Positions 1 to 64,000 of a stretch of DNA of 64,000 nucleotides are shown here, piece by piece (position 1 is the stretch's first letter; every line of letters starts with the position of its first letter). The notes beneath the pieces were generated by a model. It was given only the letters and a program-made list of their open reading frames with translations. It had not been told where the DNA came from and ran no database searches. This DNA is from Eledone cirrhosa (Eukaryota). The DNA lies in NCBI GenBank assembly GCA_964016885.1, contig OZ024741.1, positions 203,670,001 to 203,734,000 on the forward strand, written 5' to 3'. A program made the position numbers and the translations under genes.

Positions 1-91
1 TTGCTCCGAAGACCCCAAACCTCGGTTTGGAAGAAACAATTGTAAGCGAATAAATGGTTTGAACAGAACTTTGATTCATGTAATTTCTCTC

Positions 92-197
<106 letters not shown>

Positions 198-619
198 CAT
201 TTTGAAGATAAGCCGACAAGACTTGTTTCGCTTTGCTGAGATCAAAGTGAGTGAATTTGTCACTACTTTAAAACAATAGCTTACGGTCTTCAAAATGCTT
301 TTAATTAATCATAATGTGTATTGCAAAATACATTATATATACATCCATATATATATTGCTATTTCAGAGCTCCAATTCTAATTTTTAATTTCTGCCTGAC
401 CAACAACCGCTCTGCATAATCAGCTCCTGATTATTTACTAGATTTCTATAAGAATATAACATCAATGATCTCAGCAAACAGGTGGGGTAGTTGGCCTTGA
501 TAAGCTTCAACCAAAGCGAAACAAGTCTTGTCGACTTATCTCCCCTGTTTGCTGAGATCAAAGTGAGTGAATTTGTCACTATTTAAAACAATAGCTTACG
601 GTCTTCAAAATGCTTCAAA

Positions 620-1336
620 ATGAGGTTGTACTGGGTTATATGTTTCCAGTAGCACTCGAGAGAGATCTGATATACATACATACATACATGGTGGCTGCCA
701 ACTCGGTTTCGAGTACGGCCACTACTTTATATCCATGTAGGAGAACTCCTACCGATGCGCTGAACGAGTGTGACTTTTTAGTCCAGCCAGCGACTTGAAA
801 ACTCTGGTACAAACACTACACTTGTGACAATTACTGACACATAGTGCTGGGCCCATGGTACCATGTGACGACAAGTGCAGAGAGATCTCCAGATATAAAG
901 CAATGCCTGTGCCGTGAAGCTTTTATAGTGAGCAAAGGCACTGCACAAAGCCAGTCCCACTCTCTTAACCAAGATGATATTTACCAAAAAGAAGAACAAG
1001 TCAACATCATTGGATACCATCAGGGTTGCAGGTTTTATATCAGAGTTTTATATCAGAGTTTTCCTTCTCCTAGAATTCTGCCTTGACAAAGGCTAAGGGG
1101 TCATCTCTCCCGCTGATTTTGGATGGCCATTGACTCTTAAGAGCTCCTTTGCCCTTTGACAGGTTTTGTTTTTAGTCCTGCAGGATGTCCAAAGTCACCC
1201 TCCTCAGCAAGAAACCTTGGTGGGGTTGCCAGTTTAGTCGCCAACAACCCGACCATGGGACAGGTTGTACTGGGATACATGTTACCAGTAGCACCAACTG
1301 GTGACCTGACATACATATATACATACATATATACAG

Positions 1337-1410
<74 letters not shown>

Positions 1411-1725
1411 ATATATATATATATATACATAAATATATACATATATACATATGCATACATACATACTATCATATATACATATATACATATATGATGGCTG
1501 CCCCCTCGTTATCGAGTATGGCCATTGCACGATATACCATTATTAATAATTATTAATCAATTCTATCGTGCAATGCCTGTGCGTGAAGATATTTTTTAAA
1601 GTGAGGATAAACTGTGCACTGAGACAATCCCACTCTCTGAGCGACACTAGCTATAACCCGAAAAGAAGAAAAGATCAACATCATCGGTAACTACAGAGCC
1701 TCAGGTTTTATATCGGAGTTATCCA
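620..1725. repeat. Cluster of related interspersed repeat fragments bounded by (TACA)n/(TA)n
   Basis: Shared blocks ggttgtactggg.tat.tgtt.ccagtagcac and caatgcctgtgc..tgaag...aacatcat.gg recur; class unresolved. Confidence 0.5.
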
Positions 1726-1777
1726 TACATACATACATACATACATACATACATACATACCTTTCTTTGTTTTTCAG

Positions 1778-2284
1778 AAAATAAAACTGCCTACAGAAGA
1801 ATGTATAAATGATGATGGTTGTATTTCCTCTCCATCTCTCGATGATCCAGGAAATAAATTCTCATTAAAGCCTGCCATATTTTGTCTAGGAATTTCCACA
1901 CCATTGATTATATCTGGAATCCTCTTTACTTGGTCTCCCTATAACATTCATCCCCTGCATGTTTTTCTTTTACCAATTATTCTGTGTCTATTATCATTTC
2001 TCTGGACTCCTGGATTACAAGTGGACTTGTATCGTTCTTCCGACGGTCGAATGGACGGTCGTCGGAAAACTTCAATGATGTATGCCACAGTGAAAATAAT
2101 TGCAATACCCTTTTGCATTTCAATTGTACTCCTGACACGGTTCAAAGACCTGCGCTCTTTATATTTCATTGACTTTATTTCCGATGGTTTTCATCAACTC
2201 TCCAATTTCCATGTCTATATCCTTGTCATCCTAATTTCATTGGCTGGCTTACTTGTTGTCTTAACAGGACTCCTTTGTACAAAG
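1778..2284 (+). CDS. CHS: Chitin synthase, first exon seen in window (N-terminal transmembrane region; gene starts upstream)
   Basis: tttcAG acceptor at 1776-1777, open hydrophobic frame KIKLPTEE...GLLCTK, AAG|GTAAAC donor; phase 0 joins the next exon in frame. Confidence 0.75.
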
Positions 2285-2302
2285 GTAAACAAAATTACTT
2301 TA

Positions 2303-2955
2303 TCTATCTATATATTACTAAAAGTCTGATTGTTTGCTTGCTCGCTTGCTTGCTTGTCTGTAATGTAATACAGCCAAAAGGGCGCATAATGGGAAAATAC
2401 TTTGAAAGGAAGTTGCCTCTGAAATGGAGATACAAATGGAATAAAACAAGTTTCGAGTAAATCGAGGCACGGGTTCCTGAGATATGGGGTTTCTGGGTAC
2501 CTTCATAAACAGAGAGAGGGGAGGATAGAGAGAAAGAGATAGTGGTTGTGAGAGAGTAGATTGAAAGAGAGACATAGAGAGAGAGAGAGAGGAGACAGAG
2601 AAGGAGAATGAAAGAAAGAGAGCTGGTGTTGTTGTTATGTATATATATATATATATATGTGAGTGTGTATATATATATATATATATGTGCGTGTGTCTAT
2701 GACCAGTGTATATAGAGCACAGGCACCTACATATATATATATATACACACACATACATACATATATATGTATACAAACACAAATATTTATATATATACAT
2801 ACACACACGTATATATATACGAGCCTTCCAATTTCATTTCACATTATATACATGTCTGTGTATATTTTGATTATTTAAAAATTATTTTTAAGTGAACATG
2901 ATTTTAAATAAATATTTTGAAGTGAACGGGACCCAACGTGCCACGGGTGGTCTAG
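2303..2955 (+). mobile_element. Non-autonomous Helitron
   Basis: 5' TCTATCTATATATTACTAAAA; 3' GC-rich imperfect hairpin (ccc..gtgccacggg) then CTAG|T. Confidence 0.6.
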
Positions 2956-3564
2956 TTTATTTTAAAACTGATATAAATTTGATGTTAGTCAAAATATAAT
3001 ATTTGTCCTTCAAATAATTCTGATAGCAAGATTGTCAGCATAATGTATATCCTATGTGAATGAAAGTGTATTTAATATGATAATTTTTGGAAAGATGATT
3101 ATATAATCCCTCCTCCACTCTGGCTTTATTTGGTTCCCACCACTATTTCTTTATGGAGTAGTCTTCTAGTAACTCACGAGCCTGTGATATCTGATCGAAA
3201 TCAATTCAGAAAAATTTACTGTTGGCTTCTGTTTCACATCAATATCACATGAGTGGCTACAGTGAGACAAAAGTTTACATTTTCAAGGTGATTATCATCA
3301 TCGAAAGTGTTTTCTTAATAGGTAAAAGAACGTATTTGTATCCTGAAGCTATTTCCGGGATATTTGAGTTGAAATGTTAATAAGGACCTCATTTCATTAG
3401 GGTTAGCAAAATACTTGGTATCAGATATATAAAGGTATGTAAAATAATCTAATAACATTAACATTATGGTCAAAATTATAGATATTACTTCCATTATCTT
3501 TAACCTTTACTATTAGAATTCACCAGCTGTACATTATATCATAAATATTACCTCTTTTCTATAG

Positions 3565-5560
3565 ACGGGACTCACTACGACGGGTATGTTGATTCCATCA
3601 GTGGTGTCAACACCAACAGTAATTGGAATCACCTTATTACAGTGTTTATCTGTTGAGGAAGATTACTGTAATATCCACAGTTTTTCGATTATTGCATCAT
3701 CCATTCTCGCGGCCCTCGTCTGGATTTTACCATTACTACTTTATGGTCCAACGTTTACGCGACCCAGCGACATCTTACTGAAACCATTTCAAGAATCGTT
3801 TCTACAGTTTAACTGGATTCCTCTTTTTCTCGACCAATATTTAATACTTAATTATTACCCAAACGGGTTTGACTCTCAGCAGCACGAGGAGATCATTGGT
3901 GACCTCAATGAAGCTAAATGCAAGAGTAAAGTATTTATCTGTACTACGATGTATAATGAGAAAACACTTGAAATGAAACGACTTTTACAAAGTTTGGATA
4001 ACGTAGCAAGATCACCAAATCTCCAACATGTTTATAAGGAAGCTCACATTTTTATGGACAATGGTTCGAAAGAAAATTCTCTTAATAAAAATTCTTTGAT
4101 ACTTATTTCGTTGATAAAGTCACTTGATAGTATAAAACTTAACTCTTTAAAAACCTACCTCACTCCGTATGGTGTTCAAATGAACTGGATTCTAAGAAAT
4201 GATTTCCAGTTATATGTACATTTCAAGGACTGTCAGAAGTTTAAGGCCAAGAAACGATGGAGCCAGGTGATGTATATGAATTATATTCTGAACTATCGAT
4301 GTAAAATTTTGAATTTAATTGGAAATGTTAGTCAAGCGTTCCACGGGATGGAAAGTTTACCAGAAAATTTCTTTAGTGATACGAAATATATACCAGATCA
4401 TCACTTATCGTATACTGGGAGACTCAAACCAGATGATGCACATAGAAAATTGTGCAAAGAATATGAAAATTCCACTGGTAAAACTATGAGAAACAAGAGG
4501 AGACAACCAAATCACTCTTCGGTTTTAAAGATGGAACTCGGAAAACTGCATAGTATTTTAAAATCCAGATATGGAGAAGCTTACAAGAATATAGATGCAC
4601 GTTCCCCTCAAAATAACACGTATTCATGTAGAGCTGAATTTTCAGAACTTCCAGTTCTTCAGTCGATATCAAATGTTTTAGATTTGCTAAATAAAAGACT
4701 ATATTCCAGATCTATGATGACAAATTATGAATTACCGTTTCAGATTACTAATGAAGAGTCTTCGAGTGAAGAATCTGGGATACAATCCATAGCGTATACA
4801 ATATCGAGAGACAGTTTGGACCTGTGTCATGAAATTACTTCGGAAGATAATATTCTAGATGCTTCTGAAAATGAAATTGAAAGCACCGACATGTCTTCGT
4901 CAAACGATGACCACACTGTTGTAAACAAAGTTTCATTACATAACGATATAGAGGAAAATACTTCTGATTTTACATGTCTTCAAGCAAATACAATCAAAGA
5001 AAACGTACAACAGACTAAAAGAGCGTCAACGTTTAAGAAAAACATTTCCTTCCCAATAATGTATCCTTTAGTCACGGCCCCTCATCAATCCGCAACACTT
5101 CCATTTTCCAATTCTAACTATCCAGTTTGCAACTATAGTTTTGACTTAAAACCTAAGCATTTCATGGTTGAAAAAGCATTCTGGAGTAAAAAGATGCAAT
5201 ATGATATTAAACATGTCTGCAGCAAAGGCAGACAAAGAGGAACAAATCGGAATTGTCTGAATTCATCGACACTTCCTATATCATCAAATTCAAAATTGTC
5301 GCCAAGAAAACTTACCAATTCCGATAAAGACCCTTCAGAAAGCCTGCATTACAATTCATTTCTGAAGTCTAATTATTTTGATGATTATACCTACATACTG
5401 GCCACAGATGCCGACATGGAATTTAACGACAAGAGTCTTTGCCAGCTTATTGACCTTTGCAACCGAGATAAGAGTATAGGAGGGGCTTGTGGTAGAACAT
5501 CACCAATAGGACACAGCAATACTCCAGTGGTTTGGTATCAAAAGTTCGAATATGCTAAAG
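3565..5560 (+). CDS. CHS: Chitin synthase large exon (TM + N-half of GT2 catalytic domain)
   Basis: Motifs CTTMYNE, TPYG, KKRWSQVMYM, ATDADMEF, GACGR, WYQKFEYA; ttctatAG acceptor, AAAG|GT donor (phase 1). Confidence 0.93.
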
Positions 5561-5651
5561 GTATATCACTTCTTTTTCATACATAAATACACACACACAA
5601 ACACATGCACACAAATGCACACACACACACACACACAAACAAACACACACA

Positions 5652-5723
<72 letters not shown>

Positions 5724-5771
5724 TATAGATAGGTAAATATACACGGGTGTGTATGATTGTGTATAGAAGAT

Positions 5772-6174
5772 TATATTAATAAGAGGAATTCCAACTTTGT
5801 CTGATTGACTCGTTTTATTTACAATCCTTTAAAATATATATAATGGTATTATAATGAAATAGTATGATAGAATATTAAATTCTAAGTGTTAATTGAACAA
5901 GTACTTTCATGCTTTCGCAATCTTCAGGTTCATGATATGTGGTGACAGTCGAGTTTGCAATTTTCAACTGTTGAAAATTGCAAACTCGACTGTCACCACA
6001 TATCCACATATCATGAACCTGAAGATTGCGAAAGCATGAAAGTACTTGTTCAATTAACACTTAGAATTTAATATTCTATCATACTATTTCATTATAATAC
6101 CATTATATATATTTTAAAGGATTGTAAATAAAACGAGTAACTCAGACAAAGTTGGAATTCCTCTTATTAATATA
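5772..6174. repeat. ~400-bp near-perfect palindrome (probable PLE terminal-repeat fold-back)
   Basis: Arms are reverse complements about centre 5969; right end abuts (TA)n. Confidence 0.9.
6014..6052 (+). ncRNA. Type I hammerhead ribozyme motif (mirror copy 5894-5932 on -)
   Basis: tgaac CTGAAGA t-tgc-gaaa-gca-t GAAA gtac TT gttca: stem I tgaac/gttca, palindromic stem III. Confidence 0.7.
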
Positions 6175-6445
6175 TATATATATATATATTATAATTCCGT
6201 GATTACTACCGCCGAGGTCCGACGAGCTGTTGATTCCAGAGTCGGACCAGATCGATACAGATCGAACCTTGAGCTGATAAATACCGAAACGCACATCACC
6301 AATCAATAAACGTAATGAAGGCTTAAAAATCGTCCTTGTATTATTATATTACACCCTGTCTAGCTCTACACCTCGCCACTAACGTGAACCTAATCATCGG
6401 GTGCTCACCTGGGTGAACCTACAATAACTTCACGTTAGACTCCCT

Positions 6446-6524
<79 letters not shown>

Positions 6525-7423
6525 TATCTATAGATATACAGAGTGGGTAACCGAGTCTGCGTCAATTGTTAATATATAGACATGTATACATACGTGTACT
6601 ACTGTGAACGAAGGGTGATATAAACACATCCATCAAATGTTACCTTGTGATTGTTTAGATGATATACACACCTTCTTATGAATACCCAACTAGGTCCGAA
6701 AATCGATTAAAAGTGTCCGTTATTTTTTCAATTTACAGGAAAATTCATACTTCTGGCATTTTACATGTCTGTATATTAAAAATGTGCATATTTATATACA
6801 CATTGGCGCAATCTCAGTTACCCAGTCTCACTCTGTATATATAGAGGTATAACTTCGGCCGCTTAGAGCACTTTCTAATATATATATATATAATGTAATC
6901 TGAGTTTTTCTAATATTAATAATATTCGATTCATTTGCAATTATGCAAAAAACCTCTCGTTTAAAGCCACGTCATTAGAATGAAGCCCTCATTTTTGCTC
7001 TTGTGTTGGCATGTAAACAGAACTGCAGACACTAACGTTTCTGGGTTTTACAATTCATCACTACAATATACTGGTTACCTGCCAACTGTCAGAGCTAGTG
7101 AAAATATAGGATATTGTATATAACATACAGTGACTGATAGGCCTGATTTGCATATTAGCAGACTGGCTGATCAGTCAGATCGGCATATTAGAAGATCCAC
7201 TATTCAGCCAGATTTGCATATCAGTAGGTTGAATCCCATGTTCACTCGCATGTATTACGCAAAGGATTATTGCATTTCATCAGAGATAGAAAATTTATTG
7301 TAGTACAAAGTGACGTCGTCGCATTCCTGCAACAAGCATCACTCACTTCTAACTAATCCGATGTACAAACCACTGGCACAGAGAAATTCAGAATCGTTTG
7401 CGCATCTGATCTATCTATCTATC

Positions 7424-7578
<155 letters not shown>

Positions 7579-8306
7579 GCAGGTTTTTGATGTGAAATCG
7601 TGTGTTGAATAAAAATTGAGTGTGTTTTTTTATTATTTCTAGTAATATTATAACAATATGACCCTGCCCAGATATAACTATATATATAGATATATATAGA
7701 AGGATTTAAATGGATACAGTAAATTCCTTTTAACTAAACTGTATCTATTTAAATCCTTCTATTTTTCTCCGGATTACTTTTGGAACTACAACTGGAACCG
7801 TCGAGCAAACTCTACGTGAGCTGTCCATCTACTGTGTGTAATATTTATATTACAACACTACGGAAAATGCTGTATATATATATATATTCTAACTCGTGTG
7901 CTCCTTCTCCACATTTTATAATTACATATATATATATATACATAGATATATGTGTCTGATGGTAGCTAAGATGCTTCCATAGGCGGTATGCCGGTTGAGC
8001 ACTCTATACTCTTACAGAGCAGAGTATGATAGAATAGAAAACGAAAAATCAGTGATGCATCTGAACTCAATTTATTGTGTTACAATTGTTTCACCTGCGG
8101 ACAGCTCGAGACGCGATCATTGTGTGGATCTGTCTGATTCTGGACCCGCAGGTTCGACGGACACGTCTAATGATTTCGGACTCACTGGGTGAGAGAATAT
8201 GCTCCGAAATCATAGACGGTTCAAGTTCCTCTCACTATCCAAACGGAACTAGAACTGTTAATGTCTGATTCCTGGGTATGTCACTATTTATAAACCAAAT
8301 TTTGTA

Positions 8307-8363
8307 TTTTATCTGATGAGTGCGTACCAAAGTGTTGGTACCCGTGAAATATATATAATAGAA
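8307..8363 (+). ncRNA. Type I hammerhead motif (relatives at 9696-9758 on - and 50191-50247 on +)
   Basis: ttttat CTGATGA [gtacc..ggtac stem] GAAA tatata TA atagaa. Confidence 0.6.
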
Positions 8364-8495
8364 CAAATATGGTTTTATAAATATAGTTTCCATTTCTTAA
8401 TATCATTGATATTATACTCCAGAAAACTTGTCGAGTGCTTCAAAACTGTTATAAATATATTTGTTTAATTACCAACAAATTAAATATCTCTTTAC

Positions 8496-8576
<81 letters not shown>

Positions 8577-8808
8577 AAAAAGAGATGAAATCGAAAATGC
8601 AACTGGAGTCTTATTTTTTTTTTAAATATATATATTTATTAAAATATATATATTTTTAAAAAAATATATATATTTATTAATATATATATATTTTTTTTAA
8701 AAATAAGACTCCAGTTGCATTTTCGATTTCATCTCTTTTTCTTTATACTTTCACTCGTGTAGGACACCTCGGTTATTTTTCATTTTGTAAAAAAAACCTC
8801 ACTTTCTA

Positions 8809-8839
<31 letters not shown>

Positions 8840-9603
8840 GAGAGAGAGAGAGAGATATAGATATAATTAAATTATTTTTCCATATCTTACGTTAAATATT
8901 TTTCATCTTGACGTAATAGTCACTTATATGTCTGAATTACTGTTGGCTTCTTGCTTACATTAATTTCTCTATTTCCATTTATATATTTATAGTCGGAATT
9001 TTTCCTTGAGTGCTTAAAATTATTTGTGACTAATCCCGGTTTTTTTTTTTTGAAACCGCGATAATATTGCTTTATGCTGAACTCCATATCTTTTGTTGAG
9101 TTTTTTCCGAATGTGTTGACTGCAGTGTCTTGTAAACAGACATTCGTCTCATTCTGACGTCACTAGCCCTGTCTCCATGTGTGTTTATTAATTCAATTCC
9201 ACACGAGGTTTGACTAGCCTTTTTTTTTAATTCCCCTTTGGCATATTTTAGCTGTGAGTCTTAGTTAACGTTGTTGAGCACTACTGAGGAACGACTCCAA
9301 CCGTGACTAACCCCACTGAAAAGTTTCGTGAAATAGTCTTTTTAAGACTATATAGAGCATTTGTAGATTTTTTTCAAAATTGACGGGGAAGTATTTACTC
9401 TTAATTTTATTTTGAGTTAAGATTCTATTGATTTTTTCCTCGGATTACACAAAATTTGTGGATAAAATTTCTGGTCTTGATTTGTTTTGAATTGGGATTA
9501 AATTGTTTTCCCATATCTTACGTTAAATATTTTTCATCTTCACGTAATAGTCACTTATATGTCTGAATTACTGCTTCTTGCTTACATTAATTTCTCTATT
9601 TTC

Positions 9604-9655
<52 letters not shown>

Positions 9656-10133
9656 GATATTAATAAATGGAAACTATATTTATAAAACCATATTTATTTT
9701 ATTATACATATTTCAGGGATACCAAATTAAATCATGGTATGCCTTCATCAGACAAAATACAATATATAACAGTTTTACAAATAAGCTTTGACGTACCCTT
9801 TTAAAATGCAACCGTTATTTTTGGAAGCCATCTGGATAGTGAATTGTTTATATTATTTTAATAAGTCTTAGTCCAAATACTTGTCGAGTGCTTTATATCA
9901 GTTATAAAAATATTTACTTGTTGTATCCCAACAATTTTAAATAGAACTTTTGCATATATATATAATATATAGAAATGGCTTCTACAGGACTAGAACTGTT
10001 TCATTCAGGCTTTCCTGATTATTTCCCCCGAATGAAACAGTTCTAGTCCTGTAGAAGCCATTTCTATATTAAATATTAATACTCTGGTATGTATTGAGTA
10101 CCTTACTTACTAGGGTTACCCCCGATTAAAGCT

Positions 10134-10175
<42 letters not shown>

Positions 10176-10283
10176 TGTGTGTGTGTATGTATGTATGTAA
10201 AAGGTAAACACAAATAACAACACAATCGGTCTAGTATATTGAAGGAATATATTAGGTTAATGCTTGAGATAGCAGCAAGAGGG

Positions 10284-10320
10284 TCTTAACGTTTTGGACG
10301 CTAGTCCTTCGTCAGAAGAA
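10284..10320 (-). ncRNA. Degenerate hammerhead motif
   Basis: ttctt CTGACGA a-ggac-tagc-gtcc AAAAC gtta aga; G12 changed to A. Confidence 0.4.
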
Positions 10321-10750
10321 AGAATGATAAATAAGATAGATTGAGGGGACGGGCGGGGTGGAATTGGAAAAAAATGTCTTTAGATAAAAATAACAGCTCC
10401 ATTCATGTTGACATCGCTTGGAAAATATATACATATACTGTCCCACTCTCTGTTCGATTTGTGGTTATATCATAATCCCAAAACGTTTTACTATGCAAAT
10501 ATTATCCACCCGTTTACGGCTGCCTTTCGCGCTGATAATACTCCAATTTTACGAATATTCATATATATGTATATATATATATATATAGCTCTGACGATCC
10601 TGTGATAATCAGGTGAAACTCCGCAGAAACAAGACTAACTATTTACCCGTAATAAAATAAATACATACATACATATGTGTGTGTGTGGTGTATGCATGTA
10701 AGAATGAGATTTTCTTTCTGACTTAACACCATTTTATTTTCGGTTTTTAG

Positions 10751-10906
10751 ATTTCTGGATGATCAAGAGCTCACAGAATGTGATTGGCTGCGTGATGTGT
10801 TGTCCAGGTTGTTTCAGTTTGTACCGTGCTTCAGCAATAAAAGATGTCATGCATACATATTGCCAACCAATTCAATCGGAATTCGATGTTTTCGTCAAAG
10901 ACCATG
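10751..10906 (+). CDS. CHS: Chitin synthase exon (DFWMIKSSQNVIGCVMCCPGCFSLYR)
   Basis: CxPGCFSLYR motif; ttttAG and G|GTAAG sites; phase 1 to phase 1. Confidence 0.93.
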
Positions 10907-11134
10907 GTAAGAACAGCGCTAAAAAAATCATTAGAATTGTCTTGGTTTTCTGCTTTTTCTTTTCGTCTTGAGATATAAACCAGTCTTAAAATGGTCAATA
11001 AATTGTGCATCAAAAGTTAAAGATCCATCAAGACTTGCAGGTCCGTGAATAAGGACGCCTAATCGCATTGTGTGTGGAATTTGGAAAACGGAAACTGACG
11101 AAGGCTTTCGTATATATAACTATAAATATATATA

Positions 11135-11169
<35 letters not shown>

Positions 11170-11172
11170 TAT

Positions 11173-13792
<2,620 letters not shown>

Positions 13793-13809
13793 ATAGATAT
13801 ATTTATTAC

Positions 13810-13848
<39 letters not shown>

Positions 13849-13910
13849 TGTGTGTGTGTGTGTGTGTGTGATCAATTAATTTGATTATGTAACACGAATC
13901 CGAAGCCGCT

Positions 13911-13973
<63 letters not shown>

Positions 13974-14014
13974 GAAGAATTAGAAACAGAAGTTAGGAAT
14001 ATCCATGTGCATGC

Positions 14015-15782
<1,768 letters not shown>

Positions 15783-15903
15783 ACATGCCAACACAAGAGC
15801 AAGAATGAAGTGTTCATTCTACTGACATCGCTATAAAATTGACGCGTGTTTGCATAATTGCAAACGAATCGAATGTTATTATTAATATTCGAAAAACTTA
15901 GAT

Positions 15904-15961
<58 letters not shown>

Positions 15962-16559
15962 TATAAGAATAAAGGAACAAAGATTCAGTGTAGCATCATA
16001 ACATATCTAATAACATATTACATATGTTTCACTATCGATCAGCTCGAGGAACGTCCTATTATTGACCGAACTTGACTCTGTAATCGAAAGATCATCATGG
16101 TTTCGTATGTGAGCTCGTCTTCAATTCTGTGCGTGAAGTTCTCTAGCTAGTAGATTTATACAGCGCATTATAACAACGTGGTGTTTTACGTCCATTCTTT
16201 GGTTCATTATATCATAAAGTACCAGTAATGCACTGGATAATTGCTGGCCTTGTGCCTAAAGTAGAAACAATTATCTCATTAACTTGTGTCAAAAGTAGAA
16301 GCAATTATCTTGTTAACATCATCAGCCTATCCCCGAAGTAACGTCTATCTTTCTTCCTGTCAAGCTGACGTATGCATTCATGAATGGAAGGCCGTCTGCT
16401 TGCCTTCCACTGCTAGACTTGGTTGAAGCGTTCGCTGGGCTATAAGTCACTCTTAGGGCCCGCTGTCCTTGGAAAGCAGTGAGGGGGAGGGCGGTTAAAG
16501 TTCGGACATGAAAGACAAGACTGATAGCGACTTACGCATACATATCTCTGGTACGCATG

Positions 16560-16745
16560 TACTCACATACAGATCCTTACACGGCCCTTTACGTTCTGAA
16601 TTCAAATTCCGCCGAGGTTAGCTTTACCTTTCATCCTTACGGTGTCGATAAAATAAAGCACCAGTAATGCACTGGGGTCGATTTAATCGTCTTTCCCATT
16701 CCCTAAAATTGTTGGTGTTGTGTTTAAATCAGAAATCATTATAAT
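16560..16745 (+). mobile_element. SINE copy (family also at ~16170, 17870, 20160, 20330, 24325, 28850, 33270, 43400, 48490, 63825)
   Basis: Shared core gagttcaaatcccgccgaggttgactttgcctttcatccttacggggtcgataaaataaagtaccag with a B-box-like GTTCAAATC. Confidence 0.75.
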
Positions 16746-16793
16746 TAATCTTTTGGAAGATTTACTTGTCACAATGTATTCTTATAATTGCAG

Positions 16794-17285
16794 GTGAAGA
16801 CCGTTGGTTGTGTACCTTAATGATGCTAAAAGGTTGGAAACTGGAATATTCATCATATTCGCAAAACTCAACATTTTGCCCGGACACATTTCTCGAATTC
16901 CTTAAACAAAGAAAACGTTGGGTTCTCTCAGAGATGTCAAATTTAATTCTAGTTTTTGGCAACATACACCGTCTATCGCAAAACAATTCTGCCTTTTCTT
17001 TAATATATATTTTTTATATTCTGCAAATGTTTCTGTTAGTGGTACTATCTCCAGGAACGACAGTTGTTGTTCTCACAGCCTCATTAGATATACTATTTGG
17101 ATTATCATGTATGTACACTACACCATTCGGTCTTGTTGGTTTAATACTCTATACTTTGATATGTTCAACAAAATCAACAGAAGCACAGTCACTAGTGACA
17201 TCAGCAATCACTATATTTCTCGGATGCATTGTCCTCTCCATCAGTGTTGGTTACATGAAATTCTTTTTGCTAGATACACTTCATG
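16794..17285 (+). CDS. CHS: Chitin synthase exon with GEDRW and QRKRW motifs plus TM helices
   Basis: GEDRWLCTL catalytic motif and QRxRW motif; ttgcAG and G|GTAAG sites. Confidence 0.95.
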
Positions 17286-17389
17286 GTAAGTATGTTTTCT
17301 CTTTCTTTTATATTGTTTATTTCCATAGAAAATATCTGCGTATGTGTGTGTTTGTGTTTGTGAGTGATTTAGTATTCCGCCATCCAGTG

Positions 17390-17645
17390 TGAAAAGATTT
17401 CTATTTATGTGTAGACCAATTTTCCTGGCAAAAATTCGAATTTATGAGGTTCTTGAGCTTGATCAATGATATTTTATAGAAGAGCTATGTCATCAGCAAA
17501 ACACCTATCACACATAGCAGTTTGGTAGGTTTCGCTTACTTCTCCCTTGTGTCAATGTAAAGCCGAGATCTTGTTCATTAACATTGACTTCCTTCATGGC
17601 ATTGTCCAGGGTGATTATGAAAAGATATGGTGCCAGGAAGGACAT
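17390..17645 (-). mobile_element. Decayed RTE-type LINE RT fragment
   Basis: LAPYLFIITLD and FADDIAL read on the minus strand. Confidence 0.55.
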
Positions 17646-18193
17646 CAGGAACAATATATTTATAATCTTAAATGTATTTAGGCATTTAACGATATAGTTA
17701 TAAGCATAAATATATTTAGAAATACAATAATATATTTATAGTCATAAATATATTTATACACCAACAGCTATTTATAGCCATAAGTATATTTAGACGTAAA
17801 AGACAATGTATCTTAATAAGATTTCTTTAAATCAATATGATGTTAACTGGCAGAGTCGTTACAGCGTTGGATTAAATGCGTCGGTTTTTAAGATCCAATC
17901 CAGCCGAGGTCATCTTTGTCTTTTATTCTTTAGGATTCGATTAATAAATTACCAATCAAAAAGTAGTGAATTGGCGAAATTGTTAAGAGTATCGAATAGG
18001 ATGCTTTACAGTATTTGTCCTAGCGCTGTGGATTCTTAATATAAATTCTCCCTTCTTCTGTCAGCATTTGCGACCAATTATCAGTAATGAAAAGACCAAT
18101 AGAAACATTGTTTCTGTGGTCTATTCTGATGGTAAGCTCCTTTCGTTTACTTTTTTTTAAAACTAATATCTATACTCTGACTTTATTGACCAG

Positions 18194-18405
18194 ATCTTCA
18201 AGACGGACAGCTTCAGTTCAAACAGTACTATTTAATCTTACTTCTGATGACTGCCGTACTCTACGCTGCTTTAATCCACCCTAGAGAAGCTTGGACTCTG
18301 ATTCATGGTCTTACCTTTTTGGTGGTTTTCCCGGCAATGTACATATTGTTGCCCTTTTATGCCATTTCTAATATTGTCGACCAACGATGGGGAACACGTG
18401 AGAGT
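18194..18405 (+). CDS. CHS: Chitin synthase exon with WGTRE motif (not in ORF track)
   Basis: Manual translation DLQDGQLQFKQYY...AALIHPRE...AISNIVDQRWGTRES; ccAG acceptor, GTAAGT donor. Confidence 0.93.
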
Positions 18406-20494
18406 GTAAGTAACAATTAATATTCCATATCTTTTTCACCGCTCTCATTTCAGGGTAGTCTCCAAATCTGGAACAGTGCTGCTGTCATACAGACAGACGG
18501 CATCCAGAAAAAGGCCACTTGTTTGACTAGCATAAAGCCAGTGACAGACATACTCCACCCTCTCCCACGGACCTTCTGATTCCTCTCTCTGCCTTTCTAC
18601 CGCTACTACAATGGTATCTGCTTCTTAGAGCTGGCTGACCTCATGCTACCTCTACTCAAGTACTCACGCCTCACTTGTCTTTCTTTTTCTCTCATCCTCC
18701 ATATTATGTACAGCACCCGAACCTGTTACTAATCTCTACGCGGAGTCATTTTTCTCCAGAATGTCATCCCTCTAGAATTATTTCCCTCTGTGTCTCTACT
18801 GCAAAAATCCTTCTGCAACAATTTAAACTCAGTAAAAGCATCAAGCTCATCGGTCTAGGGTGGCCTACAAATGCCAAAGGTACTGCAAGATAAAGAAATA
18901 CTTGCTAAGTGCACGATGACTCCATTATTATACATCAGCAATAAGCACCTGTAATTATTGTGAAAATTAATTTTTGATAAGTGGATTCAGAGTTAAGTGG
19001 TTAGATATACATGTCAGTATTTTGTGGCCAGATATAAACGTTAACTCTTAATATCCAGTAATGATTTAGCAGAGAATATCTAAAAAGAGGTTTCTTAATT
19101 TAAATGTGTATAGTATCTTTTCTAGTGGACAGTTTGTTGTAAAAATTTGTTATCTTAGTGTAAAGATTTATTTTTTAATGTGATGCAGTTAAAGTACTGC
19201 TTTGAACATTTCAAGAGTGACTTGCTAGATTGGTTTCACGTAGTTTCACGTGGTTTGTTTAACTCAAATGTTTGTCGTATTTTTATTAGTGCACAGATTG
19301 TGAAAAATTGCAGTATTAAAGTTTTCATGTGATGTATTCCCAGTGCTGTATTGTATTTTTCCAGAATGTCTTGTTAACATTTCTTGTACTACAGGACGTA
19401 ATATCATTTTTTAAATTGACTGGCTGCAATTTTTGCCAAAACAAATGCTGAAAAATTCCCAATTTCTAATATGGAGTTTTACGCGTTTTATACTGAACAA
19501 TATTAAATTTATTAAGTATTGCCTAATTTAATCTCAATGTATTGCTTCGAAGAGTCTTAATTACGTAGACAATTGGTGTACTAATGTAAATTAATATTCA
19601 TTTTTTTATCTATTTCAGTTCCTAACATTAATTTATTTCCGTTTGCAACAATGTAATCTTGTTTGTATGCATTAAACTAAATGTGTTCAATCATGATGTC
19701 AGAATGTAGGGTTTTGTTTCATAGAACCAGAGCCGATTTTGGTTGAGTTGATGTCAAAAGACGTAATCGTCTTTGGGGTGTTTGCAGTAGATGGTAGTGT
19801 TACTGAGCAGTCGGGGAACTTCTCAGAGAAACCAGAACAACACCGCCTTTGTCAGCCGGTCTCAACCATATATCGCTTAAATGAGTGAGATGTCTAAGTA
19901 TGTAACATCGGTGAATACTGATATTAAGATATTTGAGACACCTTCCAACGTTAAACAGATCAAAATCAAGCAATAACTAATTTGCTCCTACCACTTTCTG
20001 AATGTAAGCCAAACCCGAAGAGCGGTGCAACTTTGGCGTACATACCGCAATAATAAAAAACACAACTGTATTCTGTGTCGAGTAAATTGGTTAATCTCCC
20101 ACTACAAATAGAGGATTTTCTGCCATAAAACATTATTGCATTTGTTATTACTTTAAATTTGGTTCAAATCCTACCGAGTTCAACTACTGAGGTTCATATA
20201 ATTAATTTCCCTTTCCTCAAATGGCAGGACTTGTGCCTAAATTAGAAACCATGATTACTATACACTAGAGCGCGCAGAATAGGTGAAATGGTTAGAGTGT
20301 CCGAAATATACTTTGTGGCATTCAGACACAGCTATTTACATTCTGAATACAAATCCTAGTGACTTAAACCTGAAAATAAAACACCAGTCAAGTACTAGGA
20401 TCGATATATTCGACTTTCTGACTCCTAAAATCGATTTCCTTGTGCCTAAATTAGAAACAATTATTATCATACATATTCTTAATCATTTTTGCAG

Positions 20495-20567
20495 GATATC
20501 GTTAGCTCAGGATGTTGCATGCATGGCAAACTATTCTCGAAGAAAACAAACAAGTGCGAGAGACAAG
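20495..20567 (+). CDS. CHS: Chitin synthase short exon (DIVSSGCCMHGK...ERQ)
   Basis: ttttgcAG and G|GTGAG sites; 73 nt converts phase 0 to phase 1, exactly what is needed to join the flanking exons. Confidence 0.7.
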
Positions 20568-21171
20568 GTGAGAGAGTGGTATACTTTTTTATAAGATATT
20601 CTTTAATCGGACTGTTTCCTTTTTCCTTTGTGGCCCAGAATACCATTTTCCACTACCAAATCGAGAGGAGGGCATCTCACACAAGTAAGGATCTCAGCGT
20701 CGTGGAATGGCTAGTGCAGCACATATCGCCGGCCGTTCTCTGCGACAATCATCTTGCCATCATGTCCCTCGGGGCCAGCAGCTGATATATACTGTCCATC
20801 CGAAGATTATATATGTGCGTGTGTGTGTGTGGGGGGGGTGTATATGTGTGTGTGTGTGTGTGCATATAAAGCAACACCAAAATTCAGCCCGGAGCATGTA
20901 TACATCGCTATTTCAGAGCACCATTCCTAATATCTAAGTTTTGGTGGACCGGCAATCGCTCTGTATAATCAGCTCCTGATTATTACTGGAATTCTATAAG
21001 AATCCAGCTTCTATAATTGTTGGCGAAAGCAGGGGAGTACGTGGTTCAGATGAACGCCAACCAGCTTCTCTCCCTTCTTTCGCCGAAAAGAAGTAAGTGA
21101 CATAGTCACTACTTTAAAACTGATAGCGTATGGTCTTCTAAATGTTTTTAATTAAATATACGGTATATTGC

Positions 21172-21236
<65 letters not shown>

Positions 21237-21755
21237 GTTTGTGTGTGTGTGTACATATACATACGCATACACATATATTATATATATATATATACACACA
21301 CATATATACACCCAAATATATATATATATATATAACGAAGGAAATGTGGTAAGGAACCAGGTCGCCCATAACGCACTAAAGTACTCAATACTTAGGGTAG
21401 TAGAGTGGGTAATAGGACCCCGACTGCTAAGCTCAAGCCGTTTCGACGGCTAATTCTTGAGTCCAGAATTAGCCGTCGAAACGGCTTGAGCTCAGCCGTA
21501 TATATATGAGAGACGTAAAATAAGAAAATTATAAAAATTAACTTACTTACTAAAATTTCACTGCAACTAATTAGTTTCTGAAAGGGAATAAACGTAGTTT
21601 CCGAAGAAACGTACGTTTCTTTTTTTATTTTACGTCTCTCATATTATTGTTCTGCATCCCCATGCATTGAACCACAAAGTTACTAAGACAAAACCTATAT
21701 ATTTGCTGGCATAGGTATGCATCTGTATATATATGTTAGTAAATATACTAATTCT

Positions 21756-21829
<74 letters not shown>

Positions 21830-21832
<3 letters not shown>

Positions 21833-23612
21833 GTTTGAATATGTATAATAAAGCCAAAACAATGCAGGTATGGACATAGAAAAAGAATGCAATTGCAAAA
21901 GATATTGTTGACAAATTGTCTTTTACCTTAGATTTATTTAAATGTCCTTAATTTTCGAGATAATATCTCTTCTCCAGAGGGAAATAAAGGTCTCAAACCA
22001 GCCTTCTAAATATCTTGCCAAGCCATGCTGACAGGAAATAGTATAGAGTATCTGTTCTATCTCTAATGTCAAAGAGTTAAAATTAGATGGATAAAGAGTA
22101 GTCTCCCTTTAAAAGGGGTTTGTTTAGGTTTTTTTGTTGGTTTTTTATATACATGCCTGTTTAAGTGTGTGGGAGAATGCATGAAGGTGTAAGTATGTGA
22201 GTGTGTGTGTGTGAGTGTGAGAAGATAAGTCTATTCGTAAATGTGGGGGATAGGTGTTATCTGGTGTTAGAACTGATTTTGTGTGTGTATGTGTGAGAGA
22301 CAATAAGTGGAGGTGTAAGCGTGTGTATGGGGTGTGTAAATATGGGGCTAGAAGCCCTATCAGGTTATAAATTGGGTGTTGAGTTCTAGTCTATTATTGA
22401 TTGGTGGTTGTGTTTTATCTATAATTAGTGCTTCCTTAATTCTAAGATTGCCGAGGTTTCTTTCCTTAGTTTCTATCCTAACTGTTATGGTTTTGTCGGT
22501 GTTTTTGCATTTAACTAGGTGTTTCTTAAATGAGGAAGCGTTAGTATTGAGGTGTTCTTTTATTCTTATCTGGAGTGGTCTGGTGGTGCTACCTACGTAG
22601 AAGTTGTTGCATTTGTCACACTCTAGTCTGTATACGACGTAAGCCTGGTGGCATAGGTCTATGTCGTTGATGGGGCAGTTGGCCAGTCTGCAGCAGCTGC
22701 CACGTCTGGTGGAGTCCCCCGGTTAGCTGTCCGCGTAGAGAAGGACCTGAGTGGGCCAGTTGGATATCTAGTCCCTCTCGTCTGATGGCTCTGCGGATGG
22801 CTGTTGTTGTTTCTTCACTGAAGTGTGGGAGCTTCAGGAAGCAAGTGTTAGTGCCTCGGGTGTGGTGTCCTCCGTCCCCTCCGGCACGGTTTGTGGTGGA
22901 CGTCGTGCATCCGTTCAGCCCGAGTACCTCCAAGAAACGTGCGGCGTGCGTGTCTCGGTCTCCAGCGTCGGTGCATTTATTCCGGATACGTGCCAGTTCG
23001 TTCCCTATGTATCCGAACTTGGCACCGAGTGGGAGGGCCAATCTGAAATGCACGAACAGGTCCCCGCCGGCGGCCCCTTCACAGAAGCAGGCGCGGATGT
23101 CGCCCTCCTCTGTTACCCCGAACTGGAAGTCCAGTAGGGACAGGGATCCGCGGTCATCGGGGTGTTCCATGCTGAACTTTATACTGGCGTCCATGCTGGA
23201 GAATATTGTGTATATTTTGTCTGCTCCTCACGGGATGATGTAAGGATGAGTATGTCATCTACATATCGGGTGAAGAAGGCATGGGAATGGCAGGTGTTGA
23301 GGGCTCGGCATTCTAGCTGGTTCATGTAGGTGATGGCCAGCAGGCCCGATAGGCTGGATCCCATGGGTAATCCTGTTGTCTGTCTGTATGTGTGGTGGTG
23401 GAAGGTGAAGTACGTGTTGTCTACTGTGAAGGACAAAAGCTGGTGTATGTCCGTCGGGTGGAGGCCATAGCAGTGGATGTCCTCTGCGACCACGCAGTCC
23501 GTCAATAAATCGACAGCTGGATGAGCGGGGACTGTAGTGTAGAGGGAGACAACGTCTAGGCTAAAAGCGTATTTATTTAGTTTAAGTTCTTCTGGCTGGA
23601 GTTGGTGTAGCC
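21830..23612 (-). mobile_element. Penelope-like element (second family): RT + GIY-YIG, frameshifted, 5'-truncated
   Basis: SLDVVSLYT, GLPMGSSLS, RYVDD; YVVYRLECDKCNNFYVGSTTRPLQIRIKEH; stop at 22362-22360; degenerate hammerhead at 21945-21982. Confidence 0.9.
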
Positions 23613-23615
23613 TAC

Positions 23616-23775
23616 GTATAAGGAAAAGAAATCGAAAATACAACTGGAGTCTTTTCAAGAATATTTATTTATTTCCTTTACCGGTTTCCCAGTTCTTATG
23701 CTTTTCTTGTGTTTTTTGCAACAATAAGACTTTAAAGGGATGGCAACAGTCCGTCCTCCTGGTATTTTAATCATA

Positions 23776-23809
<34 letters not shown>

Positions 23810-23969
23810 TATGATTAAAATACCAGGAGGACGGACTGTTGCCATCCCTTTAAAGTCTTATTGTTGCAAAAAACACAAGAAAAGCATAAGAACTGGGAAA
23901 CCGGTAAAGGAAATAAATAAATATTCTTGAAAAGACTCCAGTTGAATTTTCGATTTCTTTTCCTTATAC
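23616..23969. repeat. Palindrome centred on an (AT)n tract
   Basis: ~160-bp arms are reverse complements; related to the hairpin at 8571-8746. Confidence 0.88.
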
Positions 23970-24377
23970 TTTCACCCATGTTGGAATCTTGTTATTTTTT
24001 CTTTTTCTTTTTTTGTTCTTTTTTTGAATTTGGTGTATACGTTCGTATGGGTGCGGGTATATTCGTCCCGCCGGGTTTACGTACGTGTGTGCGTGTTTAT
24101 GTGTATGTGCATGTATTTGTATGTATGGCGTGTGTTTTCGCGTATGCACGTGTATGTACGTATATAGATGTGTGTATGTATATATTTAATTGTATAAATC
24201 TTAAATATTATTACTTTTTATGATTTTTAATAACCTCTGTCATTTTCGTTCAACAAATTTATTTACATTATTCTACGGCCGTAACTCAATGACGCCACGC
24301 TTTGCAGCATTGAGTTATGGCCCTTTCCATTCTGAGTTCAAATCCCGCCGAGGTTAACTTTGCCTTTCATCCTTACG

Positions 24378-24540
24378 TCCGCTTGTCCCTGCTAGCAAGG
24401 GTTGGACGGGTCCTATTCAGAACAGCATCTCTCCTCTTGTCACGGTCCTTTATCATCTCCTCGGTGAGTTTCAGCGATCTGAGGTCTGCTCTTACCACCT
24501 CCACCCATGTTTTTCGTGGTCTATCTCTACTGCGTCTTCC
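24378..24540 (-). mobile_element. RTE-type LINE 3' end fragment
   Basis: DRPRKTWVEVVRADL...DRDKRRDAV peptide typical of the RTE C-terminus. Confidence 0.55.
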
Positions 24541-24542
24541 TT

Positions 24543-26983
<2,441 letters not shown>

Positions 26984-26994
26984 TATATATATAA

Positions 26995-27215
26995 ATGAGA
27001 GAAATGAGTCAAGCATGCTCCGTTGGATGTGCAATGTCAATGTTCGCGAACGACCTCGCATGGATGTGTTGAGTGAGAAACTGTGTTTGAGAGGGATAAA
27101 TTGTAGTGTGTGGGAGAGGAGATTGCAATGGTATGGAGATGTGATGCGCATAGAGGATGACCGATGGGTGAAGAAGTGCCAAGAAATGCTAGTTGAAGGA
27201 AGGAGTTGGGTTAGA
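26995..27215 (+). mobile_element. RTE-type LINE fragment
   Basis: MLRWMCNV...RRLQWYGDVMR peptide. Confidence 0.65.
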
Positions 27216-27470
27216 ATATAACCTCTTATGAACGGAAGAGCTGTCAGAAAAGAAGAGAGAGAGCGAACGAAAGGAATATAGCCTAAACCACATGATGCAA
27301 GTTGTGCAAGTTGGGGGAGGTACAGAGAGAAAAAGAAAAGAATGTAATGAGAGTGACTTCTTGTTATTCATCATAGCAGCTATTTCCGTGTTTGAGATTC
27401 CTACAATTTTATGAAACCTTTTGCACACTCTAATTCATTTCATATCATGTTTACGCGCACACACATATAA

Positions 27471-27536
<66 letters not shown>

Positions 27537-27563
27537 TCACACACACTCACAAAAACACACACT

Positions 27564-27648
<85 letters not shown>

Positions 27649-27667
27649 GGGGTTAAGCGACAATGGA

Positions 27668-27704
<37 letters not shown>

Positions 27705-27893
27705 TGTGTGCTAAGCAGCCAAAATATATGAAGTTTGTTTTCTTTTACTTTTTGTTACTTTCGTAAATTGTATCTTTAAAAAATAAATCTTCTTTTTGGT
27801 AATTTAAAAAAAGCTTTTTAAAAATCCTTTTCTGTTCCTAGTTCAATATAATGACTAATTGTTAACATTTATGATTATTTGCACTTGTATTAG

Positions 27894-28318
27894 AAATTCC
27901 TGAACCACAGCAATCCAATGATGTTTCTGGCGTTGACACTTGCAGCCCGGCCAAAGAAAATCTGCAACAGCAAGAAAAAGATTTCTGGGAAGAGCTTCGT
28001 ATCACTCTCCTTGGGACTGATGTCAATTTAGGCAGTGAACAACTTACTTTGAAAGTTCGGCTTAAAATAATGCGCAATCGATTGGTTGGAGTTTTACTGG
28101 TTTTAAATATAATTTGGGTGTGTTTACTTACTAGTCTCTTTCTGACAATTCCGAAACATGATACTATATTTGGAATTATAACCTGTTCAATCTATAGTTT
28201 TTCATTAGTTATTCAATTAATCGGTTTAACTGCCCACAAATGTGATTCCTTCTTCAGACAATTTGTCATTCGAACATTTGGCAAGAAACATCCAATTTGG
28301 ATTCACCAAACAGATTAA
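27894..28318 (+). CDS. CHS: Chitin synthase terminal coding exon
   Basis: EKDFWEEL...LKIMRNR...LNIIW pattern typical of the CHS C-terminal TM region; TAA at 28316-28318. Confidence 0.85.
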
Positions 28319-28424
28319 GTTTTATTAACAAAGTCAACATTATGCTATAAATATTTGGATAAAAATTACAATGTTTCTTTCTATGAATATTTTGTTTTGT
28401 TTTGTTTGTTTTTTTTCATTAGTA

Positions 28425-28430
28425 AATAAA
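28425..28430 (+). promoter_or_regulatory. Candidate polyadenylation signal of chitin synthase
   Basis: AATAAA about 107 nt after the stop, following a T-rich UTR. Confidence 0.45.
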
Positions 28431-30115
28431 CACATTTTTGAAATTTCTTCAACGAAAGAATGAAATGGGCCTCCGTCGATTGCGATTGCTCTTGAAATTA
28501 ATATGTGCGTGACTGAGCACTACATAAACATATGTACCCTTAATATAATTTTCTGGGAGATTCAGTATGATACTGTATGTGACAAGGATCGCTCTTTGAA
28601 TTTACTGATACGGTTATCCTGACGGGCTCCAAACGGTTTCCATCTACTATTTCACTCATAGGTTATAGTTAGTCACAAGGCACTTGTCCAAGATGCCTCG
28701 CAATAGAATCAAATTCGGGACTTAGTTGTTGCGAAGTGAAGTGAACTCTGTAAAATACGGCTGTGCCCCGCCCACAGCGAGGGGATAAAACCTTTAGGAA
28801 GGCGACGAATTGGCGGATTCATTAGAGCCTCGGTTAAAAGGCCTTACGATATATGTTACAGCTCTCTAAACTTGGAACTCAACTCTGACCGAAACCTGCC
28901 TGTCTTTCATTCTTTCGCGATTGACAAATAAAGTGCTAATTATAGCGTCGATTCTTATCTCTCTCTCTCCGCTGATTCTCCCTTTTCTCTCTTTCTCTAT
29001 CACAACCCCTCCTTCTCTCTACCTCTCTCTGATTCTGGAAGAAATCAGGTGCTCTGACCTGGAGAGAGATGGGCACAGCAAAATTTAATATGCCCAAACC
29101 ATGCTGTATGTCACAACAGTGCCCTACGATTTCATCTGGAGTAAAGTGCCCAGGTATTTTGGATATTAGAAATGATACTGAATGTAATATGTTGTCGAAT
29201 TAACAAGAAATGTACCATTTATTTAAAATATAGATTAAATGAATATATATCCGAATCTTACATGAATGATTGACTGATTTTTGTGTGTTAATTTTTATTA
29301 GTTAAAATATGAACTTAGATCTTTAAACCAGTTTATATAAATCCTAAAGGTCCTTTGGTTAGTTCTCTTTTTAAAAGTAGCGTAAAATGTTTGATCATTT
29401 GTCATCAATGCAAGACTTTTCCACAGAATTATATTATTCCTGCTGATAATTAAAATCTGTTTGCATTTTTTATGAAAAGCCGCCACAACGTACATATTTA
29501 CTAATTTAGTCAAATAAATCAATTAAATACCATTAGAAACGGGGGAAATGTAGAGAGAGACATGTGCGGAAATCGAACCACGCATCTTTCAAATTTGTCC
29601 AATACCTTCGTAAAGATTTCGGTTTGTTTACACACCTAGCCAACGTTAAGGTTTTTGAATTGGCAGTGAAAATGGCAGATGTCTCTGTTCACCGTTATAT
29701 GATTCTAGGTGTAATTTACCAGCTTTATTCGACTATTTTATTGTTAATGTATGCATTGTGACAGTTTTTCATAAGAAAAGCAGCTAGACTTCAACTATTT
29801 AAACTTACTCAATATCTTCGTTAATTTATCGGTATGTTGATAATTATTACCAAGTATATAAAACTGGCATTGTTCTTATGGAAGGGTTCCAAAGAGAAAG
29901 TAGTTTCTGTAAGGGAGATAACTGAGGTAAAATTATTTCATCGAAGGCTTCCCAACATCTAAAGTTTATCATGCTAAGAAGGTAACTGCATTTTCTAAAT
30001 GTTCCATAATTCCGGCACTTGACAAGTTTTCTTCTCCGCATAAGTTTTCTTCTCCTTTGCATAAATCTGCACAGTACTATTGAATGCGATCCCTCTATAT
30101 TCTGAAGAAACCGAT

Positions 30116-30247
30116 TTAACTTCCACTTTGAGTACTTTTGAAAACATTCCACATCTGTTGAGGTTGAATGGAGCACGGATTCAGTAAGACATCATTACCA
30201 ACTTGTTCTAAGCAGTTATTACTTACATTATGGTAGATGGTTTTATC
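30116..30247 (-). CDS. GALNT: GalNAc-T terminal exon, lectin gamma repeat (DKTIYHNVSNNCLE...C...QQMW...*)
   Basis: Manual translation; ttttgcAG acceptor; QxW motif; TAA at 30118-30116. Confidence 0.85.
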   Translation of the reverse strand, partial: DKTIYHNVSNNCLEQVGNDVLLNPCSIQPQQMWNVFKSTQSGS

Positions 30248-30389
30248 CTGCAAAAGAATGTGTAATTAAATGTGTTACGATCAATTTCAAACATATTTGT
30301 AGCATTTATGCGGCAGAAATCCTTATATAAAATAATCAACAAGCATCATATCTTAACAAATGCATAAATTCAATACAGTTAACTAATTA

Positions 30390-30745
30390 AAAACACAAGG
30401 TTCTAAAAACCTTCGCTAAGTACAAGCCACTACCTCCCTCGAGCAACTGACGCTGCATATTAGGTCCGAATACGGAAGAGCGCGAACTCCCACTGCCATC
30501 GCCCCCATCTCTCTCGCCCTGCCCACCTGTCTGTATTACGAGCAAATGGGGTCCCACGTGCTGGCCGCTCCAAGGCCCCGGCGGATAGAATGGAGAAGGC
30601 GTTTCCCCGGAGGATGGTAAGGGAGATGCGATGGAAGAGTCATTCCATCTCACGAGGCTCACACCTGCGGCTAGCCAGCTCAGCGCCTATGGTGGTAAGT
30701 AGGGAGGTAGCCCTAGTGCCAAGGACACCAGAAGGCTCCAACCTA
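30390..30745. repeat. GC-rich interspersed repeat (second partial copy 56686-56832)
   Basis: Shared ggaggatggta..ggtaagtaggga.gtagccctagtgccaaggacaccagaa; origin unresolved. Confidence 0.6.
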
Positions 30746-31499
30746 AATATATATATATATCCATGAGAGATTATCTTCTGTTTCCAACTTGTAATCATAA
30801 ATAGCTAATTATTTGACGATTCATGATCGGAGATATCAATGTTTATACTCCCTAGTTATATTTACACAACATCCCTAAATAGAATTTGCCTATTTCCTTC
30901 AGTTGAGATAATACGTACAAATATATTTTGCTACGTCTTGTACAGATATACGACGAAATGACTTATGCGCGTTTAATTTAAATCCGTATTCAACCCGCTA
31001 ACCATTTAGTTAAGTATCACTTCATAACATAAACATTTCAAACTGTAATCATTCTGAGGTACCAATTATATTCACCCCAGTACATATTTGTTTAAGTCTA
31101 GTACCTATTTTATCATCGTCTTGCAATCCCAGGTTTCTACAATTCCTCGCCAATTTTCGTCTAGTAATTTTTCATCCAAGCATCATATCCTGAGCAAGCA
31201 TTTCAAACCTCAATAATTGATTCTCAGAAACCCAGGTTACATTCCTGCATTTGCAATACCAGGTTTCCTCAATTCCTCACCAATTGAAATCTTGTAATTT
31301 TCACCCTAGCACCATATTAAAATGAGCAAACTTTTCGAACGGCAATAATTTAGTCCCAAACGGCATTAAGTCTAAAACAGCATTTTTAAGCACTGTTCAT
31401 TTGTGATCTCCCTTATAGTTGGGTATTTTTATATTTCATTTGTAATTGGATATGCAGGTAAAAGCCGACTGTCAATGTGATATGGTGGCATCTATACAT

Positions 31500-31675
31500 T
31501 TTATGTATATATAGACAATATACACTGTAGTTTGGTATTTTGGTATTTCATTTGATATATACACAATATACACTATAGTTGGGTATATTGGTATTTCATT
31601 TCATATATACACATTGTGCACTATAATTCAGTATATTGGTATTTCCTTCGATATATATACACAATGTACTCTATT
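31500..31675. repeat. Degenerate minisatellite, about 4 units of ~45-50 bp
   Basis: Recurring cactatagttgggtatattggtatttcattt..atatatacacaat. Confidence 0.65.
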
Positions 31676-31800
31676 CCTTTCTAGTTTGGATTCATCCTCC
31701 GACTAACATTCCTTCCTAATTCCTCCTCTTGAAGCTAGTCGCTTCCTGTATGAAAATCACTATCTACTTTTTACCGAAACATATTACATATATTACTCAC

Positions 31801-31923
31801 CGGACGTAATGTCCAGACCTGGTTACCTTTCAGACCATGACATACTTTTGCCCAGACATCAGATTCAGCGTCTAAACAATCAACGTCTGTTCGCAGTTCA
31901 AAGTTTGATGTATAATACATATG
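31801..31923 (-). CDS. GALNT: GalNAc-T ricin lectin beta-repeat exon (HMYYTSNFELRTDVDCLD...CHGLKGNQVW)
   Basis: CLD and CHGxKGNQxW motifs; ttctcAG and GTGAGT sites, 123 nt. Confidence 0.9.
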
Positions 31924-33409
31924 CTGAGAATAGTAAGAAACGGTATATTTATTGTCAAAAGATAATGAATATTAAGAGGAAATGCCGTACAGACCAACGT
32001 AAAAGTCGAATGTTTTAGATTTTCTTGGGATAAATATATGGGGTTAACTATTATAAAGCTACTAGTTTCAAGGGACTGACATTTTCACTACAATCCAAAT
32101 TATTGTACCAATAAGTAGAAGTCTAAATGCTCCAAATAATTAAAAATAAAACAATGAATAAATACAAAATAATGAATTCCAGAAACAATACCCTTGTTTC
32201 TACTCATCAAAACATATTTACTAGTACCAAAACACATTAATAAGGCGCATATTTCTTATAAATATTTGCGCTTGCGCACATCAGAAAAATTAATTCCCTC
32301 GTCGTAACATTCATATTCAGGAGAATATCTTCATTCACAAATATTAATTTGTCATCCCTGAAGAAGTAGTGTCGACCTTTACATGAGATACATGAAAATA
32401 TCCTAATTTTTTGGCCCAAAATGGGGAGTCGACTTTTACATGGGATCGGTTTTCACACAAGTATATAAATATATGAGATTTTATTCCTAATCAATACACG
32501 ACTAAGTATTTAGTCTTAGAGAAAGAGCGCGAAAGAAAGCCGAATTTACTGGTAGTTGTCATTTAAGTCAGTGACATTGTCACGATGAGACTGTCTCTAA
32601 GAGTGTTTAAACATACGGATTATGCAAAGTTGTAGAAAAAGGACTTGATCTTCAGATCAAGGAAACTAGGTTTCCATTGGTCTTTTCATATCTGATACTA
32701 TCTCTCGATCGCAACACCAGGCAGAGAGCTGCATCAAATATTACAAAGCATCAATCCACTAGCATTTCATTTACCGATACCGAAAGGTTAAAAGACAAAT
32801 TTGACCTCGATTTAAACCTAGAGCTCAGAGACCAGAGCTCAAAGCGCAGTGTGCCTTAACAAATACCTAAGCTTTTAATCCGACGCCATTTTAGAACCAT
32901 TTACAAATACTTCGTACAGGCTGCAGAAGATAGGGATAAGGTTCACTTTGTTCGGTCTGACATAAAGGCAATAACAAACGTAACATTTGAAAAGAATAAT
33001 CATTTGATCGAACCCCATTTAATGAAATAAAACTCGATAATTATCCATCGTCTGCGCCTTGTTCCAACGTCTAAATCAGCAACATTTGATAATTATGAAC
33101 ATCACAGCTTTTTATGTATGACAAAATACATTGTCTTATGTACTCTTCCCTTTTAAAGACATTACGTCGTGATTTGAGAGAAATTTGACAGCTATTCTAG
33201 CATGTCACACGTCCACATATAGGTTTTCCCGTTGACCTTTGATAGAATGTTTTGCCGTATTTATTCCTGCTATCTAAGTTCAAATCTTGACAAGGTCCAC
33301 TTTGCCGTTCATCCTTTCGAGGTCGATAAATAATATCCCAGTTCAATATTGGACTCGATTCTTCCTCTGCCTCTCTCTCTCTCTTGCTCTCTCTCCCTAT
33401 CTATCTATA

Positions 33410-36400
33410 CCCCAACCACACAACACACTGATGCCCCTACACTTCCACAAACTACCACCCCACCCAACAACCCATCCCCACCCTGATGGAAATTGTGCAG
33501 CCCGATACCCGGGACGCAGAGAGGTAAGTGCCTTTTCTCTTCACCACCAACATGGCTATGCTAAGAGTAGGCTGTCTAAATGCGCGTGGCCTGGGATCAA
33601 CTTGGAAGCAAGCAATGCTTCTAAATGACCTCAGGTCACAACGTATAGATGTGATGGTTATTTGCGAGGCCCGGATCAACAACGTGCGACAGCTGGCCCC
33701 CACCTTTGATGACTTTGAGATGCACGCTTCGCTCTGTCAGCCCGGAGGTGGGGGTGGGTTTGTCGTTCTGCTGCAAAAACATCTGGGTCTCGCAACACAG
33801 ACGGTACATTTGGACCCGGAGGGTCGACTAGTGGTTCTGGACCTTGGCAGTGGTGAAGGCGGAGAGTTTAGGTTGGTAGCCGTCTACGGCCCTTTCGGGT
33901 CAATGCGGCCAGACTTCTTCCATCGTCTGGAGACTTTTCTAGGGACGTCCCACTCCTTGCTATTAGTGGGGGACTTGAATGGTATCCTAGATGAACGCTG
34001 GGACTACGTAGGGGCCTGTCCCGATAGAGAGGGGTGTAATAGCCTCAAAGGGTTAATCGGTCGATTTGACTTGGTCCATAGATATCGACTAGATTTTCCG
34101 ACTGCGCCAACCTGGACTTGGGCAAACCGTAGCAGATCATCTAGGTCGTACCTAGATAGGTTCTTAGTTAGAAATAAGGATAAGGACTTTTTAAGTTGTC
34201 CAAAAATGCGCATGGTTGGCTATTCAGACCACAAGTTAGTGACCTGCATGGTCAACCTTGACAGAACGCATAGACAGGGACCCGGTTACTGGAAGCTCAA
34301 CTTGTCCTTACCGGCAAGTAAGGCTTACAGGGACCGAATTAGCACTTTAGTTAAGGAGAGGTTGACGGGCGCCATCGTCAACAGCAGGTGGTGGGGATCT
34401 CTCAAAAGAGAGATTAGAGTAGTCTCTATAGAATTTAGTAAGGAGTTAGCCTCAAATAGAAATAGGAAGGAAAGGGAGTTGGTAGATAGTGTAGAAGAGG
34501 CAATTAGAAGCGGCGACATGGCCAGAGTGCTAGCGTCGAGAACGGCCCTGGGCCAGTTCTTCGACGCGAAACACGAAGGCTGCATCGTCCGAAGCAAAAT
34601 ACGTGCTCTGGGAAACGAGGGAACCAAAGCTGTTAGCTGGGCCTGCGTGACAGAAGCCAAAAGAGGGAGTAGATCCACTATCCGGTCTTTGCGAGACCAG
34701 GATGGATGGGTGATCCTTGAGCCTAAGCAGATGTGCGAGGCTTTTCAAAAGCACTTTGCCAGATTGTTCGGAAGGGGCGCGGTGCCGGTTGGGGAAGTGG
34801 ACTTCGGTCCATACCTCGACGGCCTGCCGCGTCTCTCGGACAGGGAGGCGAAGTCCTGCGAGGAGCCGATTTCAGCCGCTGAGATAGGGGACGTGCTGAG
34901 CCAATGTGGCAAACGCAAATCCCCGAGTCTCGATGGTCTTCCATACGAACCATATCTAGCTATGCCGGACTTGTTCCCCGATCTCCTCGAGGCGGTCTAC
35001 TGCAACTGGCAACAGAACGGGAGAATTTCCAGTGCTGTGACCAAGGGCGTAGTCACGCTAGTGAGGAAGGACGAGAACAAGGGGGACGATATAAATAATT
35101 TCAGGCCCATAACTCTGCTAAATACAGAGTTACTGATTTTGGTCAAGGTGCTAGCAAAAAGGTTGTCGTTTGTCGTGGGAAACCTGGTGGGAGATGCGCA
35201 GACATGTGCTATCCCGACCAGGTCCATCCACGACAACCTCCACCTCATGCGATACATCATAGAGAGCGTTGGGAACGAACCCGGCTTTGGTGGGGCCCTG
35301 ATCAACTTGGATCAATCTAAGGCGTTCGATAGGGTCGACCATGGTTACCTGGAAGCGGTGCTAGCGGCGGCAGGCTTCGGACCCGTTTTCAGGGGCTGGA
35401 TCAATGCCATGCACAGTAGCCGCATCTGCTCTAGGGTCAGGGTGAACGGCTACCTCTCGGAGCCGTTCGAAATCGCGCGGTCCATCCGACAAGGGTGCCC
35501 TCTCTCCTCCCTTCTGTATGTAATGACTCTAGAGCCACTGCTGCGGAAGTTGGAGTTGTTGCAGGGTATCCCGTTGGAATGGGGATTGCGGAAAGCGGTG
35601 TCGGTCTACATGATGACGTAACAGTAATGGTGTCGACGGCCTCGGAAATCGGGGCGATCGGCACCTTACTGGGGGAGTACGAAAGGTTTACAGGGGCTAA
35701 GCTGAACCGGAACAAGTCGACGGTCTGCAACTCGGCACGTGGAGGGGCAGATCGATGCCCTCCGATGATGTCGTCGGGCGCTGGACGGAGGGCCCGGTGA
35801 AGTTGCTCGGGGTCTGGTTCGGACCAGACCTCCAGGTGGAGAAGAACTGGGGTGAGGTAACGAACAGGGTGTTTGCACTAACCCAGAAGTGGGCCGAGTG
35901 CAAACTGTCCCTGAAAGGTCGGCTGGAGGTGGCGAACACTTATATAGCGTCCGTCATCTACTACCGCCTGACCGTTGTGCCTTGCCCAAGGGAAACGCTC
36001 GCCAAAATGGAGCGTGCACTCTTCCAATTCCTTTGGAAGAAGCGGGCTCCTATGGTGAGGAGATCCATCTGCTGTCAACACCTTTCGAAAGGGGGGCTGG
36101 GAATGCCGTGGCTAATGATACGTAAACACGCATTAAGGCTACGGCACCTCCAGGTATTCTTTACCGGTCAACCGGTGTGGGCCCAAAGTTAGTTTGTGAG
36201 GCGAGCCTTTCCCAGACTCGTCTCACTCACCGAGCTGCAATCCTGGATCAAGCAAAGACCGACAAAACTGGGCGCCTGGCACACCGAGTGTGCCCAGACG
36301 CTCACGGCTCTCTGGCGGGCGAACCCGGCTGTCAGTTGAGAATCCACCTCGTCATTCTATAGAGAGCTGGTGGTTAGCAGGTGTGACGACGCCCTCGGAG

Positions 36401-37195
36401 AAGCCCTAGGCATGGAGGAAGACGAACTGGCCAGTGCTACCGAGGGTCTCTGCCCGTTCGAGAAAGGCTCTACAGACACGGGCGCCCGGGTAGGGACCCC
36501 TCGAAAAAGATCTGTCCCAGATGCGTGTGCGACGAGGAAACCGTTGCACACGCATTGGTACACTGCTCGGGCATTGCCGATCTGTGGGGCTATGTCGAAC
36601 AACTCCTGTCAAGGGTGGGACCGATCCGGTTGACCACCGAGTCTATTGTAACGATCAAGCCGCCTCCCCTCTTCAAAAACGAAGGAGAGGCGGTGTTTCT
36701 GTGCGTAATAGCCATGGCGAAAGAGGTTGTATGGTGGACGCGTCTGAAAGGACTGAAGTCAGACACCTTTCTCTCTGGCCAACAACTGGTCCGTTTCTTC
36801 TGATATCATTTCGGAAGAAGGATCAGGATGGGGAGAGAGGTGCTGCACCCCAGCCGTTTTTATGAAAGGTGGGTGAAAGTGGCGAGAATGGCCCGTGTGA
36901 ATGGGCCTTCACTTTACATCAGACTATAGGTGAGGAAGATGAAAGATCAAGGGAGCACCCACTCTCTGTGCTCCTGAGGAGAGGGTTGCACACTTTTTTT
37001 CGGGGGGGGGGCGCCCCCCCCCCAAGGCGCCTCCTCCCTATTGAGGATTTTGTTATGAAATTTATTTTGTCATATTTTATTTTATTTTTATATTTTGTTA
37101 TTGCCTCCTCCTTATTGAGGACGCCTTTTCATGTAAACTCCCCCCATTGTACTTGTCCCACTTTTTGATGCCCTGGTGGCAAATAAAAAAGAAAG
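33410..37195 (+). mobile_element. Tx1/L1-clade LINE, 5'-truncated (ORF1 tail + decayed ORF2 from ~33552)
   Basis: APE motifs (LNARGL, GDLN, SYLDRF, SDHK), RT motifs (FRPITLLN, LDQSKAFDRV, RQGCPLS), frameshift at YxDD, AATAAA tail. Confidence 0.93.
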
Positions 37196-37227
37196 TTATC
37201 TATCTATCTATCTCTCTCTCTCTCTCT

Positions 37228-40200
37228 ACCAGACGTGTGTAAATTCGCGGAGAAGTTTCCGTTAATTTATGTAAAAAAAAACGTGAGTTTTCAGTTAAAT
37301 TTTATATTATTGTGTAACTTGACCCCCCCCCCCCCCCCGTCTGGACCTTCAGGCTGTAGGTCAACTCATTTTCGCCCCTACAGGGGCGAAATATTCGTTT
37401 GAAAAATTTTTTCTCCATCGAATTTTGGAAAAAATATCGTAAGAAGTTTGATTACGTTATGAACGCTGCGTTCGACGATATGGTGGTGGAGAGTCGGTCA
37501 GACTACATAGCTCGCAGTCAACATCGTCTTCTTCACTAGATACTATGGAGATGGAAAGACGAAATGAAATTGTAAAAACAAATTCATATCCAAACAACAC
37601 AAATGACACCAAACAGTACAATGACAACAAAACTAACAACAACAACACCAATAATGATGATAAAAACAACAATGACAACAACAACAAAGAAAAAATAAAG
37701 ACAACACCAATAATACCAGCATCAAAGACAACAACAACACCAACACCAAGGAAAATACGAATAATATCAACATCAGTGACAGCAAGAATAACAACAACAA
37801 TAACAACAATAATGACAACACCACCAACACGGATAATTACACAAAGAAACCAAAAATCTCCTTTGCACAGACAGTTCAGAAAAAGAAGGAACTGACATAT
37901 CTTGACATAACAAATGCCGAACAACTTTTAAAGGACGCTAGAAAATATGTCACTTTCGAAAAGAATGGTGCTTTCATCATCAATTCTCCGGTAGAAATCC
38001 GCAAGGAAACTGCTCTCAAAACGATAGTTTTTAGGACAGTTTCCAATTCTACCTGAAAACCAGTCCAATTGTCGCAGAAAGAAATTGAACTGGTTTTCAA
38101 AAATTCAATGAATGATATTTGATTCATTCAAAGAAGTAAACTCTTTGGGAGTATTTTGGTACTCATGAAGGATCAATTGACGGCCCAAAATTACTCTGTG
38201 TCGCCAATTGTATCAAACCTGTATACCTTTTTCCCTACATACATGGGGAAAAGGACACAAAAGATTAAAATCACGAGTGTCACACCAAAGGTGAACATAT
38301 GGTGGATATTGTGCGGCTTCATCAATTTTGATGAAGACAGAATACTGTCAGTAGGAAAGTCCCCCAGAGATGTATTCAATGGGACTAGCGTTGAAGTTCT
38401 GGTGCAAATGAGCCCAGAGCGAATAGCTATGATCCCACAACGTGTACTCCTGGACGGACTCACCTACATAAACTTTTCGGTTGAGGGTAGGCGGCCTTCA
38501 TGTTACCAGTGCTTTAGCAGGAGTCACCTGATGGCTTCCTGTCCTAAATTAATGAGTAAAAAAAAAGGCTCTTCTGCCGACACCCATCAAAACAACACAA
38601 CCACCAACACCACCACAACAACAACAACACCAACACACAAAAATAACCACAACAAACACAGTCCCACCCAACCCCACTACCTAAAACCACTGCAAAATCA
38701 CATACAGACACAACAGCTCCCCAAGATATACACCTCCCCAATCACACAGACAATACAACAGATGAGGCTATCTCGCCATCACCCAGTGAAGACGAGGGAG
38801 AACCCCATCGCTCGAAAAGAAAGAAAAGACATCACAAAAGCAAAAAACCAGCAAACACTACCACAAATATACAACCACCAACACAAACAACAAAAATATC
38901 ACAAACAAAACCCCCACCTCCTGAAAACAAAATACCTACAACAAAACGAAAGCACACACAAGAACTGCAGACAAAAACAAACACAACACAAGAAAATTAC
39001 ACTTACACTTACATAAACACTGAAAACAAAACACCAACGGAGACCATCACGAACAACCCTTCGGTTTTCACCGAAGGGAAAAGTTTCGCCCACTCTATTA
39101 AAAATAACAAAAAACTGAACCTAAAACTGATTAGGGTCCCTATACAAACTTATAGGCCCCTAAAAGAAACATTTGAAAAGGATGTGGGGAATTCCTGCGT
39201 GAAACCACTTAACCGCGTCCTTCTCCCCACCCCAGACACCCCCATCCCACCAGACCCCACCCCACCAAACAACTCCGTCTCCACCCCGCCGGAAACCACC
39301 ACCCACCCAGACAACCCCTCCAACACCCCCATGGAAATCGTGCAGCCTGGTCCCCAGGAGACGAAGGGTGAGTGATCTCTTTTCCTCTTTTAACTTTTCA
39401 GCACCAACATGGCCAATATAAGAGTTGGATATGTGAACGTACGCGGCCTGGGGATGCCCTGGAAACAGGGCAAACTCTTAAACGACCTCAGGTCGCACAG
39501 TATGGATGTAGTAGTCATTTGCGAGTCCAGGATCCACAGTGAGCGACAGCTAGCCCCCATCTTCGATGACTTTGAGATCTACGCATCTCTCTGTCGGCCG
39601 GGGGGTGGGGGCGGGGTTGCCGTTTTGCTGCGAAAACACCTGGGCCTCGTAACACAGACGGTACATCTGGACCCGGAAGGTCGACTGGTGGTCCTAGACG
39701 TTGACGGTAGTGAAGGTGGAGACTTTCGGCTGGTGGCTGCATATGCCCCATCCGGGACACCGCGGCCAGACTTCTTCAAACGTCTAGAGACTTTTCTGGG
39801 AACGTCCCGCTCCTTGCTTTTAGTAGGGGACTGGAATGGAATCCTAGATGCACGTTGGGACTATGTGGGAACATGTCCCGATAAAGGGGGGTGTAACAGC
39901 CTCAAACAGTTAATCGACCGATTTGACCTGGCCGATAGATATCGACTAGATTTTCCGACTGTGCCACTGTAGACGTGGACTAATCGCAACGGAACATCTA
40001 GATCGTACCTAGATAGGGTTCTAGTTAGAAATAAGGATAGGGACATGTTAAGCTGTCCACAAATGTTCATGGTTGCCTATTCAGATCACAAACTAGTGAC
40101 CTGCATGGCCAACCTTGTTAGAACCCATAGACAAGGACCCGGCTACTGGAAGCTGAACTTGTCGTTACCGACAAGCAAAGTCTACAGTAGACGGATTAGC

Positions 40201-43032
40201 ACTTTAGTTAAACAGCACTTGACAGGGGCCATTGTCAACAACAGATGGTGGTACTCTCTCAAGAGGGCAGTTAGATTAGACTCGTTAGTTTTTAGTAAAG
40301 AATTAGCGTTAGATAGAAATAGAACCGAGAAAGAACAGGTAGATAAAGTAGAAGAGGCAATTAGAAGTGGCAACGTAGCCAGCGTGCTAGAAACGAGAAC
40401 GGCCTTGGACCAGTTCTTCGACGCAAAGCACGAGGGCTGCGTTGTCAGAAGCAAAATACGTGCTCTGGGAAACGAGGGAGCCAAAGCTGTTAGCTGGGCC
40501 CGAGTGACGGAGGCAAAAAGTGGCAACAGGTCCACGATTCGGTCTTTGAAGGACCAAAACGGACGCGTAATACGTGAGCCTAAGCAGATGTGTGCGGCCT
40601 TTCAGCGGCACTTTGCTCAACTGTTCGGGCAGGGCGGCGCGCCGGGAGGGGCTATGGATTTCGGTCCATACCTCGACGGCCTACCGCGACTCTCAGACAG
40701 CGAGGCAAAGTTCTGCGAAAAGCCGATTTCAGCCGCTGAGATAGGGGATGCGCTGAGCCAATGCGGCAAACGCAAATATCCAGGTCTCGACGATCTACCC
40801 TACGAATTTTACGTAGCAATGCCGGACTTATTCTCCGGTCTCCTGGAAGCGGTCTACTGCAACTGGCAACAGAACGGGAGAATTCCCAGTTCTTTAACCG
40901 GGGGCGTAGTCAGACTAGTCAGGAAGGACGAGAATAAGGGGGATGACATAGGCAACTTCCGGCCCATAACTCTGCTAAACACAGAGTTACAGATTTGGGC
41001 CAAGGTGTTGGCAAAGAGGCTGGCGCTTGTCGTCGAGAAGCGCAGAGATACGCAATCCCGACCAGGTCCATACACGACAACCGCCACCTCATGCGATACA
41101 TCATAGAGAGGGTAGGATGTAAACCCGGCTTCGGGGGGAACCTGATCAACATGGATCAGTCTAAGGCTTTCGATAGGGTTGACCATCGTTACCTGGATGC
41201 GGTGCTCGAGGCGGCAGGCTTCGGCAACATCTGCTCAAGGGTCAAGGTGAATAGCTACCTCTCGGAGCCGTTCCATATTACGCGATCCATTCGAGAGGGA
41301 TGCCCTCTCTCCTCCCTTCTGTACGTACTGACTTTCGAGCCACTACTGCGGAAGTTGGAGCTATTGCAGGGCATCCCTCTGGAACCGGGACTGCGAAAAG
41401 CGGCGTCGGCCTACGCCGACGACGTGCCAGTAATGGTGTCGAGCGCCTCGCAAATCGAGGAAGTCGGCACCTTACTGAAGGAATACGAAAGTTTCACAGG
41501 AGCGAAGCTGAACCGCGACAAGTCCATCGGTTTGCAACTCGGATCGTGGAGAGGCAAACCGATGCCTTCCGAATGCGTCGTCAGACTCTGGACGGAAGCA
41601 CCGGTAAAGCTGCTAGGGGTCTGGTTTGGTCCGGACCTCCAGGTGGAGAAGAACTGGAACGAAGTGACGGCTAAGGTGTTTGCACTCACCCAGAAGTGGG
41701 CCGAGTGCAAACTATCCTTGAAAGGTCGAGCGGAGGTGGCGAACACTTTTATAGCGTCCGCCATCTACTACCGCTTGACCGTCGTGCCTTGTCCAGCCAA
41801 AACGCTCACCAAAATGGAGCGCGCGCTCTTCCAATTCCTTTGGAAGAGGCGGGCTCCTTTGGTGAGAAGATCAATCTGCTGCCAACACCCTTCTAACGGA
41901 GGGCTGGGGATGCTGTGGTAGACGATGCGCAAAACGCGCTCAAGCTGCGGCATCTTTACGTATTCCTCACCGGACAACCGGTGTGGGCCCCGTTCGTGAG
42001 GCGAGCCTTCCCACGACTCGTCTCGCTGACCGAGCTCAGTCCTAGGTCAAGCAAAGACCGAGGAAAATGGGCGACTGGCACATCGAATGTGCTCAGGTGC
42101 TCACAGGCCTCTGGCAGGCGGACCCGGCGATCAGTGGAGACTCCACTTCATCATTCTATAGAGGGTTGATCCGCAGCAAGTGCGACGACGCGCTCGGTGA
42201 AACTCTAGGCGTAGAGGAAGATGAACTGGACAGTCTGTTCGGTAGGACCTTCCACCCGGGACCGATGGACAACTTCCAAAAGTCCCTGGCCTGGCAGTGC
42301 TACCGAGGAGCTCTACCAGTTCGAGACAAGCTCTACAGACATGGGCGCCCGGGCAGGGACCCTGCAAAAAAGATCTGTCTGAGGTGCGTGCGAGACGAAG
42401 AAACCGTCGCGCACGCATTCATACACTTCCCGGGCGTCACTGACCTGTGGGGCTATGTAGAACGACTATTGTCGCGGGTGGGACCAATCCGGTTGACCAC
42501 CGAGTCCATTGTCCTGATCAAACCGCCACCCTCCTTCAAAAACGAAGGAGAAGCGGTTTTCCTTTGAGTGATAGCTATGGTGAAAGAGGTTGTATGGTGG
42601 ACAAGGTTGAAAGGGCAGAGATCAGACACCTTTCTCTCCGGCCAACAACTGATTCTTTTTTTTTCAAATACCACTTTGGAAGAAGAATCAGGATGGAGAG
42701 AGAGGTGCTGTACCCCAGCAAGTTTTATGAAAGGTGGGTGAAAGTGGCGAGAATGGCCCGAGTGAATAGGCCTTCTCTCTATATCAGCCTGTAGGTTGAG
42801 GAAAAGGAGGAGGAGAGGAAAGGAGTACAAACTCTTCGTACTCCTGGAGATGAGGGTTGCACATTTTTTCGGGGGTATGTGTTACCCATATAAACTGTCT
42901 CCCCCTATTGGGGAAAATTGACTAATTTTTTAAATTACATTTGTGGTAACATTTTACACGTTTTCATTGTATGTAAACTTCCCCCTTTGTATTTGTCCCC
43001 TTCTTTTGTGCCCCTGTGGCTAATAAAGAAAC
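37228..43032 (+). mobile_element. Tx1/L1-clade LINE, near full length, decayed (ORF1 ~37545-39375, ORF2 39409-42794)
   Basis: ORF1 CCHC knuckle CYQCFSRSHLMASC; ORF2 APE + RT (YADD) + C-terminal CxxC...ETVAH; several stops and frameshifts; AATAAA then (TATC)n. Confidence 0.93.
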
Positions 43033-43055
43033 ATATCTATCTATCTATCTATCTA

Positions 43056-43124
<69 letters not shown>

Positions 43125-44013
43125 GCCGTGTTCAGACATGAAGAGGGATGGGTTCGTCAGGCTGAACAACCCAAGAAACGGGTATGTGACGACAACGTCC
43201 TTCCGACTCCATCGGAAGTTAAAAAAGAGACCTCAATGTTATTTGTATTAAAGCCCTACTGATATTCACTTTGCATTTCATATCCAAGCTTAGATAAAAT
43301 GAATCCTGCTAATATCCTTGATCGATTGTAACCGTCCTCAACAGATATATTTTATTGTGTATAGTGTGCAAAAAATACCAACACATATCCCCTTTATGGC
43401 CTGAGTTCAAATCCAGCCGAGGTTCACTTTGCCTTTCATCCTTACTGGGTCGATAAAATAAAGTACCAGTAATTCACTGGAATAATTGCTGGCCTTGTGC
43501 CAAATGTAGAAACAATTATTATAAAAATCATTGAACAATACTCAGGGCCGGCGCTATCATTAAGATCATCGAAGCAGCCGCCACTGGTACAGATATCACA
43601 GGGACGCATTTCTGAGCCTCAAAGGATTGCAGTTTCATATAAATTTGTACAATGAACTTAAATGCATAATAATTTCCTGCGATAATATCTTTATCATGCA
43701 GCAGTGTTGTGGAAATATCCAAAACGGTAGAGAGGATCACATTGTGTTCTGACCTGTAACATGATTTAGCCTGAGCAAGTGTTGACTATGTAGAAAATAC
43801 AAGCTTTGTATTTCAACTCATAATTTGTTTAACAAATTATGAGTTGAAATCATTTTACTTGAGAGAAAGGAGTGCAGCATGTAGAGCTAGACTAGGGCAC
43901 TAAATACCCAGGTGCACATTGTAGGATTAGTCTATGATGCTAAATACTCAGGCGCCTGCCCCGACAATACGGTAAAATTAAACAGAATCAGATTAGAAAA
44001 AAATGTTGTTTAC

Positions 44014-44103
44014 CTGATTTGTATCAAATTTATTACAGTTGGTCATCTGTACTATTTTGTTGTCTAGCACAGTTAGGCAGTTTTCAGAGCCAACATTCAT
44101 TAC
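44014..44103 (-). CDS. GALNT: GalNAc-T ricin lectin alpha-repeat exon (VMNVGSENCLTVLDNKIVQMTNCNKFDTNQ)
   Basis: Manual translation; CL...C...NQ pattern; ttttaAG and GTAAAC sites, 90 nt, phase 0. Confidence 0.75.
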
Positions 44104-44614
44104 CTTAAAAGAAGAAGAATACTGACAATGTTAACTTTTTTTTAAAATACAATCCATAGATGTCAGTCTGGGGAATTCGAAAACCTGTGCCACTGGCAAT
44201 GAAGAGTGACCAAACATTGATTGGCTTTTTCCAATTTGAGTTGGAGCAGAAGAAGACCGAATACTAGGCAGTGGTGACTGAGAGTTTCATTTTTGTGTCG
44301 GTGGCTATTAGTTGACTGGCTGATACAACTATCGCTGGCTGTTCTCATCAGGAGAGTTTTCCCGATCTTCTCCGTGGAGCACAGCTAAAATATACCACCA
44401 AGTCAAGGATGTAGAGTTTATCCATAAACATTTCCCTAATTTTTCTTTTTTATTTACAAAGCATTTTTTTTTTCCTTCTTCTTGTGTATCGTTAAAATTA
44501 ATTACTTGAGAAAAATTTGCTTTAAAAACAAATAAAGAGAATCAGTGAGTATGATAAGAATAAAAGGAGATTGAATTTAAAATAGTGTTTCTTACAGGAT
44601 ATTGGATGATCATG

Positions 44615-45090
44615 TGAAGGTGCGTGACTTGGTGGTTAGGAGTGTTCGGTCCACAACCTTACGGTCATGATTTCGATTACCCGTGGTATGTTATGCCCTT
44701 GAACAAGACAGTTTATTTCAGTGTTCCCGTCCACTCACTTGGCAAAACTTGGTTGTACCCGTAATTCAAATGACCGGCTTTGTAACAAACTGTAACGTGC
44801 TGAATCTCCCTGAGAACTTGATGAAAGGTGCACGTGTCTGTGGAATGTTCAGCCGTTTACAAGTCCATATGTACATAGCCTGCACATAAAATTAACAAGT
44901 GAGTGGATGAGTATTCCATAAATACGTGTACTCTTAACGTCAGGGAGATTCGGCGTGAGACTGTGTGATAATAGTGGCCCTTCGAATAGTCCGTTCAACT
45001 AGTTTCCAAAAAAATCTGTCCACACAATTTCACTCTCAAAACATAGGTAGTACGGAGACCATGGTAAATGACACTCGCTCAAACCCACAG
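44615..45090 (+). mobile_element. SINE-like fragments of other families
   Basis: tRNA-like head ggtggttagg..ttcgat; body similar to 28500-28770. Confidence 0.5.
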
Positions 45091-45139
45091 TAATCTAAGA
45101 ACGTGAGGTTGCCGGCTAGGACTCCGCCCAGCCCAGTAG

Positions 45140-45474
45140 ATGTCCCTTCTCCTCATCCCCTGATGACGTCAAATCCTCCAGAGCATATGGGATGGCATCC
45201 AGTGAAACATGGCCTAAGAGAGGCTAGCGCGCCAGTTCGACCAGCACCGCTTCCAAAATTTTCTCTCGGCCTAGCAACCCACAGCGGTGCCTGGCTCAAT
45301 GCCTTACCCTCCTTTTCAACTGGCACGCAGCTGGATAATGATAACCTGCGAATAGGAGTTTCCCTGAGGCTTGGCCTCCGGATCTGCGAGCCACATAAAT
45401 GCCGCTGCGGATCCACCTTAGGCTCTTTCGGCCTCCAGCCGCTGTCCTGCCGCTACAGTGCCAGCCGCCGGTGA
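45140..45474 (+). mobile_element. CRE-like non-LTR retrotransposon fragment
   Basis: SGAWLNALP...LRLGLRICEPHKCRCG...LSC peptide resembling the CRE zinc region. Confidence 0.65.
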
Positions 45475-45479
45475 TCAGA

Positions 45480-45900
45480 AGTAGGGAGGTAGATGTAAAA
45501 GCCAAACTCGCTATCATGAATTCGGTATTAGTGCCAACCCTTAACCTATGGTCATGAATATTGGGTAATGATCGAAATAATGCGATCGCAAATACAAGAT
45601 GCCAAAGTGGGGTTTCTCTGAAGGGCCTTCGGAGTAACGTTACTCGATAGAGTGCGTAGCTCGGAGATCAGAAGAGTCACTCCAAATAAAGACGCTATTT
45701 CTCTAAATTGAGAGATCACAGCTCTGATACTATGGGCATATAGTTAGAATATCTCAGGAAAGAATCGCTGAACAGATTCTACGGGAAAAACCAACCGGCA
45801 GGAGACCCAGTGGCAGAACACGAGCATGCTGGTTGGATAACATCCTTGATCTTGACTGGTTGTGCCTGAGGATCCAGCCGGATCAGTTAGAGCCGGTTGT
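45480..45900 (+). mobile_element. RTE-type LINE 3' fragment
   Basis: KAKLAIMNSVLVPTLTYGHE...IERSQL*YYGH peptide. Confidence 0.65.
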
Positions 45901-46009
45901 TTCAGACAGGACCGAGGATTCTGCTCCCACGAACCTCTCAGGAATAAGTGGGCGAGGAAGAAGAATTTATACATACATATATATATATATATGTATAAAT
46001 TCTCCTTCG

Positions 46010-46071
<62 letters not shown>

Positions 46072-46354
46072 ATATATATTCATATAAAAACATATATATT
46101 CATATATATGCATGCGTACATATAGTCAATTCGATAATATAAATAATGTATTGTTTATGTTATCTTTCTGTGAGTACAGCACTATTTTAACACCTAAGTG
46201 TATCTTTGTATTTAAATCCACATATCATTTGCTCTATATATATGTACAAAATACTAGTATATTTCTGAATTGATATATCCACGTATATATCGTTTACAAT
46301 TATATTATAGATGCTTATATATATATAAGAACAAATTCAATATACATATATACA

Positions 46355-47147
46355 TCGTTTTTGAATTTGTTTTGCATGATTTTCTATCTGAAAACGTGTG
46401 TTGAAACAGATATTGTTATACTTTGGAGGGTCGTGTTGGCAATAAAAACACACGCACCTGTGGGTTTCACTTCAATTTATTATAAAATTCCGGTTGGCTG
46501 GTTGGTTGGTTCGATAACCGGATGGTTGTTGATATATTGTCAAAATCTTTCGTCACACATTCTGTGACCTCCTTAATGACTAGCTTTTTATTTTGTGTCT
46601 CTCGTCGGTTCTGTCCTACACCATCTTGGTTTTGTGTACTGTGTGTTGTGTGCTTAGTTTGCGCATGCGTTACATCCGTGTGTGTGTGTGTGTCTGATGT
46701 GTTTTGTTAGTTTGATTTTTGTGTGTGTCTGTATGTCTTCCTTTTGTTCTTAATTACTAGTTGCGATGTTGCTATTCCACTCATGTTTTCTGTTTAATTT
46801 TGGTTGAGTTCGTTTATGTTTTTCGCCTCTGTGATTTGTCTGAACATTGCATCTTTTCTGTGTGTGGATATCATTTTTATCTTTATGTTCTCTAATGTGC
46901 CCCTATGTTCTATTTTGGCATGTTGGTTGAGTACTGATGACCTTTCCCATCTTGGAGTTCTCGCCAGTGTTCACTTATCCATTCTCCAATGCTACGTGCG
47001 GTTTCACTTATGTATGTTATGTTCTTATTCCTACACTTTCCCTCCGGTTATTGAAACAACCAACCGGAAATTTATAATAAATTGAAGTGAAAACCAACAG
47101 GTGCGTGTCTTTTTATTGGCAGCATGACCCTCCCAAAGTATAACAAT
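46355..47147. mobile_element. Short PLE derivative with inverted termini (same family as 11173-13627)
   Basis: ATTGTTATACTTTGG..GGTC.TG terminus at both ends in inverted orientation; GIY-YIG remnant on -. Confidence 0.8.
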
Positions 47148-47473
47148 ATATATATATGTACATTAAAAATGTATTTAATACTTGGAGGCTGTTTCGAATT
47201 AAACTATGGAATTGGAGTCAGATAGGAAATATTATAGTACCAGCTATTTTATATGTGGACGCAGCATGGACAAATGGTTTAGAAGTTCGCATCAAAACCA
47301 TATGGTCCAGTGACCGTTTCTACTACCTAGTATTGTAGACGTGTCATTTACTCTGAAACACTAATCTCTAACATGCTTTCATATAACCTAATAAAATAGA
47401 ACTATCTCTGAAACTATAAGATATCACAATTTCATAAAGACACTAAATTTAGTAAACAATAAATATATCTCAC

Positions 47474-47602
47474 CAATCCATCTAAAATGGTTGTTTTAAT
47501 CCACAGCATTTCGGGTAATATATTTTGGAGATACCATTCAAAACTATTACACTTTAGCTTTTCACGAAGTTTTTTTCTATTGCTCACATCTCCATAGTTT
47601 TC
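47474..47602 (-). CDS. GALNT: GalNAc-T exon ([32 protein letters not shown])
   Basis: GDVSxRxxLRxxLxCxSFxWYL motif; phase 0 splice sites. Confidence 0.93.
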
Positions 47603-47784
47603 CTTTAAAAAATCAAATCTCAAACTGACAATACTATATAACATATGTTTACACATTTTAGAAACAAATCGATTCTGGAATATATTTCTTTTTATTTTTT
47701 ACATACTTTTCTTATTCAATTGCAAAGAACCAGAAAAAGGAACCAATGAATGCATATATATATATATATATATATACATACACA

Positions 47785-47851
<67 letters not shown>

Positions 47852-48007
47852 ACTTCTCTGTATGAGATAAGAGCTGAAAAATATGTTTCAACATGTTAAA
47901 ATAAACCCCCACCCCCACCCCCACCCCCACCCACACACACACGTACACACATTCCTACTGACCATTTCCATTATCACAACAATGAACCACTTTGCTACAA
48001 ACACACA

Positions 48008-48072
<65 letters not shown>

Positions 48073-48747
48073 TTGTCTTAATAGACACCTGAACTGTTGA
48101 CCTCTCAACATGACTGCAACTTAATCAAGCGGAAAAGGACACTTTTCGACAAACCTACATTTGGCGCGAAACCAGCTCGCGCTAAATCAATTTAAACATT
48201 CACAAGAACTTTTGCAACACGAATTGGCGCGAAATTTATAGTGCTTATTCACGTGACATTCAACAACCAACCAAATCTTAATAACTACCAAGCCACTTTT
48301 TTCACATAAAACAGGAAAAATTTCCAAAACTGATCAGATTAGAGCAAAAATCACGAGCACTCTATCTCAAAATTATTTTTGAAAAGCATAAGAAATGCGC
48401 AACTGGTAAAAACTTAAAACTAAAACTGAATACTAACTAATACTTATTACTAATTTATACTTTCCAGCATAGTTACGTTCCTTTACGATCTGAGTTCAAA
48501 TCCCGCCGAGGTTGACTTTGCCTTTCATCCTTACGGGGTCGATAAAATAAAGTACCAGTAATGCACTGGGTGATTGCTGGCCTTGTGCCTAAAGTAGAAA
48601 CAATTACTAATTTATGCTTATTTCTAATTAAACTATTTTTCACTGGGAAAAATTTGTCAGCATTTTCTTTTCCTTTTTACTAATATATCACAACTCGTGT
48701 GTCACACCTCTATTTTTTTATTATTATATATATATATATATATATAT

Positions 48748-50072
48748 ATGGGATAACAAGTTATCGTTATAGGTAATCCAGTTCGAGTACTCTGTATTGT
48801 GGATAATTTTAACGTACGGCTTTGTTTGACTCAGCAAGACGTTTCCATAGTTAGGTAGCGAGTTCGCGAGAATTGCTATGCAGATTATACTTGGAGTAAT
48901 AATAGTGAAAGATTGAAGAATAACATGGTCGGCTGTACAACAAGGGGCTTTATTTCAAGTATTAACAATTGCTTCAGGTGAGTCTAAAGCCGCTAATCAC
49001 TCGAAGTTGCGTCACTCGACCTTAAATACAGTGTTTACCTCTGATCAAATCATCAGAATACTAGAGATTTCGCATATGGCAATGGTATATATAGACAAAG
49101 CGTAGAATCGAAACAATAGCATCAATAATAAAATATAATGATAGAGAGGTAAAGAAGTTACAGATGTAAAAAGTAAAAGAATAAGTAAAAAAATATAAGT
49201 ACAGAATACGATAATAGGGGTGGTGGTGAGTAAGTGTATGTATAAAGATGTGAGGGTGGAGGTAATACTAACATGAAACATTAGATACATACATACGTGG
49301 TGGTCAAATCTCAGAGGGTTAGAAGTAGAGAATAAGAGGTAGTAACAAATGACAGATAAAAGATAAAAAAATAATAAATTAAAAATTAAGTGAGAGATAC
49401 GAGGATGTTACATAGGGGCTAGAGCTAAGGACGGGGAAGGAGGATTTTCATATGTATGTGTGGTAAATGTTTAGCGTGCTGATTGTATTATCTTAATGGG
49501 GCTGATGTGGCTTTAGGGAGAGAGAGTGAAAGAATGGTTAGGAGATTTATGATGGTGACCTAGTGACCAGTATATAGGGACCCCTAGGAACTATAGAAAA
49601 TCCAGAGATAGGAAATACTTATGATTCAATCCAATATTCAACTCCTCTATAAAAACCAAACTACCTTCTACATTCTTTAAGCTAATTGACACTTCCCCTA
49701 AACTACACAATACCATAGAATCTTTAACAGAAAAACTATCAAACTCTCTTACTCTATTGCAGCCAACGTAGAATCACACATACATAAAATCAACTACAAA
49801 TGAATCTCTAAAGAAAATAACCTACCAACATACACCATAGCACCAAATACAAAACGCAAATACATAACAACACCACAGCCACACACACAACAGGGCGCAT
49901 CACAACAAAACATTAATAAGCCTAAATCTCAGCCCATCCATAACAACATACAAAACCGCAACGGAGAACCTGCACTCAGAAAGGCCTCCAACTTCACCTG
50001 ATCAATGAAATAATTGTTAATACTTGAAATAAAACCCCTTGTTGTACAGCCGACCATGTTATTCTTCAATCT
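48748..50072. mobile_element. (TA)n-embedded element with internal inverted repeat, probably PLE-derived; shorter copy 51643-52048
   Basis: gaagaataacatggtcggctgtacaa segment present in both orientations in each copy. Confidence 0.55.
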
Positions 50073-50166
<94 letters not shown>

Positions 50167-50288
50167 ATGTATAAGCAAAGGGATATTTAATTTTATCTGA
50201 TGCGAGCGTACCAGAGTTTTGGTACCCTTGAAATATATATAATAGAATAAATATGGTTTTATAAATATAGTTTCCATTTATTAATATC

Positions 50289-50324
<36 letters not shown>

Positions 50325-50623
50325 ACATTAAATAAATGGAAACTATATTTATAAAACCATATTTATTTTATCATTAATAAAATAAATATGGTTTTATAAA
50401 TATAGTTTCTATTTATTTAATATCATTGAATATTTACTCCAGGAACTTGTTGAGTGCTCTAAATCAGTTATAAACATTTAATAAAATAAATATAGTTTTA
50501 TAAATATAGTTTCCATTTATTTAATATCATTGAATATTTACTCCAGTAAACTGTTGAGTGCTCTAAATCAGTTATAAACATTTATATATGTCGGATTTCC
50601 AACAAATTAAATACGCCTTCTAT

Positions 50624-50730
<107 letters not shown>

Positions 50731-51316
50731 CAGGAAGGATTAAGTATTTGAAACTGGTGAGACCTTACTCAACAGAGTACTCGATACTTGGGATAGTAGA
50801 GTATGATTATATTATAAAGAGTTGGTACGCCGACATCTGAGCTCTTGCCGTTTCAACAGTTAGTTCCTGACTGATAGCGGAAGGCTTTGGCAATTAACTG
50901 GCTGTATCATCAGAGAGTGTGCTTTGTCCAAATCAGGGCATACATTGTTTATCTAATTGTAAATTCTCTTCATGTAAGTGTTACATTTACAATTGGATAA
51001 ACAATGTATGCTCTTATTTCGACAAACCATAACCTCTGATGATGCAGCCAGATAACCACCAAAGCCTTCGGCAATCAGTCAGGAACTAGCTGATGAAACG
51101 GCAAGAGCTCACTCATCGGGGTCTCGACTCTTTATAATATATATGTGTATATATATATATACATAAATATATATATATACATATCAAGCGGCTACGTGGC
51201 AATCTTAACGAAGTTGTGTTGGCGATTAGCAAACTAAATAACTCTTCGGTTGTCATTGCAACAAAGTTAAAATAAAAACAGTTAATTTCGAAATGTTAGA
51301 AATTATTTATACTCAC

Positions 51317-51502
51317 CGATTTCCGACCAATTCTACTGTAATATATGTCTTTGTAATCGTCCAGCCAGACTTCAGCCAACCTGAAGGTGTTCTTTCTGAG
51401 TACGCCGAAACCCTTTGGCCACTTATAAGGAGTAACTTTTCGGAATATGTGTCCTGCATGTGAGCATGGAATAGTTTCCAAACGACCGCCGCACATCCAT
51501 GT
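51317..51502 (-). CDS. GALNT: Polypeptide N-acetylgalactosaminyltransferase, catalytic-domain exon (gene starts upstream, probably beyond the window end)
   Basis: TWMCGGRLETIPCSHAGHIFRK...NTFRLAEVWLDDYK, the Gal/GalNAc-T motif; AG and GTGAGT sites, phase 0. Confidence 0.95.
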
Positions 51503-51576
51503 CTGAGAAAATCCAAATAACAATGGAACGATGTAAGCAAAGGGCACAATATTTCTACGGTATGGTATTTCTTTTG

Positions 51577-51645
<69 letters not shown>

Positions 51646-52044
51646 GATAAAAAGTTATCGTTTTAGGTAATCCAGTTAGGGGTTGTGAGTACTCTGTACT
51701 ATGGATAGTTTTAACGTACGGCGTTGTTTGACTCAACAAGAGGTTTCCTTAGTTAGGTAGTGAGTTTGCGAGAATTCCCATGCAGGTTATTCTTGGAGTA
51801 ATAGTAGTGAAAGAGTGAAGAATAACATGGTCGGCTGTACAAAAAGGGTTTTATTTACAGTATTAACAATTATTTCATTGATCAGTATTCCGAAGATTTG
51901 ATCAGAGACACACACTGTATTTAAGGTCGAGTAACACAACTTTGAGTGATTAGCGGCCTTTAGACTGACCTGATCAATGAAACAATTGTTAATACTGTAA
52001 ATAAAACCCTTTTTGTACAGCTGACCATGTTATTCTTCACTATT

Positions 52045-52178
<134 letters not shown>

Positions 52179-52723
52179 GAAACACACAGATACATGCGGA
52201 CACACACATATATACATGAATGCATCCGCACCCAACTGCGAGTTAAGGGTGCCAACTTCACCGATGTGTGTGTCCGCATGTATCTGTGTGTTTCTAAATA
52301 TATTAATAACTCCCTCTGGTCGAGCAATCTTTGAAGTGTGGGGACAACTGGAAAGCTTCCATTACTCGTACTTCTCGCCTTCTTCACTACCTCTTCTACG
52401 GCCTCGATATGAATACCCCCTCCGCCTCCGTGGTATTTTCTTCGTGGTTATAAGAGGCTTAGCTCTGTTTCTCGACCGTTATATCGCGTGACTATCTCCC
52501 CCTCCGCCTTTTGGGATTCTTTCTCACGTCGTGTAGACGCGTTCTTGAGACTAGTAAAATGAGGTATCCTCTTGATAAGTTGGCAGACCTCGCAAGGACT
52601 CTATATCTTTGATATATTGTTTTTGTTTATGCCACGAAACTACGTAGTCGAGGAATTTAGGAGCAGTTTAGGTATGATACATTTTATTACTAATTATATC
52701 TAAATGTTTCTTCTCTCTTCATA

Positions 52724-52769
<46 letters not shown>

Positions 52770-53069
52770 ATATATATATCCGTAAGTGGTTGGTGACTGA
52801 GAGAAAAGAGTACTCAGTACTGAAGTAGAGTTTTAGTATTCATTTCATTAAGGTTACAGAGTGGGTCAAGTTACTCTGGAGTTTCGCCTGTTTATCATAG
52901 GCTCATCAGGCAAGAACTAAAGTTTCATTAGAAGACACACTGTAATTAAAGGAAGACTCAAGATGAGGGAGGGGGATTTAATTGAGGAGGGGTAATTAAG
53001 ATAGGGTGCATAGGGTGATGGTGGCAGTATGGGGAGGATATTGCTGTGTGAAGATGATAATATATACAT

Positions 53070-54958
53070 ATGTTGTTATAGTTTGGGAGGCTCATACTGC
53101 CAATAAAAACACATGCACCTGTTGGTTTTCTCTTTAATTTATTGCAAATTTTCAGCTGGTTGTTTTATGAACTGGATGGTTGCTAATTCTGTGACCCCCC
53201 CAGGGACTAATTTGTTATTTTGTCTCTCTCCTTTGTTCTGTCCTACAACATCTTATTTTTGTGCGCTGTGTACAAATTAGTTGCTGAGGCGGTCACATGT
53301 GACGAAAGAGCTTTGACATTAAACAAATAAACAATCGTCCGGTTATTAAACCAACTATTGATAGTTAAATCTTTTATTTTATGTCCTTATTTCCATTGTC
53401 TAGTGTTTATATGCATGTATTACGTGTTGTTTCTATATATGTAAGTATACTATGTATTAAGCAGGTAGTTGATTTAAGATGTTCTACATATGTTAGTCAG
53501 AATTCAATCATTTCTTATAGATTATCTATAAGATATGTTTCTATCTCTATGTTCTTTAATGTGCCCCTATGTTCTATTTTGGCATGTTGGTATATATATG
53601 AGTTTTTCCGATCCTGAAGTGCTATCCAGTGTTCACTTATCCTTTCTCCTATGCTACGGGCTGTCTCACTTATGTATGCTGTGTTCTTATTCCTACACTG
53701 TCCCTCAGTACATCTTATGCTATATACTACATTCCTAGTTTTGCAGTTAGTTTGCCGGCTTAGCTTGCAGACTATTCCTATCTGTGCATAGGGTGCATAG
53801 GGTTCTTTGAAAGGGATATGTTTTACTAATTAGGGTTTTATGGGAATACCTGGTCTTTCAACTATTTTAATATTTAATTTGTCTAGAGCCCTTCTAAATC
53901 TGCAATCTATTTCGCATTTCGCGGTTGTATTTAAGCACCTTACACTCTGGTATTTATTGCTATCATACCACTTTTTGTTTTTATTTGTCTTTTTCTTAAT
54001 CCTTTCTATTCTATTCCAAAATTTGCTCCTATACATGGGGCAAGTCCCATTCCCATCATTTTCTACAATCTTTGTCCATTTGGTCCTAGCTCCTTTATAT
54101 ACCCTGATCTTGTCTCTCTGATTATAGTCAGAGAACTGCATGTGGTGGATGAAGTGTTTTATGTGTCTATCTAATTCTTTAGGAGTGCACGTTCGCGACA
54201 CGTTCCTCATTACTCTTATGAAAGAGGCAGTCAGTATATTGATTTTCATGTGATCCGAAACAGCTGAGTTTCAGTGGATCAGGTACTTGGAGGTCACGGG
54301 TTTAACGTAATGTCAATGGAGGATTTATTAATATTTTCCAGCGAGTGTTCTGTGTCTAGTACAGGTAATCTATGGTTGGGGTGTTTAGTTGGGTAGTTAA
54401 TGCTCTGTTGGGTGGAGTTAGCTATTTGCTGGATGCTTTCCGTGGTGTTCTTCTCTAATTCCTGACTGTTCTCCTGTGGGAGGGGAGGGGGGTTACTGCG
54501 ATGTTTATGTCATCTACGTAACAGGAGTACATAGTCAGGTTTATACAATTGTCGTCTAAGCGTTCCTTAAGTCTTCTGTACCACCATACCATAAAGAGAT
54601 TAGCTATTTCACCTGTAATGCTAATGCCAATGGCGGCCCCCTCCTCTTGGGCATATGTATTGTCATTAAACTTGAATATGTGTTCTTTAAAGGTTAGTTT
54701 TATACTGGCCCTTACTGCATGTGTGATTGTTTCCATTAATTCAACATGATTTTCGGGGTCCGTTTCGCTCTGGTCCACCCGATGCATCTTTCAAAAAATA
54801 AAAACCCAGTCAGTGAGTAGGTCACAGAATGCGTGACGACAGAGCTTTGACAATATATCGAACCAAACAACCAACCGGAAGTTTATAATAAATAGAAGTG
54901 AAAACCAAGAGGTGCATGTGTTTTTATTGGCTGCATGACTCCCTTAAAAGTATAACAA
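53070..54958 (-). mobile_element. Older PLE copy (family of 11173-13627) with RT and inverted termini
   Basis: GAAIGISITGEIANLFM and YVDD motifs; thumb/GIY-YIG region homologous to 11658-12644; inverted terminal sequence. Confidence 0.88.
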
Positions 54959-54959
54959 T

Positions 54960-54991
<32 letters not shown>

Positions 54992-55918
54992 TCACAGAGA
55001 GAAATAGATAGATATGTGTGTATGTATGTGTGTGTGTGTGTGTGTATACGTATATTTTTCATTGTGGCTGTGTATGTATATATATATACGTATGCATATA
55101 TGTATGTATATATGATTGTATATATGTATATATACTTGTTTATGTACTTATCTGTGCAGGTATATAAATTTATTTTTATTTCTATTTTTATATATGTATT
55201 TTTTTCTTTGTATAAATATATATATATATACTACGAATGTTTTCAACACACTGATGCGTATGTGTATAAGTGTGCGCGTATGTGTATGTGAATATACATA
55301 CATTTATATGTATGAGTATATAAATATAAACGTATAAACACAGACACACTTACAAAAATACACACTCAGACATATAAATACATTCACACAAACACGCACA
55401 TGCATTGACACAAACACATACACAATATAACAAATGGAATGCCAGCCGCTATTTTGCTATAGTTTTTTCACCACCCCCTTCCTTCCTTTTACACACACGT
55501 ACATTCACGCAAACAGTAGGTGTAAAGTATGAGGTAGTCAAACTAACCTCTCTCTCTTTATGGTTTGTAACAGAATTGCAGAAATTTATATGATTTTAGA
55601 TTTTTTTAAGAAAATATTATAACTTGTTTTGCTTTAGTACATAATTCAATTTTGTAGTAAATTGTGTTCGTTTGAGTGCCATATTCAAATTTGACCTCAT
55701 TTAATGTAAACATTAGCCGTTAGACTAAATCTGAAATCGATATGATTTCACGAGGTGAAAAGTTCTTAATATTCTCCTTTTATGAATTCTGATATTCCAA
55801 TCTTTTGCTCATATAATTAATTAAGTAATAATTATTATGTATCTACTTAATATTTGGAAGAAACGTGCGTTAATTTATTAAAATGTAATATAACACTTTT
55901 GGTCTTATTTATTAATGT

Positions 55919-56014
<96 letters not shown>

Positions 56015-56017
<3 letters not shown>

Positions 56018-56219
56018 CGTTTCTGAATTTGTTTAGCAAGATTCTTTATCTGAAATCGTGTGTTGAAACCGATATTGTTATACTTTGGGAGTGTCATGTT
56101 GCCAATAAGAAACACACGCACCAGTTGCTTTCACTTCAATTTCTTATAATAAATTGAAGTGAAAGCAACTGGTGCGTGTATTTCTTATTGGCAACATGAC
56201 CCTCCCAAAGTATAACAAT
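56015..56219. mobile_element. Minimal PLE terminal hairpin (family of 11173-13627)
   Basis: Near-identical to 13495-13627, folded back on itself around ~56145. Confidence 0.85.
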
Positions 56220-56304
56220 ATATATATATATATTGTTATTAATGTTCTATATAACCCATACGTATATATGTATATGTATGTATGGATGTGTATGTATATA
56301 TATA

Positions 56305-56346
<42 letters not shown>

Positions 56347-56892
56347 TATATATATATACACACACATCCATACATACATATACATATGTACGTATGGGTT
56401 ATATAGAACATTAATAACAATGTTCGATTCGTTTGTAAACAAACCAGCCCGATTAGAAGCCGTGCAGTGCTGGTGACAGGTCGTCACCTGTTTGTTTAAC
56501 ACTGGCTTTGAGGAACGATCAACATGTTTCTGAGTCATTACCCTTCATCAGGACTGTATATCTGCCTGCCAATGTGTTTACAAACGAATCGAACATTATT
56601 ATTAATGTTCGATATAACCAATACATATGTATATGCATGTATGTGTGTGTATATACAGATATGTATATATATATATATATATATAAGGCGTTTCCCGGAG
56701 GATGGTAGGGGAGATGCGCTGAAAGAGCGATTCCATCTCGCGTGGCTCAGTCAGACCTGCGGCTAGCCAACCCAGCACCTATGATGGTAAGTAGGGAAGT
56801 AGCCCTAGTGCCAAGGACACCAGAAGACTCCACTGCCAAGAGCACGACCCCAAACCAATCGGAGAGCGACCGGTACTTGGACTTGGACTGGT

Positions 56893-57141
56893 GTTGTTGT
56901 TTTTATTGTTTTCGTGTTGTTTTTATTGTTTTCGTGTTCATGTTATTATTGTTTTCGTGTTCATGTTATTATTGTTTTCGTGTTCATGTTATTATTGTTT
57001 TCGTGTTCATGTTATTATTGTTTTCGTGTTCATGTTATTATTGTTTTCGTGTTCATGTTATTATTGTTTTCGTGTTCATGTTATTATTGTTTTCGTGTTC
57101 ATGTTATTATTGTTTTCGTGTTCATGTTATTATTGTTTTCG
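56893..57141. repeat. 23-bp minisatellite, about 10 units
   Basis: Unit tgttattattgttttcgtgttca. Confidence 0.9.
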
Positions 57142-57934
57142 CTTGTTAGCGCTGCCATGGCAAGATTTGCCATGACGTCAGAATTGTTCAGTTGTTTGTA
57201 AGCAGGCATGGGGATGTGTCCATTTCCGATATAAGACTGTTGCATAGTAGCCACGAAACTGTACAGTCGGGAATTTGTAGAAAAAATAGGTATTTATTTA
57301 TGTCTAATATTTCTTCTTACTTTATAATATATTACATAGCTCTGATATAGAGTCAATTTAATTATTCCGATTATCGTGTCTCTCACAGTCATAGAGCAAC
57401 ACTGGTTAAGGTTGACAACACACAATCTCACATACTTGTGAAAAATGTATGTGTATATATGCATGTATATGTATGTATACACATATATTTGTGTACCTCT
57501 CATTATTGTCTATAACTCCCTGACCGTAGAGTAACCACGGAAGTATAGTGACTGCTTTCAAGCTAATACTATATACACTTCTAGTCTTCCTTACCACCCT
57601 TCTGTAGCCTCCGCATCATATTAATATCCCTTCCGCCTTCTGTGATATTTTTCATTGCTACAAGGGATTTAGCCCCATTTCTGGACCACTGTATCACGTG
57701 ATAGGGTCTGCCTCCGTTTGTTCGAGATTCTCTCGCGCGGTGCAGACCTGTTTTGAAATTTTTCCCTGAGGTGTTCCCTTGAAAAGTCGGCCTACCTCAC
57801 AAAAATGTTACATCTCTATGATATAAGAGTTTTGCATAGTAGCCACGAAACTGTACGCTCGGGAATTTGAAGAAAAAATGGGTATTTATTTATGTCTAAT
57901 ATTTCTTCTTACTTTATAATATATAATATATATA

Positions 57935-60900
57935 TCTATATATATATAAAAGGGTAGATGTATGTCTGTGTGTGTGTATGATTTTTATGCATTTCCACAT
58001 TTCTCTTCCAATTTTGATGAATTTTTTTCCAATGTGCTCCAAATTTACCAGGGCAGGTCAACACGTAATTATTTTTGCCAAAAATGTCCTGCTTCTATGA
58101 AAAAAGTTGATAAAACTAAATACATGCTGTAACCCTCTCTCTTACACGCTTCATTCCTCTCACTACTACCATCAAAAATATATGAAACTACATACATGTT
58201 GCAACTCTCTTTAAAAGCTTCATATTTTCAACTACTCCACTCTCAATCTCCTCTGCAACTCTCTTTAAAAGGTTCATCACCCTCTCTACTCCCCCTTCAT
58301 TCTCCTCTGCAACTCTCTTTATAAGGTTACTGCCTCCGTCTACAACCCTATCAACATTACAATTTAGAACAACGGCAAAACTTCTTTTGAAGGAACGCGA
58401 CACAAACTTTGAAACCTAAGCAACATAACAACCATAGCTTTCCTCTCTCTGTCGCTCTTCCCTCTCTCTACAATAGATTATTACCCCTCTCTACAGTCAT
58501 AACGACACTCATACATCAAATATCAAAATTTAAAAAGCCGATAACACTAAATACATACTGCTCTCTCAACGTTACATTTTGCATCAAATAACAAATATTC
58601 AAAAGCAACAGATGAATTTATAAAACAACAAACGTAACAATAATGACCTCTCTATAATTTAACTGCTTTACTCTCTCTGTCGCTCTTCACTCCCTATATG
58701 ACAACACTGCAGAGAGAGAAACAATTTATATGATCAAATGGAGCGTTCCGTATATTCCCCCTCTCTATAATTTAACTGCTTTACTCTCTCTGTCTCTCTT
58801 CACTCCCTATATGACAACACTGCAGTGGAGCGTTCCGTATTGAGCGTTCCGTATTGGCATACGGCTTATCTGGGGCATTTTCAATCGGCTTATTGCAAAT
58901 AACAACCCGCAAAATAACACTTCATATAACAGATTAATGCTATAGACATATGAATCGGAATGTAACCCGTGAACTTTTTCCTGGGCAAAATTATTCGAAC
59001 AGACATGACCTCATTGCCAGAATGTTACATGAATTACAGGAATTACATGACATCGTCAAAGCTAACACGGTCCGTGTGCGTCGGGTCCTAATGAGCATCA
59101 CACGTGTCTGAAAGAGGGGGGGTGTCATGCAGTAAGGGATACCCAAAAAAATTTGTTGACGAGACTCAGACTGGTGTACAGGCGGAGACGGCCTGAGAAC
59201 GGTGGCTTCACCACAACAGTAAAGGGAGGTCAAGTCGACAATAGATAGGTGGTCCCTTACTGCCCGCTTCTCTTGAAAATGTTCAACGCCCACATCAACG
59301 TTGAGTTTTGCAACTCCGTCAAGTCTATAAAATACATATGCGAAAATGTAAATAAGGGCTCTGATGAGGTCACAGAATACCCGGCGAGGCGGTACATCAG
59401 TAGCAATGAAGCTTTTTGGCGCCTATTTGGTTTCCCCCTACACCAACGGCACCACGCCATCGTACAGCTTGCGGTACATTTGGAAAATGGGCAAAGGGTT
59501 TACTTTACGGACCAAACCGCCGCCAAGCTGGCCGCCGATCCGAAAGAAACCACTGTGACAGGTTTCTTTAAACTTTGCCAGTTCGATACATTTGCGCAAA
59601 CATTTGTCTACCCCCAGAAATTTGACAGCTGTCTTGGAAGGGTTTACACTGTGCCCCCAAGTCAGCATGAGTGCTTTCATCTCCGCCTTCTTCTGCATAA
59701 AGTTCTAGGCCCACAAAATTTCAGGACCTCAAAACTGTTGATGGAGAAATATGTGATACGTACCGGGAAGCCTGCTTTAAGCGTGGTCTTTTGGAAGATG
59801 ATTCTCAATGGGATTTCACTTTAGCAGAGGGTGCTTTGTTGAAATCACCTAAAGATCTACGGGAACTCTTTGCCATTTTGTTTCAAAAGTGTGAATTGGG
59901 TGATCCCAAATCTTTATGGGTCAAGTACAGAGACTTCCTGTCTGAGGATTTCCTGCGCCTGGCTCATTTGCAGTATCCTTCAGTGGAAGTTGCTTACAGC
60001 GGCATTATCTACAACAGGGCACTCATTGATATCATCCGATCGCTGCTACTTTGCTGCCGAGAGGCAGGACAGCACATTCAACCTTTAAACTCCCCTTGGA
60101 TTTAGTAAAAAATGAGACACTAACATGCAATATCAGCAAGAGCTCACACGAAGCTCTGGTTCTCAAAACATGTTGCCTCATTGTTTGGGATTAGTGCACA
60201 ATGGCACACAAGTGTGCCCTTGAGGCATTGGAGGGGACCTTGAAAGACATTAGGGATTCTACAGCTCCTATGGGTGGCGTAACCCTTCTGCTATCAGGGG
60301 ATTTTCGGCAAACGCTGCCTCGCATCCCCAAAGGGACAAGAGCTGATGAAGTGCGTGCCTGCCTTAAGTCGTCTACGTTGTGGCCCCAGGTGAAGACTTT
60401 GTACCTGAGCACAAATATGCGTGCTCATTTGCATGGTGACAACATGTCTGCAGCATTTGCTCAGAACATTTTAGCACTTGGTGAGGGCAAGGTCCCTGCG
60501 GATGACAAGGGCGGCATAGCAATCGACTCCCTGTGCAACATTGTGAGCAGCCCTTCTGACCTTTGGTGGGAGGCAGTTTTTCCTAATGTCTCATCTAATT
60601 TTAAAAACTTCCATTGGCTCAGCGAAAGAGCCATCCTTGCTCCGAAAAATGCCATGGTTAATTTTATTAACAAGTAGCTGATTGACAAAATTCCCGGTAA
60701 AGAACACATCTTCAAATCTATCGACCAGTCGTCAGACCCCGACGATATCGTTAATTATCCGGTTGAGTTATTAAATTCGCTTGAGCCTCCAGGGCTCCCA
60801 CCTCACATTCTTAAGCTTAGGGTTGTCTCATTATACTAATAAGGAACTTGCGCCCACCAAAGCAGTGCAACGGTATTCGTATGGTCGTCAAGTCAATGAC

Positions 60901-61547
60901 GTCCCACTTGATTGAGGCCACCATTGTAACGGGGTGCGGGAGAGGGGAGAATGTTTTCATTCCAAGGATGAACCTTTTCCCCTCGGCGTCAGATATCCCG
61001 TTCGATTTCCGGCGATCCCAATTCCCGATGAGACAATGTTTTGCCATGTCCATTAACAAGTCACAAGGGCAAACATTGTCGGTGGCGGGCATCTATTTGG
61101 GGGAGCCATGCTTCTCCCATGGTCAACTTAATGTTGCCTGTTCCCACGTAGGGAGCAGGAATGAACTTTTTGCTTACACTCCTCAAGGGATGACACGCAA
61201 TATCGTCTACAAGGAGGTGCTATAGATGTTGGTGCAGGTGTTGGAGGTGTTGGAGCTATGCCGCATGGAAAACTATTTCCTGGTAGGGTCACCCATGGCG
61301 GACAGATGTGACACCCAGCGGCATAAGGGCCACCATCTTGCAACTTTGGTCTGCTAAATTCGCTATTGGAAGATTATTAACACATCACTGATTGTCCAAA
61401 ATGCTAATTGGTTCGTAACTTTTAATAACCGGTTCAACTACTTTATGCACTTAATTGATAAGCTTATTCGCTATCAAGCCATGTTTACCTGTATGTAACT
61501 TTTCATAGCAAATGATAAACCCGAGCAACGCCGGGCTAAACTGCTAG
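57935..61547 (+). mobile_element. Helitron with decayed Rep/PIF1-helicase coding region
   Basis: 5' TCTATATATATAAA; 3' cccgagcaacgccggg hairpin + CTAG|T. Confidence 0.9.
58985..61225 (+). pseudogene. Helitron RepHel remnant
   Basis: VVPYCPLLLKMFNAHINVE, GDFRQTLP, ERAILAPKN, FAMSINKSQGQT and FSHGQL motifs with stops, frameshifts and deletions. Confidence 0.9.
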
Positions 61548-62979
61548 TATATATATATATATATAAATCGGAAGATGTCTCTCTGTGTGTGTGTATGATT
61601 TTTATGCATTTCCACATTTTTCTACCAATTTTGATGATTTGTTTTCCAATGTGCTCCAAATTTACCAAGGCTGGTCAACGCGTAATAAAATTTTTCAAAA
61701 GTTTCCTGCTTCTATGAAAAAGATCGATAAAACTAAATACATGCTGTAACCCTCTCTCTTACACGCTTATTCACTCTCACTACTACCCTCAACAATCTAT
61801 GAAACTACATACATGTTGCAACTCTCTTTAAAAGGTTCATCCCTCCCTCTACTCCACTCCCAATCTCCTCTGCAACTCTCTTTAAAAGGTTCATCCCTCC
61901 CTCTACTCCCCCTTCAATCTCCTCTGCAACTCTCTTTAAAAGGTTATTGCCTCCGTCTACTACCCTATCACCACTACAATTTAGAACAGCGACAAAACTT
62001 CTTTTCAAGGAACGCGACACAAACTTTGAAAACTAAGCAACACATCGAATTATACAACAAACATAGCTTCACTCTCTCCGTCGCTCTTCCCTCTCTCTAC
62101 AATAGATTATTCCCCCTCTCTATAATTTAACTGCTTTACTCTCTTTATGTTTCGAGGTTTAACACACCTCCTTATGGTTTCTTAGCTTCACACTCTCCGT
62201 CGCTCTTCCCTCTCTCTATAATAGATCATTCCCCTCTTCGTTCAGGAACGCGAAATAAACTTTGATAACTAAGCAACACATCATTTTATACAACAACAAA
62301 CATAGTCATAACGACGCTCATACATCAAATAACAAAACTTAAAATGCCTATAAAACTAAATACATATTCCTCTGTCAACGTTACATTCTACATCAAATAA
62401 CAAATATTCAAAAGCAACAGATGAATTTATAAAACAACAAACGTAATCATAACGACCCTTAAGCATTCATTTACTTGAATCTCAATAAAGACTATATTTT
62501 ATTGTTGTCCTTTTTGTAATTTTTTCTTTGTTTTTAGCAATATGAGACAAAAAATTATTGAGAAAACTGTTTTCAGGAACGTCCGATTTCCATGATTTTT
62601 TTTCCAGTGTGCTCCAAAATATCGTCCCTGTTTACACTCGTTTGTGCTATAACTCAGACGTGCTTGGCTTACAGGTTTGACCTACTATTTGACGTGCATT
62701 CTTCATACAACTTACTTAATCACTGTTCAATTGAAATTTTTCGCTGCTCTCCCTTGACACCCAGCGGCATCAAGGCCACCATCTGCTAAATTCGCTATTG
62801 GAAGATTTTTAACCCATCATTGATTGTCCAAAATGGTAATTGGTTCGTAACTTTTAATAACCGGTTCAACTGCTTTATGCACTTAATTGATAAGCTTATT
62901 CGCTTTCAAGCCACATTTACCTGTATGTAACTTTTCATAGCAAATGAACAAACCCGAGCAACGCCGGGCTAAACTGCTA

Positions 62980-62980
<1 letters not shown>
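61548..62980 (+). mobile_element. Non-autonomous Helitron in tandem with the previous element
   Basis: Repeats the 5' region (54-bp internal repeats) and the same 3' hairpin + CTAG; lacks RepHel. Confidence 0.85.
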
Positions 62981-63055
<75 letters not shown>

Positions 63056-63256
63056 ATAGATAGATAGATAGATAGATAGATATAGATATAGATTTATATT
63101 AAAAGAGTCAGGACCCCGACGGCTGAGCTCCGGTGTTTCGACAGCTAGATCCGGCTCTTTTCCTATTACCTACTCTACTACTCTAAGTATCGAGTACTCT
63201 GGTGCGTTATGGTCCACCTGGTTCCTTACCACACTTTCTTCGTTATATATGTGTGT

Positions 63257-63333
<77 letters not shown>

Positions 63334-63680
63334 AAGGCGTGTGGCTTAATGGTTAGAACATTGGACCTACATCCTTACGATAGTGAGTTCGAATGCCGGA
63401 CCGGCATGTATGACTCAACAAGAGGTTTACGTGGATGACGAGTTTATGACTTCACTTGTATTCCTATGTAAATATATCTTGGAGTAATAAAATTGAAAAA
63501 GTGAAGAATAACATGGTCAACAGTACAAACAAGGAAATTTATTTACAGTCTAACAATTGTTTCAATGATAGAGTTGTCTAAAAATTGCTAAACAGTGAAG
63601 GCAGAGCCACTCAATTTAAAATACATGTTAACCCCATCATTTCGTCAGAGACTGAGTGAAAATATATTTTTATATTTTCT

Positions 63681-63722
<42 letters not shown>

Positions 63723-64000
63723 CACTTATATATATGTGCGTGTATGTATGTGTGTGTGTTCATATATCAGTCTCGCGATTTCAGAGTTAAATCACCGTTC
63801 TACTTCACATTATATGTTTAGTGATTTTCCCGCCGAGGTTGACTTTGCCTTTCATCCTTACGGGGTCGATAAAATAAAGTACCAGTAATACACTGGGATA
63901 ATTGCTGGCCTTATGCCTTAAGTAGAAACAATTATGTGTTTAGTGATTTTCTTCAATCGTTTGTACCCGCACCTGTACACTAAAATAATGAGCCTACCCT

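Follow-up and report, generated by a model that had tools for sequence, protein, structure and literature searches.

The question raised by this locus is whether RNA editing can leave its mark in the DNA of a transposable element. The window, a stretch of 64,000 nucleotides from Eledone cirrhosa, contains a copy of a Penelope-like element (PLE) that the earlier note, made from the sequence alone, described as hypermutated from A to G on its coding strand (22690-23510). A hyper-edited transcript was proposed to have been reverse-transcribed and fixed in the germ line. Comparison of this copy with its siblings, scans of other copies, genomic reads and the host ADAR genes were used to examine the proposal, and the coordinates of the features involved are collected in Table 1.

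Table 1. Features of the edited PLE copy and its borders (positions in the window)
Feature	Position	Strand	Remarks
Penelope-like copy, EN+, 5'-truncated	21826..23621	-	RT remnant, GIY-YIG, 3' UTR/pLTR
RT domain remnant, RVT_1 (E 8e-13)	23179..23613	-	unedited, including 23480-23505
C-terminal GIY-YIG endonuclease frame, PF01541 (E 4e-8)	22360..22722	-	unedited below 22684
1-bp deletion	23225..23225	-	frameshift relative to siblings
Edited patch 1	22873..23141	-	32/89 A read G; 5' G 1/20, 3' G 11/17
Unedited gap, 152 bp	22721..22872	-	0/46 A changed
Edited patch 2	22684..22720	-	8/15 A read G; a 2-bp deletion adjoins a run of four edited A
Seven-site A>G tract of younger subfamilies	22718..22769	-	six of the seven read A in the window copy
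(TA)n tract, insertion target	21757..21826	.	adjoins the copy's 3' end
Palindrome of 354 bp with (TA)n at its centre	23616..23969	.	99.4% self-complementary

The window copy aligns to positions 1500-3284 of L029, a full-length natural copy. Profile matches in its frames occur in the order RVT_1 and then GIY-YIG, and open frames of up to 802 aa in sibling copies span both the RT and the GIY-YIG domains. The sibling frames carry the CCHH motif of the endonuclease (CDKC...H...H) and, upstream of the RT core, the DKG motif (as PSDKG), and their linker, in which CX2-5CxxC is expected, contains three to four Cys at a spacing that does not match exactly. The pLTR of L029 is tandem, positions 1-196 being repeated at 3116-3311. 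The pLTR position at which copies terminate is 169 or about 209, their optional tail measuring about 40 bp, and inverted 5'-truncated arms are frequent in the family. DKG and CCHH motifs have been described for EN+ PLEs in the consulted parts of PMC8557442, as have tandem pLTRs, inverted 5'-truncated arms and an optional tail of 30-40 bp in those of PMC8557442 and PMC3846280. By its RT/GIY-YIG order, motifs, pLTR and arms, the window copy is an EN+ Penelope-like element. No hammerhead was found among 22 Rfam matches (E<=1, 21700-24100), a search in which PLE hammerheads may be too minimal for the models. A 29-base motif of the family has 924 exact matches, and many siblings are 93-95% identical and contain long open frames.

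The palindrome abuts the 5' end of the copy via a shared stretch of 6-7 bases. It is likely an inverted duplication of the flank made at insertion, and looks like the product of fold-back copying of the flank from the cut (TA)n target. Rfam miRNA matches at 23707-23877 were rejected, being below the gathering scores and reflecting the palindrome. Further inverted or palindromic repeats around (TA)n, partly recognized by eye, occur at 25280-26500 and 21423-21499. Two copies of another PLE family with GIY-YIG frames are located at 11658-13083 and 53515-54790, the first of which has an inverted arm and is 99% identical to many genomic copies, and hence very young. The window also contains two LINE-like elements that have endonuclease and RT frames (33528-36803 and 39394-42567) and, at 59249-61225, broken helicase-like frames that resemble a Helitron. 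On the plus strand, a probable chitin synthase gene, for which the Pfam match is weak, has exons at 3565-5586, 16745-17392 and 27875-28318; relative to this chitin synthase-like gene, the edited copy would be intronic and in antisense orientation.

The substitutions of the window copy were counted over 22100-23620 against a reference composed of the commonest letter in each column of 29 other copies. The copy shows 41 A>G, 9 C>T, 3 C>G, 2 C>A, 2 A>C and 1 T>C changes, and 40 of the 41 A>G are clustered in two patches on the coding strand. With 0 G>A, the sense-strand G>A clusters of the APOBEC3 type were not found in the window copy. Over the edited span, the 29 siblings carry a mean of 2.1 A>G per copy (Poisson P about 2e-36), and both the flanks of the patches and the siblings are clean. 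One of the 40 changes, at 22963, is common to 7 of the 29 siblings and was probably inherited from the sub-lineage of the window copy.

The core of the hypermutated zone is thus confirmed, though as a discontinuous zone interrupted between 22872 and 22721. A further patch had been suspected near 23480-23505; it contains no A>G, 21 of 29 siblings have the identical sequence, and it is withdrawn. The residues said to revert to PLE-typical ones by G->A were right in kind: siblings read FYKKAASRDLFVHF and YIRNE, as well as LKLNGY (not LR) at LGLNGC and LTKRH (not LTKK) at LTGG, where 2 bp are also deleted in the window copy. The family comparison and per-strand substitution table that the earlier note had proposed as a check gave a strong clustered A>G excess with G depleted 5' of the changed sites.

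ADAR prefers the 5' neighbours of the edited A in the order U>A>C>G, and favours a G on its 3' side. In the window copy, the edited share was 0.39 after T (7/18), 0.39 after A (15/38), 0.28 after C (16/58) and 0.06 after G (2/36), so that A following G was spared relative to all other A (2/36 vs 38/114, Fisher p=4e-4). This 5'-G depletion matches the ADAR context. Among 3' neighbours G had the highest share (13/35), an enrichment that is significant in patch 1 (p=0.008) but not over the whole cluster (p=0.085). The changes display neither a TpA restriction nor a two-strand pattern, and they are without a codon filter (11 synonymous and 29 non-synonymous among edited A, 20 and 45 among unedited A). 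Distinct neighbour preferences are reported to exist in squid editing (PMC4384741, in part). An ADAR-type footprint in this PLE copy that is real, rare and fixed in DNA is very probable.

Other copies were examined by a family scan of 302 aligned segments (208 of 222 loci), each of which was scored against its nearest neighbours. Private sense-strand A>G bursts were judged convincing in the window copy, L032 and L107. The burst of L032 comprises 9 A>G within 63 bp on a sub-lineage background different from that of the window copy. Seven of eight L032 sites coincide with changed sites of the window copy (over 24 A, p=0.002; without A after G, p=0.06), a figure biased by the fact that L032 was located through its resemblance to the window copy. 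In L107, a member of the youngest subfamily, 5 A>G occur within 53 bp of the 3' UTR and are present in both arms of its inverted structure. None of the 21 sites of L032, L107 and the seven-site tract discussed below follows G (expected share 0.19, P=0.011). A fourth copy, L138, has 4 A>G in 92 bp and is a weak case, and the four-site groups of L145 and L165 were not counted as bursts, as their sites are common to both. Other substitution types also form clusters of at least four changes among the 302 segments (C>T three times; G>A, C>A and T>C once each). Most of these are in copies of greater divergence, so that small clusters alone prove little. The sole T>C cluster is a weak one of four sites in a repeat-rich UTR, in an arm of 86% identity.

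Heavy editing is rare. More than five clustered private A>G were found in 0 of 149 position-listed loci. Three motif searches, each with one G needed at a favoured site, gave 3, 2 and 6 matches, among which the window copy alone was hyper-edited; their sensitivity is partial, since the first motif missed L032 owing to a private change. The search for other such copies, which the earlier note had suggested for the genome, thus yielded the bursts of L032 and L107 among the 208 loci and, with the three motifs, no further heavy case. A second PLE family, taken from window positions 11660-12350, contained no cluster in 51 segments from 30 loci, a sample biased to near-identical copies. Heavy editing is known from the window copy and one other, the latter from a targeted search, and probably affects less than 1% of copies. 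A diffuse family-wide A>G excess was not found by the nearest-neighbour yardstick (A>G 3.56 vs T>C 4.29 per 1000, with no 5'-G effect) or in a first background count with about three copies left out (3.14 vs 3.78 per 1000), which argues that editing is a rare accident and not a main defence. The idea of an effective defence against PLEs is accordingly not supported: no heavy case occurs in the position-listed loci, background A>G does not exceed T>C, and the window copy is 5'-truncated and dead anyway. The count over those loci points to a rare mutagen instead of defence by mutation.

Clusters of one type on one strand would also be produced by polymerase error of the PLE RT, which under unbalanced dNTP pools would have placed G opposite T in bursts while making the second strand. 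Biased nucleotide pools cause hypermutagenesis by retroviral RT, and runs of A are frequently changed in the window copy (AAA 6/11, AAG 6/9). Slippage, however, predicts extra G after G, yet A after G is the most spared class, and nucleotide pools leave unexplained why an independent copy was changed at sites that are also changed here. Polymerase error is accordingly regarded as very improbable.

The agent favoured here, ADAR, is encoded by the host. A_deamin matches were found at three multi-exon host loci, and the host ADAR2 carries the CHAE motif and is 95% identical to Octopus vulgaris ADAR2, in agreement with the coleoid host that had been assumed from the sequence. Very probably, the A>G cluster arose from host ADAR editing of duplexed element RNA followed by reverse transcription. 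Read-through of an inverted locus, or antisense RNA, would give a long duplex with the element RNA, the sense strand of which would be hyper-edited by the host ADAR. The PLE enzyme would then copy the sense RNA from its 3' end into germ-line DNA, reading inosine as G, and copying would stop at 23621 before the product was joined to the flank. The proposal that a hyper-edited transcript entered the germ line in this way has the footprint, its context and the ADAR2 gene in its favour; ADAR as the agent, the source of the duplex and sense RNA as the template are what we infer from them. Most hyper-edited products would be dead, truncated copies.

The suggestion that fold-back RNAs of PLEs are the ADAR substrate agrees with the abundance of head-to-head inverted copies (26 of the first 100 matches listed, forming 13 pairs by hand count), although a specific partner was not found. 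Neither a duplex partner for the edited zone nor a deletion that would account for the 152-bp unedited gap was identified in the inverted arms examined (deletions listed for 5 loci). The predicted RNA fold of the edited zone is modest (z -2.1). One near full-length locus, L198 (G000:C4:289664500-289674000), has a 2.2-kb inverted arm and sub-lineage markers in common with the window copy, and represents a candidate type of fold-back source. Those markers are its only link to the window copy, and no source locus is assigned.

Bursts confined to the sense strand fit a sense-RNA template of PLE reverse transcription. An antisense template was earlier proposed for PLEs (PMC3846280), and RNA across the pLTR-ORF junction was used in an in vitro study of an anole PLE (PMC11167929), as far as the consulted parts of these papers show. 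Host pre-mRNA is disfavoured as the source of the edits because it would give T>C on the element strand, which was not seen. A related alternative is deamination of DNA, either by ADAR acting on the DNA of an RNA:cDNA hybrid, which needs an antisense template, or by an adenine deaminase acting on single-stranded DNA. Besides the antisense template proposed for PLEs, the editing of DNA in retroviral hybrids was left open in the part of a review that was consulted (PMC12925331). An antisense template combined with ordinary RNA editing would, however, lead to T>C bursts, of which the single weak cluster in 302 segments is the only instance, and the lack of a TpA restriction and of a two-strand pattern also speaks against DNA deamination, which is held to be just as improbable as polymerase error.

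A second group of A>G changes concerns the history of the family. Seven A>G within 52 bp mark a sub-lineage; none of them follows G and five are synonymous. In the oldest group (median neighbour distance 2.78%), A is present in 30/30 copies at five of the sites and in 29/30 at two, and in the middle group (1.38%) in 48-50 of 50 copies at the tract sites. The three younger groups (1.08%, 0.97% and 0.31%) have G at the tract, with the exception of one site at which the youngest has A (17/17), and both youngest subfamilies carry 6-7 of the seven sites. The order of the groups in a tree (midpoint root, seven sites excluded) agrees with their ages. At the step at which the tract appears, 9 of 12 fixed differences are A>G, as compared with 8 of 72 at other steps (p=1e-5). 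A separate sub-lineage has two of the seven sites. Of 470 genome matches, the first 100 were counted by hand: 60 are all A, 26 are all G (six sites covered) and 14 are partial.

The same tract was changed again at a later step (Y1 to Y2), in which it contains 6 of 19 fixed changes, of other types and all synonymous. As a side observation, changes fixed in lineages, most of them synonymous, form a hot spot in L029 2345-2402 (window 22775-22718; 7/12, 6/19 and none in two other steps), which may reflect escape from silencing. The hot spot at the tract may thus have a different cause, for instance recombination or selection for evasion of silencing. The RNA fold of the tract is unremarkable (z -0.3), and a local hairpin as its ADAR substrate is therefore unsupported. 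An ADAR burst in a source element, inherited by the youngest and probably still active subfamilies, has a slightly better than even chance of being correct; editing would then be a lineage-founding heritable mutagen. A mostly synonymous tract is expected if selection retained a tolerable burst. The notion of editing as a heritable mutagen thus holds for a rare event and perhaps also for the founding of a lineage. If the founder reading is true, host RNA editing wrote part of the sequence of a living element, and footprints on the sense strand alone would indicate that in vivo PLEs are copied from sense RNA. If the tract is a product of editing, an edited RNA founded a successful lineage, whereby changes made in RNA would have become fixed in the genome.

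Both patches and the seven-site tract might instead stem from a diverged relative rich in G, by recombination or gene conversion, for which the sharp edges of the patches and the other changes at the tract hot spot in the Y1 to Y2 step could be cited. A diverged donor would, however, bring all substitution types, mostly synonymous, and 29 of the 40 changes here are non-synonymous; moreover, the G run of the window copy was found in no other copy (the 1 of 3 and 1 of 6 motif matches that contain it are the window copy). Gene conversion is accordingly considered less probable still than polymerase error or DNA deamination.

Four short-read runs were compared with the window, and X4 and X5 may come from the assembled individual. 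A contig of X5 with a depth of 14.3 has the window letters at 22919-22921 and no other letter, and the same residual depth (14.3) was found in X5 at 22901, 22928 and 23005. In X4 the residual depth was about 7 at 22938, 22942, 22945 and 23040. Because the read depth of the PLE family is in the thousands to tens of thousands, these low-depth contigs look single-copy with window letters. No contig with window letters was found in the four runs at 22873-22882 or 22700-22720. The k-mer shares of X4 (0.43) and X5 (0.39), slightly higher than the 0.32 accounted for by sibling copies, were set aside as evidence; those of X1-X3 were small. Confirmation in genomic reads, for which the earlier note had asked, was thus obtained at several sites in X4 and X5 but not at those two intervals; read support is partial, yet it argues against assembly error. 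A sequencing or assembly artefact is the least probable explanation of all: clusters resembling those of editing can arise from systematic errors (G-to-A in Sanger traces, according to the consulted part of PMC2873906) and edited sites are only partially supported by reads, yet contigs at single-copy depth carry the window letters at several sites, the context is that of ADAR, and flanks and siblings are clean.

The products of A-to-I editing are normally lost with the RNA, and the window copy preserves a single edited molecule in the form of DNA. This molecule arose in a cell lineage reaching the germ line, and the animal belongs to the group in which editing is the heaviest known. ADAR editing of the RNA of an insertion-competent retrotransposon thereby becomes testable; in HeLa/293T cell culture, editing of human L1 RNA was not detected, according to the consulted part of PMC5224506. 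Footprints confined to the sense strand could also mark which strand PLE reverse transcription uses as its template, a matter of debate.

The window family is similar to canonical EN+ PLEs, as described in the consulted parts of PMC8557442, PMC3846280 and PMC11167929, in possessing RT and C-terminal GIY-YIG domains, a pLTR, inverted arms, microsatellite targets and an optional tail of some 40 bp. Unlike the window copy, no editing footprint was met in those parts of the three papers. In the part of the literature covered, no ADAR footprints in genomic PLE or non-LTR copies were found.

APOBEC3 DNA editing of retrotransposons has reportedly been found recorded in genomes (Carmi 2011; Knisbacher and Levanon 2016). 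It too leaves deaminase footprints fixed in genomic copies, as same-type clusters relative to siblings (PMC2873906, in part). APOBEC produces sense-strand G>A through cDNA editing, whereas the window copy shows A>G in an ADAR context and no G>A. In coleoids, editing of repeats shares the host group, the enzyme class and the clustering of the edits (PMC9068888 and PMC4384741, in the parts consulted), and editing outside the nervous system of squid is described as widespread and aimed at repeats (PMC9068888). Those edits are transient and confined to RNA, whereas the changes of the window copy are in DNA. The closest parallel in reverse-transcribed DNA is the ADAR A-to-G hypermutation described for Rous-associated virus, avian leukosis virus, HTLV-2 and STLV-3 in the consulted part of a review (PMC12925331). 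The retroviral cases share clustered A-to-G changes with the window copy, affect up to about half of the adenosines and are tied to inverted-repeat or LTR regions. A-to-G hypermutation is thus known in retroviruses, and what is new here is its footprint in a genomic PLE copy: the retroviral cases are exogenous, whereas the window copy is an endogenous non-LTR PLE, the footprint of which recurs in other copies and was perhaps inherited by an active lineage.
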